Assembly: GCA_052388515.1 (NCBI GenBank) | Contig: JBQTHZ010000133.1 | Span: 1-51,677 of the forward strand | Direction of reading: 5' to 3' | DNA length: 51,677 nt | DNA from: Chloroflexota bacterium | GTDB lineage: Bacteria; Chloroflexota; Limnocylindria; QHBO01 | Shown: piece by piece, positions 1 to 51,677 of the stretch | Layout of the letters: every line of letters starts with the position of its first letter | How positions within the stretch are numbered: position 1 is the stretch's first letter | Notes under the pieces: generated by a model | The model's database searches: none | What the model was told of the DNA's origin: nothing | What the model saw: the letters and a program-made list of their open reading frames with translations, nothing else | Program-made: the position numbers and the translations under genes

Positions 1-84
1 AGTGCGATGAACTCGGGCCGCCGACACGCCCCGTCGAGCGGGGCGGTCCAGCCCGGACGTCGCGCCACGGTGTGGCATCCGTAG

Positions 85-396
85 CTACGTGCTCGATCCC
101 ATGCGCCATCCGGTCCAACCCACGGCAGCGGCGCCGCCGACGATGGCCCCGATGAGCGGCAGCGTCAGGTCAGGCTCCAAACCGAGGAGGACGTGTCCGA
201 GCCATGCGCACAACGTGCCGAGGAGGCCGCCGAGGGACCAGCCCACGAACCCGACAAAGACCAGCACAACGCCTCGGATGAAGAGATGCACCAACACACC
301 GTACTCATTGGAAGCCCCGTGGACCTGATCGCCGGGCTTTAGCCTCGAGCGAGCAGGCGACTCCCGCGAGCGACGACTGGGCGGCTCACGCGCCAC
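85..396 (-). CDS. small hypothetical membrane protein
   Basis: Two hydrophobic Gly-rich segments (VVLVFVGFVGWSLGGLLG; LPLIGAIVGGAAAVGW); true start probably downstream of 396. Confidence 0.45.
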   Translation of the reverse strand: MAREPPSRRSRESPARSRLKPGDQVHGASNEYGVLVHLFIRGVVLVFVGFVGWSLGGLLGTLCAWLGHVLLGLEPDLTLPLIGAIVGGAAAVGWTGWRMGSST

Positions 397-443
397 CGTC
401 TCTAAGATCGGCCGCGTCGCGCCCGGGTCGACCAGACCGGCCG

Positions 444-638
444 GGCCTCCTGCACCACGCCCATGTCATCGTCACCGAGGGCCAGTCGCATCGGTTGACC
501 GAGGCGGTTGAAGGTCGCGGCGTGACGCCGCTCGATGGCGCGGGCTGGGGAGACATGATCCAGCGGAGCGTCGGCGAGCCGAGCGCCGCCGACGGCTTCG
601 CTACTGTGTTGGGTCCGCAGCGGAGCCGGGTCGAGTGA
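444..638 (+). pseudogene. istB: IS21-family IstB helper ATPase C-terminal remnant
   Basis: Hand translation GLLHHAHVIVTEGQSHRLTEAVEGRGVTPL resembles the IstB C-terminal motif DRLLHHA-x5-G-x-S-(Y/H)-R; no start codon or Walker motifs upstream in frame. Confidence 0.65.
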
Positions 639-1555
639 ATGCCTTCCGTCAGCTGGCGACACCGATGTCGGGGGATGACGTCATCATCACGGCTGCCCTC
701 GAGCTGAAGGTGGATGGGACGACGGACGGATCGGTGCAGGTCTGGTCCATCCCGCATCAGACACCTCACACCGAGTTCGACACCATCCTCGACTTCGGCG
801 GACGGCGCCTCGCTCTCTGCAGCGGGCCCGACCGTCTGGTCGTGGTGGCCGGGGCCTGGGAGCGCCACGGGATCTGCGGCTACGACGCGAGAACCGGCGA
901 GCGGCTGTGGCAGCGCCAGGACCTGAAGCAGGTCCAGGCTCTCTCACCCGTCGACGGTGACGCCGTTGCCGCCTGTTTCGACACGCGCCCGATGCACGTG
1001 CTCGACGCGGCAAGCGGTGCCACGGTCGCGACAGTCCGGGGCGTCAGGCGCTTCTGGCAGAGCCGACATCGGGCGGTTGGTGCAGCGGAGGTGATGGGCC
1101 ATGTCGCCCTCGTCGGAACCGACGACTGGCGGGTCCGGTGGCGAGCGCCTGTCGCCGGCTTCGCGCTGCTTGACGCGGCCTTCGCGCCCGCCGCCGTGCT
1201 CGTCAGTGACGCGGTCGACTTCACTGTCGACGCTGGCGCGGTCTGCTCGCTCGACTGCTTTAGCCTCACAGGCGAGCTGCTCTGGCAGCGCCGGACCGCA
1301 CGCGAGACCAACGTGCCTTGGCTCGGCTGGGATGCCGAAGCTGCCGAGTGGCTCGGGATCACGCACCACGTCGAGAACCGGGAGCCGGAAATGCTCTCGC
1401 GCTGGTCCCGCGACGGCGAGCTCCTCTCGCGCGTCGCCCTCGGGCTCGTCGGCGAGTACGCATTCCTGCCTGCCGGCAAGCTGCTTGTCACCGGCCACGG
1501 CGACCTCGTGGAGACGAGGGCTGCGAGTCAGGTGGGACGCCTGCCTCGCACCTAG
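635..1555 (+). CDS. hypothetical protein, PQQ-like beta-propeller repeats
   Basis: Repeated YDARTGERLWQ / LDAASGATV / FSLTGELLWQ / WSRDGELLSR blade-like motifs. Confidence 0.6.
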   Translation: MNAFRQLATPMSGDDVIITAALELKVDGTTDGSVQVWSIPHQTPHTEFDTILDFGGRRLALCSGPDRLVVVAGAWERHGICGYDARTGERLWQRQDLKQVQALSPVDGDAVAACFDTRPMHVLDAASGATVATVRGVRRFWQSRHRAVGAAEVMGHVALVGTDDWRVRWRAPVAGFALLDAAFAPAAVLVSDAVDFTVDAGAVCSLDCFSLTGELLWQRRTARETNVPWLGWDAEAAEWLGITHHVENREPEMLSRWSRDGELLSRVALGLVGEYAFLPAGKLLVTGHGDLVETRAASQVGRLPRT

Positions 1556-1586
1556 CAGCGGGAGGCAGGCCCGGGCTTCTCGCTTC

Positions 1587-2927
1587 TCGGGTTTTCAGTT
1601 CGTCATACCCCATATCACACTATTCGCCCCGGCCGATCTTCCGAAGGAGGGAACCGGTCATGACGTGGCCATGGCGACCGGGATCCTCGTCGCCTCCGAC
1701 CAGCTCGATGGGACTCGGCTCCCGCGAACCGCGCTGATCGGCGAGCTGGCGTTGGACGGATCGCTCCGCCAGGTGCCCGGCGTCATGGCACTCGTGTCGG
1801 CCGCCCAGGCGGCCGGGGCACGAGACGCGATTGTTCCGGAGGAATGCGCCGCCGAGGGCGCGGTGGTCCGCGACATCCGCGTGCGAGGCGCTCGCGAGTT
1901 TCGCCAGGTCATCCGGCATCTCGCCGGCAAGGAGGAGCTCGCGATCGCCGGCCCGCCGACCCGACAGACCGACGGGCCACCGGACGATGCGCCCGACCTG
2001 GGATCGGTGGTCGGCCACCTTGTTGGGCGGCGTGCGCTCGAGATCGCAGTCGCCGGGCGCCACAACCTGGCCTTTACCGGCCCACCAGGCGTCGGAAAGA
2101 CGCTCCTGGCCAGGTCCGCCGCCACGGTGCTGCCCCTGCTCGATGATCGGGAGGCTGCCGAGGTGAGCCGAATTCACTCGGTCGCGGGCCTGGCGGCCTC
2201 ACGCGCGTCGGTCAGCCTGCGGCGCCCATTTCGAGCCCCGCATCACACAATCTCGATGCAGGCGCTCGTCGGTGGAGGTCGACGGATTCGGCCGGGCGAG
2301 GCGAGCCTGGCGCATCGCGGCGTGCTGTATCTCGACGAGACCCTTCAGTTCCGGGCTGACGCGCTCGATGCGCTGCGAGGGCCGATCGATGCCGGCACCG
2401 TCACGATCGCTCGCGTGGAGGGCGTTCTGGCGCTCCCCGCGCGGTTCATGCTGCTCGCGTCGTTCAATCCGTGCCCGTGTGGCTGGTTCGGCGTCGCTCG
2501 TCACGAATGCACCTGCGAGGACGGCGCGCGGAGGCGCTACCAGGCGCGCCTTTCCGGACCGATGCGTGATCGGCTCGACATGATCGTCAACCTCGAACCG
2601 GTCGGATCACTGCGCCGCGCGCGCCCGTGCGAAGACTCGAGTGTGGTGGCCGCCCGCGTGGCGACGGCCGCAGCGATGCAGGCCGAGCGGCAGGGAGGAT
2701 GGAATGCGGATGTCCCAGCGGGATGCCTCGACGATCGGAGCGGGTTCTCGACAGCCATTCGCGAGCTGCTCGACGCTCGCGGCCGGCAGCTTGGCCTCTC
2801 CATGCGCCGCCTCCATCGCGCGTCGCGCGTCGCTCGCACCATCGCTGACCTGGCCGGTTCGAGCTTCGTGCGGGTCGAGCACCTGGACGAGGCCCTCATG
2901 CACCGCCCCAAGGAGGTGCGTCCGTGA
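1587..2927 (+). pseudogene. comM: YifB/ComM Mg-chelatase-like AAA+ ATPase, 5'-truncated
   Basis: APADLPKEG, IGELALDG, Walker A GPPGVGKT, PFRAPHHT, LAHRGVLYLDE, NPCPCG, LSGPMRDRLD, RVARTIADL; the roughly 50 N-terminal residues and a native start are missing; upstream of dprA as usual. Confidence 0.8.
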
Positions 2928-4105
2928 TCGGCATCGGACCCGCCGGACCGACGGGGCGAGCTGCGGCGACGCGTGCGAACGGACGCGCGACCGAGCGGGA
3001 TGCGTGGATCGCGCTCTCCGTGCAGCCCGGCATCGGCCCCGCGGGCTTCGCGCGACTCCTGGCACGTCACGGATCCGCGGCTGCCGCGTGGGAGGCCGGA
3101 CCGGACGGCATTCGCGAGGTCGCCCACCTCGGTGTCCAGACGCCGGGGGCAGCCGAGGAGACGAGGCGTCGCGACCCGCGACTGGTGGCGCGCACCCTCG
3201 AGCGGGTCACCGAGCGGGCCGGCGGGCGAGTGGTGACCGGACTTGACGAAGCCTATCCGCTCGCCCTTCGCACGCTCGATCCTCGCCCGCCGACGCTGTT
3301 CATCGTTGGTCCGGAGACCGTCTTCCAGCGACGCGCGGTCGCCATCGTCGGAACGCGTCGCGCGTCAGGCTACGGGCTGTCGACTGCAACCGAGATCGCC
3401 GACGACCTCGCTCGCGCGGGCGTCGTGGTGGTATCGGGACTCGCCCTCGGCATCGACGGCGCTGCGCACCGTGCGTCCGTGGCCGCCAGCGCGCCCGGGA
3501 TCGCGGTCCTCCCATCCCCGATCGACCGTATCTACCCACCACGCCATCGCCCGCTCGCACGCGACCTGGTCCGCGGCGGCGGCGCGCTGGTGAGCGAGAT
3601 CGCGACGGGCGCGTCCGTCGGCCGGCCGGACTTTGCCCGGCGGAACCGCATCATCGCAGGCCTTTCCGAGGCCGTCGTCGTCGTCGAGGCGCCCGATCGA
3701 TCCGGCGCCCTGCTCACAGCTGCCGCCGCGACCTCCATCGGTCGCGAGCTGTACGCCGTTCCGGGTCCGATCGACGCCGTGGCGTCGCGCGGCTGCAACC
3801 GCCTGATCGCCGACCAGCAGGCCACACTGGTGACCTCGAGTGCGTCGCTTCTGCACCAGATCGGCCTCGCCCGGGGCCATCGGCCTCCGACGGTCACCGC
3901 CCTCTCCGAGGTCGAGGGTCAGATCCTCCGACACCTCCTCGAACGGAGCGGATCGATCGAGGAGCTCGTCGACCGGACGCATCAGCCGGCGGCCTCCGTG
4001 GCGAGCGCGCTTGCCCTGCTGGAGGCCCGTGGCCTCGTCAATTCATTCGGTGGAGCCACGTTTCATCCGACCCTCGTCGCCCGGCGGCTCGCGGGGGTCG
4101 TATGA
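2924..4105 (+). CDS. dprA: DNA-processing protein DprA
   Basis: VAIVGTR, VSGLALGIDGAAH, FARRNRIIAGLS, SGALLTA, AVPGPI, GCNRLI; C-terminal winged helix. Confidence 0.95.
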   Translation: MIGIGPAGPTGRAAATRANGRATERDAWIALSVQPGIGPAGFARLLARHGSAAAAWEAGPDGIREVAHLGVQTPGAAEETRRRDPRLVARTLERVTERAGGRVVTGLDEAYPLALRTLDPRPPTLFIVGPETVFQRRAVAIVGTRRASGYGLSTATEIADDLARAGVVVVSGLALGIDGAAHRASVAASAPGIAVLPSPIDRIYPPRHRPLARDLVRGGGALVSEIATGASVGRPDFARRNRIIAGLSEAVVVVEAPDRSGALLTAAAATSIGRELYAVPGPIDAVASRGCNRLIADQQATLVTSSASLLHQIGLARGHRPPTVTALSEVEGQILRHLLERSGSIEELVDRTHQPAASVASALALLEARGLVNSFGGATFHPTLVARRLAGVV

Positions 4106-4171
4106 CAGAGGTGGTACCCATGGGCTATCCTGCCTCCGCCACTCGCCGTCGTCCTCGCGTGCCCGTCAAGG

Positions 4172-5887
4172 ATGGCGTTATTTGTGCATGGAGTTTGTGT
4201 ATTGCGTCCGAAACGAACCGTAAGAGCGGCCGCGGCCGCCCCGTTCGAGTCGCTCGGCACGCTGCTGAGCAGCCATCGAGCCGTCGCCCGCGTCTCGTTG
4301 GCGGCCCTCTCGTTCACGTTCATCATCGCGTTCAGCCAGCAGACGCCGGTCACGCAGGCCGGTCCGGAATCGGCTCCCGTCATCGCCGAGTCACTGCTGC
4401 CGCAGAACGTCGGGATCGGTGTCGCCACCGACGCCCCCGTCACCATCGCCTTCGACGGCGCCATGAACCCCGGCTCCGTCGAGGCAGCCCTCCACGTGTT
4501 GCCGGCCCAGCCCGTTCGATTGGCATGGAACGAGAGCCTGGACCAGCTGACGGTCGCGCCGGAGCAACGCTGGCGCACCGACGAAAGCTATCTCGTCGTC
4601 ATCGGCGATTCCGCGCTCCGGACGGATGGCCAGGCGCTGGCCGGCGCCAGCCGCCATGCGTTCACCACCCAGACGGCTCCGACCGTCTCCGACTTCCAGG
4701 TCCGCCTGGTGGACGAGATCGTCGCGCCGCAGCTCGGGGAGGAGGCGCGCGCGAAGGCCGCGGCCACGCTCGACGCCGACGCGTTGAGCTCGGATTTCGA
4801 CGCCGGTTCGCACCCGCCGACGATGACCGCCACCGATGTCAGCGCGTCGAGCGCCATCACTGTCAGCTTCTCCCACGACATGGATGCCGCCGACGTCGAG
4901 GAGCAGTTCGCGATCAGCCCCGAGGTTGCCGGCGACCTCAGCTGGGAGCATGGCGAGCTGGTCTTCAGCCCAACCGAGCGGCTCGAGCCCGGCAGCCGGT
5001 ACACGATCAGCGTGATCGGCTCTCACGATCGAACCGGGAACGTGATCGGCGGCAAGGCCAACTTCTCGTTCATCGTGCAGCCAGGTGCCCAGGTCACCAT
5101 GACCCAGCCGGACACGGACGCGACCGACGTCGAGCCGGCGACCGTCGAGCTCTGGTTCAGCCAGCCCATGGACGTCGACGCGACGAACGAGGCATTCGGC
5201 CTGACCGATACGAGCAGCGGCGCGCTGGTCGGGGGCAACCTCTCATGGAACGAGGCTGGCACGCAATTGGTCTACCTTCCCGACGACCCGTTCATCGGTG
5301 GACGGACGTTCACCGTTGCCTTCGACGGAGGTGCCCGGGACGCGGACGGGACCAGGGTCGAGGCCTCACTCTCGTTCACCACCAAGGCCGCTCCAGTGGT
5401 CGCAGCGCCGACCCGCGCAGCGGCCTCGGTGCGCAGCGCCACACCGGCCCCGGCGGCGTTGCCTCCCGCCGCGCCGGCGACGAGCCTGGCCGGGTACGCC
5501 CTGAACCAGGTGAACGCGGCCCGCGCGGCGTATGGCTTCGCACCCGTGGTCCTGGACGCCGGCGTGTCGGCTGTCGCGTCTGCGCATGCGATGGACCAGG
5601 CTCAGAACGGGTACTTCAGCCACACAGGCGCGAACGGCAGCACCCGCGAGAGCCGGCTTCGAGCCGGTGGTGTGAGCTTCGGCTGGTCGGGCGAGAACCA
5701 GTGCTACCACGTTGGCATGAGCCAGCAGGCGACGCTCGACTGGTGTCACTCGCAGTTCATGGCCGAGCCGTACCCAGGGCACTGGAATCACATCGCCAAC
5801 ATCCTGAATCCCAACGCGAGGCGGATGGGCGTCGGGATCGCAACCGTTGGTGGTCGGACCGTGATCACCTGGAACTTCGTCGACTGA
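4172..5887 (+). CDS. secreted/surface protein with three Ig-like (SbsA/Big_5-type) domains and a C-terminal CAP/SCP domain
   Basis: N-terminal hydrophobic segment; three repeats (VTIAFDGAM, ITVSFSHDM, VELWFSQPM); Ala/Pro linker; CAP motifs VNAARAAYG, YFSH, GEN, HIANIL, MGVG; start uncertain. Confidence 0.75.
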   Translation: MALFVHGVCVLRPKRTVRAAAAAPFESLGTLLSSHRAVARVSLAALSFTFIIAFSQQTPVTQAGPESAPVIAESLLPQNVGIGVATDAPVTIAFDGAMNPGSVEAALHVLPAQPVRLAWNESLDQLTVAPEQRWRTDESYLVVIGDSALRTDGQALAGASRHAFTTQTAPTVSDFQVRLVDEIVAPQLGEEARAKAAATLDADALSSDFDAGSHPPTMTATDVSASSAITVSFSHDMDAADVEEQFAISPEVAGDLSWEHGELVFSPTERLEPGSRYTISVIGSHDRTGNVIGGKANFSFIVQPGAQVTMTQPDTDATDVEPATVELWFSQPMDVDATNEAFGLTDTSSGALVGGNLSWNEAGTQLVYLPDDPFIGGRTFTVAFDGGARDADGTRVEASLSFTTKAAPVVAAPTRAAASVRSATPAPAALPPAAPATSLAGYALNQVNAARAAYGFAPVVLDAGVSAVASAHAMDQAQNGYFSHTGANGSTRESRLRAGGVSFGWSGENQCYHVGMSQQATLDWCHSQFMAEPYPGHWNHIANILNPNARRMGVGIATVGGRTVITWNFVD

Positions 5888-5990
5888 GCACCGGCCGGCA
5901 TGCCGCCGTCCCGGCACGCCTGCAGCCCCGCCTCGCCACCAACCGGCCCCGCTGCACTGATCCGCCATCGGCGGTCGCGCACGGGGCCGG

Positions 5991-5999
5991 TGCTACACT
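5991..5999 (+). promoter_or_regulatory. putative extended -10 promoter (TGcTACACT) for the topA locus
   Basis: TGnTAnnnT match 9 nt before ATG 6009, just after a GC hairpin (accggccccg/cggggccggt). Confidence 0.5.
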
Positions 6000-6008
6000 C
6001 GCTCACCG

Positions 6009-6179
6009 ATGCCCCGATTCCGCACCGCCGCTGGCGACCTCGTGATCGTCGAGTCTCCGGCAACGGCGACGACGATCGAGCGTTCTCCCGGCCCTGGCGT
6101 CCCCGTCACGGCCGGCTACTGGCATGTCGCAGCGCTGGGCCAGCTGAATGCTCGGATGCTCCGCGACCTGGAGGCCTGA
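6009..6179 (+). pseudogene. degenerate topoisomerase I N-terminal remnant (56 codons)
   Basis: Hand translation MPRFRTAAGDLVIVESPATATTIERSPGPGVPVTAGYWHVAAL... parallels the TopA TOPRIM start LVIVESPAKAKTI...ASxGHVRDL; below the ORF-track cutoff. Confidence 0.75.
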
Positions 6180-6182
6180 CCG

Positions 6183-8858
6183 ATGTCGAAGCCACTCGTC
6201 ATCGTCGAGTCGCCCGCAAAGGCAAGGACGCTGACGCGTCTCCTGGGTGACGAGTACCGCGTCGAGGCCAGCGTGGGCCACGTACGCGATCTTCCCGAGA
6301 ACGCGAGCGAGGTGCCAGCCGAGATCAAGGACAAGCCGTGGGGACGCATGGGCGTCGACGTCGACAACGGTTTTCGGCCGTACTACGTCGTCTCGCGCGA
6401 AAAGTCCGGCCGCATTCGCGACCTGCGCGCGGCGGTGAAGGACGTCTCCGAGATCCTGCTGGCCACTGACCCAGATCGCGAGGGCGAGTCGATCAGCTGG
6501 CACCTGCGGGAGGTCCTCAAACCGAGCGTGCCGGTCCGCCGCATCGAGTTCCACGAGATAACTGAAGAAGCAGTCCGCAGGGCCATCGACGAGGCGCGCG
6601 ACATCGACCTGCAGCTCGTCGATGCCCAGGAGAGCCGCCGCATCGTCGATCGGCTGTACGGGTACATGGTGTCGCCCGTGCTCTGGAAGAAGGTGCAGAC
6701 CGGGCTCAGCGCCGGCCGCGTGCAGAGCGTGGCCGTGCGCCTCGTCGTCGAGCGAGAGGAGGCGCGCCGTGCGTTCCGTAAGGGCGTCTACTGGGGGCTC
6801 GACGCTCGCATCCGAGCGCAGGGCACGTCTTTCACGGCATCACTGGCGCGCGTCGGATCCGCGCGGCTGGCGATGGGCAGGGACTTCGATCCCGCGACGG
6901 GCCAGCTGAAGGACACCAGCGTCCGAGTGCTGGACGAGGGATCGGCCGGAAGGCTGCGTGACGCCCTTGCGGACCGGCTCCCGTGGTCGGTCACCGCGGT
7001 GGACGAGCGGCCCGCCTCGCAGGCGCCGTACGCGCCGTTCACCACGTCGACCTTCCAGCAGGAGGCCAACCGCAAGCTCGGCTTCTCTGCCGACCGAACG
7101 ATGAACGCTGCTCAGCGGCTGTTCCAGGAAGGTCTGATCTCGTACCACCGCACCGACTCGACCACGCTCAGCGAGCGCGCGATGGGCGAGGCTGCCGACG
7201 CGATTCGGTCTCTCTATGGACCCGAGTACCACGGTGGACCTCGTCAGTACCGCACCAAGGTCAAGAATGCCCAGGAGGCCCACGAGGCCATCAGGCCGAC
7301 GGACTTTGCCCGGACTCCCGACCGGCTGCGCCAGCTTGCCGGTCGCGACGAGGGTCGCCTGTACGATCTGATCTGGAAGCGCGCGGTGGCCTCGCAGATG
7401 TCCGACGCCCGCCTGCTCCGCACGACGCTCGAGATCACGGCCGACGGGCCGGATGGGCCGCACGTATTCATCGCGTCCGGGAAGGCGGTCCACTTCGCGG
7501 GATTCCTGCGCGCCTACGTCGAAGGGTCCGATGACCCCGCCGCGGAGCTCGGTGATCAGGAGACGGTCCTGCCCAAGCTGCAGGTGGGCGACCTCGTCTC
7601 GGCCGACGGAGCCCTCGCGCTCGAGGGCCTCGAGAGCAAGGGCCATGAGACGTCGCCCCCGGCGCGCTACACGGACGCCTCACTTGTGAAGCGGCTCGAG
7701 GAGGACGGCATCGGTCGGCCATCGACCTACGCCTCGATCATCTCGACCATCGAGCGACGCGGGTACGTCTGGCGGCAGGGAAAGGCCCTCGTCCCGAGCT
7801 TCACGGCGTTTGCCGTGACGCACCTGCTGAAGGAGCATTTCGGAGCGCTCGTCGAGCTCGGGTTCACCGGGCAGATCGAGGAGAACCTTGACGAGATCTC
7901 GAAGGGCGAGCGAGAACGCGACGAGTTTCTTGCCACGTTCTACCACGGGGATGGCGGACGCCAATGGCCCGGGCTCAGGCACCTCGTGGAGAACGAGACG
8001 CAGATCGCATACCCGACCATCGCGCTCGGCGAGCATCCGGCGACCGGCGCCCCGGTGGTCGTGCGCATCGGCAGGTTCGGCCCGTACGTGCAGATCGGCG
8101 AGGGCGACGCGGCCAGTAACGCATCCGTCCCCGATGACACGCCGCCTGCCGACCTGACGCTGGAACGGGCCATCGAGCTCGTCGAGGCGCGAGCCAAGGG
8201 GCCGGCGAGTCTTGGCCCCGACCCTGCCTCGGGGCTGCCGATCTACGTGATGAGCGGCCGGTTCGGCCCATACGTGCAGCTCGGCGACACGCCCGAGAAG
8301 GGCAGCTCCGAGAAGCCTCGGCGGGCCTCGCTGACGCGCGACGACCACGAAGCGTCGCTCACGCTCGAGCGTGCCATCGAGCTGCTCTCGCTGCCGCGGC
8401 TCGTCGGCCATGATTCCGAGACAGGGGAGGACATCACCGCCAACTTCGGTCGCTTCGGGCCGTACGTGAAGCGTGCCGACGAGTTTCGATCGCTGGCGAC
8501 CGATGCGGACGTCTTCCAGGTGACCCTCGAGCAGGCCGTCGAGCTGTTCAAGCAGGAGAAGCCACCACGACGCACCGCCAGGAAGGTGCTGCGAGATCTG
8601 GGCCTCCATCCAACGTCGGGTGCTCCCGTGCACCTCATGGAGGGCAGGTACGGTCCGTACGTCAGCGACGGGACGATCAACGCGTCCCTGCCGAAGGACA
8701 TGAACGCCGACGACGTGACCCTGCCCGTCGCCGAGGGCCTCCTGCGCGAACGAGCAGAAGCGAAGACCGGCGGCCGCCAGCGCAAGGCCGCAGCGAAGCG
8801 CGGGCCCGCGCGGCGATCCACGAAACGCAAGGCCGCCCCGCGCAAGCCCCAGGGATGA
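6183..8858 (+). CDS. topA: DNA topoisomerase I with Topo_C_Rpt-type C-terminal repeats
   Basis: LVIVESPAK, ATDPDREGE, SAGRVQS, catalytic ISYHRTDS, AQEAHEAIRPT, GIGRPSTY; four GR(F/Y)GPYV repeats, no Cys4 zinc ribbons, basic tail. Confidence 0.97.
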   Translation: MSKPLVIVESPAKARTLTRLLGDEYRVEASVGHVRDLPENASEVPAEIKDKPWGRMGVDVDNGFRPYYVVSREKSGRIRDLRAAVKDVSEILLATDPDREGESISWHLREVLKPSVPVRRIEFHEITEEAVRRAIDEARDIDLQLVDAQESRRIVDRLYGYMVSPVLWKKVQTGLSAGRVQSVAVRLVVEREEARRAFRKGVYWGLDARIRAQGTSFTASLARVGSARLAMGRDFDPATGQLKDTSVRVLDEGSAGRLRDALADRLPWSVTAVDERPASQAPYAPFTTSTFQQEANRKLGFSADRTMNAAQRLFQEGLISYHRTDSTTLSERAMGEAADAIRSLYGPEYHGGPRQYRTKVKNAQEAHEAIRPTDFARTPDRLRQLAGRDEGRLYDLIWKRAVASQMSDARLLRTTLEITADGPDGPHVFIASGKAVHFAGFLRAYVEGSDDPAAELGDQETVLPKLQVGDLVSADGALALEGLESKGHETSPPARYTDASLVKRLEEDGIGRPSTYASIISTIERRGYVWRQGKALVPSFTAFAVTHLLKEHFGALVELGFTGQIEENLDEISKGERERDEFLATFYHGDGGRQWPGLRHLVENETQIAYPTIALGEHPATGAPVVVRIGRFGPYVQIGEGDAASNASVPDDTPPADLTLERAIELVEARAKGPASLGPDPASGLPIYVMSGRFGPYVQLGDTPEKGSSEKPRRASLTRDDHEASLTLERAIELLSLPRLVGHDSETGEDITANFGRFGPYVKRADEFRSLATDADVFQVTLEQAVELFKQEKPPRRTARKVLRDLGLHPTSGAPVHLMEGRYGPYVSDGTINASLPKDMNADDVTLPVAEGLLRERAEAKTGGRQRKAAAKRGPARRSTKRKAAPRKPQG

Positions 8859-8888
8859 GTTCGGGTTCCTTCGTGCCGCGCGCTGATC

Positions 8889-9857
8889 GTGGCTGAGACG
8901 ACCACGACCCCGCAGCTGGCACCAGGTGCGCGGCGCGCTCTGGACTCGTTTCTCGATGGCCTTCGTGGACGCAATGCCTCGCCGGGCACGCTGACCGAAT
9001 ACCGGCGCCATGCGACCGAGTTCCTGGTTTTCCTCGACGAGCGCGGCATCGACTGGCGCTCGCCCGATCGCACGACCGTGCGTCACTACCTGTCCATGCT
9101 CGCCGACCGTGACCTGGCGGCGACATCGGTCGCCGGTCGCCTTGCGGCTGTGCGTTCCCTGTACCGTCACGCGCTCCGCCACGGACGCATCGAGACCGAT
9201 CCGCTCGCCGGCGTCCGAGCTCCGCGGCGCCCGTCCCGCCTGCCGCGCGTGCTCTCGGTCGACGAGGCGGAGGAGCTCGTCACCGCCCCGCGGCGCCTGT
9301 CGTCCCGGGACGAGGCGCTGGCCAGGCGCGACGAGGCGATGCTCGAGCTGCTGTATGCCACCGGCATGCGGATCAGCGAGCTCGCGGGTCTGACGATCGA
9401 CCGGATCGATCTTCGCCGGCGCCGGCTGCGGGTCATCGGCAAGGGCACGAAGGAGCGTGAGCTCCTGTTCGGCGCACCGGCCGCTGGAGCATTGCGCGGC
9501 TACCTCGAGCACGCGCGCCCGATCCTGGCGGCTCGCCGAGAGAGCCGCGCAGCAGCCGTCTTCCTGAACGCCAACGGCGGCCCGCTCACGGCCCGCGGCG
9601 CCCGACTGGTGCTTGCCCGATGGGTCGAGGCGGTCGGTGCGCCGGATCGGACCAGCCCGCACACCCTGCGTCACTCGTTCGCCACGCACCTGCTCGAGGG
9701 CGGCGCAGACCTGCGCGTCGTCCAGGAGCTGCTGGGGCACGCCAACCTGCAGACGACGCAGATCTACACCCATCTCTCCGATGCCGCGCTGCGCAGCGCC
9801 TATCGCGAGGCGCATCCGCGCGCCGGGCGTGGGTCGAGCGGGCGGTCCGGCCGGTGA
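8889..9857 (+). CDS. xerC: tyrosine recombinase XerC
   Basis: LLYATGMRISEL, GKGTKER, SPHTLRHSFATHLL, LLGHANLQTTQIYTH; follows dprA-topA. Confidence 0.88.
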   Translation: MAETTTTPQLAPGARRALDSFLDGLRGRNASPGTLTEYRRHATEFLVFLDERGIDWRSPDRTTVRHYLSMLADRDLAATSVAGRLAAVRSLYRHALRHGRIETDPLAGVRAPRRPSRLPRVLSVDEAEELVTAPRRLSSRDEALARRDEAMLELLYATGMRISELAGLTIDRIDLRRRRLRVIGKGTKERELLFGAPAAGALRGYLEHARPILAARRESRAAAVFLNANGGPLTARGARLVLARWVEAVGAPDRTSPHTLRHSFATHLLEGGADLRVVQELLGHANLQTTQIYTHLSDAALRSAYREAHPRAGRGSSGRSGR

Positions 9858-11476
9858 CGGGGACCAGCCAGGGGCCGACGCCGAGCGCTCCGCCGACGGG
9901 CAGTGGCTTTTCTGCCGGTCGCGTCCTGCTCAACGCCAGCCTCATTCTCACCGTCGCGGCGCTCGCCAGCCGTCTTCTCGGCTGGATCCGGCTCCTTGTC
10001 ATCGGCTCCCAATTCGGCGCCAGCCGAGAGCTCGACGCGTACTTCGCGGCGTTCCGTATTCCCGATGCCATCTTCCAGCTCGTCGTGGCCGGCGCGCTCA
10101 GCGCCGCGCTGATTCCCGTCTTTTCGAGCTACCGCGCTCGCGGGCAGGACGAGGAGGCGTGGAAGCTGGCCAGCAGTGTCATCAACCTGGTGCTCGTCGC
10201 CCTTGCAGCGTTCAGCCTGGTGATGGCGATCTTCGCGCCGGTCGTCGTCCCGATCGTCGCCCCCGGCTTCGATGCGCCCACCACCGAGCTGACCATCCGC
10301 ATGACGCGGGTCATGCTCATCAGCCCGGTGCTGATCGGCATGGGCGCCGTCGTGAGCGGCGTTCTGAACAGCTACCAACAGTTCACGGTGCCGGCGATCG
10401 CGCCGCTGCTCTACAACGTGGCGATCATCCTGGCCGCCATCTTCCTGGCCCCCATCATGGGCGTCGAGGGGCTGGCCGTTGGCGTGGCAGTAGGATCGCT
10501 GGCCCACCTCGCCGTACAGCTGCCGAACCTGGCGCGGGTGGGGCAGCGCTACGACCTGACCATCGGCCTCTCACACCCCGGCGTACGCCGGGTGGCGTGG
10601 TTGATGGGTCCGCGCACGCTCGGTCTTGCGGCCGGGCAGATCAACTTTCTGGTCAGTACCGTGCTTGCCTCCGGCCTGCCCGAGGGCAGCCTGACCGCGT
10701 ACAACTACGCCTTCCAGCTCAGCCAGATCCCGGTGGGGGTCATCGGCGTCAGCATCGCCGTGGCACTGTTCCCGACGCTCAGCACCGATGCCGCGCTGGG
10801 GCGCATCGGCGAGATCAGGCGGCAGGTCGCGAATGCCGTGCGAGTGCTCGTCTTCGTGGCGGCGCCGCTGACTGCGATCATGATCGTCCTGCGCGAGCCG
10901 CTGACCAGCGTCTTCTACCAATACGGCCTGTTCAGCCAGTCGGCGACCGACCGAACCGCCAGCACGCTCCTCTTCTTCGCGCTGGGCCTGGGCGGGCACA
11001 TCGTGGTGCACGTCCTGACGCGCGCCTTCTACGCCATGCAGGACACGAAGACGCCGGTGGCATGGGCGGTCGTGGCGGTGGCCATCAACGTGCCGCTCAT
11101 GGCCACACTGGTCGGGCCGATGGGAGTCGAGGGCCTCGCCCTGGCCCTCTCGATCGCGTCGGTGATCGAGGTCATCGGGCTGCTCTGGTTCCTCCGACGC
11201 CGGATCGAATCGGTCGATGGGTCCGCGATCGTGCGCACGGTCGCCCGCTCGGCCATTGCCGGCCTGGCGGCAGCGCTGCTCATGCTCGGTGGCCTGACCC
11301 TCGTCGAGGGCTCGCTTGGTGGCATCCTCGACAATGCCGTGGGACGACTGATCGTGCTCCTCCTCCTTTCCGCCGCGGGCGGAGCCATCTTCGTGCTGGT
11401 GGCAGCCGCTCTCCGCTCTCCGGAGCTGGAGCAGCTGCGCGGCATCGTGCAGCGGCGGCGCCGGAGGAGCGCGTGA
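9854..11476 (+). CDS. murJ: lipid II flippase MurJ (MviN)
   Basis: ASRLLGWIR, LDAYFAAFRIPD, GALSAALIPVF, RAFYAMQDTKTP; many TM helices; GTG start overlaps xerC stop. Confidence 0.93.
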   Translation: MTGTSQGPTPSAPPTGSGFSAGRVLLNASLILTVAALASRLLGWIRLLVIGSQFGASRELDAYFAAFRIPDAIFQLVVAGALSAALIPVFSSYRARGQDEEAWKLASSVINLVLVALAAFSLVMAIFAPVVVPIVAPGFDAPTTELTIRMTRVMLISPVLIGMGAVVSGVLNSYQQFTVPAIAPLLYNVAIILAAIFLAPIMGVEGLAVGVAVGSLAHLAVQLPNLARVGQRYDLTIGLSHPGVRRVAWLMGPRTLGLAAGQINFLVSTVLASGLPEGSLTAYNYAFQLSQIPVGVIGVSIAVALFPTLSTDAALGRIGEIRRQVANAVRVLVFVAAPLTAIMIVLREPLTSVFYQYGLFSQSATDRTASTLLFFALGLGGHIVVHVLTRAFYAMQDTKTPVAWAVVAVAINVPLMATLVGPMGVEGLALALSIASVIEVIGLLWFLRRRIESVDGSAIVRTVARSAIAGLAAALLMLGGLTLVEGSLGGILDNAVGRLIVLLLLSAAGGAIFVLVAAALRSPELEQLRGIVQRRRRRSA

Positions 11477-12534
11477 TGCACTTCCGACCAGCGACCGACG
11501 CCGATGCCGACGCCTGGCAGGCGTTCCTCGCCGTCACGCCGTCCGGCGACTTCCTCCACGACTGGGCCTGGGCCGATGTCGCCGCCTTCGACGGCCAGCC
11601 GCAGCGTCGCTACGTCCTCACCGAGGACGATGCCCTCGTGGCGATCATCGCCGCGCAAGAGCGCTCGCTGGTGGCGGGACGAACCTTCTGGTACGTGCCG
11701 CATGGACCGGTCGTGGACTGGGCGGCGTCCGAGGCAGGGGAGCGGCTGCGCGCCCTGCTCATCGGCCTGCGCATCGCGGGGCGGCAGCATGGCGCGATCG
11801 CCGTCAGGCTCGAGCCACGCCTTCCACTGGGCGCGTTGGAGGAGGGGGTCGTCCGAGGTAATCGCCTGCGACACGTGCCCGAGACGCTGCAGGTTGGCCA
11901 GACCCGGATCGTCGAGCTGGCCGACGACGACGAGCTGCTCGCGGGGTTCGACAAGGACACGCGCTACGGCGTTCGCCGCGCCGAGCGCGAAGGCGTGACG
12001 GTGACCGTCGTCGAGGATGGAGCCGACCAGCGTGCGATCGCGGATCTTCATGCGCTGGTCGGCGAGACCCAGCGCCGCGCTGGCTTCCCGATGCCGCCGC
12101 TCGATCGGTACCGCGTTGCGTGGCAGGCCCTTGCCGGTCCCGGCCGCGCGGCGATCGTGGAGGCACGGCGCGAGGGTGAGCTGCTCGCCTCCGGCATGGT
12201 GGTGGTCGAGGGTGAACGCTCCTACTACCTGTTCAGCGGCTCGCGCCGTGAGGGGCGAGGCGAGCCGAAGCGATATGCCAGCTTCGCGCTCCAGTGGGAG
12301 ATGATGCGGCTGGTGCGGAATCGCGGCGTGACCCACCACGACCTGTGGGGCGTCGCTCCGCCGGGCGCCGGACCCGACCATGCCTGGCACGGTGTCGGCC
12401 TGTTCAAGAAGGGCTTCGGTGGGGACGAGGTCGTATGGGCCGGCAGCTGGGACCTCGTCGTTGATCCGAACGCGTACAGGTTGCGTGCCGCAGCCGCCAT
12501 CATGCGCGGCTGGCTGGGCCGCCTGCGCCGGTGA
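11476..12534 (+). CDS. FemAB/FemX-family peptidoglycan peptidyltransferase (copy 1)
   Basis: FLHDWAWA, WYVPHGPV, TRYGVRRAEREGV, ALQWEMM, DLWGV, GVGLFKKGFGG; ATG overlaps murJ stop. Confidence 0.88.
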   Translation: MHFRPATDADADAWQAFLAVTPSGDFLHDWAWADVAAFDGQPQRRYVLTEDDALVAIIAAQERSLVAGRTFWYVPHGPVVDWAASEAGERLRALLIGLRIAGRQHGAIAVRLEPRLPLGALEEGVVRGNRLRHVPETLQVGQTRIVELADDDELLAGFDKDTRYGVRRAEREGVTVTVVEDGADQRAIADLHALVGETQRRAGFPMPPLDRYRVAWQALAGPGRAAIVEARREGELLASGMVVVEGERSYYLFSGSRREGRGEPKRYASFALQWEMMRLVRNRGVTHHDLWGVAPPGAGPDHAWHGVGLFKKGFGGDEVVWAGSWDLVVDPNAYRLRAAAAIMRGWLGRLRR

Positions 12535-14033
12535 GCGACGCGCGACACATGGGCCTTGGCGCGTTGACCGATGTCATCGGTCCGGAAAAGGTTATCGGCG
12601 TGCCGGTCGGCGACGTTCGTGGCCTCGCCTACGACTCCCGTCGCGTCGAGGCGGGCACGCTCTTCTTCGCCGTTCCGGGAGTGCACGTCGACGGTCACGA
12701 GTACGTCGCAGCGGCGCGGGATACGGGTGCCATCGGCGTGGTGGTCGAGCGCGAACTCCCGGATCTGTCGCTGCCGCAGCTGGTGGTCGACCGCAGCCGG
12801 CGTGCCCTGGCAGATGCCGCCGACGCATGGTTCGGTCGGCCGTCGGAGCGATTGACCGTGATCGGGGTGACCGGGACCGACGGCAAGTCGACCGTGACGG
12901 CGCTCGCGGCGGAGGTGCTGCGGGCGGCGGGCCGCCGGCCCGGACAGATCGGCACGGTCTTCACGGGCGTCGGGCCAACGATCGAGCCAAATGACGCCCG
13001 CACCACGACACCCGAGGCGCCCGAGCTCCAGGCCCTTCTGGCCCGCATGCTCGAGGCCGGCAATGACAGTGTCGTCATGGAGGCCACCTCGCACGGCCTG
13101 GCGCTGGAGCGCACGCGGAACTGCCGCTTCGACGTCGGCGTGGTGACGGGCGTGACCAGCGAGCACCTCGAGTTCCACGGCACGGTCGAGGCGTACCGCG
13201 CCGCCAAGGCGCGCCTTGTCGAGGAGGCTCCGGTTGCCATCGTCAACGCCGACGATGCGAGCGCCGCCTACTTCCGGGAGCGCGCGCGAGACCGGGTGTT
13301 CACGTACGGCATCGACGCCGATGCGGACGTGCGGGCGCGCGATCTCGAAGCGGACGCGAGCGGGACGGCGTTTCGGCTCATCACGCCCACGTGGGAGGGA
13401 AGCGTCCGCCTCGCCATGCCGGGTGGCTTCAACGTCTCGAACGCCCTCGCCGCGATGGCCGTGGCCGAGGCCCTTGGCCTGGATCCCGAACGTGCGGCGC
13501 TGGCGCTGAGCACCACGCGTGGCGTCCCGGGACGAATGAGTCGGGTCGAGGCAGGGCAGCCCTTCACGGTCATCGTCGACTACGCGCACTCCGAGGACGC
13601 CCTCCGCAAGGTGCTCGCGATGCTGCGTCCTCTCGCGGATGGCCGGCTCATCGTCGTCTTCGGGTCGGCGGGAGAGCGCGATGCCACCAAGCGCGCCCCG
13701 ATGGGACGCGCCGCGGCCGACCTGGCCGACCTCGTGGTCGTGACCGACGAGGACCCTCGCCTGGAGGACCCACGCGTGATCAATGAGCAGGTCGCCGAGG
13801 GAGCACGATCCGCCGGCGCGCGCGACGCTGAGACGCTGTGGGTCATCGACGACCGGCGCGAGGCGATCGAGCACGCGATCCTCCTCGCGCGCGAGGGGGA
13901 CGTGGTTCTGCTGGCCGGCAAGGGCCATGAGCAGAGCATCTTCTACGGCACGGAGAAGCGCCCGTGGGACGACGCGCGGGCCGCACGCCTGGCCCTGGCC
14001 GTGGCTGGGTGGGGATCGCATGAGCGCGAGTGA
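12531..14033 (+). CDS. murE: UDP-MurNAc-tripeptide synthetase MurE
   Basis: DSRRV, GVTGTDGKST, TTPEA, MEATSHGL, PGRM, VDYAH, VFGSAGERD, LAGKGHE; specificity motif EDPR. Confidence 0.95.
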   Translation: MSDARHMGLGALTDVIGPEKVIGVPVGDVRGLAYDSRRVEAGTLFFAVPGVHVDGHEYVAAARDTGAIGVVVERELPDLSLPQLVVDRSRRALADAADAWFGRPSERLTVIGVTGTDGKSTVTALAAEVLRAAGRRPGQIGTVFTGVGPTIEPNDARTTTPEAPELQALLARMLEAGNDSVVMEATSHGLALERTRNCRFDVGVVTGVTSEHLEFHGTVEAYRAAKARLVEEAPVAIVNADDASAAYFRERARDRVFTYGIDADADVRARDLEADASGTAFRLITPTWEGSVRLAMPGGFNVSNALAAMAVAEALGLDPERAALALSTTRGVPGRMSRVEAGQPFTVIVDYAHSEDALRKVLAMLRPLADGRLIVVFGSAGERDATKRAPMGRAAADLADLVVVTDEDPRLEDPRVINEQVAEGARSAGARDAETLWVIDDRREAIEHAILLAREGDVVLLAGKGHEQSIFYGTEKRPWDDARAARLALAVAGWGSHERE

Positions 14034-15090
14034 TCTGCGCGCCTGGCGCGTCGCCGATCCCGCGACGTGGAACGCGTTCGTCGAGGCCGCGCCGTACCAC
14101 GCCTTTCCCCAGCTGTGGGAGTGGGGCGAGGTGCGTGCGATGGGCGGCTGGCGGCCGGTGCGCCTTGCCATCGGTCGTTCGCAGGAGGAGCCCGTCGCGG
14201 GTGCGCAACTTCTGCTGCGTCGCATGCCGGTGCTCGGCTGGCACCTTGCGTACGTGCCGCGCGGTCCTATCGGCGACCTCGACGACCCCGGAGTCCGCGA
14301 CGCGTTGGTGGCGGGGCTGCGTGCGCTGGGAAGGGTCGAGAAGATCGCCACGGTGCGGGCGGACCCCGAGGCGCGCCTGGAGACGGCGTATGGCCGCGCG
14401 CTGCTCGAGCAGCCGTGGCGTGCCGCTCCGAAGGTTCAGCCGCCGACGACGCGCGTCATCGACCTCTCGACCGACGAAGAGGCGCTGAAGGCGAAGCTGA
14501 AGCGAAAGCATCGGCAGTACGTCAACAAGGCCGAGCGTGCCGGCGTGACGATCGAGCGCTTCGACGGAACCACGCCGGCGGGGGCCATTGGTCCGGCGCT
14601 GGCGGACTTCAACCGCATCTATCGCTTCACCGCGGAGCGCGCCGGCTTCGTCGCGCGTCAGTCGTTCTACTACGAGCGCGTGTGGTCGATCTTCGCCCCC
14701 ACCGGCCGCGTGCGCCTGAGCTTCGCGGTCGCCGACGGCGAACGCGTGGCCACCATCTTCCATTTCACGTGTGGCGAACGGGCGGTCGAGGCCTATGGCG
14801 GCATGACCGATGCCGGCGCCGACGCTCGCGCCAACTACCTCCTGAAGTGGACGGCCATCGCCGACTTCGCGCGCGAGGGCTTCGCCGTCTACGACATGTG
14901 GGGCCTGGCCACGGGTGGCATTCGCCAGTTCAAGGAGGGATTCGGCGGCGAGGAGATCGAGTACGTCGGCGCCCGCGACCTTGCCCTCAGTGCGCCGATG
15001 GACGCTGCGCTGCGCGTCGCCATTCCCGCCTACGGCCTGGCGCAGCGGGCCCGGCTGAAGCTGCTCGGTCGCGACGACGGGGACGCATGA
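14020..15090 (+). CDS. FemAB/FemX-family peptidoglycan peptidyltransferase (copy 2)
   Basis: QLWEWGEVR, AYVPRGPI, VQPPTTRVIDL, NYLLKW, YDMWG, FKEGFGG. Confidence 0.88.
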   Translation: MSASDLRAWRVADPATWNAFVEAAPYHAFPQLWEWGEVRAMGGWRPVRLAIGRSQEEPVAGAQLLLRRMPVLGWHLAYVPRGPIGDLDDPGVRDALVAGLRALGRVEKIATVRADPEARLETAYGRALLEQPWRAAPKVQPPTTRVIDLSTDEEALKAKLKRKHRQYVNKAERAGVTIERFDGTTPAGAIGPALADFNRIYRFTAERAGFVARQSFYYERVWSIFAPTGRVRLSFAVADGERVATIFHFTCGERAVEAYGGMTDAGADARANYLLKWTAIADFAREGFAVYDMWGLATGGIRQFKEGFGGEEIEYVGARDLALSAPMDAALRVAIPAYGLAQRARLKLLGRDDGDA

Positions 15091-15150
15091 AGTGGTGTCG
15101 AAGCGGCTGATCGTTCGTCAGTTGGTGCATCCCGGTGCAGGGTTCGTCCG

Positions 15151-15648
15151 ATGAGCCCGCCTGGTCTCCTCCACCCGGTCGTCAGGCGACGGCTCGACGA
15201 GATCCGAGCAGAGTTCGAAGTCATGCCATGCGACCCCGACCTCGCCGATACCGCCGCGTTCGTCGACGCCTACGGAGTGCCGCTCGAGCGAAGCGCCAAC
15301 ACGATCCTGGTGGTCTCGAAGGGCGGTGAGCCAACGTACGTCGCTTGTGTCGTGCTGGCGAACACCTCGCTCGACGTCAATCGGGTCGTGCGCCGCGAGA
15401 TGGGGGTCCGCAAGGCCTCGTTCGCCGCTGCCGAACCGGTCCGCGTGCTGACCGGCATGGAGATCGGCGGCGTGACGCCGTTCGGCCTGCCGGACGACCT
15501 GCCGATCCTCGTCGATGCGCGGGTCATGGACCCGGAGTGGATCGTGCTCGGCGGCGGCAATCGATCCTCGAAGCTGAAGCTGTCGCCGGAGGCATTGCGC
15601 CTCCTCCCCACGGTGCGGGTGGTCGAGGGACTCGCGTTCGTCCGCTGA
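15151..15648 (+). CDS. YbaK/EbsC-family aminoacyl-tRNA editing protein
   Basis: LADTAAF, SANTILV, RKASFA, TGMEIGGVTPFGLP, GGGNRSSK. Confidence 0.88.
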   Translation: MSPPGLLHPVVRRRLDEIRAEFEVMPCDPDLADTAAFVDAYGVPLERSANTILVVSKGGEPTYVACVVLANTSLDVNRVVRREMGVRKASFAAAEPVRVLTGMEIGGVTPFGLPDDLPILVDARVMDPEWIVLGGGNRSSKLKLSPEALRLLPTVRVVEGLAFVR

Positions 15649-15737
15649 GATGGCGCGGTTGGGGTCGTCGTCGCGAGACGGAACGCGTGGCCGCGGGCGG
15701 GGAGCTGAGCGTGGCGCGTGCTAGCATCGGGAGTCCT

Positions 15738-17951
15738 ATGGCCCAGCTGGCACGCTTCTCCCCGGCGGCCGTCGTGCAACGGATCACGCGCGGCAGCGAC
15801 GCGGTGGGTGAGCGGCTCCACACCATCGACGAGATCGTCGCGGAGGCCCAGCGCCATCGGCCGAATGTCGACGAGAGCCTGATCCGCCGGGCCTACGAGA
15901 CGGCCGCCACCGCCCACGACGGGCAGCTGCGCAGCTCGGGCGAGCCGTATGTCACGCACCCGGTCGAGGTCACCCACTACCTGGCCACGCTCCAGATGGA
16001 CGCGGAGACCCTGTCGGCCGCGCTGCTTCACGACGTCCCCGAGGACACGGACTACACGCTGGCCGAGCTGGAGAAGCGTTTCGGTCGCGAGGTCGGCCGG
16101 CTCGTCGACGGCGTGACGAAGCTGTCGAAGTTCGGGTCGGCACGGACGATGGAGGAGCAGCAGGCAGAGAACATCCGGAAGATGTTCATGGCCATGGCCG
16201 AGGACGTGCGGGTCGTGATCATCAAGCTCGCGGACCGGCTGCACAATATGCGCACGCTCGAGTTCCTCCCGGCGGACAAGCAGCTGCGCATCGCTCGCCA
16301 GACCATGGAGATCTACGCGCCGCTGGCGCATCGGCTGGGCATGTGGCAGATCAAGTGGGAGCTCGAGGACCTTGCCTTCAAGTATCTCGAGCCGGACAAG
16401 TACCGCCAGCTGGTCGAGATGCTCACCGATCGGCGAAGGGCGCGCGAGAGCTTCGTCAACAAGAGCATCGGCATCCTCCGCAAGGAGCTCGGCAAGGTCG
16501 GCATCACAGCGGAGATCAGTGGCCGTCCCAAACACCTCTACTCGATCGCCAAGAAGATGGAGCGCAAGGGGTCCGAGTTCACCGAGATCTACGACCTGCA
16601 CGCCATTCGCGTGCTGGTCGCCGAGGTGAAGGACTGCTACGCCGCCCTCGGCGTCGTGCACTCGCTGTGGCGGCCGGTGCCCGGACAGTTCGACGACTAC
16701 ATCGCCATGCCGAAGGCCAACATGTACCAGTCGCTGCACACGGCCATCATCGGTCCGGAGGCGAAGCCGCTCGAGGTCCAGATCCGGACCTACCAGATGC
16801 ACGAGGTATCTGAGGCGGGAATCGCCGCCCACTGGCGATACAAGGAGGGATCCCGCGGGGATCGACGCTACGACGAGAAGCTTGCGTGGGTGCGGCAGCT
16901 GATCGACTGGCAGCGTGAGGTCAGCGATGCCACCGAGTTCATGGAAGGCCTCAAGCTGGACCTGTTCCAGGACCAGGTCTTCGTGTTCACTCCCAAGGGT
17001 GACGTCAAGGATCTGCCGCGCGACGCGACGACCCTCGATTTCGCATACCGGATCCATACCGATGTCGGTCATCGCACCATCGGCGCAAAGGTCAACAACC
17101 GGCTCGTGCCCCTCGATTACAAGCTGCGCAATGGCGATATCGTCGAGATCGTGACCACCAAGGCAGCGCATGGACCGAGCCGCGACTGGCTGAACATCGT
17201 GAACACCAGCCATGCGCGCGAGAAGATCCGGGCATGGTTCAAGCGTCAGCAGCGCGACGAGAACATCACGCAGGGCAAGGACCTGCTCGACCGCGAGCTG
17301 CGACGGCTTGCGCACGAGACGCTCGCCTCGGTCGATGCCGGACGGTTGATCGAGATCGCCGCGCAGTACCGCTATCGCGAGATGGACGACTTCTACGCGG
17401 CCATCGGGTACGGCGCCATTTCGTCGGCGAGCGTGGTCAGCAAGCTCGAGATCCACGACGACGCGGCCATCACCCTGCCCGAGGAGGCGCCGCCGGCGGC
17501 GCCGTCCACGACCGGCGTGCGAGTGAAGGGCGTGGGCGACCTGCTCGTCCGTTTCGCGAAGTGCTGCTCGCCGATTCCCGGCGACGAGATCACCGGCTAC
17601 GTGACGCGCGGCAAGGGAGTGACGGTCCACCGCGCGTCCTGTCCATCGGTCCTGTCGGAGCGGGACATCGAGCGGTTGATCGACGTCGAATGGGAGTCCG
17701 CCGGCCAGCAGACCTACCCGATCACGGTCCGGATCTCGGCGCTCGACCGCCCGGGACTGCTGAGCGACATCACGAACGTGGTGGCCGAGTACAAGGTGAA
17801 CATCGTGGCCGCCTCGGTCGCCACCCATCCCGACGCCACCGCGGTGATCACGGCCACGTTCAAGGTGGAGTCGCTCCAGCAGCTCGCCCGCGTGCTCGCC
17901 AAGATCGAGCGACTGCGGGATGTCACATCTGTCACGCGCGAGGCACGGTAG
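15738..17951 (+). CDS. rel: long RSH bifunctional (p)ppGpp synthetase/hydrolase
   Basis: HDGQLRSSGEPY, LLHDVPEDT, IKLADRLHNMRTL, YQSLHT, IAAHWRYK, TGS (FTPKGD), CCSPIPGD, ACT (DRPGLLSDIT). Confidence 0.96.
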   Translation: MAQLARFSPAAVVQRITRGSDAVGERLHTIDEIVAEAQRHRPNVDESLIRRAYETAATAHDGQLRSSGEPYVTHPVEVTHYLATLQMDAETLSAALLHDVPEDTDYTLAELEKRFGREVGRLVDGVTKLSKFGSARTMEEQQAENIRKMFMAMAEDVRVVIIKLADRLHNMRTLEFLPADKQLRIARQTMEIYAPLAHRLGMWQIKWELEDLAFKYLEPDKYRQLVEMLTDRRRARESFVNKSIGILRKELGKVGITAEISGRPKHLYSIAKKMERKGSEFTEIYDLHAIRVLVAEVKDCYAALGVVHSLWRPVPGQFDDYIAMPKANMYQSLHTAIIGPEAKPLEVQIRTYQMHEVSEAGIAAHWRYKEGSRGDRRYDEKLAWVRQLIDWQREVSDATEFMEGLKLDLFQDQVFVFTPKGDVKDLPRDATTLDFAYRIHTDVGHRTIGAKVNNRLVPLDYKLRNGDIVEIVTTKAAHGPSRDWLNIVNTSHAREKIRAWFKRQQRDENITQGKDLLDRELRRLAHETLASVDAGRLIEIAAQYRYREMDDFYAAIGYGAISSASVVSKLEIHDDAAITLPEEAPPAAPSTTGVRVKGVGDLLVRFAKCCSPIPGDEITGYVTRGKGVTVHRASCPSVLSERDIERLIDVEWESAGQQTYPITVRISALDRPGLLSDITNVVAEYKVNIVAASVATHPDATAVITATFKVESLQQLARVLAKIERLRDVTSVTREAR

Positions 17952-17955
17952 GCCG

Positions 17956-18237
17956 ATGAAGGGCGATCGCGTCGAGGCCGTCGTCGACACCGGGCAGGGC
18001 GGCACACAGACATTCGAGATCGTGGCGACGCGCGCCGGACGCCGGATCGAGGTGACGACGGCGCGCGGCGTGGTCGAGGTCAGCGAGGTGACCCGCAGTG
18101 GCACCCCCGTGCGCACCGGTCGCTTCATGGCCACTCGGCTCGTCGCCCTCGTGGAGCATCCGGCCGCCGAGGGCCGCGAGCGGCCGGTTGAAGTCTCGAC
18201 GCGCCGCCGATTGAGGGCATCATCACAGGACGCGTGA
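17956..18237 (+). CDS. small hypothetical protein
   Basis: Beta-rich ORF MKGDRVEAVVDTG... starting 4 nt after rel stop; GC3-biased codons. Confidence 0.65.
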   Translation: MKGDRVEAVVDTGQGGTQTFEIVATRAGRRIEVTTARGVVEVSEVTRSGTPVRTGRFMATRLVALVEHPAAEGRERPVEVSTRRRLRASSQDA

Positions 18238-18319
18238 CCGCTGAATACCTGACAGCCGAACCCGACATGCCCAGGTCCCATCGATGGATTGGCCGGCGCA
18301 TGGTTGAGCTCTCCGGCCG

Positions 18320-18658
18320 ATGAGCGATCCGCTTGAGAGTCTGCGACGAGCGTGCCTCTCCTGGCCGGACGTCGAGGAGCGGCTGAGCCACGGGGAGCCG
18401 AGCTGGTTCCATCGCGGCAAGCGCAGCTTCGTGACGTATGCCGACCACCATCACGATGACCGCCTGGCGTTCTGGTGCGCCGCGCCGCCCGGCGCCCGTG
18501 ACACCCTCGTGGCGGCCGAGCCAGACTCCTACTTCGTTCCTCCGTATGTCGGCCATCGTGGCTGGCTCGGCGTCTACCTCGACGTGCCGGTCGACTGGGA
18601 TGTCATCAACGGGCTCGTCGGCGACGCGTACCACACGACCGCCGGTCGGGGCCGATAG
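18320..18658 (+). CDS. MmcQ/YjbR-family protein
   Basis: EERLSHGEPSW, DHHHDDR, YFVPPYVGHRGWLGV, VDWD. Confidence 0.85.
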   Translation: MSDPLESLRRACLSWPDVEERLSHGEPSWFHRGKRSFVTYADHHHDDRLAFWCAAPPGARDTLVAAEPDSYFVPPYVGHRGWLGVYLDVPVDWDVINGLVGDAYHTTAGRGR

Positions 18659-18668
18659 ACTCGCAGCC

Positions 18669-19928
18669 ATGGCCAGGACGATTCCGGTTCCGCGCGGAAC
18701 GCGTGACCTGCTGCCCGAGGAGACGCCCGCGTGGGATCGGGTGGAGGCGGTCGCCCGTGACCTCAGCCGACGCTATGCCCTCGAGCGCATCGAGATCCCG
18801 CTCTTCGAGCGAATCGAGCTCTTCACTCGGGGCCTGGGGGAGTCATCAGACACGGTCGAGAAGGAGATGTTCCGGGTGGCCGGCGCGAAGGGCAGCGAGG
18901 AGGAGGCAGCACCCTGGGCGCTCCGACCCGAGCCGACCGCCGGGATCGTTCGCGCCTTCATCGAGCACGGCATGCACGTGCGACCCGGGCCGCAGCGGCT
19001 GACCCTCATCGGTCCCATGTTCCGCTACGACCGGCCGCAGGCCGGGCGCTTCCGCCAGTTCAGCCAATGGGATGTCGAGGTCATCGGCGACGCCGGGCCG
19101 GCCGTCGACGCCGAGCTCATCGAGCTCGGTCATCGGTTCTACGCGGAGGTCGGCCTGGCCGACGTCGTCGCCCGCGTCAACTCGATCGGCGATGCGGAGT
19201 GTCGGCCGGCGTATCGGGAGGTCCTCATCCGCTACTTCAGCGCCCACGAGGATCGCCTCAGCGACGATTCGCGGCGCCGCCTGCGAGTCAACCCGCTGCG
19301 GGTGCTCGACGACAAGGAGCTCCCGGCCGACCTGGCCGCCGAGGCGCCGCGCGGCATCGACCACCTGTGCAACGCCTGCCGCGAGCACTTCGAGGCGGTC
19401 CGCGCGCTGCTCGATGCGCTGGGAGTACGCCACGAACTTGACCACCGGCTGGTGCGCGGGCTCGACTACTACACGCGCACGGCGTTCGAGTTCTACGTGG
19501 CCGGGCGCGAGGGGCAGCAGCAGGCGCTCGGTGGCGGCGGCCGCTACGACGGGCTGGTGGAGCTGCTCGGAGGACGGCCGACCCCCGGGATCGGCTTCGG
19601 ACTCGGGCTCGATCGGATGATCCTGGCCATGAGCGAGCAGGGCGTCGTGCTGCCCTCCCGCCGGCCGCTGGTCGCCATCGTCGGCAGCGGGGACGATCAG
19701 GCCAGCCGCCTGCGGGTCGCGGCCGCTCTGCGCGAGGCCGGCGTGGCCGTACGTCCGGATGGATCGACCCGCAAGCTGGGAAAACAGCTCGAGTCGGCCG
19801 CGAAGGCCGGGGCGCGGTGGGCCGTCATCGTCGAGGAGGGGGAGACCGTCACGCTGAAGGACCTGTCCAGCGGCGAGCAGCAGGATGCGCTCGCCATCGA
19901 AACAGTCGTGGCGGCCGTCAGCGGATGA
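18669..19928 (+). CDS. hisS: histidine--tRNA ligase
   Basis: PRGTRD, LRPEPTAG, MFRYDRPQAGRFRQF, LVRGLDYY, GGGRYDGL, GFGLGLDR. Confidence 0.97.
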   Translation: MARTIPVPRGTRDLLPEETPAWDRVEAVARDLSRRYALERIEIPLFERIELFTRGLGESSDTVEKEMFRVAGAKGSEEEAAPWALRPEPTAGIVRAFIEHGMHVRPGPQRLTLIGPMFRYDRPQAGRFRQFSQWDVEVIGDAGPAVDAELIELGHRFYAEVGLADVVARVNSIGDAECRPAYREVLIRYFSAHEDRLSDDSRRRLRVNPLRVLDDKELPADLAAEAPRGIDHLCNACREHFEAVRALLDALGVRHELDHRLVRGLDYYTRTAFEFYVAGREGQQQALGGGGRYDGLVELLGGRPTPGIGFGLGLDRMILAMSEQGVVLPSRRPLVAIVGSGDDQASRLRVAAALREAGVAVRPDGSTRKLGKQLESAAKAGARWAVIVEEGETVTLKDLSSGEQQDALAIETVVAAVSG

Positions 19929-20733
19929 AGCCGCTTGCGATCGTGATGGTGATGCTGGCCACGATGCCCATCAGGACCACCATCACCACGATGCCGGCCG
20001 TATAGCCGAACGCGTACCGCCGTGGCCGGTCGCCGAGATCGTCGCGGACGGCGGCAAGGGGGCCGACCGCGTCCCCGCCAGACATGGCCGCTCGTCGAGC
20101 GTCGGCGGCGGCGACCATGGCGCGGGCGGCAAGACGGCGCTCCTCGTCCTCGATCGCCTCCGCCGCACGGCGCATCTCGTCGCGGTTCCCCGGCGCATCC
20201 GACCACCAGGCGACCCATTCGGTGAGCGCCGCGCGCTCGAATCGTTGCCACGGGGTGTCGTTCGGGAGCAGCGCCAGCCGCTCGCGCGCCTCGTCGATCC
20301 GCCCGTTGGCGGCGAGCAGCTCAATGCGCAGCGGTCGCAGGCCCATGGTGTCGGGCAGCGCATCGACCATGGCAGGGGTGGCGCGTGGCAGCGCCGTCAG
20401 CCGTCGCCCGAGCTCGCCCTGCCAGCGTTCGGTCTCCCAGCCGTTGAGCCAGGTCATCACGTCGTGGGCGCGCCGGACGGCCCCCGGCTGCACGAGCAGC
20501 CAGAGCGGAGCCATGACCGCCACGAAGACGGTGGCATCGACGAGCTGGCGCATCGGTGTCCCGAGGACGCCGAACAGGAGCCCATCGGCGACGTACGCAG
20601 CGATCAGGCCAGCTGTGAGGCCGACGACCGCCGGCCGGATGGGACCGATCGACTCCGCTCGCCGGAAGGCCTCGCTCAACGCGCGCATGCGCGGGTGCGG
20701 CTCGGGCGCGGCGGGACGGCGACGGCGGAACAT
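19918..20733 (-). CDS. hypothetical membrane protein
   Basis: Two N-terminal TM segments, helical middle, C-terminal TM; fills the hisS-aspS gap; TATCAT box 9 nt before ATG 20733. Confidence 0.7.
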   Translation of the reverse strand: MFRRRRPAAPEPHPRMRALSEAFRRAESIGPIRPAVVGLTAGLIAAYVADGLLFGVLGTPMRQLVDATVFVAVMAPLWLLVQPGAVRRAHDVMTWLNGWETERWQGELGRRLTALPRATPAMVDALPDTMGLRPLRIELLAANGRIDEARERLALLPNDTPWQRFERAALTEWVAWWSDAPGNRDEMRRAAEAIEDEERRLAARAMVAAADARRAAMSGGDAVGPLAAVRDDLGDRPRRYAFGYTAGIVVMVVLMGIVASITITIASGFIR

Positions 20734-20780
20734 CGGCGAGGCATGATAGCCCGCTCTCATCGGCTACCATGGCCGCTCCC

Positions 20781-22565
20781 ATGAGCACCGGCCTCCGTAC
20801 CCACACCTGTGGCGAGCTGCGCGCCGAGCATGTCGGCGAGCGCGTGGCGTTGGCCGGCTGGGTGCATCGGCGCCGCGACCACGGCCATCTTGCCTTCTTC
20901 GATCTGCGCGACCGTCACGGGATCACCCAGGTCGTCACGAATGCCGAGGACGCCGCCGACGCGCATGCCGCCGCCGAGCCGGCTCGCAACGAGTGGGTCA
21001 TCCAGGTCGAGGGCGTCGTGCGCGCGCGGCCCGATGGCACGACCAACGCGGAGCTGGCCACGGGCGCGGTCGAGGTCGCGGTGGATCGGTTCGTGGTGCT
21101 GAACCCGTCGAAAGTGCCGCCGTTCTACATCAACGAGGTGCAGCCCGGCCTCGATGAGGCGCTGAGGCTGAAGCATCGGTACCTGGACCTCCGTCGACCG
21201 CCGATGCAGGCCCGCATGCTGCTCCGATCGCGCCTGGCCTCGGCCATCCGCGGTGCGCTCGAGAACGAGGGATTCGTCGAGATCGAGACGCCGACGCTCA
21301 TCAGGTCGACACCGGAGGGGGCGCGCGACTTCGTGGTGCCGTCGCGCCTGCGTCCGGGGGAGTTCTACGCGCTTCCTCAGTCGCCGCAGGTGCTCAAGCA
21401 GCTGCTCATGGTGGCCGGCTACGACCGCTACTACCAGCTGGCGCACGCCTACCGCGATGAAGACGGCGGCCGCGCGGATCGCCAGCCGGAGCACACCCAG
21501 GTCGACATCGAAATGAGCTTCGTGACCGAGGAGGACGTCATCTCGACCGTCGAGCGCGTGATCACCCGTGTCGCGAAGGAAGTCCTCCCGGCTCGGCCGA
21601 TCCTGGCCGAGCCCTTCCCGCGCTTGAGCTACGCCGAGGCCATGGACCGCTACGGATCCGACAAGCCCGACGTCCGCTTCGGCCTGGAGCTGGTCGACCT
21701 GACCGATGCGGTCCGCGATATCGACTTTCGCGTCTTCTCCGAGCCGATCGCGGCGGGTGGCGCGGTCTTCGGCATCGCGGCGCCCGGCTGCGGCGATTAC
21801 TCTCGCAAGCAGCTCGATGAGCTGATCGATCTCGCCAAGCGTCACGGCGCGAAGGGCCTCGTCCACCTGTCCGTCAGCGCCGATGGAGCGCTTCACGGTC
21901 CGGCGGCGAAGTTCCTGGAGGGGCGTGAGGCTGCGCTCGCGGGCGCCACGAGCGCTTCGGCCGGTGACCTGGTGCTGATCGTCGCCGATGCCGACCGTGT
22001 CGCGGGCGCGGAGGCGCTGGGCCACGTGCGCCTCGCGATGGGCGATCGACTCGGCCTGCGCCAGCCCGGCGTCCTCTCGTACGTGTGGGTGCATCGGTTC
22101 CCGATGTTCACCTGGGACGATGAAGGGCAGCGCTGGGATGCGACGCACAACCCGTTCAGCGCGCCGGCTCCCGAGGATCTCGACCGACTCGAGTCGGATC
22201 CGGGATCGGTGCACGCGCAGCAGTACGACCTGGCGCTCAATGGCTGGGAGTCGGGCGGCGGATCGATCCGGATTCACCAGCGCGACCTGCTCGAGCGGGC
22301 ATTCGCGCTCATGGGCCACACGCTGGAAGGCATGCGCGACCAGTTCGGCGCGCTCCTCGACGCCCTCGAGTACGGTGCCCCGCCGCACGGCGGGATTGCC
22401 ATCGGCCTCGACCGGTGGGCCGCCCTCTTTGCCGAGGTGGACAACATCCGCGAGGTGATGGCCTTCCCGAAGACCCAGTCCGGCACGGATCTCATGCTGG
22501 ACGCACCCTCACCGATCGCTGCAGAGCAGCTCGACGAGCTCCACTTGCGCATCGTCGAGGAATAG
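20781..22565 (+). CDS. aspS: aspartate--tRNA ligase, probably non-discriminating Asp/Asn
   Basis: RTHTCGELR, RRRDHG, STPEGARDF, LPQSPQ, GSDKPD, GAKGL, GGGSIRIH, GAPPHGG, AFPKT; alternative start 20769. Confidence 0.96.
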   Translation: MSTGLRTHTCGELRAEHVGERVALAGWVHRRRDHGHLAFFDLRDRHGITQVVTNAEDAADAHAAAEPARNEWVIQVEGVVRARPDGTTNAELATGAVEVAVDRFVVLNPSKVPPFYINEVQPGLDEALRLKHRYLDLRRPPMQARMLLRSRLASAIRGALENEGFVEIETPTLIRSTPEGARDFVVPSRLRPGEFYALPQSPQVLKQLLMVAGYDRYYQLAHAYRDEDGGRADRQPEHTQVDIEMSFVTEEDVISTVERVITRVAKEVLPARPILAEPFPRLSYAEAMDRYGSDKPDVRFGLELVDLTDAVRDIDFRVFSEPIAAGGAVFGIAAPGCGDYSRKQLDELIDLAKRHGAKGLVHLSVSADGALHGPAAKFLEGREAALAGATSASAGDLVLIVADADRVAGAEALGHVRLAMGDRLGLRQPGVLSYVWVHRFPMFTWDDEGQRWDATHNPFSAPAPEDLDRLESDPGSVHAQQYDLALNGWESGGGSIRIHQRDLLERAFALMGHTLEGMRDQFGALLDALEYGAPPHGGIAIGLDRWAALFAEVDNIREVMAFPKTQSGTDLMLDAPSPIAAEQLDELHLRIVEE

Positions 22566-22596
22566 CCGCCGGGTTCGGTGGCTGCCGGCGCGGGCC

Positions 22597-22726
22597 GGGT
22601 TGCCATTTTTCGCTCACAGCGATACTAGGCGGGATCAGGCGCGACTCGGGCGCTGGCTGAGCTTGGACTTTCGCGCGGGCGAGCCGAGATGGCCTCCTAA
22701 CGTCGCTCACAGCGCAGGATGGCAGC
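22597..22726. repeat. degenerate ~125-bp repeat unit, copy 1
   Basis: ttgccat..cgctcacagcgat..tag at 22600 and ggcctcctaac-nn-cgctcacagcg..atggca at 22691; same 91-nt offset as copy 2. Confidence 0.7.
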
Positions 22727-22774
22727 ATCGGTCGGAGAAGCCGCGCGGCGCGTCCACGGCCCAGCCCGCTGGAA

Positions 22775-23193
22775 ATGTGGTCTGGTTGTTCCGTCTTGCC
22801 TGAGGCCGCGCCCATCGCCGGTCCAGTCGATCCAGGGGCGGAGATGACGCCTGACCTGATGGTCGCGGATCCGGCAGTCATTTCACCAAACGGCGTCGTG
22901 TCGCTGACGTTCCCCAAGGGCACGGATCGTGGTGTCCTGTTCGTCCGCGAGCGACGCATCGGTGATTCGTGGGCGCATGTGTACGACCTGTTGTCGGACG
23001 TCCAGGCGAAGGTTGGCAGCGTTCATCGCATTCGGTTGGTGCCAGGCCGATGGCCGTCCCAACGATCGGCGTCGGTGGGCCGGGGCCGGATCGCATGTCG
23101 ATCCCCGAGACCGTCGAGGTTGGCGAGTACCGCATCTGCACCGGCAATGCTGGCGAGAACTTCTGCACCCCGATCGAGATCATCGCTCCCTGA
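22775..23193 (+). pseudogene. frameshifted hypothetical (possibly lipoprotein/Ig-like) protein
   Basis: Frame of 22775 reads protein-like to YDLLSD; frame of 22969 continues PGEGWQR...GEYRICTGNAGENFCTPIEIIAP*; one base missing near 23000 would join them. Confidence 0.55.
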
Positions 23194-23197
23194 TGCG

Positions 23198-23581
23198 TCA
23201 TGCATCCGCGGGGAGGTAGCTCCCGTCCGAGTCGTGGGTTTCGCGACCTGTGAGAGCCGGGTTGAAGACACAGACCAGGCGCAGCGGCGAGATCACGCGG
23301 ATGGAATGACGGTCGTGCTCCGGCGCATAGACCGATCCAGGACCGATGCGGTGCACGACGCCGGTGTCGCGCTCGGTGATCTCGGCCTGGCCCTCGATGC
23401 AGTAGCAGGCCTCGTTGTGGTGCTTGTACCAGAGGTCCATGCTCGCGCCGCCGTCGACGGTCGTCTCGGACAACGAGAAGCCAAGGCCGTCGTCGCGCAC
23501 CAGGAGCCGTTGTGCGCGCCAGCCGTGCCCGCGAACGTCGCGCTCTGTCCCACTGGTTTCCTCGAGCGTTCGAACGATCAA
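23198..23581 (-). CDS. ectC: ectoine synthase family protein (solitary)
   Basis: MIVRTLEE, W..xRLL..DGLGFS, WYKHHNEACYCIEG, HDRH, CVFNPALTGRETHD..GSY; TTG start with GAAGGAAGG RBS. Confidence 0.9.
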   Translation of the reverse strand: MIVRTLEETSGTERDVRGHGWRAQRLLVRDDGLGFSLSETTVDGGASMDLWYKHHNEACYCIEGQAEITERDTGVVHRIGPGSVYAPEHDRHSIRVISPLRLVCVFNPALTGRETHDSDGSYLPADA

Positions 23582-23610
23582 TGTCGCCCCTTCCTTCGGC
23601 TGTTCTCAAA

Positions 23611-23659
23611 GTCGCCCGTGGCATGTCGCCCGTGGCATGTCGCCCGTCGCACGTCGCCG
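23611..23659. repeat. 14-bp tandem repeat (gtcgcccgtggcat), about 3.5 copies
   Basis: Exact at 23611 and 23625, variant at 23639, partial at 23653. Confidence 0.9.
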
Positions 23660-23668
23660 TAGCCGAAC

Positions 23669-23796
23669 TTGCCATATTCCGTATACAGCGATGGTAGACG
23701 GCATGGTCGGCCGAATTGCGTGGCGTGTGAGCAGGGATGGGTCCGGATTTCCGGCCGCGGGCCTCCTAACACCGCTCACAGCGGTGCATGGCAACC
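23669..23796. repeat. degenerate ~125-bp repeat unit, copy 2
   Basis: 25/33 identity to 22600-22632 and 22/24 identity to 22691-22714 by manual alignment; bounded by ttgccat/atggcaa; extra sub-repeat at 23822-23844. Confidence 0.7.
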
Positions 23797-23931
23797 TAGC
23801 AGGACCTGAGCCCACGTACTCACGCTCACCGCGGTGGATGCCAAGATTCGCCACGCAGCGCCGCGCGCGCCGGAGACGCTCAAGCGAGCGTGCCTGCCGC
23901 GCTCCAGACTGCCCACGGCTATCATCAAGGC

Positions 23932-25092
23932 ATGGCCGTGTACCTTGATCACGCCGCGACCTCGCCCCTGCGCCCGGAGGTGCTGGAGGCGATGCTGCCG
24001 TACCTCACGAAGCACGGCGGCAATCCCTCGAGCCTCCATGCGTCGGGTCGCCGCGCCCGCCAGGGCGTCGACGAGGCGCGCGAGCTCGTCGCGCAGCGCA
24101 TCGGCGCACAGCCACGCGAGATCGTCTTCACCGCCGGTGGCACGGAAGCCGACAACCTGGCGGTCAAGGGCGTCGCCTGGGCGGCCACCCCCCGCGGGCG
24201 CCACATCATCACGACCGCCGTCGAGCACAAGGCGGTGCTGAACGCGACCGCCGTCCTGGAGCGCAGCGGCTTCGAGGTGACCGTCCTGCCGGTGGACCGA
24301 TACGGACGCGTCGACCCGATCGACGTCGCCGCGGCACTCACCGAACGAACGACGCTGGTCAGCGTGATGGCCGCAAACAACGAGGTGGGCACGCTCCAGC
24401 CGATTGCCGCAATCGGCGAGATCGTGCGCGGGCACGGCGCCAGGCTGCACGTCGACGCGATCCAGTACGCAGCCCACGAGGCGATCGATGTCAACGCATG
24501 GCAGGCCGATCTCGTCAGCCTGTCGGCGCACAAGCTCGGTGGTCCGCAGGGCGTCGGCGCGCTCTTCGTGCGCCGCGGAACCCAGATGCTGCCGCAGCTG
24601 CAGGGGGGCTCGCAGGAGCGACAGCGCCGGGCGGGGACCGAGAACGTGGCCGGGATCGTCGGATTCGGCGCGGCCATCAACCGGCCCCTTGTGGCGGCCA
24701 CGTCTCGCCTGCGCGAGGTCTGCGGCCGCCTTCGCGATGGCCTCCTCGCATTCGACGGCATCACCCTCACCGGTCACCACGAGGATCGGCTGCCGAACAA
24801 CGTGAGCGTGGTGATCGACGGCGTCGAGGGCGGCGACCTGGTGGCGGCGCTCGACCTCGAGGGTATCGAGACCTCGACCGGGAGTGCGTGCACCTCGGGC
24901 AGCACCGAACCGAGTCACGTGCTGCTGGCGATGGGCATCGATCCACACCTGGCCCACGGCTCGCTGCGCCTGACACTTGGCCCGGAGACCTCGGAATCCG
25001 ATGCCGAGGTCACGTTGGCAGCGATGCAGACCGTCCTGCCGAGGCTGCGGAGCGCTGTCGGTCTTCAGCCGAAGGCGACGGTGCCCGCATGA
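23932..25092 (+). CDS. iscS: cysteine desulfurase
   Basis: YLDHAATSP, GNPSSLH, FTAGGTEADN, ANNEVGT, SAHKLGGPQG, RAGTEN, STGSAC. Confidence 0.93.
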   Translation: MAVYLDHAATSPLRPEVLEAMLPYLTKHGGNPSSLHASGRRARQGVDEARELVAQRIGAQPREIVFTAGGTEADNLAVKGVAWAATPRGRHIITTAVEHKAVLNATAVLERSGFEVTVLPVDRYGRVDPIDVAAALTERTTLVSVMAANNEVGTLQPIAAIGEIVRGHGARLHVDAIQYAAHEAIDVNAWQADLVSLSAHKLGGPQGVGALFVRRGTQMLPQLQGGSQERQRRAGTENVAGIVGFGAAINRPLVAATSRLREVCGRLRDGLLAFDGITLTGHHEDRLPNNVSVVIDGVEGGDLVAALDLEGIETSTGSACTSGSTEPSHVLLAMGIDPHLAHGSLRLTLGPETSESDAEVTLAAMQTVLPRLRSAVGLQPKATVPA

Positions 25093-26174
25093 GCCGGATC
25101 GTGGCCGCCATGAGCGGCGGCGTGGATTCGTCGGTCGCCGCTGCGCTGCTGGCGAAGGAACGTGGCAAGAACGAGGTGATCGGCGTCTGGATGCGCACCC
25201 ACGGCGAGATGCCGGAGGGCTACGAGCAGTCGCGGTCCTGCTGCTCGCCCGATGCGGCCGACGATGCCCGGCGCGTCGCGCAGCTGATCGACATCCCGTT
25301 CTTCACGCTCAACGTGGAGAAGGAGTTCGGGGCCCGGGTGATCGATGCGTTCGTCGACTCCTACCTGGATGGATCGACGCCGAATCCGTGCCAGGCCTGC
25401 AACCAGTACATCAAGTTCGACGAGCTCCTTCGTCGTGGTCTCGCCGCCTACGGAGCCGATGCGGTCGCCACCGGCCACTACGCGCGCCTCGAGCAGCGTG
25501 ACGGTCGATGGCGCCTCATGCGCGCCGCCGATGCCGACAAGGACCAGACCTACTTCCTGTGGGTGCTCGACCAGGAGCAGCTCGCGCGGACGCGCTTCCC
25601 GCTGGGCGACCTCACGAAGCCGGAGGTCCGCGCCATGGCCGCCGAGCTGACCCTGCCCACGGCGCAGAAGCCGGAGAGCCAGGAGATCTGCTTCGTTCCG
25701 CTCGGCGACTACCGTGCCCTGCTGGAGGAGCGACGCGGGTATGCCGGCGATCCCGGTCCGATCGTCGACGCCGACGGCACGCGCGTCGGCACCCACACCG
25801 GCTACGCGCACTACACGGTCGGCCAGCGCCATGGCCTGGGCGTCGCGCTCGGCGAGGCGGTGTATGTCCGCGAGGTCCAGCCGGCCACCAACACCGTCGT
25901 CATCGGCCGCCGCCAGGAGGTCGCTCAGCACTCGTTCACCGTCGACGGCGCGCGATTCACCGCCGGCGAGCCGCCGAGGGAGCGCTTCGATGCATCGGTC
26001 CGTATTCGTCACAGGGCGCCGGACGTCTCCGCCGAGGTGACCATGGTCGGCCGAGATCGGTTCCTGGTGGAGACGGCCGAGCCGGTGTGGGCGCCGGCCG
26101 CCGGCCAGGCTGCGGTGCTGTACGACCGCGCGGAGTGCCTCGGCGGGGGACGCATCGTTCGCTCCGACGGCTAG
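25089..26174 (+). CDS. mnmA: tRNA 2-thiouridine(34) synthase MnmA
   Basis: AMSGGVDSS, SCCS, TPNPCQACN, ATGHY, KDQTYFL, ESQEICF, GQAAVLY, LGGG. Confidence 0.97.
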   Translation: MSRIVAAMSGGVDSSVAAALLAKERGKNEVIGVWMRTHGEMPEGYEQSRSCCSPDAADDARRVAQLIDIPFFTLNVEKEFGARVIDAFVDSYLDGSTPNPCQACNQYIKFDELLRRGLAAYGADAVATGHYARLEQRDGRWRLMRAADADKDQTYFLWVLDQEQLARTRFPLGDLTKPEVRAMAAELTLPTAQKPESQEICFVPLGDYRALLEERRGYAGDPGPIVDADGTRVGTHTGYAHYTVGQRHGLGVALGEAVYVREVQPATNTVVIGRRQEVAQHSFTVDGARFTAGEPPRERFDASVRIRHRAPDVSAEVTMVGRDRFLVETAEPVWAPAAGQAAVLYDRAECLGGGRIVRSDG

Positions 26175-26189
26175 GCGCCAGCCTGCTCG

Positions 26190-26462
26190 ATGCCTCCGTG
26201 GCTCGTCTGGGTCCCCATCCTGGCCCTCATCAACCTGCTGCTCTTCATCGCGGTGCGCGGCCGGTGGGGGAAGAGCGTGCTGGTTCTGGCGATCGCGGCC
26301 GTCATCGGCGTCGTCATCGGCGACCAGGTCGCGGGCCTCACGCAGCTCGAGGTCCTGCGCATCGGCGACATGCATGTTGTCGCCGCGTCAGTGGGCGCGC
26401 AGCTGTTCATGGTGGCGTTCACCCTGCTCGGCGCTCTCGGCCCGATCCGCGTGGAGGAGTAG
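26190..26462 (+). CDS. small hypothetical membrane protein
   Basis: Three hydrophobic segments, co-oriented with mnmA. Confidence 0.7.
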   Translation: MPPWLVWVPILALINLLLFIAVRGRWGKSVLVLAIAAVIGVVIGDQVAGLTQLEVLRIGDMHVVAASVGAQLFMVAFTLLGALGPIRVEE

Positions 26463-26573
26463 CACGGTCACGTCCGGCATGGAAGTTGTCTCGTTTATCT
26501 GGCCAGCTTTCATCATCAGGCCTGGGTCGGGGAACGGCCGAACGCGGCGATGTGGCCGGTGTAGAGTCGCGCG

Positions 26574-26945
26574 ATGGACTTCGCCCTGGCTATCTTCAAC
26601 ATCGGTGCCGGGCTCGGCGTGCTGGCCGCCGGAGGTGCGCTCGTCTACCTGGCCTGGCGGACGACGCCGCTCATCAAGGAGTCGCGGGCGCTCACGTCGG
26701 ATCTCCGACGACTGGCCCGCACGACCGACGCGGAACTGCGACCGATCCTGGCGCACGCACGCGAGCTCACGAGCAACGTCGAGGTTCTGAGCGAGGACGC
26801 TGCGGTCAAGCTCGACCGCCTGACGGACCTGATGAACAGCCTCCAGCACAGCCTCGACACCGTCCAGATCACCGCCGGTCCGCGACGGCCCGAGGTGCGG
26901 TCGGTAGAATCGTGGGAAACGCGAGAGGACTCATCGGACACATGA
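26574..26945 (+). CDS. DUF948/YoxC-like membrane-anchored coiled-coil protein
   Basis: N-terminal TM plus helical heptads; overlaps YtxH gene, a common pairing. Confidence 0.6.
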   Translation: MDFALAIFNIGAGLGVLAAGGALVYLAWRTTPLIKESRALTSDLRRLARTTDAELRPILAHARELTSNVEVLSEDAAVKLDRLTDLMNSLQHSLDTVQITAGPRRPEVRSVESWETREDSSDT

Positions 26946-27199
26946 AGGACTCCGGATTCGGCAGCTTCCTGGCCGGTGTCGTGATCGGCGGGCTGATCGG
27001 CGCCGCGCTGGGGCTGATCCTGGCCCCGCAGACCGGCGAGGAATTCCGAGAGCACGTCAACGACTTCGTGGAGAACAAGCGCGCCGAGATCGGCGATGCC
27101 GTCAACGAGGGGCGCCAGGCCGCCGAGCAGGCGCGCGCCGAGATGGTCACCGATTACGACGCCCATGCCGGCGCGCGGCCCGAGGGCGCCGCCTCCTGA
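26942..27199 (+). CDS. YtxH domain protein
   Basis: FLAGVVIGGLIGAALGLILAPQTGEEFR signature. Confidence 0.88.
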   Translation: MKDSGFGSFLAGVVIGGLIGAALGLILAPQTGEEFREHVNDFVENKRAEIGDAVNEGRQAAEQARAEMVTDYDAHAGARPEGAAS

Positions 27200-27232
27200 C
27201 TCCCGTCTGAACCCACGACCGCAGATCAGCGC

Positions 27233-27261
27233 ACGAGAGCCGGTGGGTCGCCGGCTCTCGT
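27233..27261. other. GC-rich hairpin upstream of alaS
   Basis: Perfect 11-bp inverted repeat acgagagccgg/ccggctctcgt; no U-tract. Confidence 0.6.
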
Positions 27262-27281
27262 CGTGAACGAAGGATGAACCG

Positions 27282-29906
27282 ATGCAGCCGATGAGCGCCG
27301 CTGAGATCCGCGAGCGTTTCCAGCGCTTCTTCGAGGAGCGCGGTCATACGCGCGTGCCATCGGCGCCGATCCTGGCGAAGGACGATCCGACGCTGCTGTT
27401 CGTGAACTCCGGCATGGCACCCTTCAAGCGCGTCCTCACCGGCGAGGAGAAGCGCGACTACGTTCGCGCGGTCGACGCGCAGCTCTGCCTGCGCGTGGCC
27501 GGCAAGCACAACGACTTCGAGGAGGTCGGTCGCACGCCGCGCCACCAGACCCTGTTCGAGATGCTCGGCAACTGGAGCTTCGGCGACTACTTCAAGCGCG
27601 AGGCGATCCATTGGCACTGGGAGCTGCTGACCGGGGAGTTCGGGATCCCCGCGGATCGCCTGGCGGCGACCGTCTACACCGATGACGACGATGCCCACGC
27701 CGTCTGGGCCGAGGAGATCGGTCTGCCGCCCGATCGCATCGTTCGGTGGGGGAACATCGCCGTCGGAGATGAGAAGAACTTCTGGCGCATGGGCGACACG
27801 GGCCCCTGCGGCCCATGCAGCGAGCTCCACTACGATCGGGGCGAGCACCTGTCGGAAGGTCCGCACTGCATCCCGGACCACTCGGAGACCTGCCCGCGCT
27901 GGCTGGAGGTCGGCAATCTCGTCTTCATGCAGTTCGACCGCGCTGCAGACGGCAGCCTGGCACCGCTGCCGATGCAGAGCGTGGATACCGGGACGGGCCT
28001 GGAGCGGCTGACGTCGGTCATCCAGGATGTCGACTCCAACTACCGGACCGACCTGTTCGTCCCGATCATCGAGCGCCTCGCACAGTTCATCGGTCACGAC
28101 CCCGAGACCGTCGAGAGCGAGCGATTCAGCTACCAGGTGGTCGCCGATCACTCGCGTGCCATGACCTTCCTGCTGGCCGAGGGCGTGACGCCGTCCAACG
28201 AGGGCGCCGGCTACGTGCTGCGCCGCATCATCCGCCGCGCGGTGCGTCACGGACGCCTGCTGGGGATCACGGGGCCGTTCCTGGGTGAAACGTGCGCGGT
28301 GGTGATCGGTCTGATGGGCGAGGCTTACCCGCACGTCGCCGAGCAGCGCGAGACCGTCCTCGGCGCCATCGAGGTGGAGGAGGAGAAATTTGCACGCACG
28401 CTCGAGGCGGGAAGCGCGCGCCTGGACGAGCTGGTGGCCGCCGGCGGGATCATCAGCGGTGCCGATGCGTTCCGCCTGCACGACACGTTCGGCTTTCCGA
28501 TCGACCTGACCGTCGAGGTGGCTGCCGAGCGCGGGGTCAGCGTCGACCGCGCCGGCTTCGATGCGGCGATGGCCGAGCAGCGCGAGCGCTCGCGCGGCGA
28601 GAAGCGCGGCGGCCTGCAGCTGGATCCCGAGGTGGCGGCGCTGCGCAGCGAGTTCATCGGCTACCCGAACGAAACCAGCGCGGACGGTTTGCGCGTCCTT
28701 GCCGCGGTGCCCGGCGAGCCAGCGGCGATCGTGCTCGATCGGACCCCCTTCTACGCGGAGGGTGGCGGGCAGATCGGCGATCGGGGCGAGCTGATCGGGC
28801 CGGGTGGTCGGCTGCGGGTCGACGACACGCAGCGAAGCGGCGACGCGATCGCACACCTCGGCCAGCTGTCCGGCGAGCTGCGCGTCGGGGACGTGGTGCA
28901 CGCCGAGGTCGACGAGGGACGCCGATGGGGCGCGGCGCGCAACCACACCGGCACGCACCTCCTGCATCGGGCTCTGCGCGACGTGCTGGGAGAGCAGGCC
29001 AAGCAGGCCGGATCCTGGGTCGGGCCCGAGGCGCTGCGGTTCGACTTCCCGGCCCAGTCCGCCACGCCGCGGGAGGCGCTGCGCGAGGTGGAGCGGCTCG
29101 TCAACGCGCAGATCCGCCGCAATGCGCCTGTCCATCCAGGGTGGATGAAGATGGAGGACGCGCAGTCGCTCGGCGCCGACATGTTCTTCGGTGAGAGGTA
29201 CCTGCCCGAGTCGGTGCGCGTCGTCCGGGTCGACGGATACTCGAAGGAGCTGTGCGGCGGCACGCACGTGGCGGCCACCGGCCAGATCGGCCAGCTCGTG
29301 ATCACCGGCGAGTCCAGCATCGGCGCCGGCCTGCGCCGCATCGAGGCGGTCACCGGCGAGGCCGCGGCCGACCTGGTCAGCGCGAGGCTGGAGGCGTTGC
29401 GGAGCACGGCCCTCCTGCTCGGTGAGCAGGACGAGAAGGTTCCGCAGCGCGTCGAGGCGCTCCTGGCGCGACTCCGCGAGGCGGAGAGGGCCGCAAGGGC
29501 TCCGCGTGGAACGTCCGCAAGGCTGGATGCGGCAGCTGCGCTGCACGGTGCCCAGGAGGCCGGATCGACGAAGGTGATCGTGCAGGCCTACCCGGAGGCC
29601 GATGCGAACGCCCTGCGCGGTCTCGCCGACGACCTTCGCGGCATGACAGGACGCTTCGTGCTCGTCTCGGCGGCTGGCGCGGATGGCAAGCCATCGATCC
29701 TGGTGGCCGCAAGCCGAGATCTGACCGCGGAGGGCTTCGACGCCGGCGCCGTCGTCCGCGCGGCCGCGCCGCTCATCGGCGGCGGCGGGGGTGGTCGCGC
29801 GGATCTCGCGCAGGCCGGTGGGCGCGATGCGTCACACCTCGACGAAGCGCTCCGCGAAGCGGCGCGGCTCGCACTCGAGTCGCTCCGGCGGATCGAGACG
29901 GCCTGA
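27282..29906 (+). CDS. alaS: alanine--tRNA ligase
   Basis: DPTLLFVNSGM, FEMLGNWSFGDYFK, GPCGPCSE, TPFYAEGGGQ, NHTGTHLLH, ELCGGTHV, GGGGGRADLAQAGG. Confidence 0.98.
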   Translation: MQPMSAAEIRERFQRFFEERGHTRVPSAPILAKDDPTLLFVNSGMAPFKRVLTGEEKRDYVRAVDAQLCLRVAGKHNDFEEVGRTPRHQTLFEMLGNWSFGDYFKREAIHWHWELLTGEFGIPADRLAATVYTDDDDAHAVWAEEIGLPPDRIVRWGNIAVGDEKNFWRMGDTGPCGPCSELHYDRGEHLSEGPHCIPDHSETCPRWLEVGNLVFMQFDRAADGSLAPLPMQSVDTGTGLERLTSVIQDVDSNYRTDLFVPIIERLAQFIGHDPETVESERFSYQVVADHSRAMTFLLAEGVTPSNEGAGYVLRRIIRRAVRHGRLLGITGPFLGETCAVVIGLMGEAYPHVAEQRETVLGAIEVEEEKFARTLEAGSARLDELVAAGGIISGADAFRLHDTFGFPIDLTVEVAAERGVSVDRAGFDAAMAEQRERSRGEKRGGLQLDPEVAALRSEFIGYPNETSADGLRVLAAVPGEPAAIVLDRTPFYAEGGGQIGDRGELIGPGGRLRVDDTQRSGDAIAHLGQLSGELRVGDVVHAEVDEGRRWGAARNHTGTHLLHRALRDVLGEQAKQAGSWVGPEALRFDFPAQSATPREALREVERLVNAQIRRNAPVHPGWMKMEDAQSLGADMFFGERYLPESVRVVRVDGYSKELCGGTHVAATGQIGQLVITGESSIGAGLRRIEAVTGEAAADLVSARLEALRSTALLLGEQDEKVPQRVEALLARLREAERAARAPRGTSARLDAAAALHGAQEAGSTKVIVQAYPEADANALRGLADDLRGMTGRFVLVSAAGADGKPSILVAASRDLTAEGFDAGAVVRAAAPLIGGGGGGRADLAQAGGRDASHLDEALREAARLALESLRRIETA

Positions 29907-29916
29907 CACGACCACC

Positions 29917-31212
29917 GTGACCGGCGTTCAGCGGCTCTGGGGACGCGTTGCGGATCGGCTCCGAGCTTCCGCGCGATCGGGCCGCTCGCCGGCGATCGCC
30001 GCGCTCGACATCGGCACCGAGTTCGCGAAGGCGCTCGTCCTCTCGGTGGAGACCGACGCGGATGGCCGGCTCGTCGGCGTCGTGCGTGGCAGCGGACGGC
30101 AGCGACAGGGCCTCGCGCACATGCAGTCCGGGACCGTGAGCGACATCGATGCCGTGGTGGCCAACTGTCGTGTCGCGATGGACGAAGCACGCGCGATCGC
30201 GGGTGTACGTCCCTCCGCGGCGGTGATCGGCATCGCGGGTGAGCTCGTGAAGGGTGCCACGAGCACGCTGACCATGCGTCGCGATGACCCGCGGGCATCG
30301 CTCGGCGAGCCGGAGCTGGAGCGCATCGTGATGCGCGCCCAGGAGTCCGCGCTGCGCGAGGCCGAGGAGCGGATCCGGTGGGAGTCCGGCATGGATCGGC
30401 TCGACGTACGGCTCGTGCACGCCGCCATCGTGGAGATGACGATCGACGGCTACCCGGTCAGCAATCCGATCGGCTTTACGGGGGCGCAGGTCGAGCTGCA
30501 TCTCTTCAATGCCTTCGCGCCGATGGTCCACCTCGGCGCACTCCAGTCCGTCGCGACCGCGCTCGATCTCGAGCTGCTCGGGGTGATCGCGGAGCCCTAC
30601 GCGGTGGCCACCTGCCTCGACCCGGGCGAGCTGGGCGACGCAGGTGCGGTGTTCGTCGACATCGGCGGCGGGACGACCGATGTCGCGCTCGTCCGAGGCG
30701 GAGGCATCGCCGGCACCAAGATGCTGGCCCTCGGCGGGCGCGCCTTCACGAAGGGCCTGGCGGAGCGGCTGGGCATCGCCTTCGCCGATGCCGAGGCGGC
30801 CAAGCTCTCCGTCGTCTCGGGCGACCGCTCGGAGGTTTCGGATGCGCTGCTCGAGGACGCGCGCATCTGGCGCTCGGGCATCGAGCTGATGATCGGTGAT
30901 CTTGCGGGCGGGGAGCTCCTGCCGGGACGCATCCTGCTCTGCGGGGGCGGGGCCGACCTGCCGCAGGTGCGGCTCGTGCTCGACGAGGAGGGCTGGTGGG
31001 ATCGCCTGCCCTTCGCGCGACGGCCGAAGGTCCGGGCGCTGGCGCCCGACGAGGTGATCGGCCTGCGCGATGCGACCGGCACGCTCGGCACGCTCGGCAC
31101 GCGGCAGGATGTGACGCCGATGGCACTCGCCCACCAGGCGCTGATCCTCGATGCCGGCGCATCCGCCGTCGACCGCGCCATGCGCGGTGTCGTGCGCGAG
31201 ATGGCGCTGTGA
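29917..31212 (+). CDS. FtsA-like actin-family ATPase (non-canonical context)
   Basis: Phosphate-1 ALDIGT, connect-1 AEPYAVA, phosphate-2 VDIGGGTTD, AEAAK, adenosine LCGGGA; IDGYPVSNPIG FtsA 1C-type insert. Confidence 0.85.
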   Translation: MTGVQRLWGRVADRLRASARSGRSPAIAALDIGTEFAKALVLSVETDADGRLVGVVRGSGRQRQGLAHMQSGTVSDIDAVVANCRVAMDEARAIAGVRPSAAVIGIAGELVKGATSTLTMRRDDPRASLGEPELERIVMRAQESALREAEERIRWESGMDRLDVRLVHAAIVEMTIDGYPVSNPIGFTGAQVELHLFNAFAPMVHLGALQSVATALDLELLGVIAEPYAVATCLDPGELGDAGAVFVDIGGGTTDVALVRGGGIAGTKMLALGGRAFTKGLAERLGIAFADAEAAKLSVVSGDRSEVSDALLEDARIWRSGIELMIGDLAGGELLPGRILLCGGGADLPQVRLVLDEEGWWDRLPFARRPKVRALAPDEVIGLRDATGTLGTLGTRQDVTPMALAHQALILDAGASAVDRAMRGVVREMAL

Positions 31213-32816
31213 GCGAGGAGACGTTGCTCCTCTACCTGGAGGCCGATGACGAGGTGACCTCGGTCGTCCGCCGCCTGCGCGTGGCCGATGCCGAGCGGGT
31301 CATCCTCGTGGTGCCCGGCCGCTCACGCGCCACCTCGAGTGTCGTTGCCCTTCGCCTTCTCGCACGGGTCGGGGAGGAAGCTGGACGACGCGTGGCCGTG
31401 GTGGGCGACGTGCTCACGCGATCCCTCGCATCCGAGGCAGGCCTCGAGGCGTTCGTCACGGTCGGCGACGCTCGCAACGCGGCGCCGGCCGAGGTCGGTG
31501 CGCATGGGAAGGGCGCGTCGATTCACGTGGTGCGCGGCAACGTGTCCGAGGAGACTGCGCCCATCGCAGCCGCGATCCAGCCCGCGCCGGCGCGGACCGA
31601 CCCGGACACCGAGACGCGGCCGGTCGCCGTTCCACGCGCCGCGGAACGGAGAGATCGGCCGGTGGATGCCAGCCGCCGATCCGGTCGTGCCCTCCCGCTG
31701 GCATTCATCCTCGGCGGTCTCGCCGCACTCCTGCTGGCTGCCGCTGCAGTCGTCGCCGTCGTCGTGCTGCCGGCGGCCACCGTGACCATCGAGCCGGCGG
31801 GTGAGCCGCTCGGGCCGGTCCCGTACGAGATCCGCCTCGACGACCCGGAGCGGCTGACCGGTACCGTCGAGGCCGAGGCTCCGGTGACGGCAACCGGGAC
31901 GTATCCGATCCAGGCCGCAGCGACCGGCACGGTGGTGCTCCGCAACTTCAACACGGTCGATGTGGCAGTCGGCGCCGGTACGCTCGTCGCCGCCGGTGAG
32001 CAGGCGTTCGAGACGGTGGCCGAGATCGTCGTCCCGGCTGGGACGCTGACGGGCGCTGGAACGATCCAGGCCGGCGAGGAGGCGGTCGGGGTGACTGCGG
32101 CGGCGGTCGGACCAGCGGCCAACGTCGCCGCCGATGCCATCGACACGATCCTGACCCAGAACGTCGCCGCCCGCCTGCGTGGATTCCCGAACAACACGTC
32201 GCGACTCGTCCTCAATCCGGAAGCCACGGTTGGTGGTGTCGACACGACCGGCCCGGAGATCACGCAGGCCGACGTGGATGCGGCGCGAACCGCCCTGGGC
32301 GAGGCGCTCGAGGTGGCCTTGACCGAAGCGCTCGAAGGCAGCGGCGAGGCGATCTTCGCCGATCCGACGGAGACCGCAGAGCCGGTCGTCGATGGGCTCG
32401 AGGGCCTCGTCGAAACGCGCGACCAGGAGACGGCACGCATCAGCGGCTCTCTCGCCTACGATCGGCTCGTCGTCGACCGTGACGAGGTCATGCCACTGGC
32501 GGAGGCCCGCCTCGTGGACGACGCGAACGTCGTGCCATCCGGTCACGAGCTCCTGCCGGATGCAACCCGGGTGACCATCGGGGATGCTCGGCGCGACGGC
32601 GACGCCATCGTGGTGAGCGTCAGCGTCACCGGCGCTTCGACGGCTGTCATCGATCGGGACGAGGTCATCGACCGCGTGCGGGGGCAAGGCCTCGAGACGG
32701 CCCATGACGCGCTCGTCGAGCTGGGGGAGCCGAGGATCGAGCTCTGGCCGGGGTGGGTCGCATCGGTGCCGGAGCTCGACTGGCGGATCGACGTCCAGGT
32801 CGTGACCCGACGGTGA
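31209..32816 (+). CDS. bitopic membrane protein with baseplate J/gp47-like extracytoplasmic domain
   Basis: N-terminal alpha/beta domain (LYLEADDEVTSVVRRL), linker, one TM, then ATGTVVLRN..VGAGT..FET..VTAAAVGPAANVAADAI..VLNPEATVGG as in baseplate J proteins; GTG overlaps upstream stop. Confidence 0.75.
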   Translation: MSEETLLLYLEADDEVTSVVRRLRVADAERVILVVPGRSRATSSVVALRLLARVGEEAGRRVAVVGDVLTRSLASEAGLEAFVTVGDARNAAPAEVGAHGKGASIHVVRGNVSEETAPIAAAIQPAPARTDPDTETRPVAVPRAAERRDRPVDASRRSGRALPLAFILGGLAALLLAAAAVVAVVVLPAATVTIEPAGEPLGPVPYEIRLDDPERLTGTVEAEAPVTATGTYPIQAAATGTVVLRNFNTVDVAVGAGTLVAAGEQAFETVAEIVVPAGTLTGAGTIQAGEEAVGVTAAAVGPAANVAADAIDTILTQNVAARLRGFPNNTSRLVLNPEATVGGVDTTGPEITQADVDAARTALGEALEVALTEALEGSGEAIFADPTETAEPVVDGLEGLVETRDQETARISGSLAYDRLVVDRDEVMPLAEARLVDDANVVPSGHELLPDATRVTIGDARRDGDAIVVSVSVTGASTAVIDRDEVIDRVRGQGLETAHDALVELGEPRIELWPGWVASVPELDWRIDVQVVTRR

Positions 32817-33250
32817 GCAGGTTGATCGGCCTCGACCATGGCAGCCGGCGCATCGGCGTTGCGGTGGGCGACACCGAAACCGGCATGGCCTTCGCGCGCC
32901 CCGCCATCCGGCGGCGCAGGCTGCTCGCCGACCTCGCGGCGATCGAGGCGCTCATCACCTCGGAGGGGGCCGAGACCGTCGTGATCGGTTTGCCGATCAA
33001 CATGGACGGCAGCGAGGGCGACCAGGCAGCATCTGCCCGTCACTTCGGCGAGCGGTTGGTCGCCCGAGGCATGGCAATTGCCTATGAGGACGAGCGTCTC
33101 AGCTCGTGGGAGGCGGGGGAGCAGCTGTCGGAGGCCGGCAGGCGACCGCGGCGCGAGAGCGGCGAGCTGGACTCGACGGCCGCCCGCGTGATCCTGCAAC
33201 AATATCTCGATGCCCGCCGTTGGACGGGACCGCCTGAGGAGACTGAATGA
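32813..33250 (+). CDS. ruvX: YqgF/RuvX pre-16S rRNA nuclease / Holliday junction resolvase-like
   Basis: IGLDHGSRRIGVAVGD, VVIGLP, DERLSS, LDSTAARVILQQYL. Confidence 0.93.
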   Translation: MSRLIGLDHGSRRIGVAVGDTETGMAFARPAIRRRRLLADLAAIEALITSEGAETVVIGLPINMDGSEGDQAASARHFGERLVARGMAIAYEDERLSSWEAGEQLSEAGRRPRRESGELDSTAARVILQQYLDARRWTGPPEETE

Positions 33251-34623
33251 CCCGACGCCCCGCACCAATGGGTGAGTACGAGGAGCGACGCAACGCCCGC
33301 ATCCGCCAGCTGCGTGAGCAGCGCGAGGGACCGGTGCGTCGTCGACGTCGGGTGGAGCCGCTGCTGCTGATCATGTGGATCGCGGGCACGATCGCGCTCC
33401 TCGGCATCCTCATCGTGCTCGGGTTCAACGTCTTCTTTGCTCCGCGCGTGATGGCCTGGGTCGAGGAGAATCCCGGCGCCATCGAACATGGGCTGGTCGA
33501 GGACTTCGTGCAGTGGTATCGCCCCGGGGTGCTCGCCGACACGCCCGCGAGCGACGAGCAGCGGCGCGTCACCGTGAACGTCGAGACCGGCGCAACGGAC
33601 ACCTCGATCGGCCAGCTCCTCCACGACGAGGGGATCATCGGCAGCCAGATCGCGTTCCAGTACGCCGTCATCAATGCCGGGCGCGAGGGGACGCTTGCTG
33701 CCGGCGTGTATGACCTCTTTCCGACCATGACGCCGTCCGAGATCGTCGCCACCCTCCAGGGCCAACCGTTCGGCGAGGTCACCAGCGTGACCCTGCGGGA
33801 AGGGCTTCGCATCGAGGAGATCGTGGCCACCTTCGCCGCCAGCGAGATGACGATGAACATCGAGGAGTTCGCCTCCCTGCTCCAGGCGCCCCCGGCCGAC
33901 CTGCTGAACCAGTACGACTTCCTTGCCGATCTGCCTGCCGGCAGATCGCTGGAGGGCTACATCGCGCCGGAGACGATCGAGTACCAGGTCGGTGCCGATG
34001 CCATCGAGGTCGTGCGGGGGCTGCTCGACCAGTTCCAGGCGTCGCTGACCGACCAGATCATCGCCGGCATCGACGCGAAGGGCCTGACCCTGGACGAGGC
34101 GATCATCATCGCCAGCATCGTGGAGCGCGAGGCGGTCATCGACGAGGAACGGCCGCTCATCGCCGCCGTCTACACCAAGCGCTTCCTGGAGCCGGAGAAC
34201 CCGCAGACGGTCGGCCAGCTCAATGCCGATCCGACGCTCCAGTACGGGTTGACGACCGGCGAGCAGCGACCCGAGGGCCATCCGCTGCTGGGCGAGGGCG
34301 AGGGAGCCACGCTGCCCGCCGACGAGTGGGGCTCGATCGAGTGGTGGCCGCAGCTGCAGACCGGCGGAGCCGAGGTTGCGCTCGAGGAGTTCCTGCTCGG
34401 GTTCCAGACCTACACCCAGGCCGGGCTGCCGCCGATGCCGATCGCCGCACCGCGCATCGGCTCGCTCGAGGCGGTCGCCAGCGCACCGATCGACGACGGC
34501 TTCCTGTTCTTCGTGGCCGGCTGCCCGGACGGCACCCGGGACGGCTCCCACTACTTCGCCACCACCCTCGATGAGCACAACGCCAACATCGCGCGCGCCA
34601 ACGGGGAGTGCGCGGGCCAGTGA
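33247..34623 (+). CDS. mltG: endolytic transglycosylase MltG
   Basis: N-terminal TM, LAAGVY, VTLREGL, LEGYIAPETI, IIASIVERE, LNADPTLQY, TYTQAGLPPMPI, LFFVA. Confidence 0.92.
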   Translation: MTRRPAPMGEYEERRNARIRQLREQREGPVRRRRRVEPLLLIMWIAGTIALLGILIVLGFNVFFAPRVMAWVEENPGAIEHGLVEDFVQWYRPGVLADTPASDEQRRVTVNVETGATDTSIGQLLHDEGIIGSQIAFQYAVINAGREGTLAAGVYDLFPTMTPSEIVATLQGQPFGEVTSVTLREGLRIEEIVATFAASEMTMNIEEFASLLQAPPADLLNQYDFLADLPAGRSLEGYIAPETIEYQVGADAIEVVRGLLDQFQASLTDQIIAGIDAKGLTLDEAIIIASIVEREAVIDEERPLIAAVYTKRFLEPENPQTVGQLNADPTLQYGLTTGEQRPEGHPLLGEGEGATLPADEWGSIEWWPQLQTGGAEVALEEFLLGFQTYTQAGLPPMPIAAPRIGSLEAVASAPIDDGFLFFVAGCPDGTRDGSHYFATTLDEHNANIARANGECAGQ

Positions 34624-35717
34624 CCGATGCGCGGCTCTCAGCGTTGCGAGGGCTGCTCGGCGAGCACGCGCTCGATGGAATCCTGCTGAGCCGCAGCGCG
34701 AACAAGCGCTACTTCAGCGGCTTCCGGCTCGGGGATGCCGAGGGTCCGACATCGGGGTTCGCGGGCACGCTGCTGGTGACCCGCGAGGCGAGCCTCATCC
34801 TGGCCGACAGCCGGTACACGGAGCAGGCGGCCAACGAGACGTCCGGCTGGGAGATCATCGCGACCACGGGGCCGATCGAGGAGGAGCTGCCGCCCCTCCT
34901 CCTGAGCCACGAGATCACCGCACTCGGCATGGAGGCGGCCGTCGTCACCCACGCCGATTGGTCGGCGCTGGGGAAGGCGGCAGCCGGCGTCGAGCTGCAC
35001 GCGATCGACGACGAGCTGGTCCCGCTCCGCATCCTCAAGACGCCGGAGGAAGTCGACGCCATCGGTCGGGCGTGCGCGTTGACCGATGCCTGCTTCGTCC
35101 ATCTCTCCGAGTTCGTGCGGGTCGGCATGACCTAACGCGCGGTCGCGCTCGAGCGCGAGCGCTGGTTCCGCACCAACGGCGCGGAGGGCCTCGCCTTCGA
35201 GCCGATCGTCCTCGCGGGGCCGCGTGCTGCGATGCCGCACGGCCGCCCGTCCGAGGTTCGGATCGAGAGCGGCAACGTGCTCCTCATCGATTTCGGGTGC
35301 ATCGTGGACGGCTATCGGTCCGACATGACCCGCACGCTGTTCGTGGGCGCTGTGCCGGACGAAGTCCGTCGCCACCACGATGCTGTCCGCGAGGCGCAGC
35401 AGGCGGCGATGGCGGCGATCCGTGTCGGCGTCAACGGCCAGGAGCTGGATGCCATCGCACGTCGCCGGATCGAGGCCGATGGGGTCGAGCCCTATGGCCA
35501 CGGCCTGGGGCACGGGATCGGCCTGGAGACCCATGAGCCGCCACGGCTGCGCGCATCGGAGGCGTTCACGCTGGAAGCCGGGATGGTGTTCAGCGTGGAG
35601 CCGGGCATCTACCTCCCCGGCGTGACCGGCATCCGGATCGAGGACATCGTCGCGCTCCAGCCCTCCGGCCCGCGGCTCCTCACGAACTCACCGCGCGAGG
35701 CCCTCGTCGTCGGCTGA
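34620..35717 (+). pseudogene. Xaa-Pro aminopeptidase (M24B) with in-frame TAA at 35133-35135
   Basis: Both ORF halves share one frame; DSRY, LRILKT, PHG, DFG..YRSDMTRT, HGLGHGIGLETHE, SVEPGIY, IRIEDIV; adjacent to efp. Confidence 0.85.
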
Positions 35718-35813
35718 CGGGTCGCGTTTCCTGTCTCCTGTTCGCCTCACGAAGCGCATGCCCTGCCGTATCCTGAGCGTCGCACCGCATCGGTCCATCA
35801 AGGGGAGCAGCGA

Positions 35814-36374
35814 TTGATCAGCACCGGCGACGTCAAGAAGGGCGTCATCATCGAGCTCGACGGACAGCTCATGAAGGTCCTCGACTGGAGCCACATCAAG
35901 ATGGCACGAGGATCCGCGCAGGTCCGAATGAAGCTCCAGAACGTGCGCAGGGGCGACATCGTTGAGCGGACGTTCCAGGCCGGCACTCGCTGGCCGCGCG
36001 CTCGCGTCGAGCAGCGCCGGGTGCAGTACCTGTACTCGGACGGCGACGTCTACCACTTCATGGACAGCGAGACGTACGACCAGTTCGCGGTCAACGCCGC
36101 CATGCTGGGTGACGATGCGCGCTACCTCGTTGAGAACACGGACGTCTTCGTCAGCTCCCACGAGAGTGAGATCCTGGGGGTCGACCTCCCGGTCACGGTT
36201 GATCTCGAGGTGGCGCAGACCGATCCCGGCTTTGCGGGTGATACCGCCACCGGTGCGAAGAAGGCGGCGACCCTCCAGACCGGCCTCGTCGTCCAGGTGC
36301 CGCTGTTCGTCAACGAGGGCGACCTCCTGCGCATCGACACCCGCACCGGCGAGTACGTCACCCGCGTCCAGTAG
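35814..36374 (+). CDS. efp: elongation factor P
   Basis: QYLYSDG, FMDSETYDQ, PGFAGDTATG, KAATLQTG, VPLFVNEGD, IDTRTGEYVTR; TTG start with AAGGGGAG RBS. Confidence 0.96.
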   Translation: MISTGDVKKGVIIELDGQLMKVLDWSHIKMARGSAQVRMKLQNVRRGDIVERTFQAGTRWPRARVEQRRVQYLYSDGDVYHFMDSETYDQFAVNAAMLGDDARYLVENTDVFVSSHESEILGVDLPVTVDLEVAQTDPGFAGDTATGAKKAATLQTGLVVQVPLFVNEGDLLRIDTRTGEYVTRVQ

Positions 36375-36420
36375 GGACCGGGTTGATGGGTATTCGGAAC
36401 GACATCGGTGACGCATAGGC

Positions 36421-37719
36421 ATGGCAGACCAACGGTCCCTGTGGGACCAGCCTGACGAGCAGCCACCGGCAGTGCCGGCGCCTGACCAGCCGGCCCGCGC
36501 CACGCCTCGCATCCTGCGGGTCACCGACCTCAACCGACGGGTGCGAAGCCTCCTCGACGCCGATGCCATCCTGGCGGACGTGTGGGTCGAAGGCGAGGTC
36601 AGCCAGCCGTCGTTCCCGCCGTCGGGCCACTGCTTCTTCACGCTCAAGGATGCGAACAGCCAGGTGCGAGCCGCGCTCTTTCGCGAGGAGCTCACGCGCG
36701 CCGGAATGCGGCCCACCCACGGCATGAATGTCATCATCCACGGTCGTGTTCGCGGATACGAGCCGCAGGGCGTCTATCAACTCTACGTCGACACCATCAC
36801 GGCGGCCGGGGCCGGCGACCTCCACGCGCGCTACGAGGCCCTGCGCACGGAGCTCGCGGCAGCGGGCCTCTTCGAAGACGCTCGGAAACGGCCCATTCCC
36901 CGCTGGCCGAGGCGGATCGGCGTGGTCACGTCGCCGGTGGGAGCGGTCTGGCGCGACATCAACAACGTCCTCCGCCGCCGCTATCCGTTGGCCGAGCTCG
37001 TGCTCAGTGCGAGCGTCGTGCAGGGCACGACGGCTGCGCCGGCGATCGTGCGCGCGCTCCAGCGGCTGTATGCCCAACCCGACCTCGACACGATCATCCT
37101 TGCCCGCGGCGGCGGGTCGCTCGAGGATCTCTGGAGCTTCAATGACGAACGCGTTGTGCGGGCCGTGGCCGATTCCCCGGTCCCGATGATCGTGGGCGTC
37201 GGGCACGAGTCGGACGTCACGCTCGCCGACTTCGCGGCGGACCTGCGCGCCCCCACACCCAGCGCTGCCGCCGAGCTGGCCACGCCGGATGCGGCGCAGC
37301 TGGCGACCGTGGTCGGCCGGCTGCGAGAGCGCGCCACGGCCGCGCTCCTTGGCCGAGCGGTCGAGCGTCGCGCCTTTCTCGACGCGGAGCGGCGCGCGCT
37401 CACGGGACTGGCACCCGATATCGATGCGGCGCGCCAACGGTCGTCGGACCTTCTCGATCGCGCCACACGGGCGCTCAACGAGCGGCTGGCGCGCCGGCGC
37501 ATGGTCGTCGAGTCCGCCCTCGCCACGCTGCGTACGCTGTCGCCGACCGCCACCCTGGAGCGCGGATATGCCGTGGCTCGCACCGCCGACGGCCGCATCC
37601 TTCACGATGCAACCGGCATCACCGCGGGAGAAGCACTGCAGGTGATCGTGGCCCGCGGTACCGTGGAGACCCGAGTCGAGCGTACCCGCGCCGATGGGAC
37701 CGAGGAGCTTCTCTCATGA
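36421..37719 (+). CDS. xseA: exodeoxyribonuclease VII large subunit
   Basis: VWVEGEVS, SGHCFFTLKD, IGVVTSPVGA, ARGGGSLEDLWSFN, VGHESD, APTPSAAAE, TLERGY. Confidence 0.96.
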   Translation: MADQRSLWDQPDEQPPAVPAPDQPARATPRILRVTDLNRRVRSLLDADAILADVWVEGEVSQPSFPPSGHCFFTLKDANSQVRAALFREELTRAGMRPTHGMNVIIHGRVRGYEPQGVYQLYVDTITAAGAGDLHARYEALRTELAAAGLFEDARKRPIPRWPRRIGVVTSPVGAVWRDINNVLRRRYPLAELVLSASVVQGTTAAPAIVRALQRLYAQPDLDTIILARGGGSLEDLWSFNDERVVRAVADSPVPMIVGVGHESDVTLADFAADLRAPTPSAAAELATPDAAQLATVVGRLRERATAALLGRAVERRAFLDAERRALTGLAPDIDAARQRSSDLLDRATRALNERLARRRMVVESALATLRTLSPTATLERGYAVARTADGRILHDATGITAGEALQVIVARGTVETRVERTRADGTEELLS

Positions 37720-37982
37720 TCGACGACGCCCGCTTCGACGTTCTGACCGACGAGGAGCTTGCGCGACGGCCGTTCGACGAGCTGGTGGTTGCGCTTCAGC
37801 AGACCGTCCAGCGCCTCGAGGGCGGCAGTGTCGGGCTCGAGGAGAGCATCAAGCTCTACAAGCAGGGCCTTCGACTCCACGCCGCCTGTGACACGCGACT
37901 GCGCGAGGCTGAGCTCACCATCACCGAGCTCGGACGGCGCGGCGTGACCGGCGCCGAACCCGGAGACGCCGCCAGCGAATGA
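37716..37982 (+). CDS. xseB: exodeoxyribonuclease VII small subunit
   Basis: FDELVVALQQTVQRLEGG, LEESIKLYKQG, LREAE; overlaps xseA. Confidence 0.92.
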   Translation: MIDDARFDVLTDEELARRPFDELVVALQQTVQRLEGGSVGLEESIKLYKQGLRLHAACDTRLREAELTITELGRRGVTGAEPGDAASE

Positions 37983-38122
37983 AGCGGAGCACGCGGGACG
38001 TGCACATCGGTTCCACGCACGTATCGGCTCTGCCGGGACGCAGCGATGTCACGTCTTCGCCAGGTCGCTCGTCTGAACGGCGGCGGCATCGGCCCTATAC
38101 TTTCGTGCGACCCCAGGAGGGC

Positions 38123-40093
38123 ATGTATTCCTTGACTCTGCTCGAGACCATCCGCGAGCCGTCACAGCTGCACGGCATGACGCCGGAGCAGCTCGAAACC
38201 CTGGCCGCCGAGCTCCGCGAGAAGATGATCCGCACCGTTCACCAGACGGGCGGACACCTGGCGAGCTCGCTGGGGGCGGTCGAGATCACGCTCGCGCTGC
38301 ACCGTACGATGAGCTCGCCACGTGATCGGATCGTGTGGGACACCGGCCACCAGGCGTACGCACACAAGCTCCTGACGAACCGATGGGACCGGTTCGACAC
38401 CCTGCGCCAGCTCGACGGCATCGGCGGCTTTCCACGCCGCAGCGAGAGCGAGCACGACGTTTTTGACGGCGGCCACGCCGGCACCGGCGTCAGCATCGGG
38501 GTGGGCCTGGCGGCGGCTCGAGACATTCGCCCGCGGTCGAGCCCGGCGCGCCGGCAGCGCATCGCCGTCTGCGCGGGGGACGCGGCGATCGGGTCCGGCC
38601 TGACGATGGAAGCCCTCAACCACCTGGGTCACACGAAGCACCCACTGCTGATCGTGCTGAACGACAACGAGATGAGCATCAGCCCGTCGGTCGGCGGCCT
38701 CTCCACGCGGCTCAACAAGATGCGTCTGTCGCGCGCGTACCAGGACACGAAGTCCGCCACCGTCAAGGCGCTGCCGCGTGTTCCGGTGATCGGCAAGCCG
38801 GCGTTCGACCTGCTCGCATGGGCGAAAGAGGGATTCAAGCGCAGCTGGGCCAAGGTCGGCTTCTTCGAGGACATCGGCATCACCTACATCGGCGTCCTCG
38901 ATGGCCACAACCTCGCCGAGCTCGAGGCGGCATTCGAAGCTGCGTTCCAGCTCCGCGGCCCGGTCGTCGTTCACGTGAAGACAATCAAGGGCAAGGGATA
39001 TGCACCGGCCGAGGAGGACTCGATGAGCTTCCACGGCGCGAGCCTGCCGCCGATCGATCTGTGCCTCATCGATCCGACGGAGGAGCCGCTGCCCGCGGAG
39101 GGCAGGCCGAAGCGGAAGCCGAAGACCTACACGCAGACCTTCGTCGAAGAGCTCGTTCGGCTGGGTGAGGCCGACGAGCGGATCGCCGCCATCACGGCGG
39201 GCATGCCGACCGGCACGGGCCTCACGCGCTTCGCCGAGCACTTCCCGGCGCGCTTCCACGACGTCGGGATCGCCGAGCAGCACGCCGTCACCATGGCGGC
39301 CGGCCTGGCACTGGCCGGCATGCGTCCGGTTGTCGCCCTGTACTCCACGTTCAGCCAGCGAGCCTACGACGGCCTCGTCCATGACATCTGCCAGAACGAG
39401 CTTCCCGTTGTCCTCGGTCTTGACCGATCGGGCCTGGTCGGCGAGGACGGCACCTCTCACCAGGGCATGTTCATGCTGCCTGGCATGCGATCGTTGCCGA
39501 ACCTGGCCGTCGCCTCACCGAAGGACGAGCAGGAGCTGCGCGACCTCGTCGTCACCGCGCTCAGCCTCGATGGGCCCGTTGCGCTCCTCTATCCCCGCGA
39601 CGCGGGCGAGGACCTCGCGGATCGCGACGGCGTCGTGCTGGAACCGGGGCGAGGCGAGGTGCTGCGCACCGGCGACGACCTGCTGCTGGTCGGGTTCGGG
39701 CCCATCGTCCAGCGGCTGGTGCGCGTCGCTGCAGAGCTGGAGGCTGATGGTCTGGCTGCCACCGTCATCAACGCGCGCTGGGCGAAGCCGCTCGACGAGA
39801 CGCTGATCGCCGAGCACGCCTCAGGCAAGCGGCTCGTCGTCACCGCGGAGGAGTCGGCGGCCATGGGTGGATTCGGCGACGGCGTGCTGGACGCGTTGAA
39901 CCGGGCCGGCATCCACGTCCCCCTTCACAAGATCGCGCTCGCCGATGGATTCGTGCATCACGGCGCCGTCGACGACCTGCGACGTCAGCAGAGGATCGAT
40001 GCGCCGGGCATCCTGGCCCAGGTGCGCGAGGCCCTCGGCCTTGGGCGCCGCGTCGCGCCAAAGCGCCGCTCGAAGGTCTCCGCCGCGTCATAG
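38123..40093 (+). CDS. dxs: 1-deoxy-D-xylulose-5-phosphate synthase
   Basis: GGHLASSLG, WDTGHQAYAHK, LNDNEMSIS, KGKGY, GIAEQH, YSTF, GEDGTSHQG; AGGAGG RBS and TATACT box upstream. Confidence 0.96.
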   Translation: MYSLTLLETIREPSQLHGMTPEQLETLAAELREKMIRTVHQTGGHLASSLGAVEITLALHRTMSSPRDRIVWDTGHQAYAHKLLTNRWDRFDTLRQLDGIGGFPRRSESEHDVFDGGHAGTGVSIGVGLAAARDIRPRSSPARRQRIAVCAGDAAIGSGLTMEALNHLGHTKHPLLIVLNDNEMSISPSVGGLSTRLNKMRLSRAYQDTKSATVKALPRVPVIGKPAFDLLAWAKEGFKRSWAKVGFFEDIGITYIGVLDGHNLAELEAAFEAAFQLRGPVVVHVKTIKGKGYAPAEEDSMSFHGASLPPIDLCLIDPTEEPLPAEGRPKRKPKTYTQTFVEELVRLGEADERIAAITAGMPTGTGLTRFAEHFPARFHDVGIAEQHAVTMAAGLALAGMRPVVALYSTFSQRAYDGLVHDICQNELPVVLGLDRSGLVGEDGTSHQGMFMLPGMRSLPNLAVASPKDEQELRDLVVTALSLDGPVALLYPRDAGEDLADRDGVVLEPGRGEVLRTGDDLLLVGFGPIVQRLVRVAAELEADGLAATVINARWAKPLDETLIAEHASGKRLVVTAEESAAMGGFGDGVLDALNRAGIHVPLHKIALADGFVHHGAVDDLRRQQRIDAPGILAQVREALGLGRRVAPKRRSKVSAAS

Positions 40094-40278
40094 CGACCGG
40101 TTCGTCGTCGTGGTGTGGCTGGAGCTCGGTGCACGCGTGATCGTGCGGGCCCGCTCGGTTCTCGGCGCCGCTCAGCGGCGCAGACTGGAGCGCGAAGGCA
40201 CGTGCAGGCCCCGCGGGTCGTGGTGAATCAGCCTCGCTGAGCGGCGATCCGAGAGGTTGAACCAAGCGCCGCATCCTA

Positions 40279-40312
40279 TCAGCAGATATAGCATTATTGA
40301 TATATCCGCTGA
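40279..40312. promoter_or_regulatory. AT-rich imperfect palindrome, candidate protein-binding site
   Basis: tcagcagatata-N10-tatatccgctga, 11/12 arm match. Confidence 0.5.
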
Positions 40313-40383
40313 ACGCGCGGACGAGCCTCGGCCGACCGCCGATGCCGAGGAGAGCAGCGTCCTTGGCGCTACGATCAACACCG

Positions 40384-41172
40384 ATGGCGCGCATCCGGCT
40401 CGATCAGCTTCTCACCGCTCGCGGTCTGGCAGGCTCGCGCGCCGAGGCACAGTCGCTCATCCACGCCGGCGATGTGCGGCTGGATGGGGAACGACGCCTG
40501 AAGCCCGGCCAGCTGGTGGCGGCGGACGCATCGGTCTCGCTGGTGGAGAAGCCGCGCTGGGCGAGCCGCGCCGGCGCCAAGCTGGAGCATGCCCTCGGCG
40601 TCTTCGGAATCGACCCGACCGGCTCCGCGTGCCTGGATGCCGGGGCATCGACCGGCGGCTTCACCGATGTGCTGCTCGCTCGCGGTGCGCGCGTGGTGTA
40701 CGCCGTTGATGTCGGTCGTGCCCAGCTCATCGAGCGTCTGCGTCGCGATCCGCGCGTGGTCAGCATGGAGCGCACGAACCTGCGCGAGCTGACCCGGCTG
40801 CCCGAGCTCATCCAGCTTGCAACGCTCGACCTGAGCTTCATCAGCCTTCGCCTGGTGCTGGCCGCCGTCCGGAACCTCCTCGCCGATGACGGACGCGTGG
40901 TCGCGCTGGTCAAGCCGCAGTTCGAGGCCGGGAGGGAGGCGGTCCCGCGCGGCGGGGTGGTGCGCGACCCGGCGGTCTGGGAGGAGGTGCTGTCCGACGC
41001 CATGTTCATGGCCGAGGATGCTGGATTGCACGCGTACCGGGCGATCAGGTCGCCGATCACCGGTTCGGATGGCAACGTCGAGTTCCTCGTCGACATTCGG
41101 GCCACCGAGGGCGACGACGAGGAGATGACGAACTACGTGCTCAGCTATGTCGAGGCGATCCACGGGCCGTAG
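40384..41172 (+). CDS. tlyA: TlyA-family rRNA 2'-O-methyltransferase
   Basis: S4 domain RLDQLL, SRAGAKL, LDAGASTGGFTD, DLSFISL, LVKPQFE, SPITGSDGNVEFL. Confidence 0.95.
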   Translation: MARIRLDQLLTARGLAGSRAEAQSLIHAGDVRLDGERRLKPGQLVAADASVSLVEKPRWASRAGAKLEHALGVFGIDPTGSACLDAGASTGGFTDVLLARGARVVYAVDVGRAQLIERLRRDPRVVSMERTNLRELTRLPELIQLATLDLSFISLRLVLAAVRNLLADDGRVVALVKPQFEAGREAVPRGGVVRDPAVWEEVLSDAMFMAEDAGLHAYRAIRSPITGSDGNVEFLVDIRATEGDDEEMTNYVLSYVEAIHGP

Positions 41173-41196
41173 CACGGGCGTACTACGATCAGATCG

Positions 41197-41556
41197 ATGA
41201 AACGCAGGGTGACGCGCGCCGACAGCAACGCCGAGCAGCTCGGAATCGGCTTCGAGGGGATCGAGGTCGTTGAGCCGCCACCGCACGAGCCGGCGCCCGA
41301 CACCATGCGCCAGATCGTGAGCCTGCGCATGCCCGACGCTCTGCTCGAGCGCGTGGAAGTTGCGGCGCGGGCGCGGGGAGTGTCGCCGTCGAGCCTCATG
41401 CGTGCCCTCATCGCCGCAGGGCTGGATCGTTCGTACGCCGCGGTTCGTGAGCGCTCGGGCCCGCCGGACCTGGCCGGCGAGATCGCGGCGCTCGGCGAGC
41501 GGATCGATGCCCTGGCCCGGGCCATGGAGGGTCGGGGTGCGGCGGACAAGCCGTGA
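41197..41556 (+). CDS. ribbon-helix-helix (CopG-like) DNA-binding protein
   Basis: IVSLRMPDALLERVEVAARARGVSPSSLMRALI pattern plus C-terminal coiled coil. Confidence 0.7.
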   Translation: MKRRVTRADSNAEQLGIGFEGIEVVEPPPHEPAPDTMRQIVSLRMPDALLERVEVAARARGVSPSSLMRALIAAGLDRSYAAVRERSGPPDLAGEIAALGERIDALARAMEGRGAADKP

Positions 41557-42404
41557 TGGAGCTACGACGCATCGGCTTCGCCTTCAATCCGTACAACGCC
41601 GAGGCGCGTGCCGTCCTGGAACGTGCGCATGCCTGGTGCGCGAAGAACGGGGTGGAGGCCTGGGATGCCCGGGCGGAGGACCGCGGTGCGATTGCCGAGG
41701 CCTGCGCATCGGGAACGGATCTCGTGTGCGTGCTCGGCGGTGACGGTACGTTCCTGCGCAGCGCCAGCGCCGTCGGCGAAACGGGCGTACCGGCGCTCGG
41801 CATCAACCTCGGCCGGGTCGGCTTCCTGGCCAAGGTCGAGACCGATGGGCTGGAGCGTGCCCTCGACCAGGTGGTCGCCGGGGATTACACGATCGAGGAT
41901 CGCTTCAGGATCGAGGCGGCGATCGTCCATCCCGATGGCGCCCTGGTCGAGCGCCACGCCTGCCTGAACGAGGTGGTCGTCGCCCGCGGACGACGGGTGC
42001 GCATGATCCGGCTGGAGGTCGAGGTCTCCGGGTCGCACCTTGCGACGTACGTGGCCGACGCCGTCGTCGTGGCCACCCCGACCGGCTCGACCGCGTACAG
42101 CTTCAGCGCAGGAGGCTCCATCCTCGACCCGCGGCTGCGGAACATGATCATCACCCCGGTCGCGTCATACCTCTCGCCGCTGCACAGCGTCGTCGCCGGC
42201 GAGGACCACGTCGTGCAGATCACCCTCCGTGAGGCGGCGGATCCGGCGATCGTGAGCATCGACGGGCAGTGGGATATCGAGCTCGCGCCGGGCGACCGGG
42301 TCGAGGTGCGCGCGTTGCCGGAGCCGTTGCGACTGCTGGAGCCCGCCGGGGCGACTCCGTTCTACGACCTGCTGCGCACCAAGGCCGGCCTGCTGCCGTA
42401 CTGA
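41553..42404 (+). CDS. nadK: NAD(+) kinase
   Basis: LGGDGTFL, GINLGRVGFL, LNE, ATPTGSTAYSFSAGG. Confidence 0.96.
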   Translation: MMELRRIGFAFNPYNAEARAVLERAHAWCAKNGVEAWDARAEDRGAIAEACASGTDLVCVLGGDGTFLRSASAVGETGVPALGINLGRVGFLAKVETDGLERALDQVVAGDYTIEDRFRIEAAIVHPDGALVERHACLNEVVVARGRRVRMIRLEVEVSGSHLATYVADAVVVATPTGSTAYSFSAGGSILDPRLRNMIITPVASYLSPLHSVVAGEDHVVQITLREAADPAIVSIDGQWDIELAPGDRVEVRALPEPLRLLEPAGATPFYDLLRTKAGLLPY

Positions 42405-42417
42405 TGGCACGGTTCTG

Positions 42418-44085
42418 ATGGCATTGCGCGAGCTGACGGTCGAGAACCTTGCGGTGGTCGAATCGGTGCGCCTCACGCTCGGCGAGGGTCTCACGGTGGT
42501 GACGGGCGAGACCGGCGCCGGCAAGTCGCTGGTCGTCGACGCGGTGGCCCTGGCACTCGGCGCGCGCGCGTCAACCGACCAGGTCCGAGCGGGCATGGCT
42601 GCGGCCCGAATCGAGGCCATCTTCGATGCTCCGTCGTTGTCGGCGGACGACCCGATGGCCGAGGTCGTCGAAGCGGGCGAGGGAAGCGTCATCGTGCGGC
42701 GCGATGTCGGCGCCGATGGGCGTTCCGTGGCGCGCGTCAACGATCGCGCGGTCACCGTCGGTGGCCTGGCCGGCCTGGGCGGGCGACTCGGCGAGATTCA
42801 CGGCCAGCACGATCAGCAGCGGCTGCTCGAGCCGTCCCGGCAGCTGGCGTTGCTGGATGGCTTCGGCGGGCACGCGGCCGCGGTCTCCGCCGTCGGCCAG
42901 GCATATCGCGCGTGGCGGACGACCGTCGCTGCAGCCGCGGAGCTGCTGACCGATGCCCACGAGCTGGCTCGACGGGTCGAGCTCCTGCGCCACCAGGTCG
43001 ACGAGATCGCAATCGCGCAGGCGCGCCCGGGAGAAGATGCCGAGCTGGAGGCACAGCTGCGGGCCGCCGAGCACGCCGAGACGATCGCGCGCTCCGCCGC
43101 CGATGCCGTGGCAGCGCTCCGGGACGATGGCGGCGCGGGCGATGCGCTGAGCGCCGCTGAACACGGCCTGGCGACCTCCGCCCAGCATGACGAGCGGTTT
43201 GCCCCACTGTCCGACCGCGTGGCGGCGCTGGCGGCCGAGGCTGCCGAGCTTGCCCGCGACGTCAGCGCCGTGGCCGATGGCGTGGACCTGGATCCTGCCA
43301 GCCGCGCAACGGCCGAGGAGCGGCTGAGCCTGCTCTACGACCTGCGCCGCAAGTACGGCGACTCGCTCGACGCCGTGATCGCCTTCGGCGCAGCTGCGGC
43401 CGCCGAGCTCGATGCGCTCGAGAACCAGGAGGGGGCGCGTGAACGGCTGCGGGTCGAGGAGGCGCAGCGACGCGCGGCCCTCGAAAAGGCCGCTGCGGCG
43501 ACGACGGCCGCACGTCGCGCGGCTGCCGAGCGGCTGGTGATGGCAGTCAACGCCGAGCTCCCGCCCCTGGGCCTCGATGCAGGCTCGTTCGGCATCCAGG
43601 TCGATGACGTCGAGATTGGCGCAGCCGGCGCAGATGGCGTCGCATTCACCTTCGCGCCGAACGCCGGTGAGCCGCCGCGGCCGTTGGCCCGGATCGCATC
43701 GGGCGGCGAGGCGAGCCGGCTCTCACTGGCGCTGAAGGTGGTGCTGGCAGCGGTCGACGAGACTCCGCTTCTCGTCTTCGACGAGATCGACGCCGGCGTC
43801 GGAGGCCGGAACGCCGTGACCCTCGGCGAGCGGCTCCGTGCGTTGAGCCGGTTCCACCAGGTCCTGTGCGTCACGCACCTTCCGCAGGTCGCGGCTCATG
43901 CCGATGCCCACATCGTGGTGGGCAAGCGCGAGGTCGGCGGTCGCACGAAGACGGACGCCAGGATCCTCGACGCCGATGAGCGCGCAGAGGAGCTGGCGGC
44001 GATGCTGGGCGGCGAGGGGGTCGGGGATGAGGCCCATGCCGCCGCTCGTGCGCTGCTGCGTGGAGCCGGGAGGGGCGCGCGATGA
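42418..44085 (+). CDS. recN: DNA repair protein RecN
   Basis: TGETGAGKS, IHGQHD, LRRKYG, IASGGEASR, FDEIDAGVGG, VTHLPQVAA. Confidence 0.96.
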   Translation: MALRELTVENLAVVESVRLTLGEGLTVVTGETGAGKSLVVDAVALALGARASTDQVRAGMAAARIEAIFDAPSLSADDPMAEVVEAGEGSVIVRRDVGADGRSVARVNDRAVTVGGLAGLGGRLGEIHGQHDQQRLLEPSRQLALLDGFGGHAAAVSAVGQAYRAWRTTVAAAAELLTDAHELARRVELLRHQVDEIAIAQARPGEDAELEAQLRAAEHAETIARSAADAVAALRDDGGAGDALSAAEHGLATSAQHDERFAPLSDRVAALAAEAAELARDVSAVADGVDLDPASRATAEERLSLLYDLRRKYGDSLDAVIAFGAAAAAELDALENQEGARERLRVEEAQRRAALEKAAAATTAARRAAAERLVMAVNAELPPLGLDAGSFGIQVDDVEIGAAGADGVAFTFAPNAGEPPRPLARIASGGEASRLSLALKVVLAAVDETPLLVFDEIDAGVGGRNAVTLGERLRALSRFHQVLCVTHLPQVAAHADAHIVVGKREVGGRTKTDARILDADERAEELAAMLGGEGVGDEAHAAARALLRGAGRGAR

Positions 44086-44107
44086 GCGGATGCGCCATGT
44101 TGAACTC

Positions 44108-44221
44108 TGTGCATCTGAGCGAGCATTGGATGGGAGATACGCCGTGGATCCGCTGGCCCTGAGCGTGCATCCCAGCCGCCAGGGCCACATCGGCCCGGCA
44201 ATGTGCTGCTTAGCGAGCATT
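44108..44221. repeat. degenerate 21-bp direct repeats in the recN-xerD spacer
   Basis: tgtgcatctgagcgagcattg (44108) vs tgtgctgcttagcgagcattg (44201), 18/21; partial copy near 44159. Confidence 0.55.
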
Positions 44222-44268
44222 GTTCCAAACGCAGGTCGACGTCGTGAACAACGCTCCGATGCTGCGCA

Positions 44269-45180
44269 TTGATCGAGTCCGTGGGCAGCCAGGGACCGGA
44301 TCCGGCGCTGGAGGAGGCGGTCGACTCGTTCCTCGTGGAGCTCCGCGTGGAGCGCGGCCTCTCGCCGTTGACGATCAAGGCCTACCGCCACGATCTCGCC
44401 CAGTTCGCGCGGGTCGCCGGCACGCGCTGGCGCAATGACCCGCGGCCGCTGACCGAGTTCGTGAGAAGCCTGCAGCGATCGGGAGCCAAGGGCAGCACCC
44501 AGGCACGCAAGAGCGCGGCGGTCCGCAGCTTCTACGGTTTCGCCCTCCGCGAAGGGCTTGCCACCCGGGACGTCCCGGCTCTCGTCGACGCGCCACGGCC
44601 GGGGAGCTACCTGCCCGACGTGCTGGCGCCGGAGGACGTCGAGCGCATCCTCGACGCGCCACCGGCCGACGACGCGATCGGCATCCGCGACCGCGCCATC
44701 CTGGAGCTGCTGTATGCCTGTGGGCTGCGCGTCAGCGAGCTTGTCGGGCTCGACACGGACCGGGTCGATCTGAAGCGTCAACAGGTGCGTGTCATCGGCA
44801 AGGGCAACAAAGAGCGGCGCGTGCCGATGGGTGACGAGGCGCGCGAGCGGCTGCATCGGTATCGCATCGGTCCTCGGGAGAGCTGGACGGCCGGCAGGCC
44901 GAGTCCTGCCGTGTTCGTTGGCCGTCGCGGCCACCGGATGAGCCGGGAAGCGGTCTGGCAGCTGGTGAAGCGCTGGACCGAGGTGGCGGGGGTGGAAGAG
45001 CGCGTCACGCCGCACACGTTCCGGCACAGCTTCGCAACGCATCTGCTCGAGGGGGGAGCCGATCTGCGGGTGGTCCAGGCCCTGCTCGGCCATGCTAGCA
45101 TCAGCACCACCCAGCTCTATACCCACCTGACCGGCGAGCGCGTGCGCGAGGTCTACGCCAGGGCGCATCCGAGAGCCTGA
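44269..45180 (+). CDS. xerD: tyrosine recombinase XerD
   Basis: VERGLSPLTIKAY, LLYACGLRVSEL, GKGNKER, TPHTFRHSFATHLL, LLGHASISTTQLYTH, HPRA end. Confidence 0.9.
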   Translation: MIESVGSQGPDPALEEAVDSFLVELRVERGLSPLTIKAYRHDLAQFARVAGTRWRNDPRPLTEFVRSLQRSGAKGSTQARKSAAVRSFYGFALREGLATRDVPALVDAPRPGSYLPDVLAPEDVERILDAPPADDAIGIRDRAILELLYACGLRVSELVGLDTDRVDLKRQQVRVIGKGNKERRVPMGDEARERLHRYRIGPRESWTAGRPSPAVFVGRRGHRMSREAVWQLVKRWTEVAGVEERVTPHTFRHSFATHLLEGGADLRVVQALLGHASISTTQLYTHLTGERVREVYARAHPRA

Positions 45181-45213
45181 AGCGGACCGAACAAGCAGGA
45201 GTCAACGAGGCCG

Positions 45214-46014
45214 ATGAGTTACGCGCGAAACCTCCTGAGCCGTGGCGAGGAGGTCGTCTACGAGAGCCGCCAACACTGGTTCGCGGTGATCGCCCGGACC
45301 TGGGTCTGGATCGTGATCGCCATCGTGGCGCTTGCGCTCATCATCTTCCTCGCTGGCGGCCAGGAGCCAATCGGTGGCGACACCGTGGACGGGATCCTCA
45401 CCATTGTGGCTGTCGTGGCGCTGATCGCGACGGTCGCCTACGTCGCTTTCGTGTTGTGGGACTGGCGGAACCAGGAGTGGCTGATCACCACCCGACGCGT
45501 GATCCGCGCCGAGGGCGTGCTCAACAAGAGCATGTCCGACTCGAGCCTTGAGAAGATCAATGACGCCCGGCTCGACCAGAGCGTCTTCGGTCGCATCTTC
45601 GGATACGGCACGCTCGACATCCTGACTGCGGCCGAAGAGCTGGGTGGCTCGAACGTGGCCGACTTCCCGATGATCGCCGACCCGATCGAGTTCAAGAAAT
45701 CGATGCTGGACCAGAAGGAGATGCTCGAGCGGCCCGATCTCGCGCGTCCTCGCTACCAACGCGCTGACCAGGCCCCCGATCTTCAGCGCGCGGACCCGAT
45801 GCCACCGCGCGCCGGCTCCGATCGCGTGGCGATCCACGGCGACGAGCCAGCGCCCGCCCCAGCTGAGGCCCCCGCCTCCGCCGCCTCGGAGCCGCGAAAT
45901 GCGGCCGACGACCTGGGCGCAACCCTCGAGCGACTGGCCGGGCTGCGCGACAAGGGGCTCATCACCCCGGAGGAGTACGAGGCCAAGAAGCGCGACCTGC
46001 TGGAGCGGATGTAG
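45214..46014 (+). CDS. membrane protein with bacterial PH domain and C-terminal SHOCT domain
   Basis: Two TMs, ITTRRVI..GVL..KIND..GRIFGYGTL; LERLAGLRDKGLITPEEYEAKKRDLL. Confidence 0.85.
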   Translation: MSYARNLLSRGEEVVYESRQHWFAVIARTWVWIVIAIVALALIIFLAGGQEPIGGDTVDGILTIVAVVALIATVAYVAFVLWDWRNQEWLITTRRVIRAEGVLNKSMSDSSLEKINDARLDQSVFGRIFGYGTLDILTAAEELGGSNVADFPMIADPIEFKKSMLDQKEMLERPDLARPRYQRADQAPDLQRADPMPPRAGSDRVAIHGDEPAPAPAEAPASAASEPRNAADDLGATLERLAGLRDKGLITPEEYEAKKRDLLERM

Positions 46015-46902
46015 GTGGGGCGGACCGCCCTCGGCGCGTTCTCGGACAACGTTTACGGGGCCGAGCTCGATCGGCGCATCACCGAGGCCACCGAAGCGGT
46101 CCGGCGCCGCCTGGAGGCTGAGCCATCGCTGGCCCTCCCGCGACTGGTCGCCGTGCTGGGCTCCGGCCTCGGCGGCGTCGTCGAGCTGCTCGACCCCGAG
46201 CCGCGGCTGCGGCTGAGCTACAGCGAGATTCCGCACGTCCCCGGCGCCGCCGTCGAGGGCCATGCCGGCGAGCTGGTGGCCGGGAGCGTGCGCGGCACGC
46301 CCGCGATCGTCCTCTCGGGACGAGCGCATCCCTACGAGGGGTACTCGCATCGCGAGGCGACCCTCCTCCTGCGCGCCGTCCTCGCGCTTGGCGCGGAGTC
46401 TGTCGTGCTCACCAACGCGGCCGGCGGCTTGAATCCTGACTTCGATCCCGGCGACGTGATGCTCATCAGCGACCACATCAACCTGTCGGGCGACAACCCG
46501 CTGCTCGGTCCGAACCTGGACCGTCTCGGGCCGCGCTTCCCGCCGCTGACCGATGCCTACGACCCTGGTCTCCGCACCGAGGCCCGCGCCGCCGGTGAAC
46601 GCACCGGCGTGGCGTTGCGCGAAGGCGTATACGTGATGCTGTCCGGGCCGGCGTACGAGACGAGGGCGGAGATGCGCATGCTCCGCCTGCTGGGTGCCGA
46701 CGCGGTGGGCATGAGCACAGCACACGAAACGATCGTGGCGCGGCATGCGGGGGCGCGCGTGCTCGGCTTCAGCCTCATCACCAACAAGGCCACCGAGGAC
46801 GTCGAGACCGGCGCCACGCACGACGAGGTCATCGAGATGGGGCGGGTGGGGGCGGCGAGCCTGGTGACACTGCTGGGCGATCTGCTCCCGCGGCTGACCT
46901 AG
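46015..46902 (+). CDS. punA: purine-nucleoside phosphorylase (trimeric type)
   Basis: VLGSGLG, GHAG, GRAHPYEG, TNAAGG, GPAYET, GADAVGMST. Confidence 0.93.
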   Translation: MGRTALGAFSDNVYGAELDRRITEATEAVRRRLEAEPSLALPRLVAVLGSGLGGVVELLDPEPRLRLSYSEIPHVPGAAVEGHAGELVAGSVRGTPAIVLSGRAHPYEGYSHREATLLLRAVLALGAESVVLTNAAGGLNPDFDPGDVMLISDHINLSGDNPLLGPNLDRLGPRFPPLTDAYDPGLRTEARAAGERTGVALREGVYVMLSGPAYETRAEMRMLRLLGADAVGMSTAHETIVARHAGARVLGFSLITNKATEDVETGATHDEVIEMGRVGAASLVTLLGDLLPRLT

Positions 46903-47520
46903 ATGGCGTTCGGTGACATCTCCCTCGAACGACTGATCGCGGGCGCGGTCGCCCTCCTCGTCGGGCTGACCTTCCACGAGTTCAGCCACGCGCTGGTGGC
47001 GGACAACCTCGGCGATCGCCGGCCGCGCGCCATGGGCCGCCTGACCCTGAACCCGATCGCGCACGTGGACCCCATCGGCGCGCTGATGCTCGTGGTGGCC
47101 GGCTTCGGCTGGGCGAAGCCGGTGATGGTCAATCCGGCGGCGCTCCGCGGTGGACGCCGATCGATGGCGCTGGTTGCCTTCGCCGGTCCGATCGCCAACG
47201 TCGTCGTCGCGATCGCCTTCGCGGTCGTCTTCCGCGCGATGAACCTCACGGGCGTCGAGGACGGCTTCTTCCTTCGGCTCGTCGCGCTGATCGTGCAGCT
47301 CAACATCGTGCTGGCCATCTTCAACCTGCTCCCGATTCCGCCGCTGGATGGCTACAACGTGGCGCTCGCGTATCTGCCCCCGCGGCAAGCGATGGTGATT
47401 CAGCAATATGCCCCGTATGGCGTTATCGTGCTGCTCCTGCTCATCTTCATCCCCGGCAGCCCGCTTCGGGCACTGCTTGGGCTCGCGGCACCAATCACCC
47501 GGGTGCTGATCGGTGCATAG
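46903..47520 (+). CDS. site-2 protease (M50)
   Basis: HEFSH, GWAKPV, AGP, FNLLPIPPLDG. Confidence 0.93.
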   Translation: MAFGDISLERLIAGAVALLVGLTFHEFSHALVADNLGDRRPRAMGRLTLNPIAHVDPIGALMLVVAGFGWAKPVMVNPAALRGGRRSMALVAFAGPIANVVVAIAFAVVFRAMNLTGVEDGFFLRLVALIVQLNIVLAIFNLLPIPPLDGYNVALAYLPPRQAMVIQQYAPYGVIVLLLLIFIPGSPLRALLGLAAPITRVLIGA

Positions 47521-47998
47521 GGTCGGCCAGTTCGTGGCGCACGTCCGGGCGCGTATCGAGCCGGAGGAGGCGGCACTCGTGCGACGCATCCTGCCCGAGG
47601 GCGCGATTGCCCTGTTCGAGGGCATGCCCGTCGCGGATCGCCGGCACGGGCTCGACGTCGCGGAGCGCCTGCTGCGTGCCGGTCATGAGGATCGCGACCT
47701 GCTGGCCGCCGCGCTGCTCCACGACGCCGCCAAGGGACATCGTATGCGGCTCTGGCACCGGGTCAGCGGCGTGCTGCTGGAGGCGCTGGCGCCATCGGTC
47801 CTGGGGCGCCTGGCAGATCCTGATCCTGGCTCGTGGCGCCATGCGTTCCACCTCTACCTCCATCACGCGCCAATGTCGGCCGCCCTCGCAACCGGGGCCG
47901 GATGCGCTCCACGGGCCGGAGCCTTCATCCGCGGCCAGGTCCCGAACGCGGACGCCCAGCTGCTCCGGGCGCTCTCGACAGCCGATGACGCAGGCTGA
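47513..47998 (+). CDS. HD domain protein
   Basis: DRRHGLDVA, AALLHDAAK, terminal ADD. Confidence 0.8.
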   Translation: MHRVGQFVAHVRARIEPEEAALVRRILPEGAIALFEGMPVADRRHGLDVAERLLRAGHEDRDLLAAALLHDAAKGHRMRLWHRVSGVLLEALAPSVLGRLADPDPGSWRHAFHLYLHHAPMSAALATGAGCAPRAGAFIRGQVPNADAQLLRALSTADDAG

Positions 47999-48002
47999 GG
48001 GC

Positions 48003-48779
48003 ATGCAGCCGATCGCGGTCGAGCCGGACGCGGGCATTCCCGTGCCAATCGGGGACGCCGGGTTCACGGTTGCATTGCCGGTTTTCGAGGGGCCGCTCCA
48101 GCTGCTGCTGCACCTCATCGAGTCCCGGCAGCTCGACGTGCTGACCGTGCCACTGGCGGACGTGGCCGATGCCTATGTCGAGCACCTGGCCCGCCACGCG
48201 GTCGACGCCGCGAATCTGTCCGAGTTCGTGGCCACTGCCGCCCAGCTCATCCTCCTGAAGTCCAGGCGAATGTTGCCGGCCGAGCCACTTCCGCCGATCC
48301 CCGACGGAACCGATGAGCCCGACGAGGAAGAGCTGCGTCGGCGCCTGCTCGAGTATCGCGCGCTGCGTGATGCATCCGTGCTGCTGGGCGAGCGTGATGG
48401 CACGTCGCCGCTCATGCACCGCGAACCGCGGGAGTCGGATCTTCCCGAGGCCCCCGCGGAGCCGATACCGGTCGCCGTCCTCGTCTCCTCACTCGAGCGG
48501 CTGGCTGCCATCCCGGAGCCGGTGGCGCCCCCACCGGAGATCGTGATCCGCGAGATCACCATCGGGCAGCAGATCGCGGTCCTGCAGGCAGCCCTCTCGC
48601 GAGGCGGTCGGATCGTGCTGCAGGCGGTCCTGGCGCGCTGCCGCTCGCGCACGGAAGCCGCGGTGACGTTCCTCGCCACGCTCGAGCTGGTGCGTCGCCG
48701 CCAGGTGACGGCGCGCCAGGATGACCTCTTCGGCCCGATCGTGGTCGAATCGGCGCCTGCGCCGAGATCGAGCGGATGA
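48003..48779 (+). CDS. scpA: segregation/condensation protein A
   Basis: FEGPLQLLLHLI, LKSRRMLP, TFLATLEL, Q..LFGPI. Confidence 0.93.
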   Translation: MQPIAVEPDAGIPVPIGDAGFTVALPVFEGPLQLLLHLIESRQLDVLTVPLADVADAYVEHLARHAVDAANLSEFVATAAQLILLKSRRMLPAEPLPPIPDGTDEPDEEELRRRLLEYRALRDASVLLGERDGTSPLMHREPRESDLPEAPAEPIPVAVLVSSLERLAAIPEPVAPPPEIVIREITIGQQIAVLQAALSRGGRIVLQAVLARCRSRTEAAVTFLATLELVRRRQVTARQDDLFGPIVVESAPAPRSSG

Positions 48780-49348
48780 GCCCGGCAGCGGGACCCGACG
48801 ACCTCGGCGTCTTCTACGAGGCGCTTCTCTTCATCGCGGAGCGTCCACTGAGCTCGGCCGAGCTCGGCGAGCTGGCCGCCATCCCGCGCCTGCAAGCCGA
48901 GGCTGCCCTCGCATCGCTGGCCGAGCGTCTCGACGAGGACGAGCGTGGCATCCGGCTGCAGCACCATGACGACGCGTGGCAGCTCGTCACCGCTCCCGAG
49001 GTCGGCGCTCGACTGGCGGCCTACGCGGCGCGCGAAGAGGCACGGCTCTCGCCGGCGGCCCTGGAGGCGTTGGCGGTGGTGGCCTATCGACAGCCCTGCA
49101 CGCGCGGCGACGTCGAGCGGGTCCGCGGGGTGGATTCCGACTATGTGATCCGCTCGCTGCTCCATCGACGGCTCGTCGTCGAGATGGGCAGACGCGACAC
49201 GCCCGGGCGTCCCGTCCTGTTCGGCACCACCTTCACCTTTCTCGAGCGCTTCGGGCTGACATCGCTCGACGACCTGCCACCGCTCTCCAGCGATGCGGCC
49301 CAGCTCACGGCACTGGCCGAACCGGCAGCCACCGCCGATGGCGAGTGA
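48776..49348 (+). CDS. scpB: segregation/condensation protein B
   Basis: EALLF, LSPAALEALAVVAYRQP, RGVDS, GRPVLFGTT..FLERFGL. Confidence 0.95.
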   Translation: MSPAAGPDDLGVFYEALLFIAERPLSSAELGELAAIPRLQAEAALASLAERLDEDERGIRLQHHDDAWQLVTAPEVGARLAAYAAREEARLSPAALEALAVVAYRQPCTRGDVERVRGVDSDYVIRSLLHRRLVVEMGRRDTPGRPVLFGTTFTFLERFGLTSLDDLPPLSSDAAQLTALAEPAATADGE

Positions 49349-50084
49349 GCGGCTCCAGAAGATCATCGCGCGCGCCGGGGTCGCCTCACGTCGTGCCGCG
49401 GAGGGCCTGATCGTCGACGGTCGGGTGCACGTCAACGGCTCCGTTGCCCGGATCGGCTCCTCCGCGGATCCGGCTGTCGACCGGATCGAGGTCGATGGCC
49501 GGCCATTGCCGTCCGCCTCGCGTGCGGTGCATCTCGCCGTGCACAAGCCGCCCGGCTTCCTCAGCTCTGCGCACGACGAGCGCGGGCGTCGCTCCGTGGT
49601 GGGACTGGTGGATGCCGGCGACGAACGGCTCTGGCCGGCCGGCCGGCTGGACGTCGAGTCCGAAGGGCTGATGATCCTCACCAACGATGGCGAATGGGCG
49701 AACCGCGTGCTGCACCCGCGATTCGGCAACCAGCGCGAGTACGCGGTGCTCGTGACGCCGCCACCGACGCGCGCCGTCCTCCAGCAGCTCCGCGATGGCG
49801 TGACCCTCGAGGATGGCCCGGCGCGCCTCCTGGATGCCCGCTTCGCCCTGCCGCCGCCCGAGGTGGAGCGCCAGCGCGACGAGGCAGGCATCTGGCTCCA
49901 GGTGCAGATCGGCGAGGGGCGCAAGCGGGAGGTGCGGCGTCTCTTCGGCGCCGTCGACGCTCGGGTCGAACGGCTGGTCCGGACCCGAATCGGGACACTG
50001 CACCTCAGCGGGCTGCGCTCGGGCCAGTGGCGTCATCTCAGGCCGGCCGAGGTGGCCTCGCTGGTCGGGATGCGCCGCCGATGA
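49338..50084 (+). CDS. rluB: rRNA pseudouridine synthase (RluB/RsuA family)
   Basis: ERLQKIIARAGVASRR, HKPPG, GRLDVESEGL, EGRKREVRR. Confidence 0.9.
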   Translation: MASERLQKIIARAGVASRRAAEGLIVDGRVHVNGSVARIGSSADPAVDRIEVDGRPLPSASRAVHLAVHKPPGFLSSAHDERGRRSVVGLVDAGDERLWPAGRLDVESEGLMILTNDGEWANRVLHPRFGNQREYAVLVTPPPTRAVLQQLRDGVTLEDGPARLLDARFALPPPEVERQRDEAGIWLQVQIGEGRKREVRRLFGAVDARVERLVRTRIGTLHLSGLRSGQWRHLRPAEVASLVGMRRR

Positions 50085-50755
50085 CGGTCGTGGTGGCCAT
50101 CGACGGGCCGTCGGGCGCCGGCAAGAGCACGGTCGGGTACGCGCTCGCTCAGCGGATCGACGCCACCTTCGTCGACACGGGGCTGATGTACCGCGCCCTC
50201 ACGCTCGCAGCGCTGCAGCGCGGGATCGACCTCGAGGACGGTTCGATGCTCGGGTCGCTGGCCGCCGACTGCAGCATCGAGGTGGAGCGCCCGCGCCCGG
50301 ATCAGACCGATCGGCTCGAGACCGTGCTCCTCGACGGGCGAGACGTCACGCTGGCGGTCCGCGAGCCGCCGGTCGACCGGGCGGTGAGCGCCGTCAGCCG
50401 CCACGCCGAGGTGCGCGACGCGATGCTCGGCGTGCAGCGTGCGTCCGCCTTCAGCGGCGACGTGGTCATGGTCGGCCGTGACATCGGCTCGGTGGTGCTT
50501 CCCGACGCGAGCCTGAAGGTCTACCTCACCGCCGGCGCGGACGTGCGGGCCGCTCGTCGCGCGGCCGAGATGGGCGCCCCCGATCGGGTCGCTGCCTACC
50601 TCGGCGAGATTCTCCGTCGCGATGCCGCCGACACCGGGCGCGACGTGGCGCCGCTGCGCATCCCGGCCGGCGCCATGATCCTCGATACCGGCGAGCTCGA
50701 CGTGGATGCCTGCGTGGACGCCATCGTCGAGCGCCTGGAGGCCATCGGTGCGTAG
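50081..50755 (+). CDS. cmk: cytidylate kinase
   Basis: AIDGPSGAGKST, DTGLMYRA, GRDIGSVVLPDA. Confidence 0.95.
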   Translation: MTVVVAIDGPSGAGKSTVGYALAQRIDATFVDTGLMYRALTLAALQRGIDLEDGSMLGSLAADCSIEVERPRPDQTDRLETVLLDGRDVTLAVREPPVDRAVSAVSRHAEVRDAMLGVQRASAFSGDVVMVGRDIGSVVLPDASLKVYLTAGADVRAARRAAEMGAPDRVAAYLGEILRRDAADTGRDVAPLRIPAGAMILDTGELDVDACVDAIVERLEAIGA

Positions 50756-51395
50756 CTGGTTCTTCCATCCGGCCGCGGGCGTCATCGGCTGGCTGGCGCG
50801 CGTCTTCTTCGGCGGACGCTTCGAGGGAGTCGAGCACGTGCCACGCACAGGCGCCTTCATTCTCGTCGCCAATCATTGCTCGAACCTCGATCCGCCCCTG
50901 GTCGCATGGGCGACGGCCAACCAGGTCGACCGCGTCATTCACTTCATGGCGAAGGTCGAAATGCGCAGCTGGCCCGTTCTCGGCTGGTTCGCGCGACAGT
51001 CGGCGGTCGTCTTCGTGCGACGTGGCGAGCGGGATCGCGCCGCGCAGCGCCAGCTCCTGGAGCTGCTGGCCGACGGGCGCCCGATCGGCATCTTCGTGGA
51101 GGGCACCCGCTCGCGCGATGGCCGCATGCGGGCCGTCAAGCCCGGCGCGGCCTGGCTGGCCCTCACCGCCGGCGTCCCGTTGCTGCCGGTCGGCATCGCT
51201 GGTACCGATCAGCTCTTTCCGGGTCGCGCGCGCTGGCCCCATGCCACGCGCATCACGATCCGCATCGGCGAGCCGTTCACCTTGCTCGCAGGGTCATCCG
51301 GCCGCATGGATCGAGAGGCGCTCGAGCGAGGGACGGCGCGGATCGCGGCGGAGATCGCGGCGCTCCTCCCACCGGAGCAGCAACCCGCGCGCTGA
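50748..51395 (+). CDS. plsC: 1-acyl-sn-glycerol-3-phosphate acyltransferase
   Basis: NHCSNLD (NHx4D), FMAK, EGTRS. Confidence 0.9.
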   Translation: MRSWFFHPAAGVIGWLARVFFGGRFEGVEHVPRTGAFILVANHCSNLDPPLVAWATANQVDRVIHFMAKVEMRSWPVLGWFARQSAVVFVRRGERDRAAQRQLLELLADGRPIGIFVEGTRSRDGRMRAVKPGAAWLALTAGVPLLPVGIAGTDQLFPGRARWPHATRITIRIGEPFTLLAGSSGRMDREALERGTARIAAEIAALLPPEQQPAR

Positions 51396-51414
51396 CGCTG
51401 GCCCCTCGTCCGCA

Positions 51415-51620
51415 GCACTCCGCCGGATATTCGCCTGATGATTGGTAGGCAATGAGTTGGGCATTCGGCACGCGCCTGCTGCCGTGCGATGAGCGTGGCA
51501 GCGCAGCGCGGTGGGGCTCGGGGCGCCCTCCGACCTGTCCATGAGTCACTCCACGCATACGTGACCCGACATCGGCCGATCTGCGCGGGTATCAGTCATC
51601 GCCAGAATATCTGGCAGTGC
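51415..51620. other. ~205-bp element with imperfect ~30-bp terminal inverted repeats (structured RNA or MITE-like)
   Basis: gcactccgccggatattcgcctgatgattggta pairs with tatcagtcatcgccagaatatctggcagtgc; internal gctgcc/ggcagc hairpin. Confidence 0.5.
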
Positions 51621-51677
51621 CGTGGAGGGCGGCATGAGCCGGAACGGACCTTGCGACGTATTACCAATAGAATGAAT

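Follow-up and report, generated by a model that had tools for sequence, protein, structure and literature searches.

The window analyzed here, a stretch of 51,677 nucleotides from a Chloroflexota genome (G000), raises the question of why an intact topA gene is immediately preceded by a short open reading frame (ORF) that itself resembles the beginning of a topA. A preliminary description made from the letters alone had proposed that a foreign topA displaced the native gene at its own locus, and the TopA tree, the identity of the upstream remnant (hereafter the stump) and the neighboring genes all agree with this proposal. It is very likely that the locus records an in situ displacement of the essential topA by the version of another phylum, with scars of the exchange preserved.

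Organization of the topA locus

The ATG-initiated ORF at 6009..6179 encodes 56 amino acids, opens with MPRFRTAAGDLVIVESPATATTIERSPGPGVPVTAGYWHV, and ends in a TGA at 6177-6179, from which a 3-nt spacer (CCG) leads to the ATG of the intact topA at 6183, exactly as had been noted previously (Table 1). The gene order of CAP/Big_5, topA and xerC was also found around the old-type, zinc-ribbon topA in two congeners (G013 and G001), in both of which xerC overlaps the end of topA by 11 nt, and the CAP/Big_5 gene lies upstream of both allele types in a set of 13 genomes compared for their flanks. That is, topA sits at the position of its ancestral orthologue, and its neighbors are unchanged in both allele types. 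A junction akin to that of the window was detected in G007 (..HVRDLP-EAA-TGA-CGCCG-ATG), and a shifted version of it in G006.

Table 1 Features of the topA locus, with positions given within the window
Feature	Position	Strand	Basis or remark
Secreted-type protein gene with three Big_5 domains and a CAP domain	4172..5887	+	Pfam; left synteny anchor
Promoter-like element GGGGCCGGTGCTACACT plus 9-nt stretch CGCTCACCG up to the ATG	5983..6008	+	Conservation
TG and -10-like TACACT	5991-5992 and 5994-5999	+	Inside promoter-like element GGGGCCGGTGCTACACT
Stump of ancestral zinc-ribbon topA, a 56-codon upstream ORF from the old start codon	6009..6179	+	
In-frame insertion of 33 nt in the stump	6129..6161	+	DNA alignment; CATGTC / CGCGACCTG on either side
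Junction: last old codons (RDL), GAGGCC, TGA, CCG	6162..6182	+	
Shine-Dalgarno-like motif GGAGG	6170-6174	+	8 nt ahead of the new ATG at 6183
Intact topA of foreign origin, 891 aa	6183..8858	+	Toprim, Topoisom_bac, four Toprim_C_rpt, no cysteine
Spacer and xerC start context GTGGCTGA	8859..8896	+	Counterpart of the overlap of old topA stop and xerC start; by eye
XerC/D-type tyrosine recombinase gene	8889..9857	+	Pfam; right synteny anchor

At the other end of the gene, 35-61 bases of the old topA remain behind the new gene in some species, including the stop codon that overlaps the xerC start, and a 3' stump of the old gene was significant in G072, G007, G010, and G039. In the window, the corresponding search gave a z of 0.6, with 56 of 200 shuffles scoring equally, and no 3' stump is claimed there.

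The resident TopA and its affiliation

Pfam analysis of the intact TopA revealed a Toprim domain (PF01751, E 1.8e-18, residues 5-126), a nearly complete Topoisom_bac domain (PF01131, E 1.4e-109, profile positions 2-410 of 411), and four Toprim_C_rpt repeats (PF13368, E 1e-70), with no match to Zn_ribbon_Top1 and not a single cysteine among the 891 residues, bearing out the earlier reading of GRFGPY repeats in place of zinc ribbons. The displaced type of TopA, in contrast, combines Toprim and Topoisom_bac with three Zn_ribbon_Top1 repeats and 11 cysteines. The closest solved chains to the intact TopA were 6pcm_A (E 1e-225, residues 4-789) and 5d5h_A (3.4e-190), which we take to be mycobacterial entries. 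In base composition (GC 68.2%, GC3 85.4%) the gene is similar to its neighbors. Only one Topoisom_bac match was obtained in the window's own genome (92.57% complete, 186 contigs), and within the genus no genome carried both full-length types of topA; the ancestral gene no longer exists there in functional form. Full-length or nearly full-length new-type genes of the family share 73-87% identity, and fragmented or frameshifted matches 62-67%. Together with the full-length profile matches, this identity leads one to predict that the catalytic tyrosine and the acidic Toprim residues are in place.

The phylogeny called for by the preliminary description was reconstructed at two scales. In a 110-row core tree, nine old-type TopAs formed one clade with 12 TopAs of the class (support 100), whereas 26 new-type sequences, the window's type, joined L065 and three Acidobacteriota rows (support 99) on a branch 0.68 away from the old side. 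A careful 37-row tree recovered the new type (100/100) as well as its union with Vicinamibacterales (100/100), the new clade being sister to the sampled Vicinamibacterales and not nested within them. The window's type of TopA was also found in 23 of 31 genomes (G075 and 30 relatives) at 57-65% identity. The nearest single row, L065, is an unclassified bacterium with an RpoB like that of Acidobacteriota genomes. The intact TopA thus groups with Acidobacteriota/Vicinamibacterales and not with the host lineage, which places the resident gene with another phylum, away from the host clade. Among old-type TopAs, each of the five genera with at least two rows formed one clade, and the old-type rows of the window's own genus (g1) did so with a support of 99.

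The upstream ORF as a remnant of the old topA

In a tblastn search of 30 loci, the stump matched the N-terminus of the zinc-ribbon TopA, from residue 1, in G013 (31/45 identities, 68.9%) and G001 (30/43, 69.8%), both with an E of 5.1e-14. With the adjoining TopA, it shared 17 of 33 residues by BLASTP (51.5%; E 2e-5, a single-comparison value). At the DNA level, bases 6009-6128 are identical to the intact old topA of the congener G053 at 99 of 120 positions (82%), and just 47-74% identical to five other aligned stumps. Alignment of the stump with that of G007 and with old-type genes placed a probable insertion of 33 nt at 6129..6161, which makes the window's stump the second-longest of 45. Pfam detected no Toprim match in the stump; the sole match, to DUF1127 (E 0.072), fell short of the cut-off. 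The ORF can be regarded as the decayed TOPRIM N-terminus that had been proposed, since its best match is the native TopA N-terminus of the relatives and not the neighboring gene.

These comparisons also bear on the idea that the stump is a decayed partial tandem duplication of the present gene's own 5' end, for which the shared LVIVESPA and a stretch of about 45 nt with 85%-like DNA could be cited. That shared motif is, however, conserved in nearly all TopAs examined, the stump has more in common with the zinc-ribbon TopA of congeners (69-70% in amino acids, and 82% in DNA for G053) than with its neighbor (52% in amino acids), and it opens at the same ATG, behind the same box, as the intact old gene. 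A duplication is therefore highly improbable, in line with the earlier statement that no recent duplication is involved; as a candidate, tandem duplication of the resident gene was rejected because the fragment is not most similar to the adjacent copy.

A conserved promoter-like box and the old start codon

The stump ATG lies 9 nt after a box of the form TGnTACACT, which is family-wide. All parsed loci of the genus have the box at a distance of 8-11 nt from the ATG, and a similar distance was read by eye for 15 of the 16 loci fetched from 11 other genera, G136 having GGTACACT instead. An intact old topA begins with this box and ATG both in congeners and in further genera of the family, in agreement with the claim that the native promoter was kept; the native start codon was retained as well. 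By eye, the DNA upstream of the nearest outside topA genes (L063, L065, L067, and L068) is unlike the window's GGAGGCCTGACCG leader of about 20 nt. The description of the box as an extended -10 element stands in part: its conservation extends through the genus and the family, but a consensus scan of 5800-6300 returned no sigma-70 site, so that this status rests on the conserved, fixed spacing. The distance of 8-11 nt between box and start codon implies that the mRNA would be leaderless or nearly so, with the putative transcript start at or close to the old ATG.

Conservation of the reading frame

Separate upstream ORFs ended in TGA in all 45 genomes in which they were parsed. Read from the old ATG, the frame comes to its stop between -19 and +6 nt relative to the new topA start in 43 of the 45, compared with 2 of 90 for the other two frames, and counting each distinct architecture once gave 26 of 28 versus 2 of 56 (Fisher p 3.8e-17), although these counts were taken from related genomes and their independence is overstated. 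The stumps measure 6-58 codons, with at least 28 different lengths; that is, the reading frame is conserved while the peptide varies. Stop and start codons meet as TGATG or ATGA overlaps or across spacers of 2-6 nt, and in three further genomes the old ATG is fused in frame to the new gene. The stump appears to be translated as a short leader ahead of the new topA, and the frame conservation argues for selection on it as a translational-coupling leader.

Alternatively, the stump could be neutral debris that is open by chance in GC-rich DNA, topA being translated solely from its own Shine-Dalgarno site. With the GGAGG 8 nt before the ATG at 6183, topA may be wholly independent of the upstream ORF, the stump peptides are not conserved past the first few residues, and topA was kept where the upstream ATG has been lost (ATC in G157, ACG in G303) or where the ORF ends early, by 58 nt in G065 and 14 nt in G034. 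Moreover, the RNA of 6006-6230, a leader of 225 nt, showed no special fold (z -1.12; 26 of the 200 shuffled sequences were equally stable), which gives no indication that the start is occluded by structure. Neutral indels, however, would be expected to break the frame in about two thirds of cases, and the old frame nevertheless ends beside the new start in nearly every stump length, leaving neutral debris an unlikely explanation.

Four metatranscriptome runs from three studies contained small shares (0.06-0.14), in contigs of relatives with mostly 90-95% identity. Some of these RNA-library contigs cover both stump and topA (6047-6497 and 5950-6214), and as contigs of relatives they allow neither 5' end nor strand nor transcription to be read. 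One such contig also covers 5950-6008, upstream of the proposed transcript start.

Distribution and probable spread of the composite allele

Among 63 species genomes of the genus, 50 carried the new type, 10 the old type, and three gave no match. The ten old-type congeners have an intact topA with the same promoter and the same two neighbors. Elsewhere in the family, the new type was found in four genomes of three other genera and in no genome of the other 20 genera, and a class-wide sample (151 genomes, 35 genera) showed it in no other family. All genomes are metagenome bins, with that of the window in 186 contigs, and an assembly or binning artefact might be suspected; the same arrangement was nevertheless parsed in 48 genomes, including bins of only 3-5 contigs, topA and rpoB share one contig in G062 and G069, and the flank trees were drawn from the same contig as topA, which reduces the probability of an artefact to a practically negligible level.

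The RpoB protein alone resolved the genus poorly, and rpoB DNA and both flanks were used instead. A grouping of the old-allele genomes was rejected by AU tests for rpoB DNA (p 2.6e-6), the downstream flank (1.8e-12), and the upstream flank (1.6e-34). A clean split between old-allele and new-allele genomes is thereby rejected by the flank and rpoB trees, and the new allele has a patchy distribution over the species tree. The shared junction and the monophyly of the new TopA show that the composite allele arose once. Furthermore, the new TopAs of the four genomes outside the genus nest inside the g1 clade (support 96). Three of the carriers outside g1 allowed the 5' flank to be set against that of the carrier's own genus, and in two it was locally derived: the flanks of G157 are of the genus g18 type, and the stump head of G272 (MPPRKR) is as in the old TopA of its own genus g22. 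These locally derived flanks make homologous recombination probable, and the new allele probably also spreads in this way between species and genera. Sliding flank identity yielded no relative close enough for breakpoint mapping, all being at about 66-91% DNA identity.

The patchiness might instead reflect the sorting of an ancestral two-allele polymorphism in a rapid radiation, given that the rpoB tree is star-like and both allele clades are of similar depth. Against sorting stand the presence of the new allele in three other genera, with all four genes nested in the g1 clade, and the local, genus-specific origin of the G157 flank and of the G272 stump head; old and new alleles also alternate inside well-supported young clades of both flanks. 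Sorting in place of later recombination is considered rather unlikely.

Direction of the replacement

When the rpoB DNA tree was rooted on five genomes of the same class, the earliest branches of the genus were all new-allele, and all six old-type rows fell into one derived clade of 15 rows (support 96). This branching order is not predicted by a simple history with the old allele basal and the new allele derived. It would fit a partly reversed direction, in which the new allele was fixed in the ancestor of the genus and the ten old-type congeners recovered the old gene through recombination with an old-type lineage outside the sample. However, internal branches of the rpoB tree are very short (0.01-0.03), so the position of the root is weak. 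In addition, the genus's old-type TopAs make up a single clade that branches separately among the other genera, without nesting in any of these, and its depth is similar to that of the new clade, which fits long residence. The old-type loci are also without any scar of the new gene. A partial reversal is thus quite improbable.

A model for the replacement and its implications

Considering displacement of the native gene as the starting point, the following course of events can be envisaged. The ancestor of the family would have expressed a zinc-ribbon topA from the TGnTACACT promoter, with the start codon 8-11 nt past the box. A cysteine-free topA with Toprim_C_rpt repeats, whose nearest kin are found in Vicinamibacterales, would then have been inserted inside the old reading frame, leaving about 45 old codons in front of the new gene. 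In the window, ribosomes loading at 6009 would read the 56-codon stump and stop at the TGA of 6177-6179, beside the GGAGG and 3 nt before the ATG at 6183, after which translation of the new topA may rely on re-initiation, on the gene's own Shine-Dalgarno site, or on the two together. The composite allele would move by homologous recombination, the flanks and the stump providing the homology arms.

A further-reaching possibility, which we hold tentatively and at slightly below even chances, is that the fossil start serves as an adaptor that plugs a foreign essential gene into a leaderless signal, ribosomes loaded at the old 5'-terminal AUG being delivered to the new start, and that it at the same time provides the left homology arm for a portable cassette made of the stump and the new topA, by which a cysteine-free enzyme is now taking the place of the zinc-dependent housekeeping one across species and genera of the family. 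If so, the replacement of an essential gene could be observed here in mid-course, and a gene remnant may be kept as a translational adaptor.

Trees are commonly the only basis for reconstructing how an essential, single-copy information-processing gene gave way to a distant homologue without passing through a lethal stage. The topA event is legible at base resolution, from the old promoter and start through the 5' stump and the incoming gene to a 3' stump in some species, and the occurrence of both states among close species provides natural before/after pairs, such as G053 and the window's genome. The exchange trades three Cys/Zn ribbons for a cysteine-free C-terminus, which may be of benefit under zinc limitation or oxidative stress, and independence from zinc is one conceivable selective reason for it. 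Moreover, TopA is an unsafe vertical marker in this Chloroflexota family.

Comparison with known systems

A literature search for a described topA displacement returned none by title. In situ xenologous gene displacement is a process reportedly set out for 'mosaic operons' by Omelchenko et al. in Genome Biol in 2003. The present case is similar in that a resident gene was replaced in position by a transferred distant homologue while its neighbors remained unmoved. It differs in that scars of the displaced gene persist on both flanks, 10 of the 63 congeners retain that gene intact, other genera have acquired the composite allele, and the scar on the 5' side stays open as a leader.

Like the zinc-free TopAs represented by 6pcm_A and 5d5h_A, the window's enzyme has Toprim, Topoisom_bac, and four repeats of the GxxGPY type with no zinc ribbon; it is, however, only about 48-51% identical to actinobacterial TopAs versus 57-65% to those of Vicinamibacterales, and its host is a member of the Chloroflexota from a lineage in which the zinc-ribbon form is the native one.

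The proposed leader resembles two arrangements described previously. In E. coli, a 5'-terminal AUG binds ribosomes ahead of a gene led by a Shine-Dalgarno site and can affect downstream expression (Beck, Fleming and Janssen 2016, PMC4965119). The topA locus likewise places an upstream AUG before a gene with its own Shine-Dalgarno site, as read here from the sequence; by comparison, the upstream ORF at topA is the fossil start of a displaced gene, and in 43 of 45 genomes its stop abuts the next start. Where stop and start codons overlap or abut, coupling by termination and reinitiation has also been reported (Huber et al. 2019, PMC6728339), and the TGATG/ATGA overlaps or 2-6 nt spacers between stump and topA, known here from sequence, are of the same kind. 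At topA, by comparison, what precedes the start is not itself a gene but a cistron for a non-conserved peptide of 6-58 codons.

Finally, the transfer of zinc and non-zinc forms has been reported for ribosomal protein S4 (PMC3087516). S4 and TopA are both core information-processing proteins with Cys/Zn and Zn-free forms and horizontal exchange, whereas the proteins are different ones and the topA swap can be located to the base, with its remnants in place.

Remnants of an ancestral topA at the locus

The 891-aa ORF was identified as a complete type IA topoisomerase I, with its Topoisom_bac match covering profile positions 2-410 of 411, and it represents the only Topoisom_bac match in the genome of the window (a 186-contig bin, 92.57% complete). 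In line with the preliminary description, which had noted repeats and not zinc ribbons, Pfam analysis found no zinc ribbon in this protein, which has four C-terminal repeats and no cysteine. The short ORF ahead of it (hereafter the stump) was not called by Pfam, and its layout, including the 3-nt spacing to topA, is compiled in the table. As listed, the MurJ-like ORF (9620..11476) shares 238 nt with the end of xerC (9620-9857), and the real murJ start probably lies further downstream than 9620.

Features of the topA locus in the window
Feature	Position	Strand	Details
Big_5/CAP-domain gene, upstream neighbour	4172..5887	+	Pfam
Stump ORF, ATG start	6009..6179	+	56 aa; TGA at 6177-6179
In-frame insertion within stump, 33 nt	6129-6161	+	DNA alignment; peculiar to the window
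Spacer CCG, 3 nt	between TGA 6177-6179 and ATG 6183	+	sequence
topA, 891 aa	6183..8858	+	Pfam: Toprim, Topoisom_bac, four Toprim_C_rpt
XerC/D-type recombinase (xerC), downstream neighbour	8889..9857	+	Pfam

Aligned with the start of the neighbouring TopA, the stump matched at 17/33 residues (E 2e-5, a value for this single comparison). When the genus was searched with the window TopA and the stump was then run as a tblastn query over the 30 fetched loci, its best matches were the TopA N-termini of the congeners G013 (68.9% over 45 aa) and G001 (69.8% over 43 aa), at E 5.1e-14 and with both alignments beginning at residue 1, versus 51.5% over 33 aa for its own TopA, confirming that it is a decayed native topA start. 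The topA genes of G013 and G001 encode proteins of 749-760 aa, just 46-47% identical to the window TopA, and are flanked, like topA in the window, by the CAP/Big_5 gene and xerC; this old type comprises Toprim, Topoisom_bac, and three Zn_ribbon_Top1 repeats, with 11 cysteines. At the DNA level, 6009-6128 was identical to the old topA of the close relative G053 at 99/120 positions, and only 47-74% identical to five other aligned stumps. The junction, ..HVRDL(P) / GAGGCC(GCC) TGA (N2-6) ATG, is alike in the window and G007, and a shifted form occurs in G006.

Moreover, in some species 35-61 nt from the very end of the old topA, containing its stop overlapping the xerC start, persist behind the new gene, with z of 5.9, 4.0, 3.9, and 3.3 in G072, G007, G010, and G039, respectively (12 genomes tested; at most 1/200 shuffles match each). 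In the window, this 3' stump is not demonstrable in the shuffle test (z 0.6). The remnants before and, in some species, behind the new gene show that it lies within what is left of the old reading frame. In L248 and L249, the loci of G272 and G303 from other genera, the stop of the new topA and the start of xerC overlap (GCATGAGC), with no 3' stump of the old gene remaining between them.

Throughout the parsed loci of the genus, an ATG (rarely a GTG) lies 8-11 nt beyond a promoter-like box (GGCCGGTGCTACACT); this codon opens the intact zinc-ribbon topA in old-type genomes and a short ORF reaching up to the new topA in the remaining ones, bearing out the proposal that the native promoter was kept. 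A consensus promoter scan of 5800-6300 called no promoter. In RNA-library contigs of relatives, 81-166 nt are missing between the CAP gene stop and ~5982 (window 5887-5982), indicating that the intergenic DNA is variable up to the conserved box. The TGnTACACT box also stands directly ahead of the old topA in 15/16 loci fetched from 11 other genera, with GGTACACT in its place in G136. In a tree of old-type TopAs, each of five genera represented by at least two rows forms one clade, as does the old type of the window's genus (support 99). Together, these results show that the old gene, along with the signal for its expression, is ancestral and vertically inherited.

Origin of the new TopA

Among the 80 matches listed from the genome collection, the best outside the genus were from an Acidobacteriota bin (L068, 63%), two Vicinamibacterales bins (61% and 58%), and an unclassified bacterium (L065, 59%), the remainder reaching at most 51%. 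A core TopA tree (110 rows; IQ-TREE quick, LG+G4) was built with same-genome duplicates, partial or frameshifted rows, two unpublished-genome loci, and all but three Streptomyces rows excluded. It placed the old type (9 rows) with 12 TopAs of other families in the same class (support 100), and the new type (26 rows), at the far end of a 0.68 branch, with L065 and three Acidobacteriota rows (99), in agreement with the proposed foreign origin. A careful 37-row tree recovered the new clade (100/100), its union with L065 (88/80), a 14-row Vicinamibacterales clade (100/99), and all 27 rows together (100/100); the new type therefore branches beside the sampled Vicinamibacterales as their sister and is not nested among them. 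The RpoB of L065's genome (frame 1402 aa) was, piece by piece, 50-72% identical to that of the window, compared with 52-77% for Acidobacteriota genomes (frames 1233 and 1437 aa) and 72-76% for same-class genomes; by this measure it resembles the former and not the latter.

The new TopA type was present, at 57-65% identity, in 23 of 31 genomes (G075, the genome of L068, and 30 relatives), and the L068 gene lies in a dprA-topA-trmFO context. In seven of the 31, TopA was of another kind (39-45% identity to that of the window; open frames 806-855 aa). Within Acidobacteriota, the repeat-type TopA may in turn be an acquisition. In the window, the new topA (GC 68.2%, GC3 85.4%) has the same composition as its neighbours, indicating that the transfer is old. 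In-situ displacement of the native topA is very likely, and the interpretation in the preliminary description is supported.

Distribution and spread of the composite allele

The genus comprises 63 species genomes, of which 50 had the new type and 10 the old type (77-100% identical to G013); three bins (54-72% complete) gave no match, and none of the 63 showed both full-length types. A survey of the family, covering 176 genomes in 24 genera, also detected the new type in G157 (genus g18, 1/8), G272 (genus g22, 1/14), and G303 and G304 (genus g44, 2/6), and in none of the other 20 genera, nor did it occur in any other family in a class sample of 151 genomes from 35 genera. These tallies count the unpublished genomes G006, G038, and G039, and the conclusions are the same without them. 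Old-type G050 (58% complete) has a second, 39-aa match on a separate contig (C60:6916-7032), 90% identical to the old TopA N-terminus, which may be the stump of another strain in the bin. In G056 (L054; C2, C9), the new-type ORF is much longer (1136 aa as extracted; open frame 1246), and another partial new-type piece (residues 486-885, 67% identity) lies on a separate contig.

The expectation that old-type species would be basal failed. In an rpoB DNA tree of 41 rows, with five same-class genomes as outgroup and two frameshifted rows excluded, all six old-type rows fell inside a derived 15-row clade (96) alongside nine new-type rows, with old-type G001 sister to new-type G065 (95), and the new allele occupied all the earliest branches. 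Trees of the flanks on topA's own contigs (4.4 kb upstream and 6.1 kb downstream, 13 genomes) grouped old-type G001 with G065 and G017 (100), and old-type G053 with the window, G062, and G058 (99); mis-binning as the cause of the patchiness was ruled out by this same-contig mixing. The alleles interleaved likewise in a xerC tree (25 rows, unpublished genomes excluded). AU tests, with the group set by topA type and run once the trees had been inspected, rejected old-type genomes as one group (rpoB p 2.6e-6, downstream flank 1.8e-12, upstream flank 1.6e-34).

The new TopAs of the four carriers outside the genus nest within the genus clade (15-row subclade, 96). The 5' flank was compared with the carrier's own genus in three of the four; the comparisons given are for G157 and G272, with G303 and G304 outside them and no g44 old-type locus in the set. 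The upstream 1.07 kb of G157 is best matched by g18 genomes, except for a short promoter segment, and the G272 stump opens with MPPRKR, as does the g22 old TopA. The simplest reading is a single origin of the composite allele (stump plus new topA), then exchange via homologous recombination in the flanks and stump, and spread by recombination is considered likely. Lineage sorting of an old polymorphism may also contribute to the allele pattern. The new allele on the earliest rpoB branches does not fit a simple history in which the old type is basal. In G014 (L212), both flanks pair with G016 (99-100), rpoB with G068 (96), and TopA with G062 and G004, which is a further sign of recombination around the locus.

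The stump as a potential leader

In 48 new-type genomes parsed for a leader (G067 and G038 outside the set; G006 and G039 unpublished), the old ATG was fused in frame with the new gene in three, namely G016, G057, and G063 (0, 9, and 22 extra codons, respectively), the G063 protein having two VESPA motifs. In this last locus (L060), the fusion lies in the first ~70 bases after the box and yields a 915-aa protein beginning MTASKGAGDHLAFVESPAEART-MSKPLVIVESPAKART, with two TOPRIM starts in tandem. The other 45 had a separate upstream ORF of 6-58 codons, always ending in TGA, and its stop fell in a zone running from 6 nt ahead of the topA start to 19 nt into the gene in 43/45 (41/43 without the two unpublished genomes), commonly as TGA-N2-6-ATG or TGATG; the exceptions were G065 (58 nt) and G034 (14 nt). 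The other two frames from the same starting point ended in that zone in only 2/90 cases. Counted per distinct start-to-start distance, the difference was 26/28 versus 2/56 control frames (Fisher p 3.8e-17, which overstates the case since related genomes are not independent).

The stump peptides are not conserved; the length of the stump has thus been altered by many indels, its frame staying aimed at a stop beside the new start. Such a pattern would be expected if ribosomes starting at the old 5'-terminal AUG must terminate beside the new start, whether for re-initiation on topA or at least to keep clear of its start. It can be argued that the leader is not strictly needed for topA expression, given the GGAGG 8 nt ahead of ATG 6183, a leader RNA that is not unusually structured (z -1.12), and two carriers outside the genus that lack the upstream ATG (L246 of G157, ATG to ATC; L249 of G303, ATG to ACG), whose new topA would carry a short untranslated leader. 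The RNA-library matches at the locus are relatives' contigs only, incapable of showing a 5' end. Judged from the frame pattern, the stump more likely than not serves as a functional coupling leader, as the preliminary description had tentatively proposed. In G003 (L010/L046), ACG occupies the position of the new topA ATG (..GGAGGCTGACCGACGTCGAAG), and the stretch from the upstream stop to the LVIVESPA motif contains no in-frame ATG, GTG, or TTG, so that topA may start at a non-canonical codon or via re-initiation.

Comparison with known systems

In-situ displacement by a xenologue is an established concept, reportedly treated by Omelchenko et al. in 2003. The nearest solved chains for a zinc-free TopA with C-terminal repeats are 6pcm_A and 5d5h_A. 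Published work describes 5'-terminal AUGs ahead of Shine-Dalgarno-led genes in E. coli (PMC4965119) and termination-reinitiation where stop and start abut (PMC6728339). No described topA displacement was found in the literature searched. What is new is the combination of features: an essential gene replaced across phyla with both scars legible, old and new alleles coexisting among congeners, a composite allele spread into other genera, and a 5' scar held in frame as a putative leader.

Follow-up and report, generated by a model that had tools for sequence, protein, structure and literature searches.

The window analyzed here is a 51,677-nucleotide stretch of DNA from a Candidatus Limnocylindria bacterium (Chloroflexota). 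Between alaS and the ruvX–mltG pair lie two genes, encoding an FtsA-like actin-fold ATPase and a bitopic membrane protein, hereafter the partner. The features of the locus are as follows:

27282..29906, + strand: alaS (alanyl-tRNA synthetase), an 874-residue ORF, upstream flank of the cassette
29917..31212, + strand: FtsA-like actin-fold ATPase, 431 residues, GTG start at 29917
29923..29979, + strand: N-terminal basic amphipathic helix of the ATPase, residues 3–21, a helix in the model at low pLDDT
31165..31200, + strand: C-terminal amphipathic helix of the ATPase, residues 417–428
31209..32816, + strand: partner, bitopic membrane protein, 535 residues, GTG start at 31209
31209..31484, + strand: cytoplasmic alpha/beta N-domain of the partner, residues 1–92, pLDDT ~90, predicted ATPase docking site
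31497..31688, + strand: disordered linker of the partner, approximately residues 97–160, pLDDT below 50 at 97–163
31689..31769, + strand: single TM helix of the partner, approximately residues 161–187 (164–186 in the model)
31902..32252, + strand: baseplate J/gp47-type beta-barrel of the partner, residues 232–348
32253..32813, + strand: further ectodomain modules of the partner, residues 349–535, pLDDT ~90
32813..33250, + strand: ruvX (YqgF family), PF03652 E 1.8e-36, TIGR00250 102 bits, above its cut-off
33247..34623, + strand: mltG (YceG-like endolytic transglycosylase), 458 residues, PF02618 E 6.9e-56, TIGR00247 122.9 bits, above cut-off
34608..35717, + strand: M24 Xaa-Pro peptidase gene, Creatinase_N and Peptidase_M24 halves in a single reading frame

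The name alaS derives from the ORF reading and the conserved position rather than from a family scan. From the ATPase onward, the genes run directly into one another: the ATPase stop and the partner start overlap in a GTGA, as do partner and ruvX, and ruvX and mltG overlap in an ATGA. The peptidase gene has two possible starts, at 34608 or at GTG 34620, the latter giving a GTGA overlap with mltG. The chain of 4-nt overlaps from the ATPase through partner, ruvX, and mltG to the peptidase, as described in the first-pass annotation, agrees with these coordinates, its last link holding with the GTG 34620 start. At its N-terminus, the translation of mltG contains a hydrophobic stretch (LLLIMWIAGTIALLGILIVLGF), which we read as a TM segment. 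The M24 peptidase gene itself is broken by an in-frame TAA at 35133–35135, a codon at which six of six relatives have Glu.

An FtsA-like ATPase separate from the canonical FtsA

With TIGR01174 and PF14450 (with the SHS2 1C subdomain) as the reference for the FtsA family, the ATPase matches PF14450 at E 1.7e-13 and scores 97.6 bits (E 7.6e-28) against TIGR01174, under the cut-off of 175.85. Its structure model (pLDDT 83.8, pTM 0.83) shows an actin fold that includes the inserted subdomain of the FtsA/PilM type. S. aureus FtsA is the best fold match (Z 37.1, 344 residues aligned), E. coli FtsA superposes over 350 residues (Z 36.2, rmsd 2.6), and PilM comes next among the folds (Z 32.0 and 31.9); in a sequence search of the PDB, FtsA is found at E 8.1e-15 versus 2.8e-4 for PilM. 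The initial reading of this protein as an FtsA-like actin-fold ATPase is borne out by both the family and the fold matches. The nucleotide-binding motifs are kept, with the columns of phosphate-1 (D31, G33, T34), phosphate-2 (D248, G250–T254, D255), and GGG 343–345 all invariant across 26 aligned sequences.

The highest amphipathic moments of the protein lie at its two termini, in helices modeled at low pLDDT. The N-terminal helix, which is extra relative to FtsA, has a hydrophobic moment of 0.83, where the protein as a whole averages 0.29 (sd 0.17), and a basic/aromatic N-terminus is present in 26 of 26 aligned family members, in line with the amphipathic character first ascribed to it. The C-terminal helix, a feature shared with FtsA, reaches 0.91, the top of the protein (the corresponding helix of the canonical FtsA in this genome has 0.70), and its consensus LDxAMRRVxRAMKx is kept phylum-wide, R423 being shared by at least 90% of sequences. 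Because this conserved amphipathic helix is present, the earlier statement that the ATPase has no obvious long C-terminal membrane-targeting tail was wrong.

Elsewhere in the same genome, a canonical FtsA (414.5 bits) adjoins an FtsQ-like ORF, labeled from its ORF reading and not by family scan; a different contig carries FtsZ (432.5 bits), and two mreB genes are also present. The ATPase is only 24% identical to this FtsA, and in a quick tree, the canonical FtsA groups apart from it with an SH-aLRT of 96. Canonical FtsA is over its cut-off in 96 of 101 sampled Chloroflexota genomes and coexists with the ATPase orthologue wherever checked. The ATPase is a paralogue separate from the cell's canonical FtsA. 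It had been called an orphan, with neither ftsQ nor ftsZ as neighbor, and a phylogeny and a look for a separate ftsA–ftsZ had been suggested; the canonical ftsQ–ftsA and ftsZ do lie elsewhere, the canonical FtsA forms its own group in the tree, and with both FtsA and FtsZ present, the ATPase is not the sole FtsA.

A bitopic partner with a baseplate-like ectodomain

In the partner (model pLDDT 83.8), an alpha/beta domain on the cytoplasmic side leads through a disordered linker into a single TM helix, beyond which lies an ectodomain of baseplate J/gp47 fold; this architecture is constant across 30 aligned sequences spanning the phylum. Relatives are numerous (484 in one search and 1796 representative clusters at E <= 0.001 in another). 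The N-domain, in which four strands alternate with helices in the model, is the most conserved part of the protein and resembles STAS-like domains only weakly in fold (Z 7.7), while the linker varies in both length and sequence in two alignments. Kyte-Doolittle windows of 19 residues exceed 1.9 at start positions 160–179 only, consistent with a single TM segment, and arginines preceding this helix point to an N-in orientation.

The window's partner has no match in Pfam, but among 14 distant relatives, 11 are recognized by PF04865 (Baseplate_J). Using VIA-align, its barrel superposes on 8kea_b with Z 13.7 and rmsd 2.0 (97 residues aligned, 27% identity), on 9g8s_C with Z 13.5, and on the phage Mu baseplate protein 9ki1_H with Z 11.9. 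Foldseek extends the likeness to whole wedge proteins, over ~350 columns (E 1.7e-7). Residues 232–535 align whole-chain at high rmsd, so that the ectodomain's domains match those of wedge proteins but are arranged differently. The C-terminus carries a WPxWV...P...R motif with conserved columns W513, P514, W516, P521, and R526. The first-pass description of a single-pass protein with a baseplate-J-like outer domain is upheld by the one TM segment, the barrel superposition, and the PF04865 matches of relatives.

Conservation of the cassette and a predicted complex

The ATPase immediately precedes the partner in all 80 Limnocylindria loci. It is preceded by alaS in 72, the remaining 8 beginning inside the ATPase gene, and ruvX follows the partner in 69, the other 11 running out at the contig end. 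The order alaS–ATPase–partner–ruvX–mltG is kept in 15/15 additional loci of the class and in 11/20 loci from other Chloroflexota families, chosen by partner matches. In 20 of 20 genomes chosen by ATPase matches and missed by the partner search, the partner is found immediately downstream of the ATPase, with one showing only its N-domain before the contig end. Of 401 sampled Chloroflexota genomes, 120 encode an ATPase orthologue (E <= 1e-40), in single copy bar one gene split over two contigs, and every examined locus holding one has the partner adjacent. The position of the cassette within alaS–ruvX–mltG is fixed over at least a dozen families of the phylum. Both genes are jointly missing in 4/4 examined same-class genomes, where alaS is directly followed by ruvX–mltG. 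ATPase and partner behave as one cassette, and the pairing, whose conservation had been put forward for checking by co-occurrence and synteny, is conserved by adjacency and by joint loss. For the suggested presence of similar pairs in Patescibacteria, look-alike clusters from Candidatus Saccharimonadota in a protein atlas offer a lead only. Full-text literature searches did not find a description of the pair.

Five loci in other Chloroflexota families have the partner without the ATPase; there it lies either between alaS and ruvX or immediately in front of ruvX. When four of these genomes and one related genome were searched with the ATPase profile, the best matches reached only 52.8–73.2 bits, and in one of them, the best match coincided with canonical ftsA. 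The partner can hence work without the ATPase and is not strictly dependent on it.

Complex prediction for the two proteins gave a score of 0.65 (0.65, 0.67, and 0.65 in three runs), compared with 0.00 for the best of three controls. Among 80 solved complexes, 58 reach a mark of 0.65, as do 2 of 110 mismatched pairs; these counts hold only roughly here because the prediction was run on our own alignments. The runs share at least 94% of contacts, with partner pLDDT of at least 83. Predicted contacts at partner residues 15–21, 40–54, and 69–73 hit its conserved DDE(I/V)T and SR..(T)S motifs, and the contact columns on the ATPase side (M269, G274, R275, F277, T278) are invariant family-wide. These partner motifs are degenerate in 4/4 aligned partners from ATPase-less lineages, within a comparison of few, related sequences (seven with an orthologous ATPase, four without, and two with a weak ATPase-like neighbor). 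The controlled prediction speaks for an ATPase bound to the cytoplasmic domain of the partner, a coupling that the first-pass annotation had proposed.

A possible membrane-spanning scaffold and its alternatives

From the observed gene structure, folds, paralogy, cassette behavior, and distribution, together with the predicted binding and interface, we see about an even chance that the cassette encodes an uncharacterized membrane-spanning scaffold, with the ATPase docked on the partner N-domain, coupled to the outer domain, and having an envelope role. The ATPase, with all its nucleotide-binding motifs kept, would probably be held at the inner face of the membrane by its amphipathic end helices. 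The surface matching FtsA subdomain 2B would be its docking site for the partner's folded N-domain in the cytoplasm. The partner would span the membrane once and, as we picture it, place its multi-domain ectodomain, a homologue of contractile-tail baseplate J/gp47 wedge proteins, in the wall space, these bacteria having a single membrane. By analogy with MreB–RodZ, FtsA–FtsN, and PilM–PilN, the nucleotide or polymer state of the ATPase could be linked with where the outer domain sits or how it oligomerizes; membrane attachment, polymerization, and the envelope role are the parts that we infer.

Such a scaffold would probably act at the cell envelope, and its translational coupling to ruvX–mltG would make envelope growth or remodeling the most likely field of action. 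Gene order is the one thing that would tie the cassette to MltG and peptidoglycan, and against this tie, alaS–ruvX–mltG also stands together without the pair. As FtsA, FtsZ, and two MreB are already encoded in the genome, there is also no obvious gap for a further scaffold. The arrangement follows the logic of MreB–RodZ, in which a membrane actin homologue is tied to a single-pass protein and acts with cell-wall enzymes; RodZ, like the partner, joins a folded cytoplasmic domain through a linker and a TM helix to an outer domain. The cytoplasmic domain of RodZ is a helix-turn-helix, however, whereas that of the partner is a small alpha/beta domain with weak STAS-like matches, and the ATPase is FtsA-like, scoring only 22 bits against TIGR00904 in a genome with two true MreB.

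Alternatively, the two proteins could form an accessory divisome pair, in which the ATPase would either tether FtsZ as a second anchor or regulate FtsA, and the partner would be a division-site membrane protein functionally analogous to FtsN or FtsQ. FtsA is the closest family by sequence and by fold, the MltG family model NF007619 is titled "cell division protein YceG," and the predicted partner-binding surface falls where FtsA binds the FtsZ tail, a correspondence that we assume from alignment offsets and domain boundaries. Yet a partner occupying subdomain 2B would take up that very site, the cassette is outside the ftsQ–ftsA–ftsZ cluster, and both the subthreshold FtsA score and the separate grouping of canonical FtsA speak against it; we regard this pair as unlikely. 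Still less probable are two independent housekeeping genes that share an operon without binding one another. Operons commonly mix unrelated functions, here alaS with ruvX, and some lineages keep the partner alone, but joint presence and absence within the class, direct adjacency in every examined locus with an ATPase orthologue, a complex prediction well over its controls, and contact motifs kept only where the ATPase is present all argue against this reading.

More doubtful again is a platform on which a pilus, competence, or secretion machine would be built, resembling PilM–PilN or GspL–GspM. PilM-type ATPases are also served by bitopic partners, an FtsA/PilM-fold protein sitting on their cytoplasmic end as predicted here, PilM is the second-best fold, and look-alike clusters in a protein atlas, a lead only, often carry PF11104 (PilM_2). 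Against it, TIGR01175 (pilM) gives the ATPase 22.8 bits versus a cut-off of 133, and no PilM exceeds its cut-off in the window's genome or in any of 101 sampled Chloroflexota genomes. PilN has a short conserved N-terminal peptide and a small outer domain; in the partner, a folded N-terminal domain of 92 residues is predicted to meet the ATPase on its 2B side, and the ectodomain has an unrelated fold. Neither the ORFs read at 27000–40100 nor the cassette neighbors in relatives include pilus or secretion genes.

The closest structures to the ectodomain all come from phage, pyocin-type, or injection-system baseplate wedge proteins (PF04865, the baseplate J/gp47/T4 gp6 type of contractile tails; barrel Z 11–14, rmsd ~2 Å), which could make the partner a leftover of a prophage or contractile injection system and its adjacency to the ATPase meaningless. 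Neither protein matches PHROGs tail or baseplate families, the sole PHROGs match being a weak one of the ATPase to "partition protein" (E 0.0035), and PADLOC matches neither. The neighborhood has no genes for a sheath, a tube, or other baseplate parts, and unlike wedge proteins, the partner carries a TM helix and a cytoplasmic domain fused into the same chain. Together with the phylum-wide fixed housekeeping position, these fused parts and missing tail genes bring the remnant reading close to refutation, and we give it next to no weight. The same barrel (PF21110, which matches weakly in partner relatives) also occurs in a non-phage, membrane-anchored cell-surface protein, GlxA of Streptomyces lividans (Z 12.1); GlxA is a copper oxidase by its entry titles, a catalytic domain that the partner does not share.

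The ATPase-partner gene pair and its operon

The ATPase, FtsA-like in fold and with its nucleotide-site motifs intact, and its partner, a single-pass protein with a baseplate-wedge ectodomain, form a conserved cassette. Their genes are part of a tightly packed run on the + strand, extending from 27282 to 35717, in which the following open reading frames (ORFs) were read:

27282–29906, + strand: alaS
29917–31212, + strand: ATPase, 431 aa, GTG start
31209–32816, + strand: partner, 535 aa, GTG start
32813–33250, + strand: ruvX, passing family cut-offs
33247–34623, + strand: mltG, passing family cut-offs
34608 or 34620 to 35717, + strand: M24 Xaa-Pro peptidase, both halves passing family cut-offs

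From the ATPase to mltG, consecutive genes share 4-nt overlaps (GTGA at the ATPase/partner and partner/ruvX junctions, ATGA at ruvX/mltG), and the alternative GTG start of the peptidase at 34620 would give the same overlap with mltG. No terminator-like site occurs within 27100–35700, the sole one on the + strand being located after the peptidase. The G+C content of the window is ~70%. The ruvX product matches RuvX/YqgF (PF03652) at 125.9 bits (cut-off 29.2) and TIGR00250 at 102 bits (cut-off 43.25), and the mltG product matches MltG/YceG (PF02618) at 190.2 bits (cut-off 32.4) and TIGR00247 at 122.9 bits (cut-off 103.4). The peptidase gene contains an in-frame TAA at 35133–35135, at a position occupied by glutamate in six of six relatives (GMT-E-R), so that the codon reflects a nonsense mutation or else a fault in the assembly.

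In all 80 Limnocylindria loci collected, the ATPase gene is directly 5' of the partner gene; alaS precedes the ATPase in 72 (the other eight begin inside the ATPase gene), and ruvX follows the partner in 69 (the other 11 stop at a contig end). A further 15 loci from the class were compared, and all 15 likewise keep the order alaS-ATPase-partner-ruvX. Among 20 loci from other families picked by their partner gene, 11 (including L136, from the unpublished genome G344) have an orthologous ATPase, at 39–54% identity, between alaS and the partner. Two more have a weak ATPase-like gene at this position (27% and 21% identity), another has there a candidate ORF whose start looks actin-like, five (L117, L118, L119, L128, and L130) have the partner directly 5' of ruvX with no ATPase, and the last is a second partner-like gene in another context. 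Conversely, 20 of 20 ATPase-positive genomes picked because the partner search had missed them carry a partner gene directly 3' of the ATPase, matching both the N- and C-part partner profiles; the one exception is a locus truncated behind the N-domain. Neither gene is present in four genomes of the same class, including two from the window's own family, and here alaS is followed immediately by ruvX-mltG-peptidase-efp. Given this conserved adjacency and joint absence, the pair acts as a two-gene cassette that has been inserted into, or lost from, a conserved core operon. The pairing that the first-pass annotation had put forward for a synteny check is thereby borne out.

In four of the five genomes with an ATPase-less partner and one related genome, the ATPase profile finds at best a partial match (52.8–73.2 bits); in genome G026, it coincides with the canonical ftsA. 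The two weak ATPase-like genes and the actin-like candidate (L125:5353-6651, L131:5763-7070, and L134:8711-9799) are very divergent ORFs that take the place of the ATPase 5' of partner-like genes in three further families. A search for fused forms among longer proteins returned 12, three of which were read. Two of these, P0416 and P0420, were rejected as ATPase-partner (Rosetta-stone) fusions, since both go out of frame before the junction and are frameshift artefacts; judging by the Pfam domains assigned to them, the other long proteins mostly appear to join alaS or ruvX parts.

Wherever the source names them, the close relatives are Candidatus Limnocylindria (Chloroflexota). Among the best 120 matches, with the window's own entry excluded, identity is 81–91% for the ATPase and 51–87% for the partner; phylum-wide, the corresponding ranges are 42–57% versus 20–32%. 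Judged by these identities, the ATPase is much the better conserved of the two. An exhaustive profile-free search with the partner found 1796 representative clusters at E ≤ 0.001. Across 401 sampled Chloroflexota genomes, the ATPase profile matches 120 at E ≤ 1e-40, with one copy per genome bar one gene split over two contigs, and the partner profile matches at least 111, a floor set by a stricter first look. By coded family, the ATPase is present in 14/16 (f1), 22/23 (f2), 17/17 (f8), 7/8 (f18), 3/3 (f22), 12/12 (f23), 26/28 (f24), and 5/5 (f27) genomes, and the profile search found it in 0/24 (f10), 0/25 (f14), 0/25 (f21), and 0/12 (f17). These tallies take in four unpublished genomes (G038, G173, G272, and G344), without which they shift by a few counts at most.

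The 80 loci retained after scanning the genome collection are without exception Limnocylindria-like. Seven of them (L010, L026, L045, L061, L068, L077, and L078) are titled Steroidobacteraceae, Binatia, Angelobacter, or Dormiibacterota and carry Limnocylindria-like alaS-cassette sequence; the four such genomes that were checked measure 1.8–2.5 Mb, have an ATPase orthologue at 638–651 bits, and look like mislabelled bins. In a protein atlas, both proteins have look-alike clusters in Candidatus Saccharimonadota; those of the ATPase extend to Bacillota and Peregrinibacteriota. As a lead, these clusters agree with the similar pairs that the first-pass annotation mentioned for Patescibacteria.

The ATPase and the canonical actin homologues

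The ATPase matches the Pfam FtsA family (PF14450) at E 1.7e-13 and reaches 97.6 bits on the ftsA profile TIGR01174 (cut-off 175.85), covering positions 2–252 of 371; its scores on the pilM (TIGR01175) and mreB (TIGR00904) profiles are 22.8 bits (cut-off 133) and 22 bits (cut-off 365.75). In a sequence search of solved structures, FtsA ranks top (E 8.1e-15), followed by PilM (2.8e-4). A model built on a 26-sequence phylum-wide alignment (pLDDT 83.8, pTM 0.83) gives Z 37.1 to Staphylococcus aureus FtsA (3wqt_A; 344/370 residues aligned) and Z 36.2 to Escherichia coli FtsA (7q6d_A; rmsd 2.6, 350/383 aligned), with PilM ranking below both (Z 32.0). Because the model superposes on FtsA and then on PilM, the ATPase has an FtsA/PilM-type actin fold with an inserted 1C (SHS2) subdomain, a feature that PilM shares. 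The nucleotide-site columns D31, G33, T34; D248, G250, G251, G252, T253, T254, D255; and G343, G344, G345 are invariant in 26 of 26 sequences.

The two highest helical hydrophobic moments of the ATPase (11-residue windows) lie at its termini, at 0.91 (residues 417–427) and 0.83 (residues 6–16), compared with a mean of 0.29 (sd 0.17) for the protein and 0.70 for the C-terminal helix of the genome's own FtsA. The amphipathic N terminus noted by the first-pass annotation was recovered. Its statement that no long C-terminal membrane-targeting tail is obvious calls for correction: an amphipathic C-terminal helix is kept phylum-wide, with the consensus LDxAMRRVxRAMKx. One 791-aa singleton, P0422, combines a full-length, in-frame ATPase of the cassette family with hydrophobic segments and the domain of a Ser/Thr protein kinase; it may be a natural fusion hinting at phosphorylation control or a gene-calling artefact.

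Could the ATPase simply be the FtsA of this cell? It shares with FtsA the actin fold and the 1C insert and differs from it by its sub-cut-off score and its locus. The source genome (2.69 Mb, 186 contigs, 92.6% complete) encodes a separate canonical FtsA (414.5 bits) on contig C76, directly 3' of an ORF labelled FtsQ-like from reading the ORF rather than from a family scan, and an FtsZ (432.5 bits) on contig C58, as the first-pass annotation had asked to be checked. The ATPase is 24% identical to this FtsA over 306 residues, and its gene, between alaS and ruvX, is located away from ftsQ, ftsA, and ftsZ rather than in a division cluster. Together, the separate FtsA, the low identity, and the genomic place rule out that the ATPase is the canonical FtsA. 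Over a wider sample, canonical FtsA exceeds its cut-off in 96 of 101 genomes, cassette carriers among them.

Two true MreB proteins (482.5 and 481.8 bits) are encoded apart from the cassette. These paralogues, both over the family cut-off, lie at C27:24271-25254 and C85:1908-2873, the former within a 511-aa open frame, so that this protein may be extended at its N terminus or its frame may be called too long. A quick maximum-likelihood tree was computed from 49 rows (26 cassette ATPases, 17 canonical FtsA, 2 MreB, and 4 PilM-like). Each of these groups is set apart by a single branch, with SH-aLRT support of 96 for canonical FtsA and only 70 for the cassette ATPases, and with no settled deep order among the four groups. 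A distinct long-branch group in this tree is formed by 485–494-aa ORFs at L157–L159 (G096, G021, and G033, genomes of 1.4–1.5 Mb), whose match to the PilM model is confined to its first half, at 77–82 bits, below cut-off.

The partner ectodomain and the predicted interface

A model of the partner built from 28 relatives (pLDDT 83.8) has the following architecture:

residues 1–92: four-stranded alpha/beta domain (model)
residues 97–163: disordered linker (pLDDT <50)
residues 164–186: one long hydrophobic helix (model)
beyond this helix: beta-rich region, then two alpha/beta modules (model)

Kyte-Doolittle windows above 1.9 start at positions 160–179 only. On the window's partner protein, Pfam gives no match at E ≤ 0.01, Baseplate_J (PF04865) included; the gathering threshold of this family (21.1 bits) is passed by 11 of 14 full-length relatives at 31–38% identity, with 28.8–42.8 bits. 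Residues 232–348 of the model superpose on the wedge barrel of cyanophage A-1(L) (8kea_b; Z 13.7, rmsd 2.0, 97 residues aligned, 27% identity), with similar values for the baseplate barrels of phiCD508 (Z 13.5), diffocin (12.8), and phage Mu (11.9), and for the Streptomyces GlxA barrel (Z 12.1). With Foldseek, the partner model matches a 386-residue wedge protein at E 1.7e-7 over 348 columns; a different arrangement of the domains keeps whole-chain TM-scores to wedge proteins low. In the model, the ectodomain shows the wedge-protein fold, comprising the barrel plus flanking domains, in line with the baseplate-J-like outer domain proposed from the sequence alone. For the N-domain, similarity to STAS-type and other small alpha/beta folds is middling (Z up to 7.7), and we do not take this to show membership.

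Complex prediction was run with the full ATPase (ATPase-family alignment A2) and partner residues 1–95 (partner-family alignment A3). Three runs scored 0.65, 0.67, and 0.65, and all three controls 0.00; in calibration, 58 of 80 solved complexes and 2 of 110 mismatched pairs attained the mark, figures that apply only roughly here, as the alignments are our own. The runs agree in at least 94% of contacts, with partner pLDDT of at least 83. The models support binding of the ATPase to the cytoplasmic N-domain of the partner, a pairing that the first-pass annotation had suggested for a multimer check. Predicted contacts involve ATPase residues 268–283 and 313–328, plus 71, 109, and 155–158, including the invariant columns M269, G274, R275, F277, and T278, and partner residues 15–21, 40–54, and 69–73, falling on the most conserved motifs of the family (D13, D14, E15, T17; S39, R40, S44). 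From FtsA alignment offsets and what we take to be the FtsA domain boundaries, the ATPase contact surface would correspond to subdomain 2B, the site at which FtsA binds the FtsZ tail.

In a comparison of 13 N-domain sequences, few and related, the seven partners that occur with an orthologous ATPase retain a (D/E)(D/E)E(I/V/L)(T/P) motif, whose last residue is T in six of them, and for the most part S/T-R/K as well; four of four partners from ATPase-less lineages have lost T17 and the S39-R40 pair. At the ATPase-less loci L117, L118, L128, and L130, the N-domain is kept and the predicted contact motifs are degenerate, and the L119 partner has no recognizable N-domain. Here, the partner may act by itself or together with a different protein.

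A putative role at the cell envelope

The bacterial actin homologues FtsA, MreB, and PilM organize division, elongation, and pili via bitopic partners. The pair described here is alike in logic to MreB-RodZ, FtsA-FtsN, and PilM-PilN and is a member of none: the ATPase fails the FtsA, PilM, and MreB cut-offs, and the cytoplasmic domain of the partner is of a kind other than an HTH or a short peptide. The ATPase would be held on the membrane by its amphipathic ends, may polymerize like FtsA, PilM, and MreB, and is predicted from the complex models to dock directly on the partner's cytoplasmic domain. The partner could then convey the state of the ATPase across the membrane to a wall-side structure. 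Envelope growth or remodelling is the putative target, because translational coupling ties the cassette to mltG within a core operon. Against this target, alaS-ruvX-mltG also stands without the pair, and the partner is found without this ATPase in some families.

Other readings were weighed alongside an envelope module. An accessory divisome pair would suit the FtsA-type fold and the predicted use of the FtsZ-tail site, and has against it a locus outside the division cluster. For a pilus-type platform, the model's likeness to PilM stands beside the finding that no PilM exceeds its cut-off in the source genome and that the ATPase gene is flanked by alaS on one side and by the partner, ruvX, and mltG on the other, with no pilN or pilO beside it. 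A phage remnant, a very unlikely reading, would suit the wedge fold of the partner, which, unlike the baseplate of a contractile tail or injection system, has no neighbouring tail genes: sheath, tube, spike, and other wedge genes are absent among the ORFs read in 27000–40100 and in related loci. As searches with both proteins gave no tail family in PHROGs and no defence family in PADLOC, a phage or defence origin was set aside. The two genes might also be unrelated neighbours, a reading at odds with their conserved adjacency and joint absence.

Extending the envelope reading, it is conceivable, if doubtful, that the pair is a further unrecognized actin-family system of single-membrane bacteria, Chloroflexota-wide and possibly present in Saccharimonadota, other Patescibacteria, and Bacillota. 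Its extracellular arm would be a domesticated baseplate wedge protein, and an inner, nucleotide-driven FtsA-like polymer would order wedge rings or arrays within the wall and so, together with MltG, guide or gate the remodelling of peptidoglycan. More generally, a conserved actin-homologue/bitopic pair in a core operon, without assigned function and present in ~30% of sampled Chloroflexota genomes, points to unstudied envelope biology in a phylum abundant in soil and freshwater. The pair would also clearly exemplify a baseplate fold of phage tails in cellular housekeeping, outside injection machines, with transfer possible in either direction. Since specific residues are named by the predicted interface, the hypothesis is open to direct test with two small recombinant proteins.

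In the parts of the full-text literature that we could consult, we found no paper on the ATPase-partner pair and no known actin partner with a baseplate-J ectodomain. In the sources, the two proteins are named only 'cell division FtsA domain-containing protein', 'cell division protein FtsA', 'rod shape-determining protein', 'hypothetical protein', or 'baseplate J/gp47 family protein'.
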